From IMG/VR virus record IMGVR_UViG_3300049793_000050, positions 1 through 52,541 of that record: a stretch of DNA of 52,541 nt, one strand, 5' to 3'. The notes under the pieces were generated by a model. That model did not search any database. It saw nothing but the letters and a program-made list of their open reading frames with translations, and was not told where the DNA came from. Shown piece after piece: positions 1 through 52,541 of this stretch. The translations under genes and the position numbers were made by a program. How positions within the stretch are numbered: the stretch's first letter is position 1; every line of letters begins with the position of its first letter. This DNA comes from a virus (lineage: Duplodnaviria > Caudoviricetes).

Positions 1-59
1 GCCACGCGCAGATTATTTCCCCTTTTTCAGCAAGATTCAGCAGCAAATCGAGGTGCCAG

Positions 60-407
60 ATGGCAGGAGTCAAAGGAAAATCAGGCGGTGCTCGCTCTGG
101 TGCCGGTGGCGCTCGCCCTAATTCTGGCGGTGCTCGGCCTGGTGCTGGGCGGAAGAAAAAACCTAAGACGCCTCCAGCCGAGATCGCGGAATGCGACATG
201 CTCACGCTGCTGCAAGATGTGGCACTCGGGCGGGTTGAGGCAAGTACGGTTCAAGTTCGGGCCGCAATCGCCGCCGTGCAGTACACGCACACGAAGAAAG
301 GCGACGGCGGCAAGGGCGAAGAAAAAGCAGACGCAGCTAAAAAGGCTGGCGCCGGCAAGTTTGGGGCATCTGCGCCGCCGAGGTTGGTAAGCAGCCGTGG
401 TTCCTGA
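60..407 (+). CDS. terS: Terminase small subunit
   Basis: Gly-rich GGARPGAGRK N-terminus; first gene of the genome, overlaps terL. Confidence 0.85.
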   Translation: MAGVKGKSGGARSGAGGARPNSGGARPGAGRKKKPKTPPAEIAECDMLTLLQDVALGRVEASTVQVRAAIAAVQYTHTKKGDGGKGEEKADAAKKAGAGKFGASAPPRLVSSRGS

Positions 408-2061
408 GTACAGTACGGCCTGCCTTGATTGGGCCGATAGGATCCGCACCGGAAAATCGATTATCCCGCCTCCGATATTCCCCGAGGAAGCGGCAGCGTC
501 GGTAGCGGTAATGCGCGAATTGCGGATTGTTGATGCCCCCGGCAGTCCGACGATGGGCGAGGCATGCGCCCCTTGGGTCTTTGATCTGGCCAGCGCAATT
601 TTCGGGTCATACGATCCAGAAAGCGGCAGGCGGCTGATCAAAGAAGTGTTTGTATTGGTCAGCAAGAAGAACTCAAAAAGTACCGTTGCCGGCGCCGTGA
701 TGTTGACGGCGCTAACGAGAAATTGGCGCCAATCGGCGCAGTTCGTCATTCTTTCGCCAACCATTGAGGTTGCATCGAATTCATACGCTCCCGCCCGCGA
801 TATGGTCGCCAAGGATGAGGAGCTCGACGCGCTGGTGCATGTGCAGTCGCATGTGAAAACCCTGACTCACAGGGAGAGCAATGCAACCCTCAAGGTTCTG
901 GCTGCTGACAGCAACACGGTTGGCGGGCTTAAGGCGGTCGGCGTCCTGGTTGATGAGTTGCACCTGTTCGGTAAGGTCGCATCTGCCGAGAATATGTTTC
1001 GCGAGGCGTTCGGCGGCCTAGCATCGAGGCCAGAAGGCTTCATTATTTACCTGACCACACAGAGCGACGAGCCGCCTGCTGGCGTGTTTAAGCAGAAGCT
1101 TGACTACGCCAGGGCGGTAAGAGACGGAAAGATTGTTGACCACGGATTCTTGCCAGTCATCTTCGAGCATCCCGACGACATGGTTGCGTCTGGCGAGCAT
1201 CTGCTGCTGGAAAACATGTGGATGACCAACCCAAATATTGGGTATTCGGTAGATCAAGAATTCTTGGAGCGCGAATTTAAGAAGGCGTCACTGGCTGGCG
1301 GCGATTCATTCCGCGGCTTCATGGCGAAGCATGCGAACGTAGAAATCGGCCTAAACCTCCGCTCTGACCGCTGGGCCGGCGCCGACTTCTGGGAGGCGGC
1401 CACGATCCCAGGGGCGAGTCTTGGCCTTGATGATCTGATCGAAAAATCAGAGGTAATTGATATCGGGATTGACGGCGGCGGACTGGATGATTTGCTCGGA
1501 ATCGCGGTTATCGGTCGGTGTGCGGAGACGCGGCGCTGGCTGACATGGACGCATGCATGGGCGCATCCATCCGTGCTTGAGAGGCGCAAAGAAGTCGCGT
1601 CCCGCTTGCTCGACTTCGAAAAAGATGGCGATTTGACGATGGTAAAGCACATTGGCGACGATGTGACGGACGTTGCTGACCTGTGCGCACGCATCGAGGC
1701 ATCTGGCAAGTTAGACCAGATCGGCTGCGACCCGGCGGGCCTTGGCGGCATTCTGGATGCACTGATGGACGCCAAGATACCGGAAGAGAAAATAATCGGT
1801 ATCTCGCAGGGTTGGAAAATGACCGGCGCCATAAAAACGGCCGAGCGCAAGTTAGCCGAGGGCGTGCTGGTGCATGGCGGCCAAAAGATGATGGCATGGT
1901 GCTGCGGGAATGCAAAGGTTGAGCCGCGCGGCAATGCGGTCATCATCACAAAACAGGCGGCAGGGTACGCCAAGATCGATCCGCTGATGGCGATGTTTAA
2001 CGCCGTCTCTTTGATGGCGTTGAATCCTGCAAGCGAAAAATCATTTTGGGAAGCCGCATGA
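397..2061 (+). CDS. terL: Terminase large subunit (HK97/D3-like)
   Basis: Walker A variant VSKKNSKS, Walker B VLVDELH, nuclease motifs GIDGGGLDD and KIDP. Confidence 0.95.
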   Translation: MVPEYSTACLDWADRIRTGKSIIPPPIFPEEAAASVAVMRELRIVDAPGSPTMGEACAPWVFDLASAIFGSYDPESGRRLIKEVFVLVSKKNSKSTVAGAVMLTALTRNWRQSAQFVILSPTIEVASNSYAPARDMVAKDEELDALVHVQSHVKTLTHRESNATLKVLAADSNTVGGLKAVGVLVDELHLFGKVASAENMFREAFGGLASRPEGFIIYLTTQSDEPPAGVFKQKLDYARAVRDGKIVDHGFLPVIFEHPDDMVASGEHLLLENMWMTNPNIGYSVDQEFLEREFKKASLAGGDSFRGFMAKHANVEIGLNLRSDRWAGADFWEAATIPGASLGLDDLIEKSEVIDIGIDGGGLDDLLGIAVIGRCAETRRWLTWTHAWAHPSVLERRKEVASRLLDFEKDGDLTMVKHIGDDVTDVADLCARIEASGKLDQIGCDPAGLGGILDALMDAKIPEEKIIGISQGWKMTGAIKTAERKLAEGVLVHGGQKMMAWCCGNAKVEPRGNAVIITKQAAGYAKIDPLMAMFNAVSLMALNPASEKSFWEAA

Positions 2062-2216
2062 AATTCATTCAATCACATCTGCCGGACGCGCTCATGGTCG
2101 TCGGTGTTGCGGCGATCGCCGGCGGTGCTGGGCTCATTTACGCACCAGCCGGGTGGATTGTCGGCGGCGCTTTCGCCCTTGCTGCCGGCGTCATGGCTGC
2201 GCGGGCTGGCAAATAA
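2058..2216 (+). CDS. Small hydrophobic membrane protein between terL and portal (52 aa, not in ORF track)
   Basis: ATG overlaps terL stop; MKFIQSHLPDALMVVGVAAIAGGAGLIYAPAGWIVGGAFALAAGVMAARAGK; TAA overlaps portal ATG. Confidence 0.7.
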   Translation: MKFIQSHLPDALMVVGVAAIAGGAGLIYAPAGWIVGGAFALAAGVMAARAGK

Positions 2217-3466
2217 TGGGATTTCTTGCCGACGCCTTTTCGCGTAAGTCGCTGGGGCCGATGGATATCTTCCGCGAGATGCTTGGCCGCAGTCGCTCGG
2301 CCGGCGGCAAAGTGGTCAGCGTCAAGACGGCGCTTGAAGTGGCGGCGGTTTTTGCCTGCCTGCGCGTCAGGGCTAATGGCGTAGCGCAGGTTCCTTTGAA
2401 GCTAATGCGCGAGAGTGCAGATGGAAAGAGCCGGTTACCGGCTAAGGATCACCCGCTGTACAACATTCTCGAATGCCGTCCAAACGACTGGCAAACCAGC
2501 TTCGAATACCGCGAAATGATGATGTTGCACATCGGTTTATGCAATGAGCACTTCTCATTCATCAACCGATCGAACCGCTCCGGCATCATGGAATTGATCC
2601 CGTTCGAGCCTGGTTGCGTGACCGTGAAGCGCGCCGACGATTATTCCTTGACCTACGATGTGGCTGCACAAAACGGGAGTGCTCAAACTTTCCCGGCAAA
2701 GGCAATTTGGCATGTGCGCGGCCCATCTTGGAACTCATGGTCTGGCATTCCAGCAGTACAAATTGCGCGCGAAGCGATTGGGCTATCAATTGCGGCCGAA
2801 GAGCAGCAGGCGCGCATGCAGAAAAATGGAGTGCGCTCATCAGGCGTCTACTCGGTGGAAGGTACGCTCGGAGACGGTCAATATAAAGCGCTGAGAAAGT
2901 GGATCGACGACGAGATGGGCGGCGTCGAGAATGCTGGCAAGGCGATGATATTAGATCGCGGCGCGAAGTGGCTCAATAACAGTATGACCGGGATTGACGC
3001 GCAGACAATGGACATACGCCGATTCCAAGTTGAAGAAATGTGCCGCGCGCTCGGCGTGAATCCGATTATGGTTTTTGCTGAGAGTAAAAATACGACCTAC
3101 GCCAGCGCCGAGCAGATGTTCCTCGCACATGTTGTCCACACCGTCGCGCCTGATTACGCGCGCATCGAACAGTCGATCAACGCTAATTTGTTGACCGACG
3201 CCGACCGTAAAGATGGGTTATACGCAAATTTCGTGGAAGAGGGATTGTTGCGCGGTTCGATGGTGGAAACCAAAGATACGCTGCTCGGTTATACGAACGG
3301 CGGGCTGATGACGCCAAACGAAGCGCGCGCCAAGCTCGACATGAACCCGGATGCGGATCCGGCCAGCGACAAATTGAGAATACCGGCAAATATCACCGGC
3401 ACCGTGCCACCCGTTACACCTATTCCCGGCGCTGCGCCGAACGACATACCGAAAGGAACGCCATGA
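2216..3466 (+). CDS. Portal protein, HK97 family
   Basis: AVFACLRV, PNDWQTSFEY and GLMTPNEAR motifs; ATG 2216 coupled to upstream stop. Confidence 0.95.
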   Translation: MGFLADAFSRKSLGPMDIFREMLGRSRSAGGKVVSVKTALEVAAVFACLRVRANGVAQVPLKLMRESADGKSRLPAKDHPLYNILECRPNDWQTSFEYREMMMLHIGLCNEHFSFINRSNRSGIMELIPFEPGCVTVKRADDYSLTYDVAAQNGSAQTFPAKAIWHVRGPSWNSWSGIPAVQIAREAIGLSIAAEEQQARMQKNGVRSSGVYSVEGTLGDGQYKALRKWIDDEMGGVENAGKAMILDRGAKWLNNSMTGIDAQTMDIRRFQVEEMCRALGVNPIMVFAESKNTTYASAEQMFLAHVVHTVAPDYARIEQSINANLLTDADRKDGLYANFVEEGLLRGSMVETKDTLLGYTNGGLMTPNEARAKLDMNPDADPASDKLRIPANITGTVPPVTPIPGAAPNDIPKGTP

Positions 3467-4269
3467 ACCCATTAAAAACCATCGCCAAGTCCGACACTGA
3501 GCTTCGCGTCGGGAACTATCTCGTTTTGTTCGGTGGGCGCGACCTGGCCGGCGAATTCTTCACCAAAAGCACGCGCTTCGAGTCGAACTACACCGACCTT
3601 GGCATGCTGTACGAGGATTTCGAGCACGGAATGGATGCTGATGGCGCCGGCAACGACTCAAATAATGTGCTCGGCATCGTTGACTGGAAGTCGGCAAAGG
3701 TTGATGAGAACGGTATTTTCGTCGAGCGCATCCTGAATCGGCGCGCTGAGTACATGCAATACCTCATGCCGCTGATTGATATGGGCGTTATGGGTACGTC
3801 GAGCGAGGCAATCGGCGGCGGCGTGCGCAAGAAGAGCAATGGCGAAATCGTTGAATGGCCTTTGATGCGCGATTCACTCACCGTGACGCCGATGGAGCCG
3901 CGCATGGTCAGCTCAAATATTCTCACTGCAGCGAAGGCGCTGGTCGATATTTTCCCGCACTCGAAATCACTGAACTTTCTGGCCAATCGGTCCGAAACCA
4001 GCACCGAAACCATTAAATCCATCGCCTCGATGGGTGACATGGAGGACTACCTGCGCGACGCAGGCGGTCTAAGCCGCACCGAAGCAAAAGCAATACTGTC
4101 GCAAATGAAGTCGCTGGGCCGGCGTGACGCCGATGCCGGCGGAATGCAGGAAATCGCGGACGCCTTGAAACGCCGAAGCGAACGAAGCCTTAGCCAGCGT
4201 GATGCTGATGAGGGTATGCAGCGAATTGCCGCGGCATTGAAGCGCCGCAGCGAAATCTTGACCGCATAG
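3463..4269 (+). CDS. Prohead maturation protease (putative)
   Basis: Lies between portal and capsid; DLAGEFFT, SLTVTPMEP; C-terminal EDYLRDAGGLSRTEAKA. Confidence 0.75.
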   Translation: MNPLKTIAKSDTELRVGNYLVLFGGRDLAGEFFTKSTRFESNYTDLGMLYEDFEHGMDADGAGNDSNNVLGIVDWKSAKVDENGIFVERILNRRAEYMQYLMPLIDMGVMGTSSEAIGGGVRKKSNGEIVEWPLMRDSLTVTPMEPRMVSSNILTAAKALVDIFPHSKSLNFLANRSETSTETIKSIASMGDMEDYLRDAGGLSRTEAKAILSQMKSLGRRDADAGGMQEIADALKRRSERSLSQRDADEGMQRIAAALKRRSEILTA

Positions 4270-4300
4270 GTCTCATTCAATCAATCAAAAAGGAATCACC

Positions 4301-5530
4301 ATGGAAATCAAGGATATTGTAGCTCTGATCGAAGATCAGGGCAAGGCGTGGGACGGCCTCAAAAAAGCCAACGACGAGCGCCTTGCGGCAATTGAGTCGA
4401 AGGGCTATGCGCCCGCCGACCTGACTGAAAAAGTCGAAAAGATCAACGCAGAACTCGCTGCCATCGGCAAGCAAATGACCGACGTCGAAAAGAAGGCAAA
4501 TCGGCCACACGCTGGCGAAGGTCGTCGGGATGACACGCCAGAACAAGCCGCATACCGCAAGGCATTCGGCGACTACCTGCGTACAGGTGAAGGCGATTCG
4601 CGCGCGCTGAAGGAGCAGGGCCGCAAGGCGATGAATTCCAACTCGGATCCAGATGGTGGCTATCTCGTATTGCCGGAAATGGACCTAGCCATCGACCGCA
4701 TCGCGCAAACGATGGGCGCCATGCCTCGGCTGGCTGACGTAATCACGATCGGTACACAGAAATGGGAAAAGCTGGTCAAGACTTCCGGCATGGCGATGCG
4801 CCGTGTCGCGAACGGCGGCACTGGTGGCGAAACAACCGAGCCGAAATATGCAAAAGTTGAAATCGAAGTATTCCCGGCCGAAGTCGAGCCATGGGTATTC
4901 AACGAACAACTGGACGATTCGCGCATCAATCTGGAATCCGATCTGTCTGACGAAGCTGCAATCGGCTTTGCCGAGGGTGGAAATTCAGAATTCATCATCG
5001 GCAACGGCGTCGGCTGCGCGCGCGGTATCACCGCTTACACCAACGTGGCGAACTCGGCCTACGCCTGGGGTAGCGTCGGCTTTATCCGGTCCGGCAAGTC
5101 GGCGGCGTTCATGTCGGTCGCTCCATCGGATCGCGTCATCGGATTACAGCATGCGCTGAAGGCGCAATACCGCAATGGCGCTGTATGGTTGACCAACGAT
5201 ACGACCCTGGGTGTGATGCGTCAGATGAAAGACGGCTCCGGATCGTACTACCTGTGGCAGCCGGACCCATCCGCGGCATTCGGCGGCCGCTTCCTCGGCA
5301 GCCCGGTGGAAATCGATGACAACATGCCGAACCTCGGCGCCGGTTCGTACTCGCTCGCCTACGGCAATTTCAAGCGCGCCTACAAGATCGTCAACCGCGC
5401 CGGCACGACTCTGATCCGAGACAACATCACGCTGAAGGGCCAAACAAAGTTCAATTTCCGCCGTCGCTTCGGCGGAGGCATCGTGAATTATGAGGCCTTG
5501 AAGCTCATGAGCTTCACGACCGGATCTTAA
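4301..5530 (+). CDS. Major capsid protein, HK97 fold with delta domain
   Basis: Coiled-coil N-terminus, DGGYLVLPE, MKDGSGSYYLWQP, YGNFKRAY. Confidence 0.95.
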   Translation: MEIKDIVALIEDQGKAWDGLKKANDERLAAIESKGYAPADLTEKVEKINAELAAIGKQMTDVEKKANRPHAGEGRRDDTPEQAAYRKAFGDYLRTGEGDSRALKEQGRKAMNSNSDPDGGYLVLPEMDLAIDRIAQTMGAMPRLADVITIGTQKWEKLVKTSGMAMRRVANGGTGGETTEPKYAKVEIEVFPAEVEPWVFNEQLDDSRINLESDLSDEAAIGFAEGGNSEFIIGNGVGCARGITAYTNVANSAYAWGSVGFIRSGKSAAFMSVAPSDRVIGLQHALKAQYRNGAVWLTNDTTLGVMRQMKDGSGSYYLWQPDPSAAFGGRFLGSPVEIDDNMPNLGAGSYSLAYGNFKRAYKIVNRAGTTLIRDNITLKGQTKFNFRRRFGGGIVNYEALKLMSFTTGS

Positions 5531-5556
5531 GTTCGTCGCTCTCATCCATCCAAAAG

Positions 5557-5583
5557 AAAGCCCGCTCAATGCGGGCTTTTTCA
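5557..5583 (+). terminator. Intrinsic terminator after capsid gene
   Basis: AAAGCCCGC-TCAAT-GCGGGCTTT followed by T-run. Confidence 0.8.
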
Positions 5584-5606
5584 TTTGAATCGAAAGGTAA
5601 TTTGTC

Positions 5607-6038
5607 ATGAATGATTTACACAATAGGATCCGTACCAAGAACGTGGTCACTGCGGCCGCGATCGGGGCCAACGCCACGAAATCCGGCATCGTCATCGATC
5701 GTCAGGGTTACGGCGGCGTCGAATTCGTCGCTGCCTACGGCTCGGTCACGACCACCGGCACGATCGTCACCCTGGTTGTCAAAGAAGGCGATGTCACCGG
5801 CACGATGACCAGCGTCGCAGATGGCGATTTGGGCGGCACTGAAGCACTAGCTAGTTTGCTGGCAGCCACGCCACGCACCGCCGGCACCACCAAAGAAGTA
5901 ACGAAGCGCGTCGGCTACAAGGGCAACAAGCGCTATGTCACGGTTGACGCCGTTCAGTCTGGCGTGACTTCGGTCGGTTGTGTCTCGGTCACGGCGCTGC
6001 TGCACAGCCCGTATAACTCGCCACAAACCAACCCGTAA
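5607..6038 (+). CDS. Putative capsid decoration/cement protein
   Basis: Directly after MCP; IDRQGYGGVEF and VGYKGNKRYV, beta-rich. Confidence 0.6.
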   Translation: MNDLHNRIRTKNVVTAAAIGANATKSGIVIDRQGYGGVEFVAAYGSVTTTGTIVTLVVKEGDVTGTMTSVADGDLGGTEALASLLAATPRTAGTTKEVTKRVGYKGNKRYVTVDAVQSGVTSVGCVSVTALLHSPYNSPQTNP

Positions 6039-6121
6039 TTCAGTCACGGCCGGCAGCTTACCATGCCGGCGCCGGATCCGTAACCGGCACCAATTCAACC
6101 CTCTGGTAAGAGAGAACATAA

Positions 6122-7543
6122 ATGAGCTTAAATTCAGGCGAACGCCAAGTATCCCCGAGTATTCACGGCATCAGGCGCGATCACGTCGCACGGTACGAAT
6201 GGGCGGCAAAGCAACTGCCGCATTGGTGCGGCGAACGCATCCCTTATTACATAGAAAGCACGCCAGATATACAGCGAAGGTTTGAGCGAAAAACAAACTG
6301 CAAGGTAATCGACTTTGCTTGCGGCATCGGCTACGGCGCGCGGATTTTGGCTGATGCCGGTCATTCCGCGCATGGCTTCGACATTGACGCCGAAGCGATC
6401 ACCTACGCGAACGAGCATTATCGAAGCCAGAACGGGAGAACTGATTTTTCAATCGGCAACGGCAACGCCCCCGGCGAGCTCGGAGAATACGACGCCGCGA
6501 TCAGTTTTGAGACGATCGAGCACATTGAAGACCCGCGACCGCTATTAATAGCGCTGCGCAAGTCGGCGCCGGTGCTGATTGCCAGCGTGCCGAATGAAGA
6601 TGTGATGCCATGGCAGCGCGCGGATGGCGCGACTACGGCATTTCACTTTCGGCACTACACGAAACGTGAATTTAACGACCTACTAACGGAATGCGGATGG
6701 CATGTGACCGGATGGCACGGGCAGGCAGGGCCGGAATCCGAAGTGGAGCTCGATATGCCTGGGCGCACGCTGATTGCCGTGTGCGAGCGCGGCGAATTGC
6801 CAAAGCAGGAAGATATTCCGCAAGAGCGTCACATTGCCATTCTCGGCCTCGGCCCATCGCTGGACCAATATCTGGAAATCACCAAGCGCCGCGGCGGACG
6901 GTCGAATTTCTGCGATGAGACATGGGCGATCAATGCGCTCGGCGACGTGTTCGCCTGCGACTTGGTATTCCACATGGACGATATCCGGATTCAGGAAATC
7001 AGGACCGAGGCCGCGCCAGCATCGAACATCGCGGCGATGGTGCGCTGGATAAAAACCAGCCCCGTCCCTGTTGTAACCAGCCGCATACATCCGAACTATC
7101 CAGCACTGGTCGAATTCCCGCTTGAGGACGTGCTGAACAATCTCGGCCATGATTATTTCAACAGCACGGCCGCCTATGCGATCGCATTCGCAATCCATAC
7201 GCGGGCGACTGAAATCAGCATTTTCGGCATGGATTTCAGCTACCCGAATGTACATGACGCTGAGAAGGGGCGGGCCTGCGTCGAATTCTGGCTCGGGCAG
7301 GCGCACGCCAGAGGCATCAAGTTGAACATGCCGAAAAACACAACGCTGATGGATGCCATGTATCCGAGAGCGTCGAGACTATACGGTTACGACACGCTCG
7401 ACGTAGCATTTAACCTGCAGGCAGACGGGACCGTAAAGTTGGGATTCAATCCACGCGAAACACTGCCGACCGCAGAGCAGATCGAGCGCAATTACGACCA
7501 TTCAGCGCCCATCGAAAAACAGCACCAAACCATGAAAGATTGA
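6122..7543 (+). CDS. Class I SAM methyltransferase fused to a Maf/MptE/GT29-GT42-like domain
   Basis: N-terminal HVARY, IDFACGIGYG, FETIEH; C-terminal IAILGLGPS, WAIN, EISIFGMDF. Confidence 0.7.
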   Translation: MSLNSGERQVSPSIHGIRRDHVARYEWAAKQLPHWCGERIPYYIESTPDIQRRFERKTNCKVIDFACGIGYGARILADAGHSAHGFDIDAEAITYANEHYRSQNGRTDFSIGNGNAPGELGEYDAAISFETIEHIEDPRPLLIALRKSAPVLIASVPNEDVMPWQRADGATTAFHFRHYTKREFNDLLTECGWHVTGWHGQAGPESEVELDMPGRTLIAVCERGELPKQEDIPQERHIAILGLGPSLDQYLEITKRRGGRSNFCDETWAINALGDVFACDLVFHMDDIRIQEIRTEAAPASNIAAMVRWIKTSPVPVVTSRIHPNYPALVEFPLEDVLNNLGHDYFNSTAAYAIAFAIHTRATEISIFGMDFSYPNVHDAEKGRACVEFWLGQAHARGIKLNMPKNTTLMDAMYPRASRLYGYDTLDVAFNLQADGTVKLGFNPRETLPTAEQIERNYDHSAPIEKQHQTMKD

Positions 7544-7544
7544 C

Positions 7545-7913
7545 ATGACAGGCAAAGTGCATGAAGGAATGTTCGGCGACTCGCTGGAGGTGGAAAGCGG
7601 CGGCGTCATCGAGATTAAGGCCGGTGGCCGCATCAATGTCGAAAGCGGCGGCGTATTGAATCTGGCATCCGGCGCGGTCATTAAGTCGGATGGCGCGCAG
7701 GGCGCCGCTCTAACCGCGCAACTGACTGCTATCACGCATACAGCGCCCAGCGGACCGGACTATGCGTTGCAAAATCTCGTGCAAAACACAGGCTTCGGCT
7801 TTGCAACGGCAGATGAAGGCAACAGCGTTTTGAAGGTGATCGCCAATCTACAAGTACGGCTCGCGGAGGCTGAGGCGCGCCTTGAAGCATCCGGCCTTAT
7901 TGTGGCGAACTGA
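7545..7913 (+). CDS. Putative head fibre/decoration protein
   Basis: Repeated VESGG beta motif then C-terminal helix; head module position. Confidence 0.5.
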   Translation: MTGKVHEGMFGDSLEVESGGVIEIKAGGRINVESGGVLNLASGAVIKSDGAQGAALTAQLTAITHTAPSGPDYALQNLVQNTGFGFATADEGNSVLKVIANLQVRLAEAEARLEASGLIVAN

Positions 7914-7915
7914 TT

Positions 7916-8134
7916 ATGCTACATCACATCATCATTGACTTCCCGGGAAGTCAAGACGGCAGAATCACAGAGAGTTTCTACGCTGGTACGACGGTTGAAT
8001 TGTCTGACTATTTGGCCGCAATCGTGGTGCCGGCCGGGTGGGCGCGTCCAGTCAGCGCGACCATTGATGTCGAAAGTAAGCCGATGGCGGAACAACCAGC
8101 TGTGACAACCATGAAACGCGGCAAGGCAAAATGA
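7916..8134 (+). CDS. Small head-module protein
   Basis: Coupled ORF before the head-tail adaptor. Confidence 0.6.
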   Translation: MLHHIIIDFPGSQDGRITESFYAGTTVELSDYLAAIVVPAGWARPVSATIDVESKPMAEQPAVTTMKRGKAK

Positions 8135-9102
8135 CTATCGTTGTCTACGCCGGCCCGGCCACGGAGCCGCTGACAGTTGCCGAGGCAATGGCCCATTGCC
8201 GCATCGATTCAAGTAATCAGGAGCCGGCACCTGGCGTCGTCACTGCGGCGCTTGCGTCTCCCGCGGTTGCTGGGAGCGTTAACAACGGCGCGCATCGCTA
8301 TTTGGGTGTATTCCGCAATGCGGACGGACATACGCAGGCTGGTACGATCTCGGCAGCGGTGACGGTGGCGGCGAATGGGGCAAACGGAAAGATCGAACTT
8401 ACCGCATTGCCGGTCGGCGGTTCCCTGATGACATACCTGGACATTTACCGCACGGCAGCGGGCGGATCGACCTACCTATTTTTGGCCGCTCTCACCAACG
8501 GCACGGCTACCTACACAGATAATATCGCCGATGCCAGCTTGGGTGCCGAGGCTCCCGCTACGAACACCACAAGCGACCCGCTGCTTGGCCTGCTGATCGC
8601 TTCCGCGCGCGCGGCTGCCGAGACGGAGCTGCACCGCTCCTTGGTGACGCAGACGCGCGACATGTATCTGGACGAATTCCCGAACGACTGGATTTATGGT
8701 GCAACGTTCGACTGCAAAGGCAGCGCAATATTACTGCCGCCGCTGCAATCTGTGACCAGCATCACCTATGTCGATACGAATGGCACCACGCAGACCCTGG
8801 CGGCCGATCAGTACTTGGTCGATGCCAAGAGCCAGCCCGCTCGGATAACACCCACTTACGGCCTGACATGGCCATCAACGCGGAAGCAGAACAACGCCAT
8901 CACGATTAGGTTTGTTGATGGGTATGGCGCGGCCGCCGCAGTACCACAATGCATAAAGAACTGGATGCTGGTCCGCATCAAAACGCTGTGGGACAACCGA
9001 GAACAAATCGTGGTCGGGCCTACTGGCATGGTGCAGATTCCGCCATCGTTCATCGATTCGCTGCTGGACAGCGAGCGAGTCTACGGCAGGCTGTTTGCAT
9101 GA
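8131..9102 (+). CDS. Head-tail adaptor (gp6/gp15-like) with inserted beta domain
   Basis: PATEPLTVAEAMAHCRID, LIASARAAAE, VPQCIKNWMLVRIKTLWDNRE. Confidence 0.85.
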   Translation: MTIVVYAGPATEPLTVAEAMAHCRIDSSNQEPAPGVVTAALASPAVAGSVNNGAHRYLGVFRNADGHTQAGTISAAVTVAANGANGKIELTALPVGGSLMTYLDIYRTAAGGSTYLFLAALTNGTATYTDNIADASLGAEAPATNTTSDPLLGLLIASARAAAETELHRSLVTQTRDMYLDEFPNDWIYGATFDCKGSAILLPPLQSVTSITYVDTNGTTQTLAADQYLVDAKSQPARITPTYGLTWPSTRKQNNAITIRFVDGYGAAAAVPQCIKNWMLVRIKTLWDNREQIVVGPTGMVQIPPSFIDSLLDSERVYGRLFA

Positions 9103-9416
9103 GTCGCGCGCGCGACAAGCGCATCCGCATCGAAGCGGCAGCGACGGTGCAGGACGCAAACGGAGAAATGGTGCCGGGATGGGTATTCTTCGCCGTGATG
9201 TGGGCGAACGTCTTTGATATTTCAGGCAAGGAGTATGTGGCCGCCGGCGCGACGCAGAACCCGGTGCAAACCAAGATGGATATTGCATACAAGGCAGGGA
9301 TTGTGCCGAACATGCGCGTTTTGCTCGGTGCCGATATTTACAACATAGAAGCGGCGCTCGGGCAGGACCATGTTGACCTACTTTTGATGTGTTCTCGCGG
9401 GGTCAACAATGGTTGA
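9099..9416 (+). CDS. Head closure protein (SPP1 gp16-like)
   Basis: RDKRIRIE, WANV, MRVL..IYNI motifs; ATGA overlap. Confidence 0.8.
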   Translation: MSRARDKRIRIEAAATVQDANGEMVPGWVFFAVMWANVFDISGKEYVAAGATQNPVQTKMDIAYKAGIVPNMRVLLGADIYNIEAALGQDHVDLLLMCSRGVNNG

Positions 9417-9864
9417 GATTGGATCAAACCTGACCGGCGACCTATCCGGCGCGCTCGACAAGTTCGAGAAATCGATACAGGAGAAGGTGTTATTTTCCGG
9501 AGTCGCCGCGATGGCGAAAGTGATTTATGAGCAAGCCGTGGAAAATTGCCCGGAATCCGCAGAGGCCCACATATTCAGGGGCTCATCGTATGCCAAACAT
9601 GGCACTGAGTACCTGTTCTATCCCGGCGATTTGAAGAAATCAATCTACCGCGTGTATTCGCCGGAAAAGTCAACGCAAGAACTGAAGACTTACCGCATCA
9701 GCTGGAACAAAAAGATCCCTTATGGGTATTGGGTCGAATTCGGCAACTCGCGCATGCCCGCACATCCGTTTATTCGCCCCGCATTCGACCGCGTTGACGA
9801 TGCTATAGAAGCCGGGAAAGCGCGTATGGGAGAAAGAATGGTCGAGATCGCGAGTGAAACATGA
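9409..9864 (+). CDS. HK97 gp10-like neck protein
   Basis: GDLKKSI and YGYWVEFGNSRMPAHPFIRPAFD. Confidence 0.85.
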   Translation: MVEIGSNLTGDLSGALDKFEKSIQEKVLFSGVAAMAKVIYEQAVENCPESAEAHIFRGSSYAKHGTEYLFYPGDLKKSIYRVYSPEKSTQELKTYRISWNKKIPYGYWVEFGNSRMPAHPFIRPAFDRVDDAIEAGKARMGERMVEIASET

Positions 9865-10217
9865 CCGTCGAAGCCACAATATTTAGCGCGCTGACCGGGC
9901 TCGTATCAGCTCGGTGCTATCCGGATGTCGCGCCGGAACTGACCGTGCGGCCGTATATCACATACCAGCAGTTCGGCGGCGTCTCTGTCAACTTCGTGGA
10001 GCAGACTACCCCATCAAAGGAAAACAGCAAATTTCAGGTGAATTGCTGGGCTGATACGCGCGCGGCGGCCAAGGCGCTCAACAAGCAGGTATCAGCAGCC
10101 TTGCGAGGTACTGCTGCGCTACAGACGACTGTTCTCGGTGAGCCTGTGGCGACGTATGAGCCAGATACAAAGCTGCGCTGCTCTCGGCAAGATTTCTCTT
10201 TTTGGTTCACATCATAA
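9861..10217 (+). CDS. Tail terminator (DUF3168-like)
   Basis: RCYPDVAP, PYITYQ, FQVNCWA. Confidence 0.8.
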   Translation: MTVEATIFSALTGLVSARCYPDVAPELTVRPYITYQQFGGVSVNFVEQTTPSKENSKFQVNCWADTRAAAKALNKQVSAALRGTAALQTTVLGEPVATYEPDTKLRCSRQDFSFWFTS

Positions 10218-10247
10218 GTTTTTAACCGCCTTCGGGCACTCCAAACC

Positions 10248-10271
10248 AGCGGCCTTCGGGTCGCTTTTTTT
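10248..10271 (+). terminator. Intrinsic terminator with UUCG loop
   Basis: AGCGGCC-TTCG-GGTCGC followed by 7 T. Confidence 0.8.
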
Positions 10272-10293
10272 ATGTTCGATTGAAAGGTAAATC

Positions 10294-10944
10294 ATGAGTA
10301 TAAGTCTCCCTAACGGCGCGCTCGTTGCTATCGCCGCCTCCTACGGCACCGTCAAAACGCTTGACGCACTCACCAATGCAAACCCCGGCGTCGCAACGCT
10401 GGAAGCAAGCCACGGCATCATCGTCGGCGACATCATGGAAGTTACTTCCGGCTGGTCGCGCCTGACCGACAAGATTGTGCGCGCCTCAGTGGTTGCCACG
10501 AACGCCATCACATTTGAAGGCATCGACACTTCGCTGACTTCGATCTATCCGGCTGGCACCGGCACAGGAACAATTCGCGAAGTCACCGGCTGGACGCAGC
10601 TCTCGCAAATCCTGAGTTCATCGTCCAATGGTGGCGAGCAGCAGTTCCTCGAATACCAACTGCTGGAGGCCGATGCCAAGAAGCGCATCCCGACGTTCAA
10701 AAATCCGGCCGGCCTGTCATTCAGCATCGCGGACGATCCTTCGCTGGCTGGCTACATCCTGGCAGCTGTCGCCAACGATGACCGCTTGCCGCGCGCCGTG
10801 CGCGTCACACTGCCCAGCGGCTCCAAGATTTATTACAACTGCTACATCTCGCTCAACAAGACGCCATCGCTGTCGGTCAATGAAGTCATGGCCTGCGAAG
10901 TCACGCTGTCGATGTTGGCAGAACCAGTTAGATATGCCAGTTAA
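10294..10944 (+). CDS. Major tail tube protein
   Basis: SLPNGA N-terminus, SGWSRL, GGEQQF; position before chaperones. Confidence 0.85.
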   Translation: MSISLPNGALVAIAASYGTVKTLDALTNANPGVATLEASHGIIVGDIMEVTSGWSRLTDKIVRASVVATNAITFEGIDTSLTSIYPAGTGTGTIREVTGWTQLSQILSSSSNGGEQQFLEYQLLEADAKKRIPTFKNPAGLSFSIADDPSLAGYILAAVANDDRLPRAVRVTLPSGSKIYYNCYISLNKTPSLSVNEVMACEVTLSMLAEPVRYAS

Positions 10945-10961
10945 GAAGTGAAATGAAGGCG

Positions 10962-11005
10962 TAAAATAGACGAGCCGCATCGGTGCTGAAACACCTTTGC
11001 GGCTC
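10962..11005 (+). promoter_or_regulatory. Putative -10 box plus leader hairpin of the HNH gene
   Basis: TAAAAT at 10962; GAGCCGCA..GGTG-CTGAAA-CACC..TGCGGCTC stem. Confidence 0.45.
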
Positions 11006-11035
11006 TAACCAATCAACCTATCTAACAGGTAAATC

Positions 11036-11752
11036 ATGGCTGACGCTATTTTATCCGAAAAGACATGCCGTAAATGTGGCGTGAAATTTTCCGGGGTGCG
11101 ATGCAAGGACTGCCAAAAGCTTCAAATGGCGAAATATTATGAGGCTAACAAATCCACCATTCTTGAGCGCTGCAAAAATTATCGTTTGTCTAAGCCGGAT
11201 GAAGTAAGGGCATGTATATCTGCTTGGTATTTGGCAAACAGAGATAGAGCACTCGCAAATGCAGCGGAATATAGGCTGTCTCATAAAGGGCAAACTAAAG
11301 CGTATGGCATCGCTTGGAATGCAGTCAATCCAGGCAGATCAAAAGCTAGGTCGGCAAAGTGGGCATTGGAAAATAAAGACCGCAGAAGATCCACCAATGC
11401 AGCGTGGTACGCAGCGAATAAATTAAAAATAAATAAGCGCAACTCCGCTTGGAAGCGCATCAACCCAGAAGTTGTGCGCATATACGCGCACAACAGGCGA
11501 ACGCGCATGCGAAACGCAGGGGGAAAGCTGTCTCTAGGCCTTGCTAAGAAGTTGTTTAAGCTACAGCGCGGAAAATGCATGTGTTGTGGAAGAGCGCTTG
11601 GCAAGAATTATCACCTCGACCACATAATGCCAATTGCGATGGGCGGGGCAAATGAGGATTGGAATATTCAGCTCTTACGGCAAAAATGCAACAATCAGAA
11701 AAGCGTAATGCACCCAACAGATTGGATGCAAAGACGAGGGTTTCTAATTTAA
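11036..11752 (+). CDS. Free-standing HNH homing endonuclease
   Basis: CxxC, HLDHIMP, N and CN motifs; AT-richer than flanking genes. Confidence 0.9.
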   Translation: MADAILSEKTCRKCGVKFSGVRCKDCQKLQMAKYYEANKSTILERCKNYRLSKPDEVRACISAWYLANRDRALANAAEYRLSHKGQTKAYGIAWNAVNPGRSKARSAKWALENKDRRRSTNAAWYAANKLKINKRNSAWKRINPEVVRIYAHNRRTRMRNAGGKLSLGLAKKLFKLQRGKCMCCGRALGKNYHLDHIMPIAMGGANEDWNIQLLRQKCNNQKSVMHPTDWMQRRGFLI

Positions 11753-11768
11753 AGAACAGGATACAAAA

Positions 11769-12077
11769 ATGAAGCTTAAGTTAATAGCAAACCCTACTTT
11801 TAAGGCCAAGGTTTCGGTTCCGATGGCCGGTGGCGAATCGGTCGACGTTGAAATGACGTTCAAGCATCGCACCAAAACCGCGCTCGAGGAATTCATTCAA
11901 GCGCGCGAGGGAAAGGGTGACGTCGAGTTGTTCCTGGAGATGGTGACCGCATGGGAGTTAGAGGAAGCGTTTGATGCCGATTCCGTCAAGCTCCTGCTCG
12001 AGAACTACGCCGGCGCGGCCGTTGCAACATTCCGCAAGTACATCGATGAACTGGTGGCAGCAAAGGCAAAAAACTAA
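11769..12077 (+). CDS. Tail assembly chaperone (gpG-like)
   Basis: PTFKAKV, FKHR; ends in slippery sequence. Confidence 0.85.
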   Translation: MKLKLIANPTFKAKVSVPMAGGESVDVEMTFKHRTKTALEEFIQAREGKGDVELFLEMVTAWELEEAFDADSVKLLLENYAGAAVATFRKYIDELVAAKAKN

Positions 12078-12400
12078 AAGCGGCGGCGCGGGCTCTCTAC
12101 ACTGCGTCGCCGACCGAAGCCGAGTGCGCAAGTTTCGGGCTAACGGTAGAGGAAGCGAGCGGGCCGCCGGTCGAAATCTGGCCGGATAACATCGCTTCGG
12201 TAAATGTCTTTATTGCGATGTCAACGCAATGGCGCTGGACTGGCGGCAAGTCATCGCAGCGGGTCGGGCTTGACTATAACGCGCTGCCTACCGTCATGCG
12301 CATGGCCGGCGTGACGGCCGCCGAGCGCGCGGACGTGTTTGATGGCGTGCGCATCATGGAAGACGTAGGGTTGGAAACGATGCGAAACAGCAAAAAGTAA
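12068..12400 (+). CDS. Tail chaperone -1 frameshift extension (gpGT, DUF1799-like)
   Basis: A AAA AAC at 12068-12074; open -1 frame reading EIWPDN..MSTQWR..GLDY. Confidence 0.8.
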   Translation, partial: KKLKAAARALYTASPTEAECASFGLTVEEASGPPVEIWPDNIASVNVFIAMSTQWRWTGGKSSQRVGLDYNALPTVMRMAGVTAAERADVFDGVRIMEDVGLETMRNSKK

Positions 12401-12448
12401 ATGGCAAGTTGGGCGTAATATATCCATCCAATCAATGACGGGGGATAT

Positions 12449-12826
12449 ATGAAAAGTATTGCTCTTTGTCTACTCGCTGTTCTCGCCGGATGCGCCACTC
12501 AGAATCGGGCGCCGCCGCCAGTGGTCAACGTGGCGACGCCAACCTGTATCAGTAAGGTGCATTGCGATGCGATGTGGACACAAGCGCAGCGCGCCATTGA
12601 GACGGCAACCGGCATGCAAGTGCGGCTCGTCACCGATGGGCGGATCGCTACCTACCCGCCGAGAACATACAACCAGATGGGCGGTGAGGTTATGAAATAT
12701 CCGCTCGGTGGCGATGCTTACGAAATGCGGGCGTCGTTTTATTGCTATGGACAGACAGAGTGCGGCGATGTGCGGGCGATCTCCACCAACCTGTTTAACA
12801 GTATGGTGGGTCGCAGGAAATATTAA
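12449..12826 (+). CDS. Lipoprotein moron
   Basis: Lipobox LAGC; paralog of 39429..39809; followed by terminator. Confidence 0.8.
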   Translation: MKSIALCLLAVLAGCATQNRAPPPVVNVATPTCISKVHCDAMWTQAQRAIETATGMQVRLVTDGRIATYPPRTYNQMGGEVMKYPLGGDAYEMRASFYCYGQTECGDVRAISTNLFNSMVGRRKY

Positions 12827-12851
12827 ACGCAGCTTCAGCGGTCAAATACAA

Positions 12852-12873
12852 GGCGCCTTCGGGCGCTTTTTTT
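12852..12873 (+). terminator. Intrinsic terminator
   Basis: GGCGCC-TTCG-GGCGC followed by T-run. Confidence 0.8.
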
Positions 12874-12886
12874 ATGGGCAAATCCA

Positions 12887-15800
12887 ATGAGCAGTTCGGT
12901 TATCGGCCAAGGTGTAATTGAGCTTGTCGCAGACGCGCGCAAACTGAAAGCCGGGATCGAGGATGCTAAAAAATCAATTCGCACGCTCGGCGATGGCCAG
13001 AAGGATATCAACGCCGCGGCCTCGCAATCGATCGACAAGTACATTGGCAAGCTGAACCAGCAAAATGCGTTGTATGGCAAGACGACGCGCGAAACTGAAC
13101 TCTACAAATTGGCGTTGCGCGGCGCGTCGAATGAGCAGATCAAGTCCGCCGATGCAGCCCTCACATTGAGCGCTGCGCATGAGCAGAATGCACGGTCAAT
13201 CGCAACACTCAAAACTGGATTCATCGCTGCGGCTGCGGCTGGCACGCTCGTTGCCGGCGCTCTAATTATGTCGATCAAGAGTGCGATTGACGCCGCCGAT
13301 CACCTAAACGACCTGTCGAAGAAAACCGGGATTGCAGCCGATACGCTGGGCGGGTTGGGCTTTGCTGCCAGCCAGGCAGGCGGCGACCTGGAGAGCGTTT
13401 CGGCGGCGGCCGGCAAGCTGAATAAATCGATTGCGGAAGCGGCTGGCGGCAACAAGGAGTTTGGCGTCGCGTTCAAGGCGCTCGGCATCAATATCAGAGA
13501 CGCGTCTGGCCAATTGAAAACGGCTGATGTTGTTATGTCCGAGATCGCGACTAAGTTCGCGGGATTCGAGGACGGCCCGGAAAAGGCGGCGCTTGCATTG
13601 CGCCTGTTTGGCAAGACCGGGGCCGACATTATTCCGCTGCTCAACGATGGCGGCAAGGCGCTACAAGAGAACGTCGAATATTACAAAAAATATTCAGGCG
13701 TCACGAAAGAGGTTGCGGAGCAATCAGACCAGTTTAACGACACGCTCGGCAAACTACATCTCCTAAGCGGCGCATTTGGGCAGCAACTCGCGGCCCAGGT
13801 ATTGCCAGCTATGCAAGGCATGGCAGACGAGTTGCTTCAGATGAAAGAAAGTGGGACGGGGCTCGCACTTCTAATCCGCGATCTCGCCGGAGAAATTAAC
13901 GGGGTAGCCAGAGAACTGATTACAGGCAGAAAAGAAGCCACATCGTTCTGGGACGCGATCTGGACTTTCGGCACGATCAATCCGTTTGCCGATCTCGGAA
14001 CCAATATCAAATCCTACAGGGAAGATATTGAGAGCATGACTGCCGCGATCGAGCGATATAAGCGGGCAGGCTCCGATACATCGTCACTCGAACAGTCGAT
14101 CAAGACAGTCCAGAAGAAACTGAAGTTCGTCACCGCGCAGCAAGCAGGCGAGGCTGTGGCTGATAGCAGGGGCGATTATTCGAACGAGGGCCGGATTCCA
14201 TCGATCGCGGAAGCGGCAACGCCAAAGAAGAAGCCGCGCGCGCCGGTTCTCCCTGGCTCCGGCACAGGGGCCGCTGCTGCCGCAGAGGCGAAAGCACAAC
14301 TCGCGTTCGACCTAGCGCAGATCAAAAAAGCCAGCGAGGCAAATACCGATGCCTTCTCGAATGCCGAGAAGATCATGGAGGCCCGTCGCGCCGCGGACCT
14401 GATCGATGAACGTCAATACTATGCAGCGAAACTCGGCTTCCTGAACCTCAACAGCGCCGAGCAAGAACGTGAGTTGCAAAAGGAAATCGCACGCCGGCAG
14501 GCTTCCAAATTGGAGGGTAAGGACCGGATCGACAATGAGCGCAAGATTGTCGAACTACAGGGGCAGTTATCGAAAGTGCGCGCCGATGCGGTTGCCAATG
14601 TCGAGGTACTGGCAACTCAAGAGGTTGCGGCAAACAAGAAGATAGCGCAATCCTACGTCGATGCCACAATCGCCGCGCAGGCCTATCTCAACACAATCAA
14701 CAAGCAGAACCAACGCGAAATTGATGGCATCGGCAAGGGTGTCAAGTTTCGCGACAACCAAGCCGGCCGCAATGCGATCGAGGACAAGCAGACCACGCAA
14801 GTTCAGGCGCTTGAAAGCGATAAACGCAACCATCGCATCGATGATAAGCAGTTCGACAACTACATGGCGGTCGTCAATGAGACTTACGCCGCCGAAATCG
14901 ACGCCTACGATAAGCGCACCGCCGCGCTCAACGCGAAGCAATCAGATTGGATCAACGGCGCGACCGAAGCGCTGCAGAATTACTATGATGAATCGAAAAA
15001 CATCGCCAAGCAGTTCGAGGATGCATTTACCAACGCGTTCAAGGGGCTGGAAGATGCGCTCGTAAAATTCACCGAAACCGGAAAGCTCGACGCTAAGAGC
15101 CTGCTCAGCTCCATCGCATCGGATGTCAACCGGAGCGCGATCAAGCAATATGTCACTGGCCCACTAGCCAAGCTGACAAACGATGCCATCGGCGGCGGCA
15201 AGTCATCGCCCGCCATTGACCCGCTGACCGGCCAGACACTCTCAATTAACGCATCGACCACAGCACTTGACTTGCTGGCAGCCGCAGCCCGCAACGCAGC
15301 CGCAGCGATCGGTACGCCCGCCGCATCATCTACAACGCCATCTATTGCCACAACCGGCGACTTCGCACGGTATGACCGGGCGCAGATCGACCCAGCATCG
15401 ATCGCAACCACTGGCGACTTTGCGCGCTACGATCGCGGGCAGACTGGTGAGCAATCTATTTCCGCCCTGTTCAGCGATACGGCAAAGACGAGCAAGGACG
15501 CCCAGGAGGCTGTCGACGGCCTCGGCAAGAGCACCACGTCAGCAGCATCCGACCTTGCCAAGCTCGCGGCAGCAGCAGGCCAAGGTGGCGGCGCACTGTC
15601 GCTTCTGCCGAGTATCGTCAACCTGTTCCAAGCAGCCGTCGCGTCAAGCAGTGCCAGCAGCTCGGGCGGCGGGCTGGGCGGCTTGTTCGGCAGCCTGTTT
15701 AGCAGCGGGGCCTCCTCTTCCGCATCATCCTCCGTCGCCTCCGATGCGATCACCAGTTACTACTTCCACACCGGCGGCATCGTCAATAATTCCGGTTCCT

Positions 15801-16474
15801 CGATCTCGGCATCACCCAGCATGTTCTCTGGCGCGACCCGGTATCACACTGGCGGCATCGCAGGAAAAGCCGCGGACCAACTGAAAGCGAACGAGATCCC
15901 GGCAATCCTGATGGGCGGGCCAAAAGGAACGCGCGAAGAGGTGCTGCACGCATCCGACCCGCGTCATCGCGACAATATCGACCCGAAGATGCTCGCGCAG
16001 ATCACGAGCGGCGACACCAGCAACATGCGCGGCGGCGACCAGTATTCGAGCCTGATGCGCAGCATTGCCAACACGATCAACGAAGGCGATACGCACACGA
16101 CGCTGACCAACCTCATGCAGCGCATCGGTGTCGACCATCCTCGCATCGCGCCGAACTTGGCGCAATCGATTGCGGCAATGGATGCCATGCCAGTCCGCGG
16201 CGCGCGCGAACTCGGCGGGCCGGTATCCGCCGGCGGGCTATACCGAGTCAACGAAAAGGGTCCGGAACTACTGCAAGTCGCCGGCAAACAATATCTCATG
16301 ATGGGCAGCCAGGCCGGTCATGTCGACGTCAACACTGGCAATCAAGGCAAAGGCGGCGATACGGTCCTGCACGTCAACGTCACACCGCCAGCCGGATCAT
16401 CGCCCGCCTCGGCTGCGCAATGGGGCTCGGCAGCCGGCCGCCAGATACAGCATCACCTGCGGAGAAATAGCTGA
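12887..16474 (+). CDS. Tape measure protein
   Basis: 1195 aa, helical and Ala-rich; lambda-type DWINGA..ALQNY block; FHTGG; RELGGPV. Confidence 0.92.
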   Translation: MSSSVIGQGVIELVADARKLKAGIEDAKKSIRTLGDGQKDINAAASQSIDKYIGKLNQQNALYGKTTRETELYKLALRGASNEQIKSADAALTLSAAHEQNARSIATLKTGFIAAAAAGTLVAGALIMSIKSAIDAADHLNDLSKKTGIAADTLGGLGFAASQAGGDLESVSAAAGKLNKSIAEAAGGNKEFGVAFKALGINIRDASGQLKTADVVMSEIATKFAGFEDGPEKAALALRLFGKTGADIIPLLNDGGKALQENVEYYKKYSGVTKEVAEQSDQFNDTLGKLHLLSGAFGQQLAAQVLPAMQGMADELLQMKESGTGLALLIRDLAGEINGVARELITGRKEATSFWDAIWTFGTINPFADLGTNIKSYREDIESMTAAIERYKRAGSDTSSLEQSIKTVQKKLKFVTAQQAGEAVADSRGDYSNEGRIPSIAEAATPKKKPRAPVLPGSGTGAAAAAEAKAQLAFDLAQIKKASEANTDAFSNAEKIMEARRAADLIDERQYYAAKLGFLNLNSAEQERELQKEIARRQASKLEGKDRIDNERKIVELQGQLSKVRADAVANVEVLATQEVAANKKIAQSYVDATIAAQAYLNTINKQNQREIDGIGKGVKFRDNQAGRNAIEDKQTTQVQALESDKRNHRIDDKQFDNYMAVVNETYAAEIDAYDKRTAALNAKQSDWINGATEALQNYYDESKNIAKQFEDAFTNAFKGLEDALVKFTETGKLDAKSLLSSIASDVNRSAIKQYVTGPLAKLTNDAIGGGKSSPAIDPLTGQTLSINASTTALDLLAAAARNAAAAIGTPAASSTTPSIATTGDFARYDRAQIDPASIATTGDFARYDRGQTGEQSISALFSDTAKTSKDAQEAVDGLGKSTTSAASDLAKLAAAAGQGGGALSLLPSIVNLFQAAVASSSASSSGGGLGGLFGSLFSSGASSSASSSVASDAITSYYFHTGGIVNNSGSSISASPSMFSGATRYHTGGIAGKAADQLKANEIPAILMGGPKGTREEVLHASDPRHRDNIDPKMLAQITSGDTSNMRGGDQYSSLMRSIANTINEGDTHTTLTNLMQRIGVDHPRIAPNLAQSIAAMDAMPVRGARELGGPVSAGGLYRVNEKGPELLQVAGKQYLMMGSQAGHVDVNTGNQGKGGDTVLHVNVTPPAGSSPASAAQWGSAAGRQIQHHLRRNS

Positions 16475-17100
16475 TGCCGATTATTGTGCTTTCGGACGTG
16501 ATCCTGTCCAACTCCGTCATTTCGGCGGGCGTGCGCGGCAAGAACATGCGCCTCAATGCGCGCGTGCCGGTCGACAGCGGCGACGAGACGATCAAGATTG
16601 TATGGTCGCGCACGATGCGCCAGTTTGAGCTCGGCACGGTCCCGATGCGAATCTCCCAATGGCAGGCGATCGAAGCCCTGCACGAGATCACCGAGGGCGG
16701 CGCTTTTGGCTTCCTGATGTCGGACCCGAAAGACAATGTTGTGTCGACTGGCGTGGCGTCGGCGGTCAGCAGCACTGTATTTCAATTGCAAAAGCGCTAT
16801 ATCGATGTTGGTTCTAGCCGTTACAAGGATCGCATCATCACGCGGCCGCGCGCTGCGGGCTTCGTTATCACCAATTCCGGCACGCCGATCTCTGGCGCGT
16901 CCTACACGCTGGACGTCACCACCGGCCGCATCACGATTCCGAGCGCGCCGACTGCGGCCAATCTTGCATGGAGCGGCCCGTTCTATGTGCCGGTTCATTT
17001 CATGGAAGACACGATCGATTGGGATTTGATCGCCGGCGGATCATCCGATCAGCGCTTACTGGCCGGCCCGTCTGTAGTAGTTCAGGAAATCCGCGAATGA
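16474..17100 (+). CDS. Distal tail protein (DUF2460-like)
   Basis: SGDE, GFLMSDPKD, FYVPVHF motifs after TMP. Confidence 0.8.
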   Translation: MPIIVLSDVILSNSVISAGVRGKNMRLNARVPVDSGDETIKIVWSRTMRQFELGTVPMRISQWQAIEALHEITEGGAFGFLMSDPKDNVVSTGVASAVSSTVFQLQKRYIDVGSSRYKDRIITRPRAAGFVITNSGTPISGASYTLDVTTGRITIPSAPTAANLAWSGPFYVPVHFMEDTIDWDLIAGGSSDQRLLAGPSVVVQEIRE

Positions 17101-17954
17101 CCAACGCGATATCAGCCGAACTCGACGCGTTCTATGCGGCCGGCGGCCCCACGATCGCGCGCATCGTCAAAATGACGCGCCGTGATGGGCTCGTGCTGGC
17201 CGTCACGCTCGACCACGATCAAGACATCACGTTCGAAGCAGTCACGTACAAGCCAGTGTTCGGCATGTCGCCGAGTACGGTAGAAACGAGCTCATCGCTC
17301 AATGTTGATAACCTCGACGCGAAGGGTGCATTGCTGGCGCTCGGCATCAATGCAGCCGATATCGACGCTGGCCTGTGGGACTTGTGCGACGTGCGTGTGA
17401 TGCGCGTCAACTGGGCTGATTTGACGATGGGCGCAGAGAAGATAAAGCGCGGTAATTTTGGCGAGATATCCATCGGGCGCGGCACTTTTTCCAATGAAAT
17501 CAGGGGAATCACGCAAAAGCTGGCGCAGACGCTCGGCGATGTCGTTTCGCCGTCCTGCAATGCCGACCTTGGCGATACTCGCTGCGGCATTGAAATGGTC
17601 GAAGGATCGCGCAAGTTCTCCGGCGTGGCTGTCAGCACCATCGTCGCCGCGCAGCGCGCATTCACTGCCTCGGGGCTGACACAAACCGCCGGATTTTTCG
17701 ACGGCGGAAAAGTCACCTGGACGACAGGATTAAACACGGGATTGTCGAAGGAAATCAAGACGCACACGGCCGGTGGACACATCGAATTGCAAGAGCCGAT
17801 GCCGTATTCAGTGGCTATCACGGATCAAGGCACGTTCTTCACCGGCTGCCTGAAACGCTTCACCGAAGATTGTCTCGGCAAGTTCAACAATGCACCGCGC
17901 TTCCGGGGGTTTCCTTCGATCCCCGGTCAAGATCAAATGTTCAAGGGCGTATGA
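17097..17954 (+). CDS. Tail hub protein (DUF2163/BR0599-like)
   Basis: CNADLGDTRC and GC..C..KFNN..FRGFP cysteine motifs. Confidence 0.85.
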   Translation: MTNAISAELDAFYAAGGPTIARIVKMTRRDGLVLAVTLDHDQDITFEAVTYKPVFGMSPSTVETSSSLNVDNLDAKGALLALGINAADIDAGLWDLCDVRVMRVNWADLTMGAEKIKRGNFGEISIGRGTFSNEIRGITQKLAQTLGDVVSPSCNADLGDTRCGIEMVEGSRKFSGVAVSTIVAAQRAFTASGLTQTAGFFDGGKVTWTTGLNTGLSKEIKTHTAGGHIELQEPMPYSVAITDQGTFFTGCLKRFTEDCLGKFNNAPRFRGFPSIPGQDQMFKGV

Positions 17955-18358
17955 CGACACGAGCCGAAATCACCGCCGCCGCGCTGTCAATGGTCGGCAC
18001 GCCATTCCATGCGCAAGGCCGGATGCCTGGCGTCGGGCTCGACTGCCTCGGCGTCATCGTGTGCGTGGCGAAGGCTTGCAATATCCCGCACCAAGACCGC
18101 ATCGCCTACCCGATGCGCCCGAACGGCGAACTGATGCCAGAACTGGACCGGCAATTCATGCGCATACACGGCGAGCCACAAGAGGGCGATGTCTTGCTGA
18201 TGGCGTTCGACGGCGAGCCGCACCACGTCGCCATCGTGGTCAGCGAAGGCCGGATCGTGCATGCCTACAGCACCGTGCGCAAGTGCGTCGTGCAGGCTTA
18301 TACCGATCACTGGCGCGCGAAAGTCAAAGCCGTCTATCGCTTTCCGGGAGTTGCATAA
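17951..18358 (+). CDS. NlpC/P60 tail-associated peptidase
   Basis: GTPFHAQGR, GLDCLG, HVAI, HAY. Confidence 0.9.
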   Translation: MTTRAEITAAALSMVGTPFHAQGRMPGVGLDCLGVIVCVAKACNIPHQDRIAYPMRPNGELMPELDRQFMRIHGEPQEGDVLLMAFDGEPHHVAIVVSEGRIVHAYSTVRKCVVQAYTDHWRAKVKAVYRFPGVA

Positions 18359-21300
18359 ATGTCGGGTAGCCAAGTCCTCGGAGCTGTTGCCGGGGTCGTT
18401 GTCGGCTATTTTTTCGGGCCACAAGCAGGGTTCGCGACTTATGCCGCAGTTTCCGGCGTCGGCGCCTATCTCAGCCAACCGGATAACGTCGGCCCAAAGC
18501 TGGAGGACTTACGCGTCCAGATGTCCAGCTACGGCGCAAATATCCCGTTCGAATGGGGCGTCAATCGCCACGCCGGCACGATCATGTGGCCGAAGATCCT
18601 GGATGCGGTCGAACATCAGCATGAAGAAAGCAGCAAGGGCGGGCCGAGCAATATCACCTTTACCTACACGCTATCCTGCGCCGTGCTGGTATGCGAAGGC
18701 CCGATAGCCGGTATCCGCCGCATTTGGGCGAATAAGAAAATCGTCTATGACATCTCGGCGTCCAATACCGGCGCGACGCAAGATCCGAAGATCGGCGCCG
18801 TTCGCTTCTATCTCGGCACCGAGGATCAAGAAGTCGACCCGCTGATCGAGGCGACAGACGGCGCCAGTCCGGCTTATCTCGGCTATGCGTATGTCGTGTT
18901 TGAAGATTACGACGTGACGGAGTTGAACGGGCGGCCGCCGCAGTGGGAATTCGAGGTAGTTGAGAGCGGCGCTGGCAATTACAACGAATTCATCGCCACC
19001 CAACAAGTGCTTCCTGCGACCGGCGGCTGGCGTGATATCGCTTGGAACGGATCACTCTATGTGGCGACGTGCTACGGTTCATCGCTCGTTGGCACGTCGC
19101 CCGATGGCGTGACGTGGACGCAGCGGACATTCTCCAATAACCTGAATTTCGGCATCACCGCCGGCGGCGCGATTTTCTGCATCGTCTGTTATAACTCAGG
19201 TACTGCGGCGACATCGACCGATGGCATTATCTGGACCACGCACGCGCTACCGGTGGGGGCGAGTGCATGGCACGATGTGGCATGGAATGGCACCGTGTTT
19301 TGTGCGACCGCTGCCGGCGCCAGCTGCGCGACCTCGCCTGAGGGCGCAACATGGACCGCGCAGACGATGCCAGCGGATGCCAACTGGTTGAAAATTGTCT
19401 GGAACGGCTCGGTATTCTGCGCGATCGCTCTCGATTCGCAGGTAGCAGTCTCAGTCAATGGCGTCGATTGGGCACTCGGCGTCGTGGCGCCAATCGATGC
19501 CATGTGGCGCGACATCGCATGGAATGGGACAGTATTTTGCGCGGTCGGGGATGACGGCGCGGCTGCTACATCGCCGGACGGGCTGACGTGGACAGAGCGC
19601 ACCATGCCGCCTGGCGCGAACTGGGCCGCGATCGCATGGAACGGGGATATTTTCTGCGCGCTGGCGAACGAGTCAACGATTGCGGCCACCTCGCCCGATG
19701 GCGTGACATGGACGCAACGGGTTATGCCGACCAACTCGAAGTGGATCAGCATCACCTCGGATGGATCGACCTTCGTCGGTATCGCGTCGGAATCATCCAT
19801 TGCGGTCACCATCACGTTCGATGATACGCTGTCGCCCGCGCAGGTGCCGCTCTCCACCATCGTGAGCGATATCTGCCTGCGCGCTGGCCTGACCGCTGAC
19901 GACATCGATGTAACGCAATTAACCGACCTGGTGGACGGTTATATTGTACCGAGACAGATGACCGCGCGCGCCGCGATCGAGCCATTGCAGGCGGCGTTCT
20001 ACGTTGATGCGGTCGAGTCCGACGACAAGATCAAGTTTGTTAAACGCGGTGCTTCGTCCGCTGTAACAATTCCGCAGGCCGAGCGCGCCGCGCATGAATT
20101 CGGGCAGACCATGCCGGATGCGCTGTCGATCGTGCGCGCATTCGAACTTGAGCTGCCGTATCAGTGCGATGTTGAATACCCAGATGTCGATGCGGATCAT
20201 CTGGTCGGCAATCAGTACGACCGCAGGATCACGAAAGATAGCAAGCAAAAAATCAACCTGCAACTGCCGATCGTGATGACGGCCGTCAAGGCCAAAGAGA
20301 TTGCGCGCGTGACGCTGTATCAGGCGTGGCTGAATCAGTCATACCGCTGGACGACAACAAGGAAATATGCGAAGTACGAACCGACCGATGTAGTCTCTTT
20401 GCCGACCGATGCCGCATCGTACACCGCCGTCATCACGAGTAAAAAAGAGCAGCCGAACGGCGTGATAGAGTGGGAAGGCCGCATGACGGCGGTCGATGTC
20501 TACGTGCAATCGGGGGCAGATGCAGCGCCGGCGAATTACATTCCGCAATCGGTATTCAGTCCGGATGTTACGACGCTGGTGCTGCTCGATATCCCCTTGC
20601 TGCGCGACGAAGACGACAGCGCAGGGTTTTACGTGGCGATGGGCGGTAGTGCAATACGGGTGCCGCTCGTGTTATTGCCGCTGCCAATTCCGACCCCGCC
20701 GCCAGACCCGGCACCCGGTCCGACGCCGACCTTGTATGTGGCGGCGACCGGATCCGATTCGAACCCTGGCACGCTAGCCTCACCATTCCTGACGATCGCG
20801 CACGCGGCTTCGGTCGCGGTGCCGGACGACGTGATATCGGTCGCGAGCGGCACCTATACCGGAAACCTCACGACCAGCGCCAGCGGCACGGCCGGACATC
20901 CAGTGACATACATCTCGGCCGTCAAGTATGGCGCGAAGATCATCGGCACAGGGACAGGGATTCACTGGACGGATAACGGCGACTACACCGATATCTCAGG
21001 ATTCGATGTAAGTGGCTCTGGCCGACTCGGGATATACACCACGGGCGATCACGTCACGGTTCATCACTGCTACGTGCACGACATCATGCTGACCGGCGGC
21101 GTGACCGGCGACGGCGGGGCAGGCATCCAGATGTTCGGCGCGTTCTCGACCGCGCATCACAATAAAGTCGTGCGCATCGCGGCTGGCGTGTCATCTGTTA
21201 CCGTGCAGGGTATTTACCTGCTTGGCGCGAGTGCGAATGCGTACGACAACATCGTCGGCGATATTTCGGCTTACGGTATCCACCAATGGCACGGCGGCAC

Positions 21301-21748
21301 GACTTCGACGTTCGACAGCAACACGGTATTCAACTGCGGCGGCGGCGGCATCCTGATCGGCGCCGGCGATTCCGGCATGTTGGCAGGAGGTTCTCAGCAT
21401 AATTTCATCACGAATAATATCGTCGCGAATTGCCCTGGGTACGGGGTGCGCGAATACTCCTACACCGGCACCGGCACGTCATACAACACTTATCGGAACA
21501 ATATCACTTACAACAACGCAGGCGGCAACGTGATGACGGCGACGGGCGATGTGATTGCCGATCTCTTCACCGCGAATCCGCTGTTCGTGAACTATCAGGC
21601 GGACGGCACCGGCGATTATCATCTGCAAGCGATTTCACCGGCGATCGGAGCAGGCAATGCGACGTATTCGCCAGCGACTGATTTCGATGACATCGCCAGG
21701 CCGCAGGGTGGCACGCCGGATATCGGGGCGCTCGAATATGTCGCATAA
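18359..21748 (+). CDS. Central tail/host-specificity protein, N-terminal part, with beta-propeller and C-terminal right-handed beta-helix
   Basis: CEGPIAGIRRIWAN and PAYLGYAYVVF; six WxxIAWNG..SPDGxTWT-type repeats; YVAATGSDSNPGT..PF; PDIGALEY end. Confidence 0.85.
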   Translation: MSGSQVLGAVAGVVVGYFFGPQAGFATYAAVSGVGAYLSQPDNVGPKLEDLRVQMSSYGANIPFEWGVNRHAGTIMWPKILDAVEHQHEESSKGGPSNITFTYTLSCAVLVCEGPIAGIRRIWANKKIVYDISASNTGATQDPKIGAVRFYLGTEDQEVDPLIEATDGASPAYLGYAYVVFEDYDVTELNGRPPQWEFEVVESGAGNYNEFIATQQVLPATGGWRDIAWNGSLYVATCYGSSLVGTSPDGVTWTQRTFSNNLNFGITAGGAIFCIVCYNSGTAATSTDGIIWTTHALPVGASAWHDVAWNGTVFCATAAGASCATSPEGATWTAQTMPADANWLKIVWNGSVFCAIALDSQVAVSVNGVDWALGVVAPIDAMWRDIAWNGTVFCAVGDDGAAATSPDGLTWTERTMPPGANWAAIAWNGDIFCALANESTIAATSPDGVTWTQRVMPTNSKWISITSDGSTFVGIASESSIAVTITFDDTLSPAQVPLSTIVSDICLRAGLTADDIDVTQLTDLVDGYIVPRQMTARAAIEPLQAAFYVDAVESDDKIKFVKRGASSAVTIPQAERAAHEFGQTMPDALSIVRAFELELPYQCDVEYPDVDADHLVGNQYDRRITKDSKQKINLQLPIVMTAVKAKEIARVTLYQAWLNQSYRWTTTRKYAKYEPTDVVSLPTDAASYTAVITSKKEQPNGVIEWEGRMTAVDVYVQSGADAAPANYIPQSVFSPDVTTLVLLDIPLLRDEDDSAGFYVAMGGSAIRVPLVLLPLPIPTPPPDPAPGPTPTLYVAATGSDSNPGTLASPFLTIAHAASVAVPDDVISVASGTYTGNLTTSASGTAGHPVTYISAVKYGAKIIGTGTGIHWTDNGDYTDISGFDVSGSGRLGIYTTGDHVTVHHCYVHDIMLTGGVTGDGGAGIQMFGAFSTAHHNKVVRIAAGVSSVTVQGIYLLGASANAYDNIVGDISAYGIHQWHGGTTSTFDSNTVFNCGGGGILIGAGDSGMLAGGSQHNFITNNIVANCPGYGVREYSYTGTGTSYNTYRNNITYNNAGGNVMTATGDVIADLFTANPLFVNYQADGTGDYHLQAISPAIGAGNATYSPATDFDDIARPQGGTPDIGALEYVA

Positions 21749-21760
21749 CAAAGGGCTGCG

Positions 21761-22612
21761 ATGACTTGGAACGGCGCGACACTGTACAAAAGCGCGGATG
21801 GCGGATCGACCTATGACGCCGTGCTGTCGATGGCCAAGGCGGCCAGCATCGGCACGTCGGCCGGCGCACTCGGCGATTTCACCAGTGGGAACATCTTCGA
21901 CGAACTGAACACGGTCAGCGTCGTGATGAGCTCCGGTTCGCTGGTCAGTTATAGCGAGTTGCAGGCGCTGAACGGGGCCGGCTTGTGCGTGCTGGGCGCG
22001 GCAGGGCGGTGGGAAGTATTGCAGTACAAAACCGCGACACTGACAGGTGTCAACACGTACAAACTGAGCGGGCTATTGCGAGGTCGACGTGGGACCGAGT
22101 GGGCGCAAGGTCTGCATCAGGCTGGCGATACCTTCGTGCTGGCCAGCCTGACAGCATGGAGTCGCACCAATCCCGGCACCGCCGAGATTGGATTGGAGCG
22201 GATGTATAAGGGCGTCACATCCAAGACTTCGATTGCTGCCGCCAACGCGCAAAGCTTCGCGAATACTGCGGTCGGCCTGGAATGCTACGCGCCAGTACAG
22301 ATCGGCGGCGGAAGGAATGCGGCGAACGATGTAACGATCAACTGGATTCCGCGAACACGGATCGGGGGCGAGTGGCGCGATTACGTAGATGTGCCGCTCG
22401 GAGAAAGCGCCGAGGCATACCAGGTCGAAATTTGGAGCGGCGGGTACACGACATTGCTACGCACGATCACAGGCATATCCAGTCCGACCACAATCTACAG
22501 CGCCGCCGACCAGACAGCGGACGGCATCACTCCCGGCGATCCGGTGCATGTATCCATCTACCAACTGTCGGCAGTTGTCGGGCGCGGGTACGAGGCACGC
22601 GGCACCATTTAA
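21761..22612 (+). CDS. Central tail protein, C-terminal part (separate ORF)
   Basis: WEVLQY, LSGLLRGRRGTE, WIPRTR, YQLSAVVGRG: C-terminus of GTA-type tail proteins. Confidence 0.8.
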   Translation: MTWNGATLYKSADGGSTYDAVLSMAKAASIGTSAGALGDFTSGNIFDELNTVSVVMSSGSLVSYSELQALNGAGLCVLGAAGRWEVLQYKTATLTGVNTYKLSGLLRGRRGTEWAQGLHQAGDTFVLASLTAWSRTNPGTAEIGLERMYKGVTSKTSIAAANAQSFANTAVGLECYAPVQIGGGRNAANDVTINWIPRTRIGGEWRDYVDVPLGESAEAYQVEIWSGGYTTLLRTITGISSPTTIYSAADQTADGITPGDPVHVSIYQLSAVVGRGYEARGTI

Positions 22613-22631
22613 CAATCAAGCAAACCACACA

Positions 22632-22655
22632 AGCGGCCTTCGGGTCGCTTTTTTT
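22632..22655 (+). terminator. Intrinsic terminator, identical to the one at 10248
   Basis: AGCGGCCTTCGGGTCGCTTTTTTT. Confidence 0.8.
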
Positions 22656-22666
22656 ATGGGCGAACC

Positions 22667-24649
22667 ATGAGCAGCAGCACAACGCTAGTCGATACCGTCG
22701 CCAGTTCGCAGGCGCAAAAAGAAGTGACGTTGAACGCCGCGCTCGATGCGCTGAGTCAATCCATGATCTTCGGCAGGCGTGCGTCAACCACGTCCGGCCT
22801 GACCTGGGGCTATTACGGCGGCCGCTATACAAAGGCAGACGGCACGAACATTGCCGTCGCCAACGGTACGCTGACGCTGACGGCTTCGCTGACCAACTAT
22901 GTCGAGGTGAGCAGCCTGGGTGTAGTCAGCGTCAACACCAGCGCATTCACCGCCGGTAAAACGCCGCTTTATACCGTCGTGGCAGGCGCATCGACTGTCA
23001 CCAGCTACACCGATAACCGCGATGGCACGCAGGGGAATTACCTATCACGCGCCATCGCTGCAGCCTTGGCCGATGGCGACAAGGGCGATATCACCGTATC
23101 AGCATCCGGCGTGACCTGGACGATTGACAACGACGTCGTCACTTACGCCAAGATGCAGAACGTTTCCGCTACCGACAAACTGCTTGGCCGCAGCACCGCC
23201 GGCGCAGGCGACGTCGAGGAAATCACTTGCACCGCAGCTGGTCGTGCGCTGATTGACGACGCGGACGCTACCGCGCAACGTGCGACGCTTGGGCTGGTGA
23301 TTGGCACAAACGTTCAGGCCTATGACGCGGAACTCGCGGCGCTGGCCGGCCTGACATCGGCGGCAAACAAGGGCATCCAGTTCACCGGCAGCGGAACGGC
23401 GGCGACCTACGACCTGACGACAGCCGGCAAAGCCTTGCTCGATGATGCCGACGCCGCAGCGCAGCGCACCACGCTCGGGCTTGCCATCGGTACGAACGTG
23501 CAGGCGTACGATGCAGAACTGGCCGCAATCGCTGGCCTGACCTCGGCAGCAGATAAAGTTCCGTACTTCACCGGCAGCGGCACGGCAGCGCTGCTCACGC
23601 GCGATACCGACGTTAATCTGTCGGCCAATAGCGATACAGCGCTCGCCACGCAGAAAGCCGTCAAGGCCTACGTTGATGCGATAGCCACATCCGGCGCAAC
23701 AGACGTGATGATTTTCAAGGGCGTGATCGACTGCTCTGCGAATCCAAACTATCCCGCTGCTGACGCCGGCAATTTGCACAAAGTCAGCGTGGCCGGCAAG
23801 ATCGGTGGCGCGTCAGGTCCGAACGTTGAGGCTGGCGATACGCTGTACTGCATCACCGATTCCACGGCAAGCGGTAATCAGGCTACGGTCGGGGCGAACT
23901 GGAATATCTCGCAAGTCAACGTCGACGGCGCGGTCACTGGTCCAGCGTCGGCAACGGATAGCCATGTTGCGATGTTCAACGGATCGACCGGCAAGATTAT
24001 CAAGGATTCCGGCCTGACGCTCTCCGGCACTAATACCGGCGATCAAACGGCAGTCTCGGGCAATGCCGGCACCGCCACGGCACTAGCAAGCTCACGCAAC
24101 ATTGACGGTCAGGCGTTCGACGGCACCGCGAATATCACCGTCATCGCGCCGGGAACGCACGCAGCGACCGGCAAAACAACCCCAGTGGATGCCGACGAAA
24201 TGCCGCTTGTGGATAGCGCTGCATCGAACGTGTTGAAAAAGATCACGTGGGCCAACATCAAGGCCACGCTCAAGACCTACTTCGATACGCTCTATGCCAC
24301 CGTTTCGCAGCCGTTCGACCTGATGGCGTTCTATCCCGGTGTGCCGACCACCAGCGCCATCGTCACCCGCGTCCCGGTGGCGCGGGCCATCACATTCCCG
24401 GCGAATTTTTCCGGCAGCTATGCCAAGGCAGCGACGGCAGCGACGGCCAGCACAGCAATTGATGTGCAGAATAATGGCTCATCAATCGGGACCATCACAT
24501 TTGCCGCGGCCGGAACCATCGCTACTTTCACCACCGTAAGCGGTACGTCTAAATCGTTAGTGGCAGGGGATATTTTGTCGATTATCGCCCCAGCAAGTGC
24601 GGATGCAACAATCGCAAATATTGGATTCGTGTTGGCTGGAACGCGATAA
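22667..24649 (+). CDS. Tail fibre protein
   Basis: [10 protein letters not shown] and [10 protein letters not shown]-terminus; Ala/Thr/Gly-rich; internal 62-aa duplication. Confidence 0.85.
23231..23590 (+). repeat. Two-copy 62-codon repeat in the tail fibre
   Basis: [32 protein letters not shown] occurs twice with a 186-nt period. Confidence 0.85.
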
Positions 24650-25359
24650 TGGCAGCGCCTACACTCGACGGCGTAGCGCATAACACAGCTACGAATGCGG
24701 CGTCTTACACGGTTACACTTACCACGACGAATGCGAATGACATCATCTGCGTGCTGGTCTATGTATCGAAAGGATCGTCCGGCACCGCGCCAGCCGTCAC
24801 ATCCGTAACAGCCAGCGGACTGACGTTCGCCAAGCGCGCATCAACCAACGGGTCAGTACAAGGGAATATGGAATTGTGGTGGGCGCTGTCGACATCAGCC
24901 CTCACCGCCAAGGTCATCACCGTCACCATACCAACAACGTACGACGATACCGCTTCGGTCGCATTCGGCGTCACTGGATGCTATACCGCGTCACCGTGGG
25001 ACAATAATTCCAACGTCCCGAAATACCTGTCGCAATTTTCAACGCCTAGCCATACCGGCGTCAGTACCAACGAGTCAAACGACTTTCTCATCTTCGCCAA
25101 CGGCAGCAACGGAGGGTGGGCTAGTTTAGGTACCATCCCTACCGGATTTACCAACGGCGACATCATCAATACCAACGGCGGCGCGCTGGCTGGATCGGTT
25201 GGGTTCGCCTACAAGGGCGTCACTGCTACGCAATCAAGCGCGACATTTACATGGGGTTCTGGCGTCCAACAGAAAAACGAATCGATCTTCGATGCGCTCA
25301 CCGCCGATGCGCCGGTAGTTCCATCTACGGCTCGACCGCAAGTCTGCGTCTGCACTTAA
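24649..25359 (+). CDS. Putative fibre tip/receptor-binding protein
   Basis: Thr/Ser-rich beta protein coupled to the fibre gene. Confidence 0.6.
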   Translation: MAAPTLDGVAHNTATNAASYTVTLTTTNANDIICVLVYVSKGSSGTAPAVTSVTASGLTFAKRASTNGSVQGNMELWWALSTSALTAKVITVTIPTTYDDTASVAFGVTGCYTASPWDNNSNVPKYLSQFSTPSHTGVSTNESNDFLIFANGSNGGWASLGTIPTGFTNGDIINTNGGALAGSVGFAYKGVTATQSSATFTWGSGVQQKNESIFDALTADAPVVPSTARPQVCVCT

Positions 25360-25367
25360 TTTCAACC

Positions 25368-25391
25368 AGCCGCCTTCGGGCGGTTTTTTTA
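25368..25391 (+). terminator. Intrinsic terminator
   Basis: AGCCGCC-TTCG-GGCGG followed by T-run. Confidence 0.8.
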
Positions 25392-25414
25392 CGCCTCATC
25401 AGCCAAGGAAAGTC

Positions 25415-25708
25415 ATGAGAACAGTAATCGTCACGCTTCAAACCGCCGTATCGCAACTCCCAGAAGGCACAATACCGGGCGGCATCAAGATCAGCTTTAC
25501 CGGTGGCGTAGTTCCGCCGCAGACCGTCGCATCTCCCTATTCCGCAACATTCAACAACGTCCCAGCAGGCGACTACATCGTGATCGCGCAGGCAGTTGAC
25601 AGCGCCGGCCAGCCTTTGGGCGACGCCAAGCAATCGACTCAATTCCATGTCTCCGCCAGCACTGTTGGCGTTGATGTTCCGATGCAGGTAACGGTCGCCG
25701 TCCAATAA
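25415..25708 (+). CDS. Small Ig-like beta-sandwich protein
   Basis: ATFNNVPAGDYIVIAQAVD; flanked by terminators. Confidence 0.6.
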   Translation: MRTVIVTLQTAVSQLPEGTIPGGIKISFTGGVVPPQTVASPYSATFNNVPAGDYIVIAQAVDSAGQPLGDAKQSTQFHVSASTVGVDVPMQVTVAVQ

Positions 25709-25714
25709 TTCGAC

Positions 25715-25738
25715 GCCCGCTTCGGCGGGCTTTTCTTT
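25715..25738 (+). terminator. Intrinsic terminator
   Basis: GCCCGC-TTCG-GCGGGC-TTTTCTTT. Confidence 0.75.
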
Positions 25739-25747
25739 GGGGTAGTC

Positions 25748-25951
25748 ATGCCAGATGAATCAATTGCAGTAGCCGCCGCGAAAGTGGCCCCGCCGGTAAT
25801 CATCACTGGCATCAATACTATTTTTGGATTCACTTTGAATGATTGGGTTGCGATCACCGCCATCGTGTATGCGGTACTGCAGACGATATTTCTAGTGGTC
25901 GACCGCATGAAGAAGCGTCGTAACAAGCGGAGGATTGATGGCGAAAAATAA
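25748..25951 (+). CDS. Holin/antiholin-like membrane protein
   Basis: TLNDWVAITAIVYAVLQ transmembrane segment with basic C-tail; lysis cassette. Confidence 0.6.
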   Translation: MPDESIAVAAAKVAPPVIITGINTIFGFTLNDWVAITAIVYAVLQTIFLVVDRMKKRRNKRRIDGEK

Positions 25952-26237
25952 ATTATTGGCCAGCCTGTCGATCCTGATCCTGCTGCTGATCGGCCAATGC
26001 GCGGCCCTGTTGGCCCCGTTCCGTGCGGCCTGGTCACTCCTGACCGGCAAGCCCGAACAGGCGCTGGAAATCGCCAAAGGTTACGACCTGCTCGGCAACA
26101 CGGTATTGAACGGCGCCGCCGGCGAATACATCAGCACTCGAGCGAACCGGGCCAAGTTGCAGGGCAAGCGCTGGGGCTGCCTGCTTTGCCGCTTGCTGGA
26201 CTGGATCACCGCAGACCATTGTAAAAACTCGGAATAG
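25938..26237 (+). CDS. Lysis-cassette hypothetical protein
   Basis: D.LGN..LNG..E.IS.R and C.LCRLLD..HC pattern. Confidence 0.6.
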   Translation: MAKNKLLASLSILILLLIGQCAALLAPFRAAWSLLTGKPEQALEIAKGYDLLGNTVLNGAAGEYISTRANRAKLQGKRWGCLLCRLLDWITADHCKNSE

Positions 26238-26245
26238 GAGTAGGT

Positions 26246-26464
26246 ATGTTAGTCGAAAACTGGCAGGAAATTTTAACGAAGGCGTGGAGCGTCAAGTTCA
26301 ATATCGCCGCTACATTGTTCGGCGCCGCGGAAGTCGTGGTCGCGCTGGTGCAGCCGGCCAGCATCCCGCATGGCGTGTTTGCTGGGATCGCTGCGACGAT
26401 TTCGATTCTCTCGAACGTGGCGCGGTTGATGGCGCAAAAGGAGCTGGCAAGTGGCGACAAATAA
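26246..26464 (+). CDS. Holin-like protein (2 TM)
   Basis: LVENW..AWSV..ARL..Q; immediately upstream of the endolysin. Confidence 0.65.
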   Translation: MLVENWQEILTKAWSVKFNIAATLFGAAEVVVALVQPASIPHGVFAGIAATISILSNVARLMAQKELASGDK

Positions 26465-26906
26465 GCAGCGCGCGGCCTGGTGCGCCATTGCGGTGACCTG
26501 TGTTTCAGGCTTTGAGGGATTGCGCCAGGTTGCCTATTCCGACCCGGTAGGAATCCCAACAATTTGCTTTGGCGAAACCAAGGGCGTGCGTTTGGGCGAC
26601 CGCGCCACGATGGATGAGTGCAAGGGGATGCTGTCCGATTCGCTCGAGATTGCCAACCGCGGCGTCGATTCCTGTGTCCGTACTTATCTGCCAGATACCA
26701 GGCGCGCGGCCTTTGTCAGTATGACGTACAACATCGGCGTCGGCAATTTCTGCAGCTCAACTCTAGTGCGCAAGCTGAATTCGGGCGACGTTGTTGGCGC
26801 CTGCAATGAAATGCCGCGCTGGAACCGGGCGAAAGGCATTGTCCTGCCTGGGCTGACCAAACGGCGGGCATCAGAACGTGAAATGTGCCTGAAAGGATTG
26901 ATGTGA
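26451..26906 (+). CDS. Endolysin, GH24 lysozyme, probable SAR type
   Basis: FEG..AY.D..G.PTIC.G.T catalytic E-D-T; weakly hydrophobic N-terminus; GLTKRR. Confidence 0.93.
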   Translation: MATNKQRAAWCAIAVTCVSGFEGLRQVAYSDPVGIPTICFGETKGVRLGDRATMDECKGMLSDSLEIANRGVDSCVRTYLPDTRRAAFVSMTYNIGVGNFCSSTLVRKLNSGDVVGACNEMPRWNRAKGIVLPGLTKRRASEREMCLKGLM

Positions 26907-27295
26907 CCATACAAGCCAAGTTAATCGCCGCGCTGGCGCTGCTGATCGCCCTGATCGGCTCCCATTGGTACGTCCTGAACATGGGCCGGCGCTTGGAGCG
27001 CACCGATTGGCTGGCGGCACAGATCAAGGCCGACGCTGCAGCTACAAGCAAATACAACGCAGTCGCACAACAACTGGAGAGCGCCAAAAATGAACGCCAG
27101 ATCGTTACGCAAACCATCACCAAGCAGGTTATCAAGCTGGTCGACCGTCCCGTGTATCTTAATTCTTGCCTTGATGATGACGGGCTGCTGCTCGCTCAAG
27201 CCGCAATCACAGGCAAAAATCCCGGCCAGCCTGCTTCAGCCGTGCCAACCACTGGTGCAACTGGAAGGAAAGACGGGCAAGGACTTGCTCGTTAA
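26903..27295 (+). CDS. i-spanin (Rz-like)
   Basis: N-terminal TM, coiled coil, follows the endolysin. Confidence 0.75.
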   Translation: MTIQAKLIAALALLIALIGSHWYVLNMGRRLERTDWLAAQIKADAAATSKYNAVAQQLESAKNERQIVTQTITKQVIKLVDRPVYLNSCLDDDGLLLAQAAITGKNPGQPASAVPTTGATGRKDGQGLAR

Positions 27296-27368
27296 TATCA
27301 CCGACAACGCGGCGATTTATTGGGCTTGCTCGGACAGTAAGGATGCGCTGATTCGTGCGGTGAAATAA
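27090..27368 (+). CDS. o-spanin lipoprotein (Rz1-like), overlapping Rz
   Basis: LALMMTGC lipobox-like motif, IPASLLQPC; +1 frame within Rz. Confidence 0.7.
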   Translation: MNARSLRKPSPSRLSSWSTVPCILILALMMTGCCSLKPQSQAKIPASLLQPCQPLVQLEGKTGKDLLVNITDNAAIYWACSDSKDALIRAVK

Positions 27369-27377
27369 TCGGTAATT

Positions 27378-27845
27378 TCACGATACGGAATCGCCTTCTA
27401 AAAGTTCCCCAGCATCCTTGACCATGTGGGCGATGTTATATCGTGGGTTGAATCGGGCAATGTATTCACGCTCAAACAAGTCTAAATTGCAGGCATCAAC
27501 GGGAACAAAGCAAATGCGCTCGAATTCTTTGGCGCTCATGACGTGATCCGACATCCTGCTGAAAAAGTTCGTGGTTTTTCCAACATACACAACGCTGTCG
27601 CCGTCGACTAGAAAGTAAATTCCAACGCCATGCCTTGGAAAAATATTCTTCGCCTTGATCGCGGTAATTGCAAGGAAGGGGCCTTTCGCATGAGGCGGTT
27701 TTTTCATGCTCGCTATGACAACTGGGTTGCCGTGCAAATTGGTCGCGTGCTTTACTCCATAGCGCTTCAACCAGTATAGTTGCGCCTTCGAAGTAACACA
27801 GCCGGTAAATCTGGTTAACTCATTTTTTTGCATGTATGGCGACAC
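27378..27845 (-). CDS. DUF4224 (excisionase-like) domain fused to GIY-YIG nuclease
   Basis: EL..FTG....AQL.WL...G......GNPVV then GIYFL..VYVGKT..R..H..E..NPRYN; GGAGG SD before GTG. Confidence 0.8.
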   Translation of the reverse strand: MSPYMQKNELTRFTGCVTSKAQLYWLKRYGVKHATNLHGNPVVIASMKKPPHAKGPFLAITAIKAKNIFPRHGVGIYFLVDGDSVVYVGKTTNFFSRMSDHVMSAKEFERICFVPVDACNLDLFEREYIARFNPRYNIAHMVKDAGELLEGDSVS

Positions 27846-27873
27846 CGAGAACCTCCGTAATTGGCCATAAAAT

Positions 27874-28117
27874 CTGTGCTATTAACGCTGCCACAATTCA
27901 TACGAAACAATGACTTACCAGCGCAAAATACTATCGGCAATAGCACAATCGAAAGTGTACAACGCATTGAATGCAAAGGGAAAAGAACAGAGTAGAAAGT
28001 CAGCCTTCTAAGCTGAGGGTCACAGGTTCGATTCCTGTTGGGCAGACCAGCCCACAGGGCTTTTCGCAGGAGTAGACACTAACCACTGTGCTATAAAATT
28101 CAGGTTGCGCTATTCAA
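27874..28117. other. attP region with candidate arm-type repeats and an IHF-like site
   Basis: TGTGCTAT at 27875 and 28087, inverted copy at 27939-27947, degenerate GCGCTATT at 28107; AAACAATGACTTA at 27905-27917. Confidence 0.65.
28000..28049 (+). other. attP core: 3' half of tRNA-Arg(UCU)
   Basis: TCAGC-CTTCTAA-GCTGA anticodon arm, ACAGG-TTCGATT-CCTGT T arm, ends ACCA; no 5' half; close to the integrase. Confidence 0.88.
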
Positions 28118-28597
28118 TTCCTTTTTTCCTCCGCGGTAGATGTTAAATTCAGGCTTCAGGCTGCCAATGTAAATCTGTTCTAGGCGATCCATTTCAACAC
28201 CGGCTGCCGGTATCATATGCGTCGAGCCGAACGGGATCTCATTATTTTTGACGTGCGTGGCAATCCGCTCGGAAATATTGGCCGACCTTCCGACGTAGAC
28301 GATTTTTCCTTCGTTAATAAGAAAGTAGACACCCGATCGCGGCATCGCGGCCGACATCGATAGGATATCTGGCGCCGCCAGCAGCTTGCTATTTGGAATG
28401 CCTTCGGAGGCTTCCGTGCGCGTCACCATATACGCAAACGCTTCAAGCGCCTCTTCGAATGTCGCGCCCAGCCTGAACTTTTTCTTATGGTCCCACCACG
28501 GCTCAGTGCCCGGCGGAACCTGATAGTAGTAAGCTCCATGCATGCGCTGCCATCTGTTGGGCAGGCCTTCGTTTTCTGGATTTCTTGGTCTTGGCAT
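28100..28597 (-). CDS. Integrase N-terminal (arm-binding) domain fused to GIY-YIG nuclease
   Basis: First 55 aa are 36/55 identical to the integrase N-terminus; GVYFL..VYVGRS..R..H..E..PEFN. Confidence 0.85.
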   Translation of the reverse strand: MPRPRNPENEGLPNRWQRMHGAYYYQVPPGTEPWWDHKKKFRLGATFEEALEAFAYMVTRTEASEGIPNSKLLAAPDILSMSAAMPRSGVYFLINEGKIVYVGRSANISERIATHVKNNEIPFGSTHMIPAAGVEMDRLEQIYIGSLKPEFNIYRGGKKELNSAT

Positions 28598-28613
28598 GCT
28601 ACTCCTTGGGCTA

Positions 28614-29678
28614 TTAAAACTTTTGTTTCAGTGGCTTTACGTGCTCCGGTTTCCGTCGATAAATCCTTTTTGTGACTGCGCTGTCAGCATGCGAAAGCAG
28701 TGACCGCGCATGTTCCAGGCTGTCCGCATCGCTCGCACACTTCGCCCGTAAATCATGCTCGGTGAATCGCTTGGTGACTTTCGTTTCCTTCAATACGCGG
28801 TCCATGAATCGCTGCCACATTGAATCCCATCCGTCTGTCGTTTCCTTCGTATCGTGAATGTAGCAAGTTCCTTTGCGCGTACAAAACAACCACGGCGCGA
28901 TATGGACCGGGCGACTCGCAAGAGCCGATTCGACCGCTGCACGCAAATCCGGTGTCCATTCGTAGATCGTAGTTTTGCCAGTGGAGCCGGTCGTCTTGTG
29001 GCGCTGAACCCGAATTCCTTGCTCTGTAAAATCTTTCGCCGGCTCAAGCCGCAACATATCGCCGCGGGAAATTCCGGTTAGCAGTTTCAATCGAATATAG
29101 TTTTGCAGCATGACCACACTGCCTTTCTTTTGTTTGCTCCCAAGCGCCAGGCATTCAATGATTTCCCAATCCTCCACATACCGATCGCGCGGACCTGGCC
29201 CCTCCATCACGATCTGGCCCTTGAACGGGTGCCGGTCGATATATCCCCATTCAACCGCCTTCGTGAAAACATGCGAAAACAGTTTTACCTCTTTCATGGC
29301 TGGAATGCGCATCTTTGCCTTATCGACATAAATGTAAAGATGCTGCGGGCGTATTGAGGAAAGCGGCATTGCGCCGAACGGCTTGCGCAGGCGAGCAACG
29401 GCACGCTGATTCTCAACCTGCGTGCGCACGGCCTTTGTTGGAACCACCTCAAGCGCATAGCGGTCCAGTAATGCGCCGATGGTCTTGGCGCCGTCGATTG
29501 ACTCAAGACGCGCCGCCCATGCCCTGTAAGCTTCGGGTAGTGTCTTGCCAAGCCTGAATGTTTTCTTTCCGTCCCAAAGCGCCTCAAGGCCTTGCGGAAC
29601 TTGGTAGTAATACGCGCCATGGGTTTTCTTCCACCGAAGTGGTAGCCCCATGTTCTCCGCATTGCGCTTCCTAGGCAT
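28614..29678 (-). CDS. int: Tyrosine integrase
   Basis: HKT, HDLR, LLSH, RIY catalytic motifs; next to tRNA-derived attP. Confidence 0.92.
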   Translation of the reverse strand: MPRKRNAENMGLPLRWKKTHGAYYYQVPQGLEALWDGKKTFRLGKTLPEAYRAWAARLESIDGAKTIGALLDRYALEVVPTKAVRTQVENQRAVARLRKPFGAMPLSSIRPQHLYIYVDKAKMRIPAMKEVKLFSHVFTKAVEWGYIDRHPFKGQIVMEGPGPRDRYVEDWEIIECLALGSKQKKGSVVMLQNYIRLKLLTGISRGDMLRLEPAKDFTEQGIRVQRHKTTGSTGKTTIYEWTPDLRAAVESALASRPVHIAPWLFCTRKGTCYIHDTKETTDGWDSMWQRFMDRVLKETKVTKRFTEHDLRAKCASDADSLEHARSLLSHADSAVTKRIYRRKPEHVKPLKQKF

Positions 29679-29892
29679 TCATTGCTTCCCAATTTGGCTC
29701 GGCAGGTTTGGACGATTTTACGCCTTCCGTGTCTCCGAATTCCTTTTTGACATGCGATCGCAAGATAGCAATGCTGCCATCGGCGCGCACTTTGTGCTGA
29801 ATGCCGAGGAAGTTCAACACAGCGACTTGAGCCCTGCGGTGCGTTCTGTGCGTCAGATCCTTGATTTCAATCGGCTCTAAAAACATACCCAT
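29671..29892 (-). CDS. xis: Excisionase (DUF4224-like)
   Basis: FL...EIKDLT....AQ...L..LGI.H..RADG; overlaps int start. Confidence 0.75.
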   Translation of the reverse strand: MGMFLEPIEIKDLTHRTHRRAQVAVLNFLGIQHKVRADGSIAILRSHVKKEFGDTEGVKSSKPAEPNWEAMNA

Positions 29893-29937
29893 GACTTCAC
29901 CCTCCAAACTTCCAGCGTTCGGTTGCGCTCAAATAAC

Positions 29938-30177
29938 TCATGATCCCGGCTCCTTGGCGGCTGCTGCCAGCGTCTTCGCGCGCTTCAGCTGCTTGCAAAG
30001 CGTATCGACATCATGCGCTTGGATGCTTAGGCGCTGTCCCTGCCTGCCGATCCAGATTTCATCCGATCCATCGTAATACCCGATGCTGATCGCGCCGTCG
30101 AAGTTCTCGCCAGTTGCTTCCATGTGTGAAGTAATGACCGCCGTGCAGGTTTCGCCCACGTTGAACTCCGTTAGCAT
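29938..30177 (-). CDS. Hypothetical early protein
   Basis: Coupled ORF in the leftward operon. Confidence 0.6.
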   Translation of the reverse strand: MLTEFNVGETCTAVITSHMEATGENFDGAISIGYYDGSDEIWIGRQGQRLSIQAHDVDTLCKQLKRAKTLAAAAKEPGS

Positions 30178-31082
30178 TGTGTTTCTCCCTTGGTGCTGGC
30201 TGCAATGGCGGCGCCGGTAAGCAGTGGGGCTTTTCGGTAGCATTCCACGCCGGTCACAAATTCGCCTTCCGTGACGCTTTCAGAGCAAGCGCAATTTTCC
30301 CCGCATGGCTCTGTCCTCGTTTCTGGCTCCAGCAATCCATGTTCATGCGCGATGTCTTGCAGCGTTCCGCCATCCAAGTCACCATATGGCCACACTTCCA
30401 TCACTGACTGCGCAAAGGCGCGTAACGCATCCCGCTCGGCTAAAATCGTAGGATCGCCTTCCTGCTGCGCTGGCGCACCTTGATAATCATCCGGGTCGTC
30501 GGGCATCGCGATTCCAGCAAGAGCCAACTTTGCAATCGATCCGTCTTCAACCGTGGCGGTGTTCGATTCATCCTCGTAAAAGTTCGCCGGCTCTCCGCTC
30601 ACGGCATCCCACGCGCCAGGATCATGCATCATGAAATGGTGGCCGTTCGCATAAAAATACAATGCGTCGTGCAGAATTGCGATCGTCTTCCTATCATCAG
30701 GAGTATGATCTGGCGCAGGCGGCAATCCAGACCACAGCGGATAGCCGTCGATGATAGGCTCGGCTGGCGATCCCAAAAAATACGGCACAGCCTCCATCGG
30801 CTTCGACCCGTTGACTTCCTCGCCATTGTTGAAGCGCAGTCCGCCATATGGCCCGGAGTATCGATAGGCGTAGCCGTCTGGATTGCGCTGCACTGGCGCA
30901 TCGCCTTGCACAAAATTCTTGAGCCGATCTTCGGCGGCAATCCAGTGCTGCCGATATACATCAGCCTCTGCATTCAAGTGCATGCATTTTTGCTGTAGTT
31001 CATGCATGGCGTTGGCGCACTCCCATGAAAATTTCGATCCGTGCGCTCGCAATTCGCTTATGAGTTCATTAACACAGGTCAT
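30171..31082 (-). CDS. Mosaic hypothetical early protein
   Basis: Long ORF in the leftward operon; C-terminal DLDGGTLQDIA..GLL and PCGENCAC. Confidence 0.65.
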   Translation of the reverse strand: MTCVNELISELRAHGSKFSWECANAMHELQQKCMHLNAEADVYRQHWIAAEDRLKNFVQGDAPVQRNPDGYAYRYSGPYGGLRFNNGEEVNGSKPMEAVPYFLGSPAEPIIDGYPLWSGLPPAPDHTPDDRKTIAILHDALYFYANGHHFMMHDPGAWDAVSGEPANFYEDESNTATVEDGSIAKLALAGIAMPDDPDDYQGAPAQQEGDPTILAERDALRAFAQSVMEVWPYGDLDGGTLQDIAHEHGLLEPETRTEPCGENCACSESVTEGEFVTGVECYRKAPLLTGAAIAASTKGETQC

Positions 31083-31542
31083 TGCCGATTACCTCCCAAA
31101 CTGGATTTGATGTGACTGGTTTCTTGCTATGCCAGATGACGGTAACGCAACTGCTCGCTAACACGGCTCGCAATGGTGCGCCGCGCATTGATTGCTCAGA
31201 TTCCACCCACTCACGTGGTGCGGCATCATGCACATCGCCTTGCGCGAATAGCAGAGCGGTTAAGTCCGCAAGCGAGCGATCCGCACGACGCGTCGCGTCA
31301 GGCGTGTTGTTTTGCGACTGCAGCGCAAAGTCCCGCGCGTATTGCTTCGCTGCCTTCAATATCTCAACATCGCTGATCGGTGCGCGCTGCGAGAGGGCGG
31401 CTTGCCATGCATTCCAAGAATGACTCCATACATCCAGCGCGGAGCCAATTTCACCCGCTGCAACATGCGGCCAAAGCTCTGGATATTCTTCCGCGAACCA
31501 TTTGTCGTGCCCCGACTTCGGGGCGGGTTGTTGGGTGGTCAT
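31069..31542 (-). CDS. Hypothetical early protein
   Basis: WNAWQAAL motif; overlapping start/stop. Confidence 0.55.
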   Translation of the reverse strand: MTTQQPAPKSGHDKWFAEEYPELWPHVAAGEIGSALDVWSHSWNAWQAALSQRAPISDVEILKAAKQYARDFALQSQNNTPDATRRADRSLADLTALLFAQGDVHDAAPREWVESEQSMRGAPLRAVLASSCVTVIWHSKKPVTSNPVWEVIGNDLC

Positions 31543-31736
31543 TTCAATCCTTTAGCGTCAGGTACGTGAATCTGCCCTGCGCGATATATAACCCCGCATC
31601 GAGGGCAGCGGGCGCGTAAGGTCGCGTGAACTCGACCGATACCGTCAACAGCTCCGATGGATACCTGCATGTACTCACCGCCGCTGTAATCGTGTTCGCG
31701 TGGCTTATGGCCGAATAAAATACAGAGGATATTCAT
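31539..31736 (-). CDS. Small Cys/His protein (LC.LFGHK, CPRCG)
   Basis: Coupled ORF with a zinc-binding-like pattern. Confidence 0.65.
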   Translation of the reverse strand: MNILCILFGHKPREHDYSGGEYMQVSIGAVDGIGRVHATLRARCPRCGVIYRAGQIHVPDAKGLK

Positions 31737-32605
31737 GTTTTCTCCCGCGCTGTTTGAATGATGGCACCGTGGTCGAGGGCGCTGATAGCGTCTATGCACT
31801 CATCTAAACTAGGGCCCGTCACATATCCGTTATCGCACGCACCAATAGCCGCCTCCAGTGCCGCCACCACAACGCTCTCTGGCGTGGGCTGTAGCCGCAC
31901 CCATTTCGCACCCTCGATGAAGCTTCGCGGGTCGTGTGCACCAATAGCCGCAAGGCTGCAATAGAATCCCGGCACTTCCGTGGGCGCATCCGTTGCGGTC
32001 TGCGGGGCGCTACATGTATTCAGCCTTTCGCCCAATTGAGCAAGCGCGTTCCCCGGCTTCTTCTTGTCTCGGTGCAAGATAATTTTTTCATCATCTATCG
32101 TATGGGCGCAATTGATTGCTGCGAGATATGACTCACTCCGATAAGTCGGCCGCGCTCCGTCTTGGTGCGCGAGTTGCGCTTCCTTTTCTTGCCGACGTTG
32201 CGAGATTTCGGCTAGCTGTTCAAGTGACGCAACCAAACTCATCTCTTTTGTAAGTGTGGATTCCAAATCCGCTACCCGCTGGCGCAGTTGTTCTATTTCG
32301 GCGGGGTCGGCGTGGGTGAATAACGGCGTGATGCTGTTTTCGGTGAAGAAATAGCCGCGTCCGTATTTAGGGTGTGTTCCTTCATCGCAATCAGAAAGCA
32401 GCGCGGCCTCAACTGACTCCCCTGAGTGCGTCACCACGCCGGGCAGATCGGCGGGAGTAAGTACAATATCAATACCCCACTGATTCAGTAGCCCGACCGC
32501 GTCCTCGTCAAAGTTGTTCATATTCTGCTCTGGGAACTGGTCTAGTAGAATAACCGGTACCAGTTTGTACACTGCGTCGTCGAATGATTTCGTGGTGATG
32601 GTCAT
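31733..32605 (-). CDS. Hypothetical early protein with coiled coil
   Basis: ATGA-coupled ORF. Confidence 0.6.
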   Translation of the reverse strand: MTITTKSFDDAVYKLVPVILLDQFPEQNMNNFDEDAVGLLNQWGIDIVLTPADLPGVVTHSGESVEAALLSDCDEGTHPKYGRGYFFTENSITPLFTHADPAEIEQLRQRVADLESTLTKEMSLVASLEQLAEISQRRQEKEAQLAHQDGARPTYRSESYLAAINCAHTIDDEKIILHRDKKKPGNALAQLGERLNTCSAPQTATDAPTEVPGFYCSLAAIGAHDPRSFIEGAKWVRLQPTPESVVVAALEAAIGACDNGYVTGPSLDECIDAISALDHGAIIQTAREKT

Positions 32606-32775
32606 TTCGTGCCTTTTAGTATTGCGATCAGTCGCGTAAAGAAACTTGGACGACGCGCTTTTGTCGTCGGACGCTCTGGCGGTTGCGGCGCAGATGATTG
32701 GATGAGCGCGGCGCGCATTGCGCTTTCATGATCAAATCCTGCGTCACGATACTTCTGATAAGTGCTTTCGATCAT
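32602..32775 (-). CDS. Small hypothetical protein (57 aa, not in ORF track)
   Basis: MIESTYQKYRDAGFDHESAMRAAL..; ATGA overlaps at both ends. Confidence 0.55.
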   Translation of the reverse strand: MIESTYQKYRDAGFDHESAMRAALIQSSAPQPPERPTTKARRPSFFTRLIAILKGTK

Positions 32776-33527
32776 GCCGCAATCTCCTTTTCTGCCATCT
32801 CACAAAATATCCCGCACTGGACTTGCGGCTCAGTCTTGAAGTCGCCATCCCCAGGCTGCAGTTCATCCAGATAAATCCGAATCTCTTTCCGCTTAAGTAG
32901 TTTCACGCCCTTGGATCGCGAATACTCAGCCATCCGAGTGAACTCAGCCGGAAAATCGATGCGGATTTTGTTCCAGTAACCCATGCCAGCCTTGACGCAC
33001 CCAATACAGTTGTTGTGCTCATAACCCAAGTCGTACATCGCTGGGAGCGCAATCCCGGCGCGCATCACGATAGCCTTGCAATCTTCTTTGGTAAGTCCGC
33101 GATCAATAAGAATTGCCATGCTCCGGCGTTCGTTGTTCGCATCAATCCAATCGTCGTGCCGATCCTGCTCTTCGGCGGTATATCCGATCACATCGACGTC
33201 GCCATATCGCCAAAATTCAGCGGCAACCTCTTTTTTGAGTGTGCGCGTGCATACCGCGCCATAGACGCCCGCGATGTATTTCTCGCCCTCGAACGCCTCG
33301 TAAATATCTCCGTGGTATTTTTCGTTCTGCACAACCAATATAGGCACGCCAAACCATGCCTCGCATTCCTTCAGGAAGCGCGCATTGTCTGGATGCTCTT
33401 GCTTGACGTACTCATTCAGGACTATCAATGGCAACTGGGTGCCGCGCGCATTTTCTTCGATGGCGAGCTTGGCCGCCACTGCAGACGCAGCCCCGCAAGA
33501 AAAGTGACACACAATTCGATTTCTCAT
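32772..33527 (-). CDS. PAPS-reductase-like (PP-loop) protein
   Basis: FSCGAASA, EHPDN, CT..LK, HNNC.GCVK, CGIFC. Confidence 0.8.
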   Translation of the reverse strand: MRNRIVCHFSCGAASAVAAKLAIEENARGTQLPLIVLNEYVKQEHPDNARFLKECEAWFGVPILVVQNEKYHGDIYEAFEGEKYIAGVYGAVCTRTLKKEVAAEFWRYGDVDVIGYTAEEQDRHDDWIDANNERRSMAILIDRGLTKEDCKAIVMRAGIALPAMYDLGYEHNNCIGCVKAGMGYWNKIRIDFPAEFTRMAEYSRSKGVKLLKRKEIRIYLDELQPGDGDFKTEPQVQCGIFCEMAEKEIAA

Positions 33528-33595
33528 ATCGCTCTCAATAAAGTGGAGCCACAGCATCGCCAATGGCAGACTTGTCGCTGCGGCCCCGTGAATCA

Positions 33596-33970
33596 TTAGG
33601 CGGACTTCATCGACGGCAGCGGTGCCAAGACTTGATCGCCCTCGTTGAGATTCTGGAAATTGCCGCGCACCGTCCGCACTACCGTTTCCCAATGATTGCA
33701 GCGCATGTTCGATTGCAAAATTTCAGTGCGTGGCAACTTGCTCACATCGACCAGTGACATGACTTCACCAAAGTAGATCATGCCGCTGCGCTCCTTGATC
33801 GGCCCTGTCAACGTTTCTCCGTCGATCACGACTTCCGATTGTGAGTAGAACCGGTAGCCATACGCGCCCTTTGGAATATCTGTAATCGGCGACCTGTCGG
33901 CAACTTCGCGCGTGCTGGTCTCCGATACGAACGAGCCGGGATAGAAAAATTCAACGTAGGTCTTATTCAT
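33596..33970 (-). CDS. Hypothetical protein
   Basis: YVEFFYPGSFVSE ORF in the leftward operon. Confidence 0.7.
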   Translation of the reverse strand: MNKTYVEFFYPGSFVSETSTREVADRSPITDIPKGAYGYRFYSQSEVVIDGETLTGPIKERSGMIYFGEVMSLVDVSKLPRTEILQSNMRCNHWETVVRTVRGNFQNLNEGDQVLAPLPSMKSA

Positions 33971-34123
33971 TTCATCGCTTTCTAAATTAGTTCCGGCTTC
34001 CACCGGTTCGGCGCTTTCGGCAAGACCTGCGCTCGGTCAACATGGGTCAACCTATTGAACCCTTTGCCTACCTGCGGCTCTTTCCCGCTGTCATCTACTA
34101 TCCCAAGTAGCTGGTAAAACTCG

Positions 34124-35335
34124 TTAAGCCGCTACTGCGCCTTCAAACTCACGAAGCCATTCGGCGGCGACATTAATATCCACTTCGAAATGCTTGGCAA
34201 CAGCACCGGCAAGTTCCGCGTCGGTCGGTCGCGATATCATGGTTCCGGTAGGCCGTGCATATGAAGGCGCCGGATCTAGTAGCACAGCAGACAATCCTGC
34301 GCGCTCTGTCGTGAGGGTCGGATAGGTGACGGCCAGCGCCTCATCTGCCGCATGAATTTCCTCGACGCGCTTGGCGTCGGCTTCTTCCTGCTGACGCGTC
34401 AACTCGGCTTGCGCAGCATCGCGTGCGTAAGCCGCATCCCGGAGTTCCGCCAATTCCGCCGCTTGTTCATCCATCTGGCGCTGGCGCTCGGCCTGCTCGG
34501 CGGCGAACTTGTCCTGCTGCGCCTTCAGTTCGGCCTGTGCGGCGTCGCGCTCGGCTTTAGCGATACGTTCTTGTTCGGCGGCGTGCGCGGCCATAGCGGC
34601 CCGTTCCTGTTCGATGGCGAGGCGTTCGGCGGCCAGGCGTGCGGCTTCTTCTTCGCGATCGGCCTTTTCTCCGGCGAGTTGCTGGCGCTGCGCTTCGGCT
34701 TGGAATTCCACATTGCGCTGCGCGGTTTCGGCCTTGGCGAGTTGATCGAGTGCCTCGAAACGCGCATCCTTGGCTGCGTCAATAAATTCTTCATAGCCAT
34801 CGAGCGACACGTTGACCAGACTGAAAATCATGGCGCTGATTTCTTCTGCTGATTTGCCAACTGCCGACAGTGGGAGAGAGCTGATTGCATCGATGCGCGC
34901 TTTGATGGCATCGGATCGCGCACGTTCGGCTGCGATCTTGGCGGCTTTCTCGGCTTCCTTCCTGGTCTCTTCGCCCTTGATGTCGGCGTCGAACAATTCT
35001 TCCAGTGGCGTGATGCGCTCTTCAACCTGATCGAAACCAGATTCCAGCAGCTTGCCGATTTTCGTGATTGGTTCCTTGCGGGATTTGCGCTCCTTGTCGG
35101 CAGCTACGCGCATGTCACGGAAGAGGGCGCGGCACTTGATCGCAACCGCCATGCCTACGGTCGTCTTGATGTCGTATTCAACGGTGCGCACGCTGTCGAT
35201 TGCCGTCGCAAGCTGGTCATTGAATGGCTGATAGACCTCCTTGGTATATTTCTCCGGTGAGAGGGAAATCAGGGCGAGTGCGCCGACTTGCGACGTGTCG
35301 GCAACCTTGGCGAGTTCTGTTTGTGTCGTGTTCAT
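34124..35335 (-). CDS. Long coiled-coil protein of the recombination module
   Basis: Ala/Glu/Arg-rich helix; RKEPI..IGK. Confidence 0.75.
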   Translation of the reverse strand: MNTTQTELAKVADTSQVGALALISLSPEKYTKEVYQPFNDQLATAIDSVRTVEYDIKTTVGMAVAIKCRALFRDMRVAADKERKSRKEPITKIGKLLESGFDQVEERITPLEELFDADIKGEETRKEAEKAAKIAAERARSDAIKARIDAISSLPLSAVGKSAEEISAMIFSLVNVSLDGYEEFIDAAKDARFEALDQLAKAETAQRNVEFQAEAQRQQLAGEKADREEEAARLAAERLAIEQERAAMAAHAAEQERIAKAERDAAQAELKAQQDKFAAEQAERQRQMDEQAAELAELRDAAYARDAAQAELTRQQEEADAKRVEEIHAADEALAVTYPTLTTERAGLSAVLLDPAPSYARPTGTMISRPTDAELAGAVAKHFEVDINVAAEWLREFEGAVAA

Positions 35336-35344
35336 GGATTCCCT

Positions 35345-35569
35345 TTAAGGGCAGCAGCTTGGAGAGCCGCCGCATAGGTTGTTGTAGTCGTCTGAACCGG
35401 GGAATCTTTCGATTTCCGCCGGCCATTCGTAAGATCGATCGCATCGCCTGCAGGTCGCCATCACATTCCCATCGAGCATATAAAGCCCGTCTGGCAGTTC
35501 ATCTTCGATCTGCGCAATCGGCGCGTCAGCTGGGCGCTGATCGGCGAACCATTTACCAAAATCTTTCAC
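35345..35569 (-). CDS. Small Cys-rich protein
   Basis: CRRC and CGGSPSCCP. Confidence 0.65.
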   Translation of the reverse strand: MKDFGKWFADQRPADAPIAQIEDELPDGLYMLDGNVMATCRRCDRSYEWPAEIERFPGSDDYNNLCGGSPSCCP

Positions 35570-36195
35570 TGAGTCACCCCGTATTTCGCAAGCAGGTTGC
35601 GGACGTTCAAATTTATCTCGGCTACAGCGTTCAGCACCTTTTCTGCCATGTCGCTGATATACGCCTCGTCGCGCTTGATGGTCTGGATATACAACTGCAT
35701 TTCAGGCGGGAACAAGGGATGAAAACTAACGAAGTCCCACTCATCGCAATCGCAGCACCACATGCCGCCCTGAACCTGTGCCATATGCTCCTCAGGCATT
35801 CCATTCAGCAGCGTGTCGAGATGCACGGTTGGTGTGTAGGGACATTTTGATTCGTAGCCTTTTCGCTTGCCGAGCAAGCCGTCCGGAGAGCATCCAACCT
35901 GCATATGTTTCGGATGCCGGATGAAGCCGACTTCGGTACAAAATGCGCCAGTACGCGCCTCGTAAGCCATGCGCGCAAGCGGCTCGTGCTGGTTGCCCCA
36001 ATCCGTCGCCTTGGAAGTCCACATAGCACCTGGTCGTCCGGTCAGCAGCTCAAGCGTGATTTCGGTGATTGCCGTCTCGCGGGACTTCAGAAATCGTTTT
36101 CCCGACTTGTCCATCGCGCTGACATCTGCGAAACGGGAGCCTGTAACCGATCCCAATCGTTCGAGCAGCCATGCTTCGGTTTTTTGTTCGCTCAT
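35566..36195 (-). CDS. YqaJ/lambda-exonuclease family protein
   Basis: WLLERLG.VTGS, WG..HE, SPDG, ESKCP, QVQG. Confidence 0.92.
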   Translation of the reverse strand: MSEQKTEAWLLERLGSVTGSRFADVSAMDKSGKRFLKSRETAITEITLELLTGRPGAMWTSKATDWGNQHEPLARMAYEARTGAFCTEVGFIRHPKHMQVGCSPDGLLGKRKGYESKCPYTPTVHLDTLLNGMPEEHMAQVQGGMWCCDCDEWDFVSFHPLFPPEMQLYIQTIKRDEAYISDMAEKVLNAVAEINLNVRNLLAKYGVTQ

Positions 36196-36198
36196 GGC

Positions 36199-37083
36199 TT
36201 ACCCCGGCATCGAATCAAGACCGGCATCGAAATCGCTCACAGCGGCTTTTGTCGGTGTCGGCATAGGGTCGGCGGCAGGCTTTGCAATAACCGCGGCGCG
36301 TGCGGAAACCGCTGCCTTGAATGCGTTGTAAGCTTCCATGTCGCCGGTCGGCTTGATCTCGGCAAGTCCTTCCGCCCAAACCTTCTTGATCTCGGCTTCG
36401 CTGTTGGCGGCATTGGCGGCGGCTATCCACTTGGCACGCAATGCGGGGTCTGACGGCGGCGCACCGTGAGTGAAGTTCTCACGAAGAGCTTCGTCAATAT
36501 CTTCCAAATCCTGCTGGAAAATGTCGGAGCAGCCGAGCGTAGTCAGGGTCATATCGATCTGCGACCGCTTCTTTGCCATCTTGAGAACCGTGTTCGACAT
36601 ATCCGCCGGCGAGACGCGGACTTGCTCGGTCTTCTGAGTCTTGTTCTGGTATTTGCTCCACTTGACGCGGCGCAGAGACTCGTCGGTCGCTTCGAATTCC
36701 TCGACGCAGACCGCACGACGCCACGCATACTTGTCTTCACCGGTGGAGCATTCGCCGATGCCGTAGCCAACAATCTTGTCTGTTGGCGTGTGACGGCCAA
36801 GACATTTAACGCGGTATCGAATTTCGGTGACGCGGCCTTTGGTGTCTTTGGTGATGAATTCTTCGACGGTCGGTTCCGCAGAAATCCTGAACGTAGAGAG
36901 CAAGACTTCAGAGCCCGACTTGTAAAGGCTTGGTTGCTTGCAGCCAGGAATCACGCCGTAATGAACATCTTTCTTCATCACGGATTCCATTACCTGCTGG
37001 ACTACGCGCATCGTTTGCAGGGTTTCTGCTACCGATGCCGGCGCTGCTACCCGATCTTCAATCATTACTACTTGACCATTCAT
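36199..37083 (-). CDS. Putative single-strand annealing/recombination protein
   Basis: Adjacent to the exonuclease; HYGVIPG..PSL.K.G.E, NTVLKMAKKR, FQQDLED. Confidence 0.55.
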   Translation of the reverse strand: MNGQVVMIEDRVAAPASVAETLQTMRVVQQVMESVMKKDVHYGVIPGCKQPSLYKSGSEVLLSTFRISAEPTVEEFITKDTKGRVTEIRYRVKCLGRHTPTDKIVGYGIGECSTGEDKYAWRRAVCVEEFEATDESLRRVKWSKYQNKTQKTEQVRVSPADMSNTVLKMAKKRSQIDMTLTTLGCSDIFQQDLEDIDEALRENFTHGAPPSDPALRAKWIAAANAANSEAEIKKVWAEGLAEIKPTGDMEAYNAFKAAVSARAAVIAKPAADPMPTPTKAAVSDFDAGLDSMPG

Positions 37084-37107
37084 TTTCTCTCTCCGTTTAT
37101 TTTTAAA

Positions 37108-37353
37108 CTACTTCGCCCGATTAATCGCCGCGCGCACCTTAATCATCTCGATCACAATGCCCGTATGCCGCTCGTAGTCGCCTGGATCATCAAACTTGAT
37201 CCGCTTCGCCCTGTGATCCAGCCGCGACAGTCTCGATTTCAGGCAGTACAAGTGGTGCGCTCGCTCCCATTTCGAGAGCAGGGAATGCAAGAGATTTGCC
37301 AACCTCTTCCACGCCAAGCGCCGGCCAGACCAGAGAGCCATCAGGTTTTTCAT
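37108..37353 (-). CDS. Hypothetical protein
   Basis: ORF in the leftward operon. Confidence 0.5.
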   Translation of the reverse strand: MKNLMALWSGRRLAWKRLANLLHSLLSKWERAHHLYCLKSRLSRLDHRAKRIKFDDPGDYERHTGIVIEMIKVRAAINRAK

Positions 37354-37544
37354 TGCATCCCCAGTTGTTAATGAGAGTTATCCAGCATTCTTTCCATTCA
37401 GCCAGATCGGCGGCATCCTTCTCGATCTGGGCTCTCTTTGCGGCGCTTATAATGCGCTCGCGATCAGCAACAACACGCCGACACCGATCACCACGATTGC
37501 CTGATGGCGATCAGACCAAGCACTGCCGGCGAAAAGTAGAAAGT

Positions 37545-37832
37545 TCATATGGCGCCCGCTTTGGTAAGTGCGGCTCGGATGACGGAAGAAAGCGACACCA
37601 TAGGCACGCTTTCTGCTGCCGAATCGGTGAAATCTATGATCGGCTGGCTTTTCACTGAGCCACGATTAAGTCCGGCTAAGGTCAGTTTCAGCGCAGCGAC
37701 CAGATCGTCATACGCATTGCACTTGCGCTCCAATTCGCGAGCATGTTGCGCCATCTCATTAAACGACTTTTCGCAATATCGGTACTCACCAAGCAAGTCG
37801 TTTTCTAGCGCGTCTGTTTGTGGTGTTGCCAT
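37545..37832 (-). CDS. Hypothetical protein
   Basis: TPQTDA, HARELER, RAALTKA; GGAG SD. Confidence 0.65.
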   Translation of the reverse strand: MATPQTDALENDLLGEYRYCEKSFNEMAQHARELERKCNAYDDLVAALKLTLAGLNRGSVKSQPIIDFTDSAAESVPMVSLSSVIRAALTKAGAI

Positions 37833-37951
37833 GATCTTCTCCGTCGAATTAGGTTTGGAGTCCCGCCTCAGAACTTCGCCAGCGCGGGATACTGGGCCGA
37901 TTTATCCAACACGGCAGTGGAGCCTCGCGTAAGGCCAACCGTGATTACTCC

Positions 37952-38401
37952 CTATAAGTGCAGCCAGTATTTTTTGCGCTTGATGTCGCTGATCTGCATT
38001 CGAGAAACCCCGTAATCGGTAGCGATCTCCCTTAGCACTCTGAAATCTGATCGAATCGCTAGAACTTGCGCTTCGGTAAGCTTGCAGCTACCGTTGTCGG
38101 TCCCTTTTGCATAAAGACCTCGATCAACGGCGTCTTGCGAGTTCTCGGCGCACGTTCCAGCCAAAAGGCGGTCAGGATTGACACAAAGCTTGTTATCACA
38201 TTTATGGCGCACGACCAATCCGACTGGGATTTGCCCAACATATAACCCATACGCAACGCGGTGAGCGCCAACCATTTTCCCATCGCGCCGGATCTGACCG
38301 TACCCGCCGCAATTTGTAGATGCCGACCAAATCCAGCACCCAGGAGTGACGCGAAACTTCGCTTCGAACCGCTGTTTAAATGGCTTGTTTGTCATTTTCA
38401 T
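37952..38401 (-). CDS. HNH homing endonuclease with C-terminal HTH
   Basis: CWIW, GYG, AHRV, VRHKCDN..CVNP, EN..D. Confidence 0.9.
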   Translation of the reverse strand: MKMTNKPFKQRFEAKFRVTPGCWIWSASTNCGGYGQIRRDGKMVGAHRVAYGLYVGQIPVGLVVRHKCDNKLCVNPDRLLAGTCAENSQDAVDRGLYAKGTDNGSCKLTEAQVLAIRSDFRVLREIATDYGVSRMQISDIKRKKYWLHL

Positions 38402-38629
38402 CTCCGCATGTCTAGCTGTTGGTGGCTCTGGCCTATCTCAATCCTGCGAATTAGTGCCGTCTTTCCGGCTGTCTCTTGGTTTTACGGTCAAAGCCCCAAG
38501 TGGGCTTTTGGTATCGCACCGCTTTCGCGCACCGCCCGCTAACTACGACCGACTCACACCGAGCTTCAAGTTGTTTTTTTCTTGCGCCTCGCATTTCGTC
38601 TGGCTCCGACTGGTTTATTTGATTTGATT

Positions 38630-38908
38630 TCAATTCTTCCGCGCCTGCAGCAATCCCTGCAGCACGCTCACTGTCTCTGGTGTAGCTGTCGCAATCAGCA
38701 GTGCTTCGCAGCGTCGGTCAGCGGCGCGGCGCAGAGGCAGGCCGCCCATGAGGCGCTTGACGAATAACGCCAGCCGTGCGTCTTCCTTGCGAGCTTCCTC
38801 GGCCTTGAATTCGACTTCGCGCGCAGCTTCCATCGCCGCGCGCGCCATCTGTTCGCGCTCCGTTGCGTAGAGGCTGACTACTACGCCGTCTGTGACTCGT
38901 GCTCCCAT
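38630..38908 (-). CDS. Hypothetical early protein
   Basis: ORF with GGAG SD. Confidence 0.55.
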   Translation of the reverse strand: MGARVTDGVVVSLYATEREQMARAAMEAAREVEFKAEEARKEDARLALFVKRLMGGLPLRRAADRRCEALLIATATPETVSVLQGLLQARKN

Positions 38909-38948
38909 TTTTTTCTCCAAGTTGTGATCAAGTGAAAAAGACGATTTG

Positions 38949-39068
38949 TTACTTGCTGAACGTCACCAATGCCGCGCTCCGCAATTCGCTCGTCAGGTCG
39001 CTGCCGATGATCCATGCAGCACCCAGCGTCAAGCCGATGATTACGACCGCAAAAATGAACTCCTTCAT
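38949..39068 (-). CDS. 39-aa hydrophobic peptide (not in ORF track)
   Basis: AAGGA SD; MKEFIFAVVIIGLTLGAAWIIGSDLTSELRSAALVTFSK. Confidence 0.5.
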   Translation of the reverse strand: MKEFIFAVVIIGLTLGAAWIIGSDLTSELRSAALVTFSK

Positions 39069-39077
39069 GGCGATTCC

Positions 39078-39254
39078 TTAAGCGAAAACTTGGTGTTTCA
39101 GAACCGGCTCGTCGCACTCAACTGTGCGGGCTGCATCAACCAAGTCCCATCCGAGGGCGCGCCGAATTTCCTGCATCGATGGCAGCGGGCGATGGCCTAA
39201 TTGCCGCTGCTGCATGAATTCGCGGGCTTTTTCTTTCGTGACGTTGGTTTGCAT
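39078..39254 (-). CDS. First gene of the PL operon, small hypothetical protein
   Basis: AAGGAG SD; PLPSMQEIRRALGW. Confidence 0.7.
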   Translation of the reverse strand: MQTNVTKEKAREFMQQRQLGHRPLPSMQEIRRALGWDLVDAARTVECDEPVLKHQVFA

Positions 39255-39294
39255 AGCTGGCTCCTTGGTGGGGTGCGCTGAACGGTATGAATTT

Positions 39295-39334
39295 ACTATA
39301 GCAGCGCTACATTTAAAAAGCAATAGCAATGCTT
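39295..39334 (-). promoter_or_regulatory. PL-like promoter with two operator palindromes
   Basis: TTGCTT-N17-TATAGT on minus strand; TAGCAGCGCTA 39299 and TAGCAATGCTT 39324. Confidence 0.75.
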
Positions 39335-39374
39335 GATATAATGTGAAAATAATTTCAGGCGCCAAATTCGAGGC

Positions 39375-39400
39375 GAAAAAATACCCCGGCTAGCGGGGCA
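39375..39400 (-). terminator. Terminator of the immunity-region transcript
   Basis: GCCCCG-CTAGC-CGGGGT-ATTTTTT on minus strand. Confidence 0.7.
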
Positions 39401-39428
39401 TCGTTTCTATGTGGAGGGTGACTGCGGT

Positions 39429-39809
39429 TTAATTGCCTCTGACAAACCCTTTAAAGGAGACTACAGCTTCGTAGATATTGGGGTTGCATCCGAACATGTT
39501 GTCACAAGACGGCTTGATTAGAATTTGCGCCGATCCGTCGCCGCGCGGGAGTCTGGAAACGGAGTAAGCAAGTTCAACCTTATGACCGAACGGCCCATAG
39601 GTTTGAATGACAGCATCGCTCACCGTTTGGATTTTGTACCCACTATGCATAGACACCCAAACCTGCGCGCGCTGCCAGTAAGTATTGCATTCGGCGTTGT
39701 CAATGCAGATGAGCGGTCTTTCTGCGTCATACCTTGTGCTTGGGTTTATGGGTGTGGCGCACCCTGCAAGGAGGCCCAATAGCGTCGCTGTCATGGCAAT
39801 TTTCTTCAT
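39429..39809 (-). CDS. Lipoprotein in the immunity region
   Basis: Lipobox LAGC; paralog of 12449..12826. Confidence 0.8.
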   Translation of the reverse strand: MKKIAMTATLLGLLAGCATPINPSTRYDAERPLICIDNAECNTYWQRAQVWVSMHSGYKIQTVSDAVIQTYGPFGHKVELAYSVSRLPRGDGSAQILIKPSCDNMFGCNPNIYEAVVSFKGFVRGN

Positions 39810-39900
39810 TATATTTTTCTCCTGCTTGGCATGGCGGTATGTCGATGCGCCGAAACCAACTCTCTCATACCATTCGCATATTGGCTTTGCGTTTTATCAA

Positions 39901-40170
39901 CTAGCCTTTATCGCACTCTGCCGGCATGCTGACTTCGATACATATTCGCCCCGGCTCATTGCGGCTGAGAAGCTCCCGAACGAGGTCGGCGGTCGATACC
40001 CGGCTCAAACTTCCGGGCGAATCGAAGCTGGCACTAAGGCGCGCCACGATTTCGCTATTCATCGACTGGTTGCCGCTCATCGAGCGCTTGTTCTCATCCA
40101 CCACCTGTTGCAGCAGTTGTTTTAGTTTGTCTGGTACGCGCAGGGCGACTGGATTTATATCTCTTAGCAT
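39901..40170 (-). CDS. Arc-family ribbon-helix-helix regulator
   Basis: LRVPDKLK and SMNSEIVARL. Confidence 0.75.
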   Translation of the reverse strand: MLRDINPVALRVPDKLKQLLQQVVDENKRSMSGNQSMNSEIVARLSASFDSPGSLSRVSTADLVRELLSRNEPGRICIEVSMPAECDKG

Positions 40171-40442
40171 GGACACAAGTGTATCCACGCCATAATTTTC
40201 CAGTTAGTAACACTGTGGTGCTATTTATAGCCCGCAAGGTTGAGATATAGGAATAGAATAAATTTCCTGCTGTTGCGCCCGCCCAATAAATTTGGCGTAG
40301 GATTAAATGCCTGCGCAAAACAATGTATGGGCGTACAGTATAAGCTGGGCCAAGGGGCGAATTGTTGCAAATGTTGCAGGTTGCTTCCAACAGCGAAGAC
40401 AGGTGTATTTTTGCGATTCGTTATTCATTTTAGGCCGCGATA

Positions 40443-40715
40443 ATGAACATTGATTTAGACAAACTGCGCGCACTCTTTCTGATGCTGGACGACCAGCGTC
40501 AGCAGGACGTTGCATTGATGTTGATGGCGCTCTCGGTAGCGTTCCCGCGCACCGAGCCGGTCAAGCTAAGCCTTGTTCCGCGCCTTGATGGCCGATTTCG
40601 GGAGCCCGGCAGCGACCACAAGCAGCGTTTTCCTACTATCTGCCTTGGTGGCGCGGTAGAGGCTGAGCAACTCGGCTTCGTCGTCAGTGATCCATTGCAT
40701 GCGATACGGAGGTAG
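40443..40715 (+). CDS. Small ORF convergent on CI, candidate antirepressor
   Basis: LRALFLMLDDQRQQDV helix; SOS-like box upstream; 3' overlap with cI. Confidence 0.4.
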   Translation: MNIDLDKLRALFLMLDDQRQQDVALMLMALSVAFPRTEPVKLSLVPRLDGRFREPGSDHKQRFPTICLGGAVEAEQLGFVVSDPLHAIRR

Positions 40716-41021
40716 TGGCTTTAATTGGGGCTGCGCTTCTATATTGCCGGCCGCCAGCATCTTCGCCGCAGGGCTTGTTTGCGCCATCGCGCCAGCCGCC
40801 TCTGCGGCTAATCTCGGGCTGATTTCTTCCAGTCCACATCCGAACGCCTTCGCGTACACAAGCGCAGCATCTAGGCTGATAGGGCGCAATCCATTTATAT
40901 GCTGATAGATGATTGACTGACCGCCTTTTAAGGCGTGGTCGCGCGCAAACGCGGCCCGATTGACGCCGCGAAAGCGTGCCGCCAGTTGTGCCGCCTCTTG
41001 TTCCATTATTAAATTCTCCAT
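40566..41021 (-). CDS. CI-like repressor (HTH, no S24 peptidase domain)
   Basis: RAAFAR..GGQSIIYQHING..ISLDAA..EISPRLA; divergent from cro; true start may be 41006. Confidence 0.85.
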   Translation of the reverse strand: MENLIMEQEAAQLAARFRGVNRAAFARDHALKGGQSIIYQHINGLRPISLDAALVYAKAFGCGLEEISPRLAAEAAGAMAQTSPAAKMLAAGNIEAQPQLKPLPPYRMQWITDDEAELLSLYRATKADSRKTLLVVAAGLPKSAIKARNKA

Positions 41022-41023
41022 TA

Positions 41024-41085
41024 AGCAATGCTATATAAATAAATATATAGCTTGGCTTGCTTTTTTGCTGTAGCAATGCTATTGT
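41024..41085 (+). promoter_or_regulatory. OR operators and PR-like promoter
   Basis: AGCAATGCT 41024, TAGCTTGGCTT 41048, TAGCAATGCTA 41071; TTGCTT-N17-TATTGT. Confidence 0.75.
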
Positions 41086-41091
41086 CTATGC

Positions 41092-41376
41092 ATGCCTACT
41101 AAATCCAACGAAGCAATCGCGCGTGCATGCGCCTATGTCGACGGGCAAGCCAAGCTTGCCGAGCGCCTGCATGTTTCCCCATCCGCCGTCAACCAATGGG
41201 TCAACGGCACGCGTCCAATTCCTGCAATCCATTGCCCAGAAATCGAGAAACTTTGCGACGGGACGGTTTGCTGCGAAGAATTGAACGACAAGGTTGATTG
41301 GGCGTATGTCCGCTCTACCAAATATCCATCAAACAAAAAGAAGGCCCGCGCACAGGATCCTAACGCAAGGGGATGA
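41092..41376 (+). CDS. Cro-like regulator (YdaS family)
   Basis: GQAKLA..VSPSAVNQW..IE..V..EEL..VDW. Confidence 0.88.
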   Translation: MPTKSNEAIARACAYVDGQAKLAERLHVSPSAVNQWVNGTRPIPAIHCPEIEKLCDGTVCCEELNDKVDWAYVRSTKYPSNKKKARAQDPNARG

Positions 41377-41518
41377 ACGTCGGTTGGCAGGACTGATTTT
41401 TAGCACGAGTTTTCATACAAAAAATTTTAATTCAAAACAGACCTTCAACGATGCTCATTTCGCATGAAGGCCACAGAAGCACAACGCAATAGGGTGGATT
41501 GCTGATACGGAGCATCTC

Positions 41519-41926
41519 ATGAACACACTTGACCTGCGCATCAAACGACCGTTGAAACTGCTCACTGAAAACGATTGGGCGGCCTGGACTTCCGAATCGA
41601 AAGTCATTGCCGACATGCTCAAGATGAGTGGGCTGCAAGACAAGACGGTCGCGATCGAAATCGGGATCGACAGCGCCACGCTCTCCAAAGCACAGACCGG
41701 CCAAGCTCGGCTATCCGAAGCGCACATGGACGCGCTGATGGACGCCTGTGGCTCCGAGGCATGGCTTCAGTATTGGAACCTGAAGCGCGGCTATGACCCG
41801 CGCGTCCTGCGTCGCATCGAGACTGCTCTGGAATTAGAAAACCGGCAACTGCGCGAGCGCCTTGAGAAGCTTGAGTCTGACCGCGAAGTCGAGTTGGCTC
41901 TATTCGCCAGGATAAAGACAGCATGA
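41519..41926 (+). CDS. CII-like HTH regulator
   Basis: KTVAIEIGIDSATLSK; position after cro. Confidence 0.65.
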   Translation: MNTLDLRIKRPLKLLTENDWAAWTSESKVIADMLKMSGLQDKTVAIEIGIDSATLSKAQTGQARLSEAHMDALMDACGSEAWLQYWNLKRGYDPRVLRRIETALELENRQLRERLEKLESDREVELALFARIKTA

Positions 41927-42123
41927 CCAACCTAAAAATTCAAAGCGAAGCCGATACCCGCAACGAAGCCTTGGAAGAGGCTGCGACGACATGCGAGCTA
42001 CTGACGACAACTGGATCCAGCGTTGAATGGGGCATAGGCACGATGGACTGCGCACGAGCAATCCGCGCACTGAAAACAGCACCGGTTACACAGATCGTTG
42101 TTCGCAACTGCACCGTTCATTGA
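41923..42123 (+). CDS. Hypothetical protein
   Basis: RNEALEEAA..CARAIRALK. Confidence 0.65.
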   Translation: MTNLKIQSEADTRNEALEEAATTCELLTTTGSSVEWGIGTMDCARAIRALKTAPVTQIVVRNCTVH

Positions 42124-42132
42124 GAGGCCTGT

Positions 42133-42336
42133 ATGTGGACCGTTGAATACGTAAGGGCGCGCGACCAGCGCTACTACCAAAAGAACAAAGAGGCCATCAT
42201 GGCGCGCCGTGCAGCCAAGGCAGCAATCAAAGCGGCGATGGCACCAGAAAAGGCATCCGTCTCCGTTGTCAACGGTTGGCCTGCGCTCAAGACGCCAAGC
42301 CTCAACAAGATCGCGTTGCAGAAGGAGCCTGCATGA
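42133..42336 (+). CDS. Hypothetical basic protein
   Basis: GAGG SD; coupled to the next ORF. Confidence 0.55.
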   Translation: MWTVEYVRARDQRYYQKNKEAIMARRAAKAAIKAAMAPEKASVSVVNGWPALKTPSLNKIALQKEPA

Positions 42337-42545
42337 GCGCCGAAACCGAAACGCACAGCCCCGAGCAGCGCCCGGAATCGGTCGGCGTCTACCGGCGCAC
42401 TTGGAATGAATACGAGCGCTTCTCGTATTGGAATGGAATATTTTGGGGAGTGCTCGTCAACACGGCTGAGCGTGCCATCGAGTACCAGCATCAAAAAAGC
42501 AGCGAGCAGAACCTGCCTTGGTCTGAGTTGGGAGTGGCGGTATGA
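42333..42545 (+). CDS. Hypothetical protein
   Basis: ATGA overlap, GGAG SD. Confidence 0.5.
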   Translation: MSAETETHSPEQRPESVGVYRRTWNEYERFSYWNGIFWGVLVNTAERAIEYQHQKSSEQNLPWSELGVAV

Positions 42546-42593
42546 CTAAATCGCGCATCCGATTCATAAAATTTATTTAATTGGGAGCTATGA

Positions 42594-43343
42594 ATGCGAG
42601 TAGATAACGAAATTTTGAACGTCTTGAGCAACGCTGAAACAAATGGCGCGGTGTTGAAATTAGTCGGCCAGCTTGATCGTGCGCTGTACGCCCGCACGAA
42701 CAAGGTGCTCGAAGCCGCGGGAGGTAAGTGGAACCGCAAGGTAGGCGGGCACACATTCGACGCCGACGCAGCCGACGCGATGGATCAAATCATCTTGACC
42801 GGCGAGGTCGCAAGCATTAAGACAAAGGCGCAGCAATATGGATATTTCCCAACGCCAGCAACCATAGCGGCGCGAGTGATCGAACTGGCTCAAATCAAAC
42901 CAGGAATGCGGGCATTGGAGCCAAGCGCCGGCAAGGGCGCGCTGGCATACCAGGCGGCGGATGCTGGTGCGCTGGTCGATTGCTATGAGCTCATGGATGT
43001 TAATTTTGCCGCTATTGCCGGCGACGTACGACTGGGCGCTATCCGTAATATGGATTTTCTTGCGCAGGCGCCGGAAGCATCATATGACCGCGTGGTGATG
43101 AATCCGCCATTTGATAAGCAGGCTGATATCCGCCATGTGCTGCACGCGCTCAAGTTCCTCAAGCCTGGTGGCCTGTTAGTGTCGGTGATGGCGTCCGGCG
43201 TCACGTTCCGCGACAACAAGCTGACGACGGAATTCCGCGACCTGATCCGTGCGCGCGGCGGCGAGATTGAGGCCCTCCCAGAGGGATCGTTTAAATCCTC
43301 TGGGACGATGGTCAATACAGTCATCGTAACAATTCCTAATTAA
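42594..43343 (+). CDS. Amino-methyltransferase, probably DNA N6-adenine
   Basis: FPTP, LEPSAGKG, MNPPF, F..SGT. Confidence 0.85.
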   Translation: MRVDNEILNVLSNAETNGAVLKLVGQLDRALYARTNKVLEAAGGKWNRKVGGHTFDADAADAMDQIILTGEVASIKTKAQQYGYFPTPATIAARVIELAQIKPGMRALEPSAGKGALAYQAADAGALVDCYELMDVNFAAIAGDVRLGAIRNMDFLAQAPEASYDRVVMNPPFDKQADIRHVLHALKFLKPGGLLVSVMASGVTFRDNKLTTEFRDLIRARGGEIEALPEGSFKSSGTMVNTVIVTIPN

Positions 43344-43425
43344 AGCCGCATGAGCGCATTCGTCATCAACAGCAACGAGTCCCTGCAGCGCGTATTAGGC
43401 GACTTGCGCGAGATGGGGCGTAATC

Positions 43426-43887
43426 ATGGCTGAAATTGTCCTTATGCGCACACCACACGGCGCGCTGATACCGGCTGATCAGCAATCAATGGACGCGATC
43501 GCGAAGCTGAAAGCAGGCGTCGGAATTCGTGCGAGTTTCAAGAAAGAAAACAACCTTCAATTTCACCGTAAATTGTTCGCGCTGGTCAACCTTGGTTTTG
43601 ATTCATGGGAGCCTGCCGACGTGAAATACAAGGGGTCGAAGATTGAAAAGAATTTCGACCAATTCCGCGACGATATTACGATTCTTGCGGGATTTTATAC
43701 AACGTCCGTGCGGCTCAATGGTGATATCAAATTCACAGCTAAGAGCTGGAGCTTTGCGTCAATGGAGCAGGATCATCGCGAGGAACTTTATAGCGCCGTC
43801 ATCAATGTAATTCTGTCGCGCATTCTCACGAAGTACACCCGCGAAGACTTGGATGCCGTGGTCGATCAAGTATTGAGGTTTGCATGA
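43426..43887 (+). CDS. DUF1367-like protein
   Basis: N.QFHRKLFAL, FDQFR..I.AGFY, S.SFASM. Confidence 0.8.
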   Translation: MAEIVLMRTPHGALIPADQQSMDAIAKLKAGVGIRASFKKENNLQFHRKLFALVNLGFDSWEPADVKYKGSKIEKNFDQFRDDITILAGFYTTSVRLNGDIKFTAKSWSFASMEQDHREELYSAVINVILSRILTKYTREDLDAVVDQVLRFA

Positions 43888-44066
43888 AATCACACGACAC
43901 AAAGACGCATAAGAAGTTTTCTGTTGGCGATACTTTTGGAAGGTTGACGATCGAGTCGCATGGCGTAAAGGCTAACTGCAAATGCCAGTGTGGAAATTCT
44001 GTTGTTGTCGTGTCGGCAGTCTTTTCTTTCTCGCGGGTAGCGTTCTCTCACTCGTGGCGGCGCTGA
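43884..44066 (+). pseudogene. Truncated HNH/AP2-type endonuclease N-terminus
   Basis: GDTFGRLTI..CKCQCGN, then no nuclease domain. Confidence 0.45.
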
Positions 44067-44067
44067 A

Positions 44068-44427
44068 ATGAAGCAGCTTGCCCTGATCTGCGACACGTTG
44101 TATTTGCGTCCATGGCAATCGACCATGGATGACCCGCTGCAGCAAGTGCGCTCCATTGCGTATCGGGCGCGCAACGGCATGGGGGGTAATCGAGCGGTAC
44201 GCGACACAGAAAATGAGCTGCTCAAGCTCTATGAAGGAAAAAAATTAACAAGCAAAGAAATCAATGCCTTGAACGAAAAATTCAATCTCACCTATTTGCT
44301 CGGCCTATACGTTGGCGGGGGATATAACCCGAAACACACACAAGAGAAATTCGAGTTGTTGCGATCAGAAATACAGTTGCTTATCAAGCGCGTCGTTCTG
44401 GATCTGCTGACGGATGTGCCGGCATGA
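44068..44427 (+). CDS. Hypothetical protein
   Basis: Coupled ORF. Confidence 0.6.
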   Translation: MKQLALICDTLYLRPWQSTMDDPLQQVRSIAYRARNGMGGNRAVRDTENELLKLYEGKKLTSKEINALNEKFNLTYLLGLYVGGGYNPKHTQEKFELLRSEIQLLIKRVVLDLLTDVPA

Positions 44428-45020
44428 AGCGCACCGCCAAGCCTCGCACCTGCAAGAACAAAGCCTGTGCCGACAAGTTTGTGCCGACAAGACCACTACA
44501 AAACGCTTGCTCGATCGGTTGCGCCATCATCATCGGTCGCGACAAGATAAGGGCTGATGCAGCCAAGGTTGCCAAGCTGGAGCGCCAGAACGACAAGGTG
44601 CGCAGGGAGGCGCTTAAGGATATTCCGGAGCTAAAAGCAGAGGCGCAAGAGGCGACCAATGACTTGGTGCGCTACCGCGATCGCAACAAGACATGTATTT
44701 GCTGCGGCGGCATGCCAAAGACCTCTGGCGCCCTGACTGGTGGCGCTTGGGATGCATGCCACTACAGGAGCCGCGGGAGTGCCGACCACTTGCGCTACAA
44801 CCTGGACAACATCCATCGCGGTCTGAAGGATTGCAACAAGTACGGCCATACCGATTATCGCGGCGGGCTGATCGCGCGCATCGGCATTGCGCGCGTCGAG
44901 GCGCTGGAATGCGATCAAACGGTTGTGAAATGGACTGCCGACATGCTGCGCGAGATCCGTGATAGTCGCCGCGCGCAGTTGAGGGCATTGAAGGCGAACG
45001 AATTTATGGAAGCAGCATGA
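44424..45020 (+). CDS. ninG: NinG/Rap-like recombination endonuclease
   Basis: CSIGC, RYRD..CICCG, WDACHYRSRG, NIH..CN, Y..GLI.RIG. Confidence 0.88.
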   Translation: MKRTAKPRTCKNKACADKFVPTRPLQNACSIGCAIIIGRDKIRADAAKVAKLERQNDKVRREALKDIPELKAEAQEATNDLVRYRDRNKTCICCGGMPKTSGALTGGAWDACHYRSRGSADHLRYNLDNIHRGLKDCNKYGHTDYRGGLIARIGIARVEALECDQTVVKWTADMLREIRDSRRAQLRALKANEFMEAA

Positions 45021-45072
45021 GCGACGTGGCCATGCTTGCGGTACTGAAAAATAAAGAATTAAAAGCGGGGGA

Positions 45073-45363
45073 GTGATGCGGGACTACTGGATAGACCATA
45101 ACGGTAAGCAGTGGATTGTTCCGCAGATTAAGGGGCGCCTGAAATTTCGCATTCCTTCACATGCAGCGCTGAAAGAATTCGTGCTGCATCGCGCCGGGTA
45201 TAAATGCGAGCAGTGCGGCTTCGATAATCTCTTGAAATTGATTGCCGATCACATCATTTCCCGTCGCAATGGCGGACAACATCATCCAGACAATATGCAG
45301 TGTCTGTGCGAATCATGCAACGCGCGTAAGGTTGGGTTGGTCGATGCGAGGCTTGGAAAGTGA
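45073..45363 (+). CDS. Small HNH endonuclease
   Basis: CEQCG, DHII, N.Q.LC..CN. Confidence 0.85.
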   Translation: MMRDYWIDHNGKQWIVPQIKGRLKFRIPSHAALKEFVLHRAGYKCEQCGFDNLLKLIADHIISRRNGGQHHPDNMQCLCESCNARKVGLVDARLGK

Positions 45364-46175
45364 ATTACTACTCCTACCACATCGGCGATTTCAATAACGC
45401 TACACGGCACCTGACCCGTATCGAACGCAGCATCTATCGCGACATGCTTGACCTGTATTACGACACCGAGCAACCGCTTGTCATAGATCGCGTTGCTTTG
45501 TGCCGGAAACTGCTTGCACGCACAGAGGAAGAATCAACAGCTGTTGAACAGGTGTTGAACGAGTTCTTCACGAAAACTGAACAAGGTTGGTATCACAGCC
45601 GGTGCGAAGAGGGCATCGAAGAGTACCGCAAGAATATTAGCGGGAAATCTGCGGCTGGCAAGGCAAGCGCAGCAAAGAGAGAGGCTGAAAGACTAGCAAA
45701 ACTCAACGAGCGTTCAACAGGCGTTCAACATCCGTTGAGCAAATGTGCAACGGATGAGCAACTAACCATTCCCCAAGAACCACTCCCCATTCCCCAAGAA
45801 CCAGTTTTAAAACCTTCCGCGAAAAATCGCGGTGAGGAATATCCGCCTGAATTCGAGGAAGCATGGGCAGCCTATCCGAAGCGCCCAGGTGCCAGCAAAG
45901 CCGATTCATTGAAGGCTTGGTCTGCGCGCATCAAGTCCGGCGCCACTGCCGCCGATATTCTGGCGGGCGTGATTCGCTATGCCGCTTACGTGATCGTCAA
46001 ACAAACAGAGCCGGAATTTGTGAAGCAGCCAGCGACGTTCTTCGGCCCAGGCGATCACTTCAAGGCCGATTGGACGATTATGCAGCCGCGCGGGTCGCCC
46101 ACAAAAGAATCCAGGCACAGCGGCTTTGACAAAATAGACTACTCGGAGGGGATAGAAAATGGACGAATCACTTAA
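45360..46175 (+). CDS. Replication initiator (YdaU/DUF1376 N-terminus)
   Basis: YY..HIGDF..T.HL, FEEAW.AYPKR, KQPATF. Confidence 0.88.
   Translation: MNYYSYHIGDFNNATRHLTRIERSIYRDMLDLYYDTEQPLVIDRVALCRKLLARTEEESTAVEQVLNEFFTKTEQGWYHSRCEEGIEEYRKNISGKSAAGKASAAKREAERLAKLNERSTGVQHPLSKCATDEQLTIPQEPLPIPQEPVLKPSAKNRGEEYPPEFEEAWAAYPKRPGASKADSLKAWSARIKSGATAADILAGVIRYAAYVIVKQTEPEFVKQPATFFGPGDHFKADWTIMQPRGSPTKESRHSGFDKIDYSEGIENGRIT
45534..45803. repeat. Putative replication origin iterons inside the initiator gene
   Basis: TCAAC-N4-GTT(G/C)A repeats at 45534 and 45703-45738; CCATTCCCCAAGAACCA at 45766 and 45787. Confidence 0.6.
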
Positions 46176-46941
46176 AAAAATCGACGCCTCAACCGAATCA
46201 AAGCCCGATTCATGCGCAACCCATGGTGAATTTGTAAGCACGGCTTTTAAGTTCGGCGAGCGCGTCATGCATTGGTCTGGATGTCCTCAGTGTGGGCGCA
46301 TTCATTCCGAAAAAGCGGCCGCAGACGCGGTGCAGTTGGAGGCAAAAGAGCGGCAAGCGCGCCTTGAGGCAAGACTGAGCAAGTCGGGCATCCCGATCCG
46401 GTATCGCGCCAAAGACTTCGCATCCTATGTTGCCGGTTCAGACAAGCAAGAAAAGGCGCTGTCGATCGCAATGGAATTCGCAAGCAATTTCAAGCACCAC
46501 GTTGAAGCCGGCACGGTCGTTGTGTTCTCCGGCTTACCGGGAACCGGGAAAAGCCACCTTGCCACGGCGATCGCGCAAGAGGTGATGAAGTCGCATACGG
46601 TGCTGTACACCTCGGCAATCGATGCGGTGCGCATGATCCGCGATACCTGGCGCCGCGATTCCCCGCGGACGGAAAGCCAAGTGCTGCAGGAATTATCTGC
46701 CCTCGGCTTGCTGGTTCTGGACGAGGTCGGGGTCCAGTACGGTAGCGAAGCGGAGCAAGTGACCCTATTCGACATCATCGACAAGCGCTACCGGGATCTA
46801 ATGCCAACCATTTTGCTGACGAACTTGAACAAGACCGGCATGAAAACGTTTCTTGGCGATCGCAGTTTTGACCGGCTACGCGAGGGCGGCATCTGGATCA
46901 CATTCGATTGGGATTCGCAACGCGGAAAGGTGGCAGCATGA
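46159..46941 (+). CDS. DnaC/IstB-like helicase loader
   Basis: GLPGTGKSHL, LVLDEVG, TILLTN, DRL. Confidence 0.92.
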   Translation: MDESLKKIDASTESKPDSCATHGEFVSTAFKFGERVMHWSGCPQCGRIHSEKAAADAVQLEAKERQARLEARLSKSGIPIRYRAKDFASYVAGSDKQEKALSIAMEFASNFKHHVEAGTVVVFSGLPGTGKSHLATAIAQEVMKSHTVLYTSAIDAVRMIRDTWRRDSPRTESQVLQELSALGLLVLDEVGVQYGSEAEQVTLFDIIDKRYRDLMPTILLTNLNKTGMKTFLGDRSFDRLREGGIWITFDWDSQRGKVAA

Positions 46942-47101
46942 AATCCAAATCCTACGAAGCCGGCCATCTCGCCTCGTGCGGCCCGCTGAACTTGCCAAAG
47001 ACGCCTGAGCGCAACGAAAAATTGAGCCGCACGGCATTGAAGCGCCGGTCTATCTCCAGGTTGCCGAAGGTGGCGTTGAACTGGATGAAGCGGGAGGCAG
47101 C

Positions 47102-47407
47102 ATGAGCGCCATTTTCCTCAGCGGACCCATGAGCGGAATTGAAAATTTCAACTATCCAGCCTTCAACGCAGCCGCCGCCAAGCTGCGCGCGCAAGGTCAT
47201 TCCGTCCTAAATCCCGCGGAAAATCCGGTCCCGTCCTGCGGCACCTGGGCCGGCTACATGCGCCTATCGATCGCCCAATTGATGCGCTGCGAGATTGTGG
47301 CGGTTCTCGATGGATGGCAGGACTCAAGCGGTGCGGTGGTAGAGGTCGAGCTCGCCATGAAATTGGGGATTCCTGTGCGCGATGTGATGACTATGGAGCC
47401 TGCTTAA
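47102..47407 (+). CDS. DUF4406-like protein
   Basis: IFLSGPMSG..NYPAF..LNPA..GWQDS.GA..E. Confidence 0.85.
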   Translation: MSAIFLSGPMSGIENFNYPAFNAAAAKLRAQGHSVLNPAENPVPSCGTWAGYMRLSIAQLMRCEIVAVLDGWQDSSGAVVEVELAMKLGIPVRDVMTMEPA

Positions 47408-47652
47408 TGGACGCGAAATACATAGTTATCCGCTCCGGCGGCTTCGAACTACTTTTCAACTTCCCGCCGCTAATCCAGCACGCAGCCATGCTCCTGACGC
47501 TGAAGCGCGGGAATGCGGACTACGCCGGCGCCGAAGTCGTCTCAGCCGGATTTATCACGCCAGCCGGAGGGTGCCACGGTCGCAGCATATCGCTTGGCGT
47601 TGAGTCGCGGCCGGAAGCGGATACGAAGCTGCTGCAGCGGGGGTGTGTGTGA
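47407..47652 (+). CDS. Hypothetical protein
   Basis: KYIV, VVSAGF, CHGRSISL..SRP. Confidence 0.7.
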   Translation: MDAKYIVIRSGGFELLFNFPPLIQHAAMLLTLKRGNADYAGAEVVSAGFITPAGGCHGRSISLGVESRPEADTKLLQRGCV

Positions 47653-48374
47653 GCGCGCCTGTGATTATCGGCGATGCCACGCTGTACCTCGGCGATGTTT
47701 CCGAGATATTGCCCGACCTGCAGGCTGACTTGGTAATTGCAGATCCTCCATATGGAATTGGGGAATCTGGACGCAAGAATGCGACGCGCGGCAAGCCATT
47801 TGGCGGAAAACCACAAGGAAAGAACACGCGCGGCACCGCCATCCCGCCGCGCGACTATGGTGCATATGACTGGGATGAGGTGCCGCCAGATGCGGATGAA
47901 CTCGCTATGACAGTCGGGGCCGGTAGAAACTGCATTATATGGGGTGCCAATCATTTCGGCATGCCAGCTGCGTCAAAGTGGCTGGTTTGGGATAAGTTAA
48001 ACAGTGGAGATTTCGCAGACTGCGAGATTGCATGGTCCAATCTACCGGGCGCAATTCGGATCTTCCGCCATATGTGGAATGGAATGTTGCGCGACTCAGA
48101 GCGCGAGACGCCGCGCGTCCATCCTACGCAGAAACCAATTGCCTTGATGGGCTGGTGTTTAGATCAAGCCCCGGCCGCGAAGGTAATCGGAGAGCCTTGG
48201 ATGGGTTCCGCTCCTGCGGGCTGTGCCGCACTTGCTCGAGGCCTGAAGTGGTGGGGCATCGAAAAGAGCGAGCGAAACTTCGACATCGCCTGCCAGCGGA
48301 TTGAGTCCGCTTACGCACAGGGCAAGCTATTCGCGCCCGAACCCATGAAACAGACGCAGGAGACATTCCTATGA
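47649..48374 (+). CDS. DNA methyltransferase (N6A/N4C, beta class)
   Basis: DPPY, HPTQKP, PWMGS. Confidence 0.88.
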   Translation: MSAPVIIGDATLYLGDVSEILPDLQADLVIADPPYGIGESGRKNATRGKPFGGKPQGKNTRGTAIPPRDYGAYDWDEVPPDADELAMTVGAGRNCIIWGANHFGMPAASKWLVWDKLNSGDFADCEIAWSNLPGAIRIFRHMWNGMLRDSERETPRVHPTQKPIALMGWCLDQAPAAKVIGEPWMGSAPAGCAALARGLKWWGIEKSERNFDIACQRIESAYAQGKLFAPEPMKQTQETFL

Positions 48375-48483
48375 ACCCCGCAATCACCATCATCCTAGAG
48401 CTCATCGCCTGCGCCCTGTTCGCCACATTCGGCTTCTGGCTATTGGCTGAGATTTGCGAGGCCGTTGAATTCATGTCTGGAGG

Positions 48484-48792
48484 ATGGAAATGAAAATTAA
48501 CTTAAACGATGTTGTACGAGTGAAGCTTACCGATCATGGGCGTGCGGTACTCGCAACAGACCATGCTGGATTCTGGTCGGGGCGCGGGTTTTCTTATCCG
48601 TACCTACAGCCCAAGGAGGACGCTGACGGCTGGAGCAAATGGCAACTATGGTCGCTGATGAAGGCATTCGGGCCGCATATTGGCATGGGCCTTGACAACT
48701 GTTTCGATTTAACGATTCAGACTATTGATAAAGAACTCCCTGCGCAGTCGTCTTTAGACCCCATGAAGAGCGTTCGGGATATATGCAGATGA
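48484..48792 (+). CDS. Hypothetical phage protein
   Basis: NLNDVVRVKLT..QLW.LM..FG. Confidence 0.7.
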   Translation: MEMKINLNDVVRVKLTDHGRAVLATDHAGFWSGRGFSYPYLQPKEDADGWSKWQLWSLMKAFGPHIGMGLDNCFDLTIQTIDKELPAQSSLDPMKSVRDICR

Positions 48793-48816
48793 CCAACAAC
48801 CGAAAGGAGAAATAAC

Positions 48817-49002
48817 ATGTTTGCATGGCTGCGAAAACTAAGAAATCGCGGAGCGGTAAAAGAGCCGAAGGTCGTCGCGCACGAGCCGCCGAAGCCTGCC
48901 CCGGTTCGTTATGAAGAGTACCTGATGCGGAAAGCGAGACAGCAAGCGAGAATCCGGCGCGCTCAGGATGATTTCAACAAATCGGGCTACGGCAATGGCT
49001 GA
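48817..49002 (+). CDS. Small basic protein
   Basis: AAGGAG SD. Confidence 0.55.
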   Translation: MFAWLRKLRNRGAVKEPKVVAHEPPKPAPVRYEEYLMRKARQQARIRRAQDDFNKSGYGNG

Positions 49003-49510
49003 CAAGTTCGACTTGCTCGAGCTGCACTTGGTCGGCGGCAGGTTGCGCCCAGAACGGAGCTACGCCTGTCCGAGCAGCCCAGGCGCGAACTACTATGGCG
49101 ACCCATCACGAATCGCCTTCAACATGAAAAAACGACAAGGGGAAGACATGGATAGGCCGAGCGATCGCGAAAAGGCGGATCAGTTGTTGATCGAGTGGTT
49201 CCGATGGTCGGCAATCTACCGGCCAAATCTCGGTGTGCCCCGTGTGGCGCCGTACTGTCAACAGTCCACCACGTCGAAGCAATACGACGACCCGGGCGAC
49301 TTGATGTATGACCGCGTGTACCAGACCGAAATGAAGGCAGTTGATTTTTGTATAGATGCGATCGCCGTACCTATGCAACAGGCAATTGGCACTGAAATGC
49401 GGAATCGGCAGGTTAAGGCGCGCGTGTGGCGCGACCCGGGAAACAAGTCATTCTCGGCGGCGCTGGATGCCGTGATCGTGGTCATGCGCAAGCGCGGGCT
49501 GTTCGATTGA
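48995..49510 (+). CDS. Putative late-gene antiterminator (Q-like)
   Basis: DQLLIEWFRW; last delayed-early gene, followed by promoter and terminator; start may be 49148. Confidence 0.55.
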   Translation: MADKFDLLELHLVGGRLRPERSYACPSSPGANYYGDPSRIAFNMKKRQGEDMDRPSDREKADQLLIEWFRWSAIYRPNLGVPRVAPYCQQSTTSKQYDDPGDLMYDRVYQTEMKAVDFCIDAIAVPMQQAIGTEMRNRQVKARVWRDPGNKSFSAALDAVIVVMRKRGLFD

Positions 49511-49516
49511 AAATAT

Positions 49517-49610
49517 TTGACATCCACGGCAATATATTCCACACTACGCGCGTGGTGGGAGAGTTGCCACCAAAAATTGCCAGTTACCTTCGCGGGTCGC
49601 TGGCTTTTTG
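49517..49610 (+). promoter_or_regulatory. Late promoter and leader terminator (pR'/tR'-like)
   Basis: TTGACA-N17-CACACT, then GCCAG..CTGGC-TTTTT. Confidence 0.55.
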
Positions 49611-49624
49611 CATTGGAGCCCGCC

Positions 49625-49795
49625 ATGACCGACGATCTGAAGCGCCAGCTAGGCATCGGACAGAGCAGCATGGCGCGGCGCCTGAAGGATTACGCCGATC
49701 CATTCGAGCCTGAACAGCCGAAGCCAACTCCTGATCTAGAGACAGACGCCGATGCTTGGGCGAAAAGCGTCAAGGACTTGCTGGGGCAGCCATGA
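49625..49795 (+). CDS. Small hypothetical protein
   Basis: GGAG SD; ATGA coupling to the next ORF. Confidence 0.55.
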   Translation: MTDDLKRQLGIGQSSMARRLKDYADPFEPEQPKPTPDLETDADAWAKSVKDLLGQP

Positions 49796-49992
49796 CGCAG
49801 ACCGAGCATGCCATCGGCAACCTGGCGGATATCTTCGCCAAGCATGGAAAGCTACCGTTCTCGACTTGCGTGCGCTCGCTAGAGTCACTGGTACGGCTGG
49901 CGATCGCCGATCATGTCGCCGCACCGATTCGGGCTGCGCAGGCTGACATGGATAAGGTAGATCAAATAAGAGTTAATAGCGCCTTGAAGTGA
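49792..49992 (+). CDS. Small helical protein, possible paralog of 51299..51478
   Basis: MTQTEHAIGNLA..VRSLESLVRLAIAD. Confidence 0.6.
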   Translation: MTQTEHAIGNLADIFAKHGKLPFSTCVRSLESLVRLAIADHVAAPIRAAQADMDKVDQIRVNSALK

Positions 49993-50177
49993 GTTGATTC
50001 CTGCGCAACCTAGCGCGAGCCGTTCACAGGTTTAGTGGTGGGGCTACCGTTCGAATCGGTGGCTCGGCGGTGTAGGGATGGAATCAACTCTCTTGAGGGT
50101 GAAAGCCAGCGAACTAAACCAGTGCCGACGATACATCGGCGCCGCAGGTCTGCGGCAATACTGGCAATTACTCGCTG
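49991..50177 (+). ncRNA. Candidate structured non-coding RNA(s)
   Basis: 11-bp closing stem 49991/50090 enclosing a TTCGAAT T-loop arm; nested three-way junction 50107-50177. Confidence 0.5.
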
Positions 50178-50249
50178 CCGCCACGTTATGCCCGATGCGC
50201 CCTGGCGCTATGGATTTGAACCGGGGCTAGTGGCTTCCCCCAACCTTTT

Positions 50250-50325
50250 GCCGATTTAGCTCATCTGGTAGAGCGCCGGTTTTGTAGTCCGGATGTGATG
50301 GGTTCGAGTCCTGTAGTCGGCACCA
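50250..50325 (+). tRNA. tRNA-Thr(UGU)
   Basis: 76-nt cloverleaf GCCGATT..AGTCGGC-ACCA, D arm GCTC/GAGC, anticodon TGT, TTCGAGT loop. Confidence 0.9.
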
Positions 50326-50364
50326 ATTCAAGTGTCTCCCTCCGTCCCGCAAGGATGGATCTTT

Positions 50365-50390
50365 GCCCGCCCTGCGCGGGCTTTTTTATT
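50365..50390 (+). terminator. Terminator after the tRNA
   Basis: GCCCGC-CCTGC-GCGGGC-TTTTTT. Confidence 0.75.
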
Positions 50391-50571
50391 GATGGAGCCG
50401 TTGGAACGCGGCAAACACGGCGTCCGACATGCTGACCGTACCAGACTCGAAATACTGCCACTGGCGCAGGGATAGCCCGACCAGTTGCGCGGCGGCAGAT
50501 TGGGATAGTGCGCCACGCGCCGCGATGATTTGCGCGGGCGTGACGTTCGATTGGCGTTTTTTGTTAGCCAT
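50386..50571 (-). CDS. XRE-family HTH protein
   Basis: TPAQIIAAR..LSQSAAAQLVGLSLRQWQYFESG. Confidence 0.85.
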   Translation of the reverse strand: MANKKRQSNVTPAQIIAARGALSQSAAAQLVGLSLRQWQYFESGTVSMSDAVFAAFQRLHQ

Positions 50572-50573
50572 GA

Positions 50574-50849
50574 TTAATACGCTGCCAACTCGTCGTAGTT
50601 TGCCATGTACCGTTTTCCGTCTGCATCAATGATCTGATGGCTGTAGTCACCGAGCGCGCGTGAAGCCTTGCAAGCTGCAACCTCAGTCTTGTGCGTGGAA
50701 TATCCCTTGCCGCCGTAGTAAGCGGCGCAAACCACTGCATATTTACAGTCTTTGCCGAACTTGATTTCGCGATCGCAAGAATCGCTTGCAAGATCATGGA
50801 TGCTGCCAGTGTTGCTCATTTTTGCAGGGATTGTGTAAGTTGTTGTCAT
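50574..50849 (-). CDS. Hypothetical moron protein
   Basis: AGGAG SD; middle gene of the leftward cassette. Confidence 0.7.
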   Translation of the reverse strand: MTTTYTIPAKMSNTGSIHDLASDSCDREIKFGKDCKYAVVCAAYYGGKGYSTHKTEVAACKASRALGDYSHQIIDADGKRYMANYDELAAY

Positions 50850-50876
50850 GTTGATCTCCTGTTTGGTTGGTCGTTT

Positions 50877-51146
50877 TTATGCGTACTTCGCTTTTTCTGC
50901 GGCTTCGGCGCGGCGCATTGCTTCGTATTCGGCGCGGATCAGGTTAGCAAGTGGAGCGGCGCCAGACCACATTAATGTGTTTCCGCGAGTGCTGAGTCTG
51001 TCGCAAATTTGCGATCCTCCGGCATCACGAACGTACCCGCCAGCCAGAGGGGCAACGAATTCAGATTCGATAACATCGCCAGAAATACCACATTCGTATT
51101 TGATGGTGACGCGGTTCGCTGCGGTTGCTTTGATGACTGTTTTCAT
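50877..51146 (-). CDS. Hypothetical moron protein
   Basis: GGAG SD; GGYVR..QIC..L..RGNTL. Confidence 0.7.
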   Translation of the reverse strand: MKTVIKATAANRVTIKYECGISGDVIESEFVAPLAGGYVRDAGGSQICDRLSTRGNTLMWSGAAPLANLIRAEYEAMRRAEAAEKAKYA

Positions 51147-51183
51147 GATGCTCTCCGGTGTGGTTTGCGCTGCTGATGAATAC

Positions 51184-51212
51184 ATAATATACGCAATTAT
51201 TGCGTAGTGCAA
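51184..51212 (-). promoter_or_regulatory. Sigma70 promoter with palindromic operator as spacer
   Basis: TTGCAC-TACGCAATAATTGCGTA-TATTAT on minus strand. Confidence 0.75.
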
Positions 51213-51298
51213 GGACTATTTTAGTTATCTGAAAGGCGTGCCATGTCCGCATTCGCGATGCTTATGATCTGGTTCGGCATGTTCTTCCCTGCATGGGT

Positions 51299-51478
51299 AT
51301 GAGCCGCACCTCAGACGCCGTGCGCGATTTGGCTGCAGCGATCGAGAACGTGGCGCCAGGCCATCACGCGCTGTATGTCCAGGCACTGGAAGCGGTCGCC
51401 AATGTTGCCCGAGCGGAGCTGGTGTCAGACCTTCAAATCGGCTTTTCGACGTCGGATGAGGTGGAGATTCGGCATTGA
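51299..51478 (+). CDS. Small helical protein
   Basis: Gapless similarity to 49792..49992. Confidence 0.55.
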   Translation: MSRTSDAVRDLAAAIENVAPGHHALYVQALEAVANVARAELVSDLQIGFSTSDEVEIRH

Positions 51479-51499
51479 TGGGTAGTACAGATTGATTCA

Positions 51500-51527
51500 G
51501 GCCCGCCATGTGCGGGCTTCTTTATTT
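51500..51527 (+). terminator. Intrinsic terminator
   Basis: GCCCGC-CATGT-GCGGGC-TTCTTT. Confidence 0.65.
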
Positions 51528-51616
51528 AGGGTTGCCATGATGCTGGTCACAATGCTGATGATCATCTACGGCAGAACACCGCAGCCAGTGTCGCGCAATT
51601 GGCCGTACAAGTAGCC

Positions 51617-51949
51617 ATGAGCAAGCAAGCACCAAGGCTGCATACCCTTAAGCCTCGCCTCCAGGCGGCGAACACCAACCGCCTGACCGTGATGGCACCC
51701 AATCCAACGTCGACGCCGCGCTTACGTGGGCGCGCTGCCGTCGACAGGCGCGCACGTTGGCTAAGTCTGCATCCTCTCTGCGTTGAGTGCGAGAAGGTGG
51801 GCAGGGCGACCGCTGCTGACGTGGTTGACCACGCCATCCCATTGTGGGAGGGCGGCAAGGACGACGAATCGAACTTCCAAAGCCTGTGCCAGACGCCTTG
51901 CCATGACGCAAAGACTTCCGCAGAGGCAACGCGCAGGGCTCGCGGGTAA
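51617..51949 (+). CDS. Packaging-associated HNH (HK97 gp74-like)
   Basis: PLCVEC, VDH..PL..GG, N.QSLC..CH..KT; near the genome end. Confidence 0.88.
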   Translation: MSKQAPRLHTLKPRLQAANTNRLTVMAPNPTSTPRLRGRAAVDRRARWLSLHPLCVECEKVGRATAADVVDHAIPLWEGGKDDESNFQSLCQTPCHDAKTSAEATRRARG

Positions 51950-51967
51950 CAACCACAAAGGAATAGC

Positions 51968-52501
51968 ATGACATGTATCGTTGGCCTAGTTCACGATGGC
52001 AAGGTATTGATCGGCGGTGATAGTGCTGGCGTGAGTGGCTACGATCTCAGGGTAAGGGCAGACCTAAAGGTATGGTCAAAGGATGGCTGGGCTTTTGGCT
52101 TCACATCAAGCTTCCGCATGGGGCAACTGCTTCGTTATTCATTAGCCATTCCGCAGCGCCATCCAGATACCGACCTGATGCAGTTCATGGTGACATCATT
52201 TGTCGATGCTGTGCGCTCCTGCCTCAAGCTAGGTGGTTACGCCAGCCTGAAGGATAGCGTTGAGGAAGGCGGGACATTCCTCATTGGGCATGCTGGCCGG
52301 CTATTCAGTATCGAATCAGACTATCAAGTGAGCGAAGAGTCAAACGGCTTCAGTGCCTGCGGGTGTGGTCATGCATACGCTTGCGGCTCGATGTACTCCA
52401 ACTCACATATGGAGCCAGAAGCAAGAGTGCAGCAGGCTCTCGATGCTGCCGAGGCCATGTGTGCAGGGGTTCGCGGGCCGTTCTCTGTCGTCAGTGCATG
52501 A
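51968..52501 (+). CDS. Ntn-hydrolase, HslV/proteasome-beta-like protein
   Basis: MTCIVG..GGDS, K, GCG..A.G, final VRGPF strand. Confidence 0.7.
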   Translation: MTCIVGLVHDGKVLIGGDSAGVSGYDLRVRADLKVWSKDGWAFGFTSSFRMGQLLRYSLAIPQRHPDTDLMQFMVTSFVDAVRSCLKLGGYASLKDSVEEGGTFLIGHAGRLFSIESDYQVSEESNGFSACGCGHAYACGSMYSNSHMEPEARVQQALDAAEAMCAGVRGPFSVVSA

Positions 52502-52541
52502 CGGGGGCAGGTTGCATCTCTGCAACTTAGTTGCCGGAAAC

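What the first reader, a model, noticed from the sequence alone, without database searches (positions are those of the whole stretch)
27378..29892. Intasome-mimic nuclease pair: Int-arm-domain::GIY-YIG and Xis::GIY-YIG genes flanking attP
Seen: two related GIY-YIG ORFs with intact Y..Y..R..H..E..N residues lie on either side of the attP core, in the same orientation as xis-int. ORF 28100..28597 begins with a gapless copy of the integrase's first 55 aa (36 identical). ORF 27378..27845 begins with a DUF4224-type domain that aligns without gaps to the excisionase. Known: tyrosine integrase N-domains bind arm sites, Xis binds neighbouring sites, and single GIY-YIG domains usually nick DNA. Inference: both DNA-recognition modules of the recombination machine were duplicated and fitted with nucleases. 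They could cut or nick att DNA only when both bind, destroy attP or attL/attR of competing phages that use the same tRNA, drive homing of the integration module, or control directionality. I do not recognise this as a described system.
Basis: partly seen in the sequence, partly recalled or inferred. Interest (0 to 1): 0.95.

Follow-up and report, generated by a model that had tools for sequence, protein, structure and literature searches.

The report
Att-site nucleases built from integrase parts
A soil phage carries two small nuclease genes on either side of its chromosome-attachment site, each steered by a DNA-binding domain of the kind its integrase or excisionase uses, and similar fusions turn up beside integrase genes in many other phages.

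Summary
On the minus strand, xis (29907-29671), int (29678-28614) and a 165-aa gene (28597-28100) are followed by a 254-bp gap and a 155-aa gene (27845-27378). The gap holds a tRNA-Arg-like attP core. The 165-aa protein starts with an integrase arm-domain paralogue (36 of the first 55 residues identical, E 1e-22). The 155-aa protein starts with DUF4224, the excisionase-type domain. Both end in a short GIY-YIG nuclease domain with the full Y-Y-R-H-E-N set.

Both fusions have full-length relatives: 17 and 5, at 39-61% identity. The same nuclease subfamily is large (22,600 representative clusters) and is repeatedly fused to lambda-type or AP2-like integrase N-domains, DUF4224 or HTH_17. The integrase-type fusions lie within 2.5 kb of an integrase in 11 of 13 cases, against 0 of 12 for forms with almost no N-terminal extension.

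- The arm domain is an old separate lineage, not a fresh copy of the resident int.
- A two-nuclease arrangement is rare (2 of 11 records).
- Relatives such as L228 lack both genes.

My best reading, inferred and untested, is that these are accessory endonucleases directed at att arms, of the homing or competition type. I found no paper describing them.

The parts
29671..29907 (-). xis: 78-aa excisionase-type protein (DUF4224)
   Evidence: PF13986 E 2.9e-9; PHROG excisionase families, E about 1e-6
28614..29678 (-). int: 354-aa tyrosine integrase with an N-terminal arm-type domain
   Evidence: phrog_216 integrase 9e-7; PF00589 at 18.8 bits, below its cut-off; 58-68% identical to many Int homologues preceded by a DUF4224 xis
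28100..28597 (-). IntN::GIY-YIG fusion gene (165 aa). It starts 17 nt after the int stop.
   Evidence: 17 full-length homologues; AlphaFold2 pLDDT 87
28418..28597 (-). Integrase-arm-like N-domain (about residues 1-60): three strands plus a helix
   Evidence: E 1e-22 to Int residues 1-63; strands 16-19, 22-26, 40-44 and helix 47-59; lambda Int N-domain 1kjk at Foldseek rank 12, E 0.48; Atlas structure row 1 is an integrase cluster aligned to residues 1-77
28133..28345 (-). GIY-YIG domain of the 165-aa protein (about residues 85-155); Y91, Y101, R111, H115, E140, N152
   Evidence: Foldseek UvrC GIY-YIG domain 1yd6 E 1.9e-4 and I-TevI 1ln0
28602..28607 (-). Shine-Dalgarno-like AAGGAG, 4 nt before the ATG of the fusion
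   Evidence: read from the sequence
27846..28099 (.). attP region between the two fusion genes (GC 0.449)
27987..28049 (+). tRNA-Arg(UCU)-like 3' fragment, the probable attP core
27875..27882 (+). Candidate arm-type site (TGTGCTAT), left arm
27940..27947 (-). Candidate arm-type site, left arm, inverted
28087..28094 (+). Candidate arm-type site, right arm, 5 nt from the stop codon of IntN::GIY
27378..27845 (-). DUF4224::GIY-YIG fusion gene (155 aa from GTG 27845; the database form starts 4 codons later)
   Evidence: AlphaFold2 pLDDT 77
27708..27827 (-). DUF4224 (excisionase-type) domain, residues 7-46
   Evidence: PF13986 E 5.2e-7; phrog_4764 excisionase 1.6e-7
27426..27641 (-). GIY-YIG domain of the 155-aa protein (about residues 69-140)
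   Evidence: Foldseek 1yd6 E 4.3e-5
27852..27856 (-). Shine-Dalgarno-like GGAGG, 6 nt before the GTG start
   Evidence: read from the sequence

Best explanation
The two genes encode modular site-directed endonucleases. Each has a short C-terminal GIY-YIG domain that does the cutting. It is tethered by a linker of about 25 residues to an N-terminal targeting domain taken from the site-specific recombination toolkit. One targeting domain is a paralogue of the integrase arm-binding domain. The other is a DUF4224 excisionase-type domain.

Shown:
- the domains, their folds, and intact catalytic residues;
- conservation of both fusions as whole proteins;
- their position directly against the arms of attP;
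- their absence from related integration modules;
- recurrence of the same design with other integrase N-domain classes next to int genes.

Inferred:
- The targeting domains bind arm-type or Xis-type sites in att DNA, and the nuclease nicks or cuts beside them.
- The genes are accessory and horizontally mobile. They act in conflict between related temperate phages, either as homing-type elements that cut att regions lacking the insertion, or as weapons against rivals with the same arm specificity.
- The carrier is spared because the gene itself occupies the DNA next to the bound arm site.
For: Domains and residues.

Conserved as whole proteins: 17 full-length relatives of IntN::GIY (41-61% identity) and 5 of DUF4224::GIY (39-50%), with invariant columns in both halves.

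Tight fit to attP: a candidate arm site lies 5 nt from the stop of IntN::GIY in the window. In L002 an arm-like repeat overlaps the stop of its IntN::GIY.

Accessory distribution:
- Among 118 loci of this Int family (the window, L002-L038, L065-L144), only the window and L002 hold a GIY ORF in the held stretch.
- L228 has a related lysis cassette (endolysin 80% identical) and Int (58%), with int ending about 75 bp from the tRNA-like core and no GIY gene.
- L012 has a tRNA 85 bp after int.

Recurrence: of 150 best representatives of the GIY subfamily, the recurring partner domains Pfam finds are HTH_17 (8), Arm-DNA-bind_1 (7) and DUF4224 (3); Terminase_5 and HTH_23 occur once each. My own patterns add 9 AP2-like integrase N-domains.

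Link to int: an integrase ORF lies within 2.5 kb for 4 of 5 lambda-type and 7 of 8 AP2-like fusions, against 0 of 12 GIY proteins with almost no N-extension.

Targeting domains change together: between L047 and L048, Int is 25/45 identical in the N-domain and 273/297 in the rest. The fusion is 20/45 in the N-domain and 72/75 in GIY.

Possible selection for matching specificity: the L002 fusion and the L002 Int share an identical 17-residue stretch in the strand region although their DNA differs at many third positions.
Against: - No binding or cleavage data exist.
- The domain order is the reverse of I-TevI and Seg enzymes, and no NUMOD-type domains were found.
- In other phages the fusion lies upstream of int or divergent from it, so adjacency to attP is not shown there. 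No tRNA-like core was found in L047.
- I found no pair of near-identical genomes with and without the gene, so no insertion boundary or target site is mapped.
- The carrier keeps its own arm sites, so self-sparing is an assumption.
- The own Int is the best N-domain match in only 8 of about 17 pairs.
- The DUF4224 part is only 22% identical to the resident Xis, and in L145 it accompanies another integrase type.
Confidence: 0.45

Rival explanations
1. Accessory recombination factors. The fusions join or replace parts of the intasome and use a nick or cut to steer the phage's own integration or excision: directionality, commitment after excision, or removal of unwanted att products. In some phages the Xis-type fusion may itself be the directionality factor.
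For: - Many IntN::GIY genes sit 0-22 bp upstream of int on the same strand, the usual place of xis (L153, L156, L159, L162, L197).
- L041 has DUF4224::GIY 142 bp upstream of int. Its N-part aligns to nearly the whole window Xis (E 3e-8), and no separate Xis-like ORF was hit in the held stretch.
- In the window all four genes point the same way, so transcription across attP would link DUF4224::GIY to int only in the attP state (inference).
Against: - The genes are absent from most related modules, which presumably recombine without them.
- The window has an ordinary xis as well.
- No tyrosine-recombinase system that I know of needs a nuclease (recalled).
Confidence: 0.2
2. Prophage-borne defence nucleases of the moron type. 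The GIY-YIG domain is a general warhead, and the N-domain is only one of many anchoring modules. The att-side position simply reflects where prophages keep cargo.
For: - The subfamily is very large (22,600 clusters at E <= 0.001) with many unrelated N-domains (69 'other').
- There are weak, domain-only matches to PADLOC PDC-S14 and UzuA (E about 1e-5).
- SNIPE shows an N-terminal targeting part with a C-terminal GIY-YIG domain working in defence (PMC13190303, passages seen).
- DUF4224::GIY has lower GC (0.472 against 0.558 for the window).
Against: - The partner domains that Pfam finds more than once are all recombination-module types.
- IntN-type fusions track int genes of the same N-domain class.
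- Targeting domains of Int and fusion differ together between L047 and L048.
Confidence: 0.17
3. Obligate two-nuclease intasome mimic. IntN::GIY and DUF4224::GIY must bind neighbouring sites together, each nicking one strand, so that only intact attP is cut.
For: - They flank one attP in the window.
- Complex prediction gave weak support: median score 0.51, best of 3 controls 0.00. The runs agree in at least 64% of contacts and partner pLDDT is at least 66.
- By the tool's own calibration the mark was reached by 58 of 80 solved complexes and 2 of 110 mismatched pairs. At 0.60 or under it was reached by only 7 of those 80 and by both mismatches.
Against: - Only 2 of 11 records have two GIY genes, and the second one in L002 has a different N-domain with no Pfam match.
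- L145 and 9 other records carry one fusion alone.
- The weak complex score may only reflect the likeness of two paralogous GIY domains.
Confidence: 0.1
4. Relics of module exchange: a leftover 5' end of an old int gene and an old xis that happen to be joined in frame to a nuclease gene, with no function for the N-domains.
For: Integration modules are mosaic, and the N-domain regions are hot spots of replacement.
Against: - There are 17 and 5 full-length relatives with invariant residues in both halves.
- The fusion N-domains form a single clade.
- Independent fusions exist with at least three integrase N-domain classes and two excisionase-type domains.
- The N-domain folds with confidence, and both genes have good ribosome-binding sites.
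Confidence: 0.03

Closest known systems
Phage GIY-YIG homing endonucleases (I-TevI and the free-standing Seg enzymes of T-even phages)
   Same: - A GIY-YIG catalytic domain tied by a linker to a separate sequence-specific DNA-binding module.
- Phage-encoded, with patchy distribution among related genomes.
- The fold matches the I-TevI catalytic domain 1ln0.
- NCBIfam grpIintron_endo gives a partial match, 28 bits, below its cut-off.
   Different: - The domain order is reversed: here the DNA-binding part is N-terminal.
- The targeting domains are integrase-arm and excisionase types instead of NUMOD or zinc-finger/HTH modules.
- The genes lie in integration modules at attP.
- Homing is not shown.
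HNH-AP2 homing endonucleases (AP2/integrase DNA-binding domain superfamily)
   Same: A nuclease is joined to a DNA-binding domain of the superfamily that includes integrase N-terminal domains. [quoted passage not shown]
   Different: - The nuclease is HNH, not GIY-YIG.
- No reported tie to a resident integrase of the same N-domain class or to att sites.
- The primary papers (Magnani 2004, Balaji 2005) were not held, so details are recalled.
Lambda Int arm-binding domain and Xis-type directionality factors
   Same: - The N-domains belong to these families: PF09003 in the analogues L045 and L192, and PF13986 in the window, L041 and L145.
- The fold has three strands plus a helix.
   Different: - There is no recombinase catalytic domain; a nuclease takes its place.
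- PF09003 itself does not match the window protein at E <= 1.
SNIPE, a membrane-anchored defence nuclease with a C-terminal GIY-YIG domain (PMC13190303)
   Same: An N-terminal targeting part plus a C-terminal GIY-YIG domain, used in phage conflict (passages seen).
   Different: SNIPE is targeted by membrane location and DUF4041, not by a sequence-specific DNA-binding domain, and it has no link to att sites.

Membership tests
GIY-YIG nuclease superfamily | Sequence match to the GIY-YIG domain model | tested here: met
   PF01541 at 24.8 and 22.9 bits against a cut-off of 22.6; PDB profile hits to UvrC and T4 EndoII
GIY-YIG nuclease superfamily | Fold: three-stranded sheet carrying the GIY and YIG strands, flanked by helices | tested here: met
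   Foldseek top hits are the UvrC GIY-YIG domain, E 1.9e-4 and 4.3e-5, TM by target 0.62-0.69
GIY-YIG nuclease superfamily | Catalytic set Y, Y, R, H/Y, E, N | tested here: met
   Invariant in 12 of 12 domains and in 150 of 150 representatives
GIY-YIG nuclease superfamily | DNA nicking or cleavage activity | not testable with these tools
   Needs enzyme assays
Lambda-type integrase arm-binding domain (PF09003 class) | Homology to the N-terminus of a heterobivalent tyrosine integrase | tested here: met
   E 1e-22 to the resident Int; 55-73% identity to N-termini of many Int homologues
Lambda-type integrase arm-binding domain (PF09003 class) | Match to the Pfam model PF09003 | tested here: not met
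   No hit at E <= 1 for the window fusion or the window Int. Met in the analogous fusions L045 (6.7e-11) and L192 (2.1e-11).
Lambda-type integrase arm-binding domain (PF09003 class) | Three-stranded sheet plus helix fold | tested here: inconclusive
   The model has strands 16-19, 22-26, 40-44 and helix 47-59, but 1kjk scores only E 0.48, TM by target 0.45, in a whole-protein search
Lambda-type integrase arm-binding domain (PF09003 class) | Binding to arm-type repeats in attP | not testable with these tools
   Candidate repeats were found; binding is untested
DUF4224 / excisionase-type proteins | Match to PF13986 | tested here: met
   E 5.2e-7, 30 bits, cut-off 22
DUF4224 / excisionase-type proteins | Small stand-alone protein encoded just upstream of int | tested here: not met
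   The window fusion is 155 aa, lies across attP from int, and carries a nuclease domain. The ordinary xis at 29671-29907 fills that role.
Free-standing homing endonuclease genes | Patchy presence among closely related genomes | tested here: met
   2 of 118 Int-family loci hold the gene; it is absent from L228, L012 and L105
Free-standing homing endonuclease genes | Cuts the gene-less allele near the insertion point and is copied in by repair | not testable with these tools
   No near-identical pair with and without the gene was found
Free-standing homing endonuclease genes | I-TevI-like order (N-terminal GIY-YIG, C-terminal NUMOD-type DNA-binding domains) | tested here: not met
   GIY-YIG is C-terminal and no NUMOD matches were found
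Known anti-phage defence systems (PADLOC) | Full-length match to a defence protein model | tested here: not met
   Only 40-60-residue matches to the GIY part of PDC-S14 and UzuA models of 277-320 positions, E 1e-5 to 1e-3

The most novel reading that the evidence does not exclude
Temperate phages wage 'att-site warfare'. Integration modules carry nucleases whose guide domains are copies of integrase arm-binding or excisionase domains, and these cut the attachment region of rival phages, or their excised circles, that share or recently shared the same arm specificity. Int arm domains, arm sites and nuclease guide domains then diversify together, as the L047/L048 pair hints. Where two such nucleases flank one attP, as in this window, they may need both arms side by side. 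That would let them tell attP from the separated attL and attR of the resident prophage.
Probability: 0.25. Interest if true: 0.85.

Novelty: new variant of a known kind. Interest (0 to 1): 0.72.

Why it matters
If the inference holds, the DNA-recognition parts of site-specific recombination have been reused many times to aim a nuclease at attachment sites. That would be a previously undescribed layer of conflict, or of control, at the spot where temperate phages enter and leave chromosomes.

It would help explain why integrase arm-binding domains and attP arms change faster than the rest of the module. In L047 against L048 the Int N-domain is 56% identical and the rest 92%.

It would also give a natural set of small, modular, sequence-directed nickases or cutters, with cognate sites that can be read from the neighbouring att region. 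The idea is directly testable with two small proteins and a 254-bp DNA fragment.

Tried and rejected
Ideas tested and rejected
- Recent local duplication of the int 5' end. The fusion N-domains form their own clade, and the DNA of the two 5' ends differs throughout.
- An inversion switch swapping N-domains between the divergent int and fusion genes of L047/L048. No inverted repeats were found and the two loci are collinear.

Searches that gave nothing useful
- Promoter and terminator scan: 2 promoter-like sites against 3.0 expected, 8 terminator-like against 5.3, so no use was made of it.
- The metagenome scan with the IntN::GIY alignment picked an N-domain pattern and returned integrases only.
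- A search with the Rz spanin found no relatives.
- The genome scan with DUF4224::GIY gave one locus.
- PADLOC and NCBIfam gave only partial, domain-level hits.
- No tRNA-like core was found in L047.
- No RNA holder was listed for the region. Laying the one DNA run, a soil metagenome that may be the window's own source, showed only the attP form and unrelated tRNA-like contigs. No integrated junction was seen.

Limits of my own methods
- N-domain classes 'lambda-type' and 'AP2-like' were assigned by my own patterns.
- Held stretches reach only 4-6 kb each side.
- In the tree, 86 Int N-termini were collapsed to 67 unique rows. I left out P0003 (near-identical to P0002), P0017 (a 113-aa fragment) and P0020-P0023 (integrase fragments).
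- Supplementary files of papers were not consulted.
Full report
What is there. The window is an IMG/VR virus record of 52,541 bp. Tail fibre, holin, endolysin and Rz spanin genes run on the plus strand up to 27368. On the minus strand follow xis (29907-29671, DUF4224), int (29678-28614, 354 aa), a 165-aa gene (28597-28100), a 254-bp gap, and a 155-aa gene (27845-27378). Both small genes have a good ribosome-binding site in the sequence.

The attP core. The gap holds the 3' part of a tRNA-Arg-like sequence on the plus strand. It is 89.8% identical over 49 nt to tRNA-Arg genes of 7 Proteus phage records. Rfam tRNA gives 25.9 bits, below the gathering score of 29, E 0.024. In a soil run that may be the source of this DNA, other contigs match only 27992-28052 and then continue with tRNA-like letters. 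An 8-mer, TGTGCTAT, occurs three times in the whole window, and all three copies lie in the gap: two left of the core in inverted orientation and one on the right. I take them as candidate arm-type sites. The right one lies 5 nt from the stop codon of the 165-aa gene.

The two proteins. The 165-aa protein aligns to Int residues 1-63 with 39/66 identities, E 1e-22. Its second half matches GIY-YIG. The 155-aa protein matches DUF4224 and GIY-YIG. Its DUF4224 part resembles the resident Xis only weakly (14/65, E 0.002). The two GIY domains are 34% identical (E 1e-12).

AlphaFold2 models are confident (pLDDT 87 and 77). Foldseek puts the UvrC GIY-YIG domain first for both (E 1.9e-4 and 4.3e-5), with I-TevI also listed. 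The lambda Int N-domain 1kjk appears at rank 12 for the 165-aa model, at E 0.48 only. The ESM Atlas structure search aligned residues 1-77 to an integrase cluster. The catalytic Y, Y, R, H, E, N set is invariant in 12 of 12 aligned domains.

Both are real families. IntN::GIY has 17 full-length relatives at 41-61% identity, all from metagenomes, with invariant columns in both halves. DUF4224::GIY has 5 at 39-50%.

A tree of 18 fusion N-domains and 67 unique Int N-domains puts all fusions in one clade (support 0.927). The window Int ranks 28th of 84 by identity to the window fusion. So this fusion arose once, long ago, and is not a fresh copy of the neighbouring int. The DNA alignment agrees.

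In L002, the fusion and the resident Int share an identical 17-residue stretch in the strand region, although their DNA differs at many third positions there. This hints at selection for the same DNA-contact surface. It is one case only.

Contexts of the close relatives.
- L002, a 69.9-kb contig with terminal repeats: IntN::GIY lies on the other side of a tRNA-like core from int, convergent with it. An arm-like 9-mer repeat (three full copies around the core plus a shorter fourth) flanks the core, and one copy overlaps the fusion's stop codon. A third GIY protein, whose N-domain has no Pfam match, overlaps the start of xis.
- L145, a Paucimonas MAG contig: the order is int, a full tRNA, DUF4224::GIY, then methylase-like, spanin, endolysin, holin and tail fibre genes on the other strand. 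This is the same layout as the window, but the integrase is of a different type and no separate DUF4224 ORF was detected.

Accessory distribution. Among 118 loci of this Int family, only the window and L002 hold a GIY ORF in the held stretch. L228 has a related lysis cassette (endolysin 80% identical), Int (58%) and Xis. Its int ends about 75 bp from the tRNA-like core, and it has no GIY gene. L012 has a tRNA 85 bp after int. The two genes therefore look like insertions at the outer edges of attP.

The wider pattern. A profile of the GIY domain finds 22,600 representative clusters at E <= 0.001 and 7,653 at E <= 1e-10 among 1.84 billion.

Of the best 150, 101 have an N-terminal extension of 60 residues or more. 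The partner domains Pfam detects are HTH_17 (8), Arm-DNA-bind_1 (7), DUF4224 (3), Terminase_5 (1) and HTH_23 (1). My own patterns pick out 9 AP2-like and 10 lambda-like integrase N-domains.

In viral contigs, Arm-DNA-bind_1::GIY (L045, L192), DUF4224::GIY (L041) and HTH_17::GIY (L056) are confirmed by Pfam.

Using an integrase profile built here, an integrase ORF lies within 2.5 kb for 4 of 5 lambda-type and 7 of 8 AP2-like fusions. The figure is 14 of 69 for other N-domains and 0 of 12 for GIY proteins with almost no N-extension. The one lambda-type exception, L039, has its Int at the opposite end of a provirus. PF00589 was found in 8 of 10 records checked.

Each fusion N-domain matches the class of its resident Int. 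The own Int is the best match in 8 of about 17 pairs. Gene order varies: downstream of int, immediately upstream, divergent, or convergent across attP.

A telling pair. L047 and L048 are 84-94% identical in flanking DNA. Their Ints are 25/45 identical in the N-domain and 273/297 elsewhere. Their fusions are 20/45 in the N-domain, 15/40 in the linker and 72/75 in GIY. Both guide domains have changed while both catalytic parts stayed the same, and the stretch downstream of int is also non-homologous. Each fusion N-domain is slightly closer to the other phage's Int than to its own (23 against 18, and 25 against 20, of 45). This fits a link between nuclease targeting and arm specificity. It is one pair.

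The pair idea. Only 2 of 11 records hold two GIY genes. Complex prediction for the two window proteins gave weak support: 0.51, best of 3 controls 0.00, at least 64% contact agreement, partner pLDDT at least 66. By the tool's calibration, 58 of 80 solved complexes and 2 of 110 mismatched pairs reach the mark. At 0.60 or under, only 7 of those 80 do, along with both mismatches. Each fusion can plainly exist alone.

Reading. I am confident that these are conserved, probably active, modular GIY-YIG endonucleases whose guide domains come from the integrase and excisionase families, and that they belong to integration modules. What they do is inferred. The patchy distribution, the snug fit at the attP edges, the old and separate lineage, and the repeated domain shuffling fit best with accessory homing-type or competition nucleases aimed at att arms (0.45). 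The rivals are a helper role in the phage's own recombination (0.2), a general defence nuclease (0.17), an obligate two-nuclease mimic (0.1), and relics (0.03).

Known relatives and novelty. The design resembles I-TevI and Seg enzymes with the domain order reversed. It also resembles HNH-AP2 homing endonucleases, which use a DNA-binding domain of the integrase N-domain superfamily (PMC4117751, introduction passages). The GIY-YIG phylogenomic survey PMC1564403 has no occurrence of integrase, excisionase or AP2 in its main text (term search). Full-text searches found nothing on such fusions: GIY-YIG with excisionase, integrase and prophage (4 papers, listing only); DUF4224 (3 papers, listing only); GIY-YIG with arm-binding; Uzume; and superinfection exclusion. 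I rate it a new variant of a known kind.

Noticed in passing
L047 4474-6210 and L048 4481-6210: Two closely related phages differ mainly in the N-domains of both Int and the adjacent IntN::GIY. Int is 25/45 identical in the N-domain against 273/297 in the rest; the fusion is 20/45 in the N-domain against 72/75 in GIY. The stretch downstream of int also differs.
   Followed up: partly
L002 8008-8634 (minus strand): A third kind of GIY-YIG protein (208 aa). Its 107-residue N-part has no Pfam match, and the gene overlaps the start of xis in the same operon as int.
   Followed up: partly
L160-L182, L202, L219 (about 240 aa) and L169, L175, L183, L189 and others (about 176 aa): Two large groups of the same GIY subfamily have conserved N-parts of unknown family, one of them followed by a coiled-coil-like stretch. 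A few members sit directly upstream of an integrase (L170, L199, L208).
   Followed up: partly
L145 1714-1787: A full-length tRNA (66.6 bits) lies between int and DUF4224::GIY with phage genes on both sides. Either attP holds a whole tRNA, or the contig joins two states.
   Followed up: no
window 50250-50325: A tRNA-Thr (anticodon TGT) gene lies inside the phage record.
   Followed up: no
window 32772-33692 (minus strand): A PAPS-reductase-like gene (phrog_424, E 3e-42) lies in the early region.
   Followed up: no
window 22667-24649: The 660-aa tail fibre protein contains an internal repeat of about 45 residues, visible in the translation. PHROG tail fibre families match in two stretches.
   Followed up: no
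P0022 (153 aa, named hypothetical protein of Telluria antibiotica by its source): It reads like an excisionase-type start run into an integrase N-terminus, so it is probably a miscalled ORF across xis and int.
   Followed up: no
L063 2938-3297 and L064 2974-3339 (Vibrio phage 234P9, Pseudoalteromonas phage Pq0): Stand-alone 119-121-aa members of the same GIY subfamily lie among exonuclease and SSB genes, not in integration modules.
   Followed up: partly
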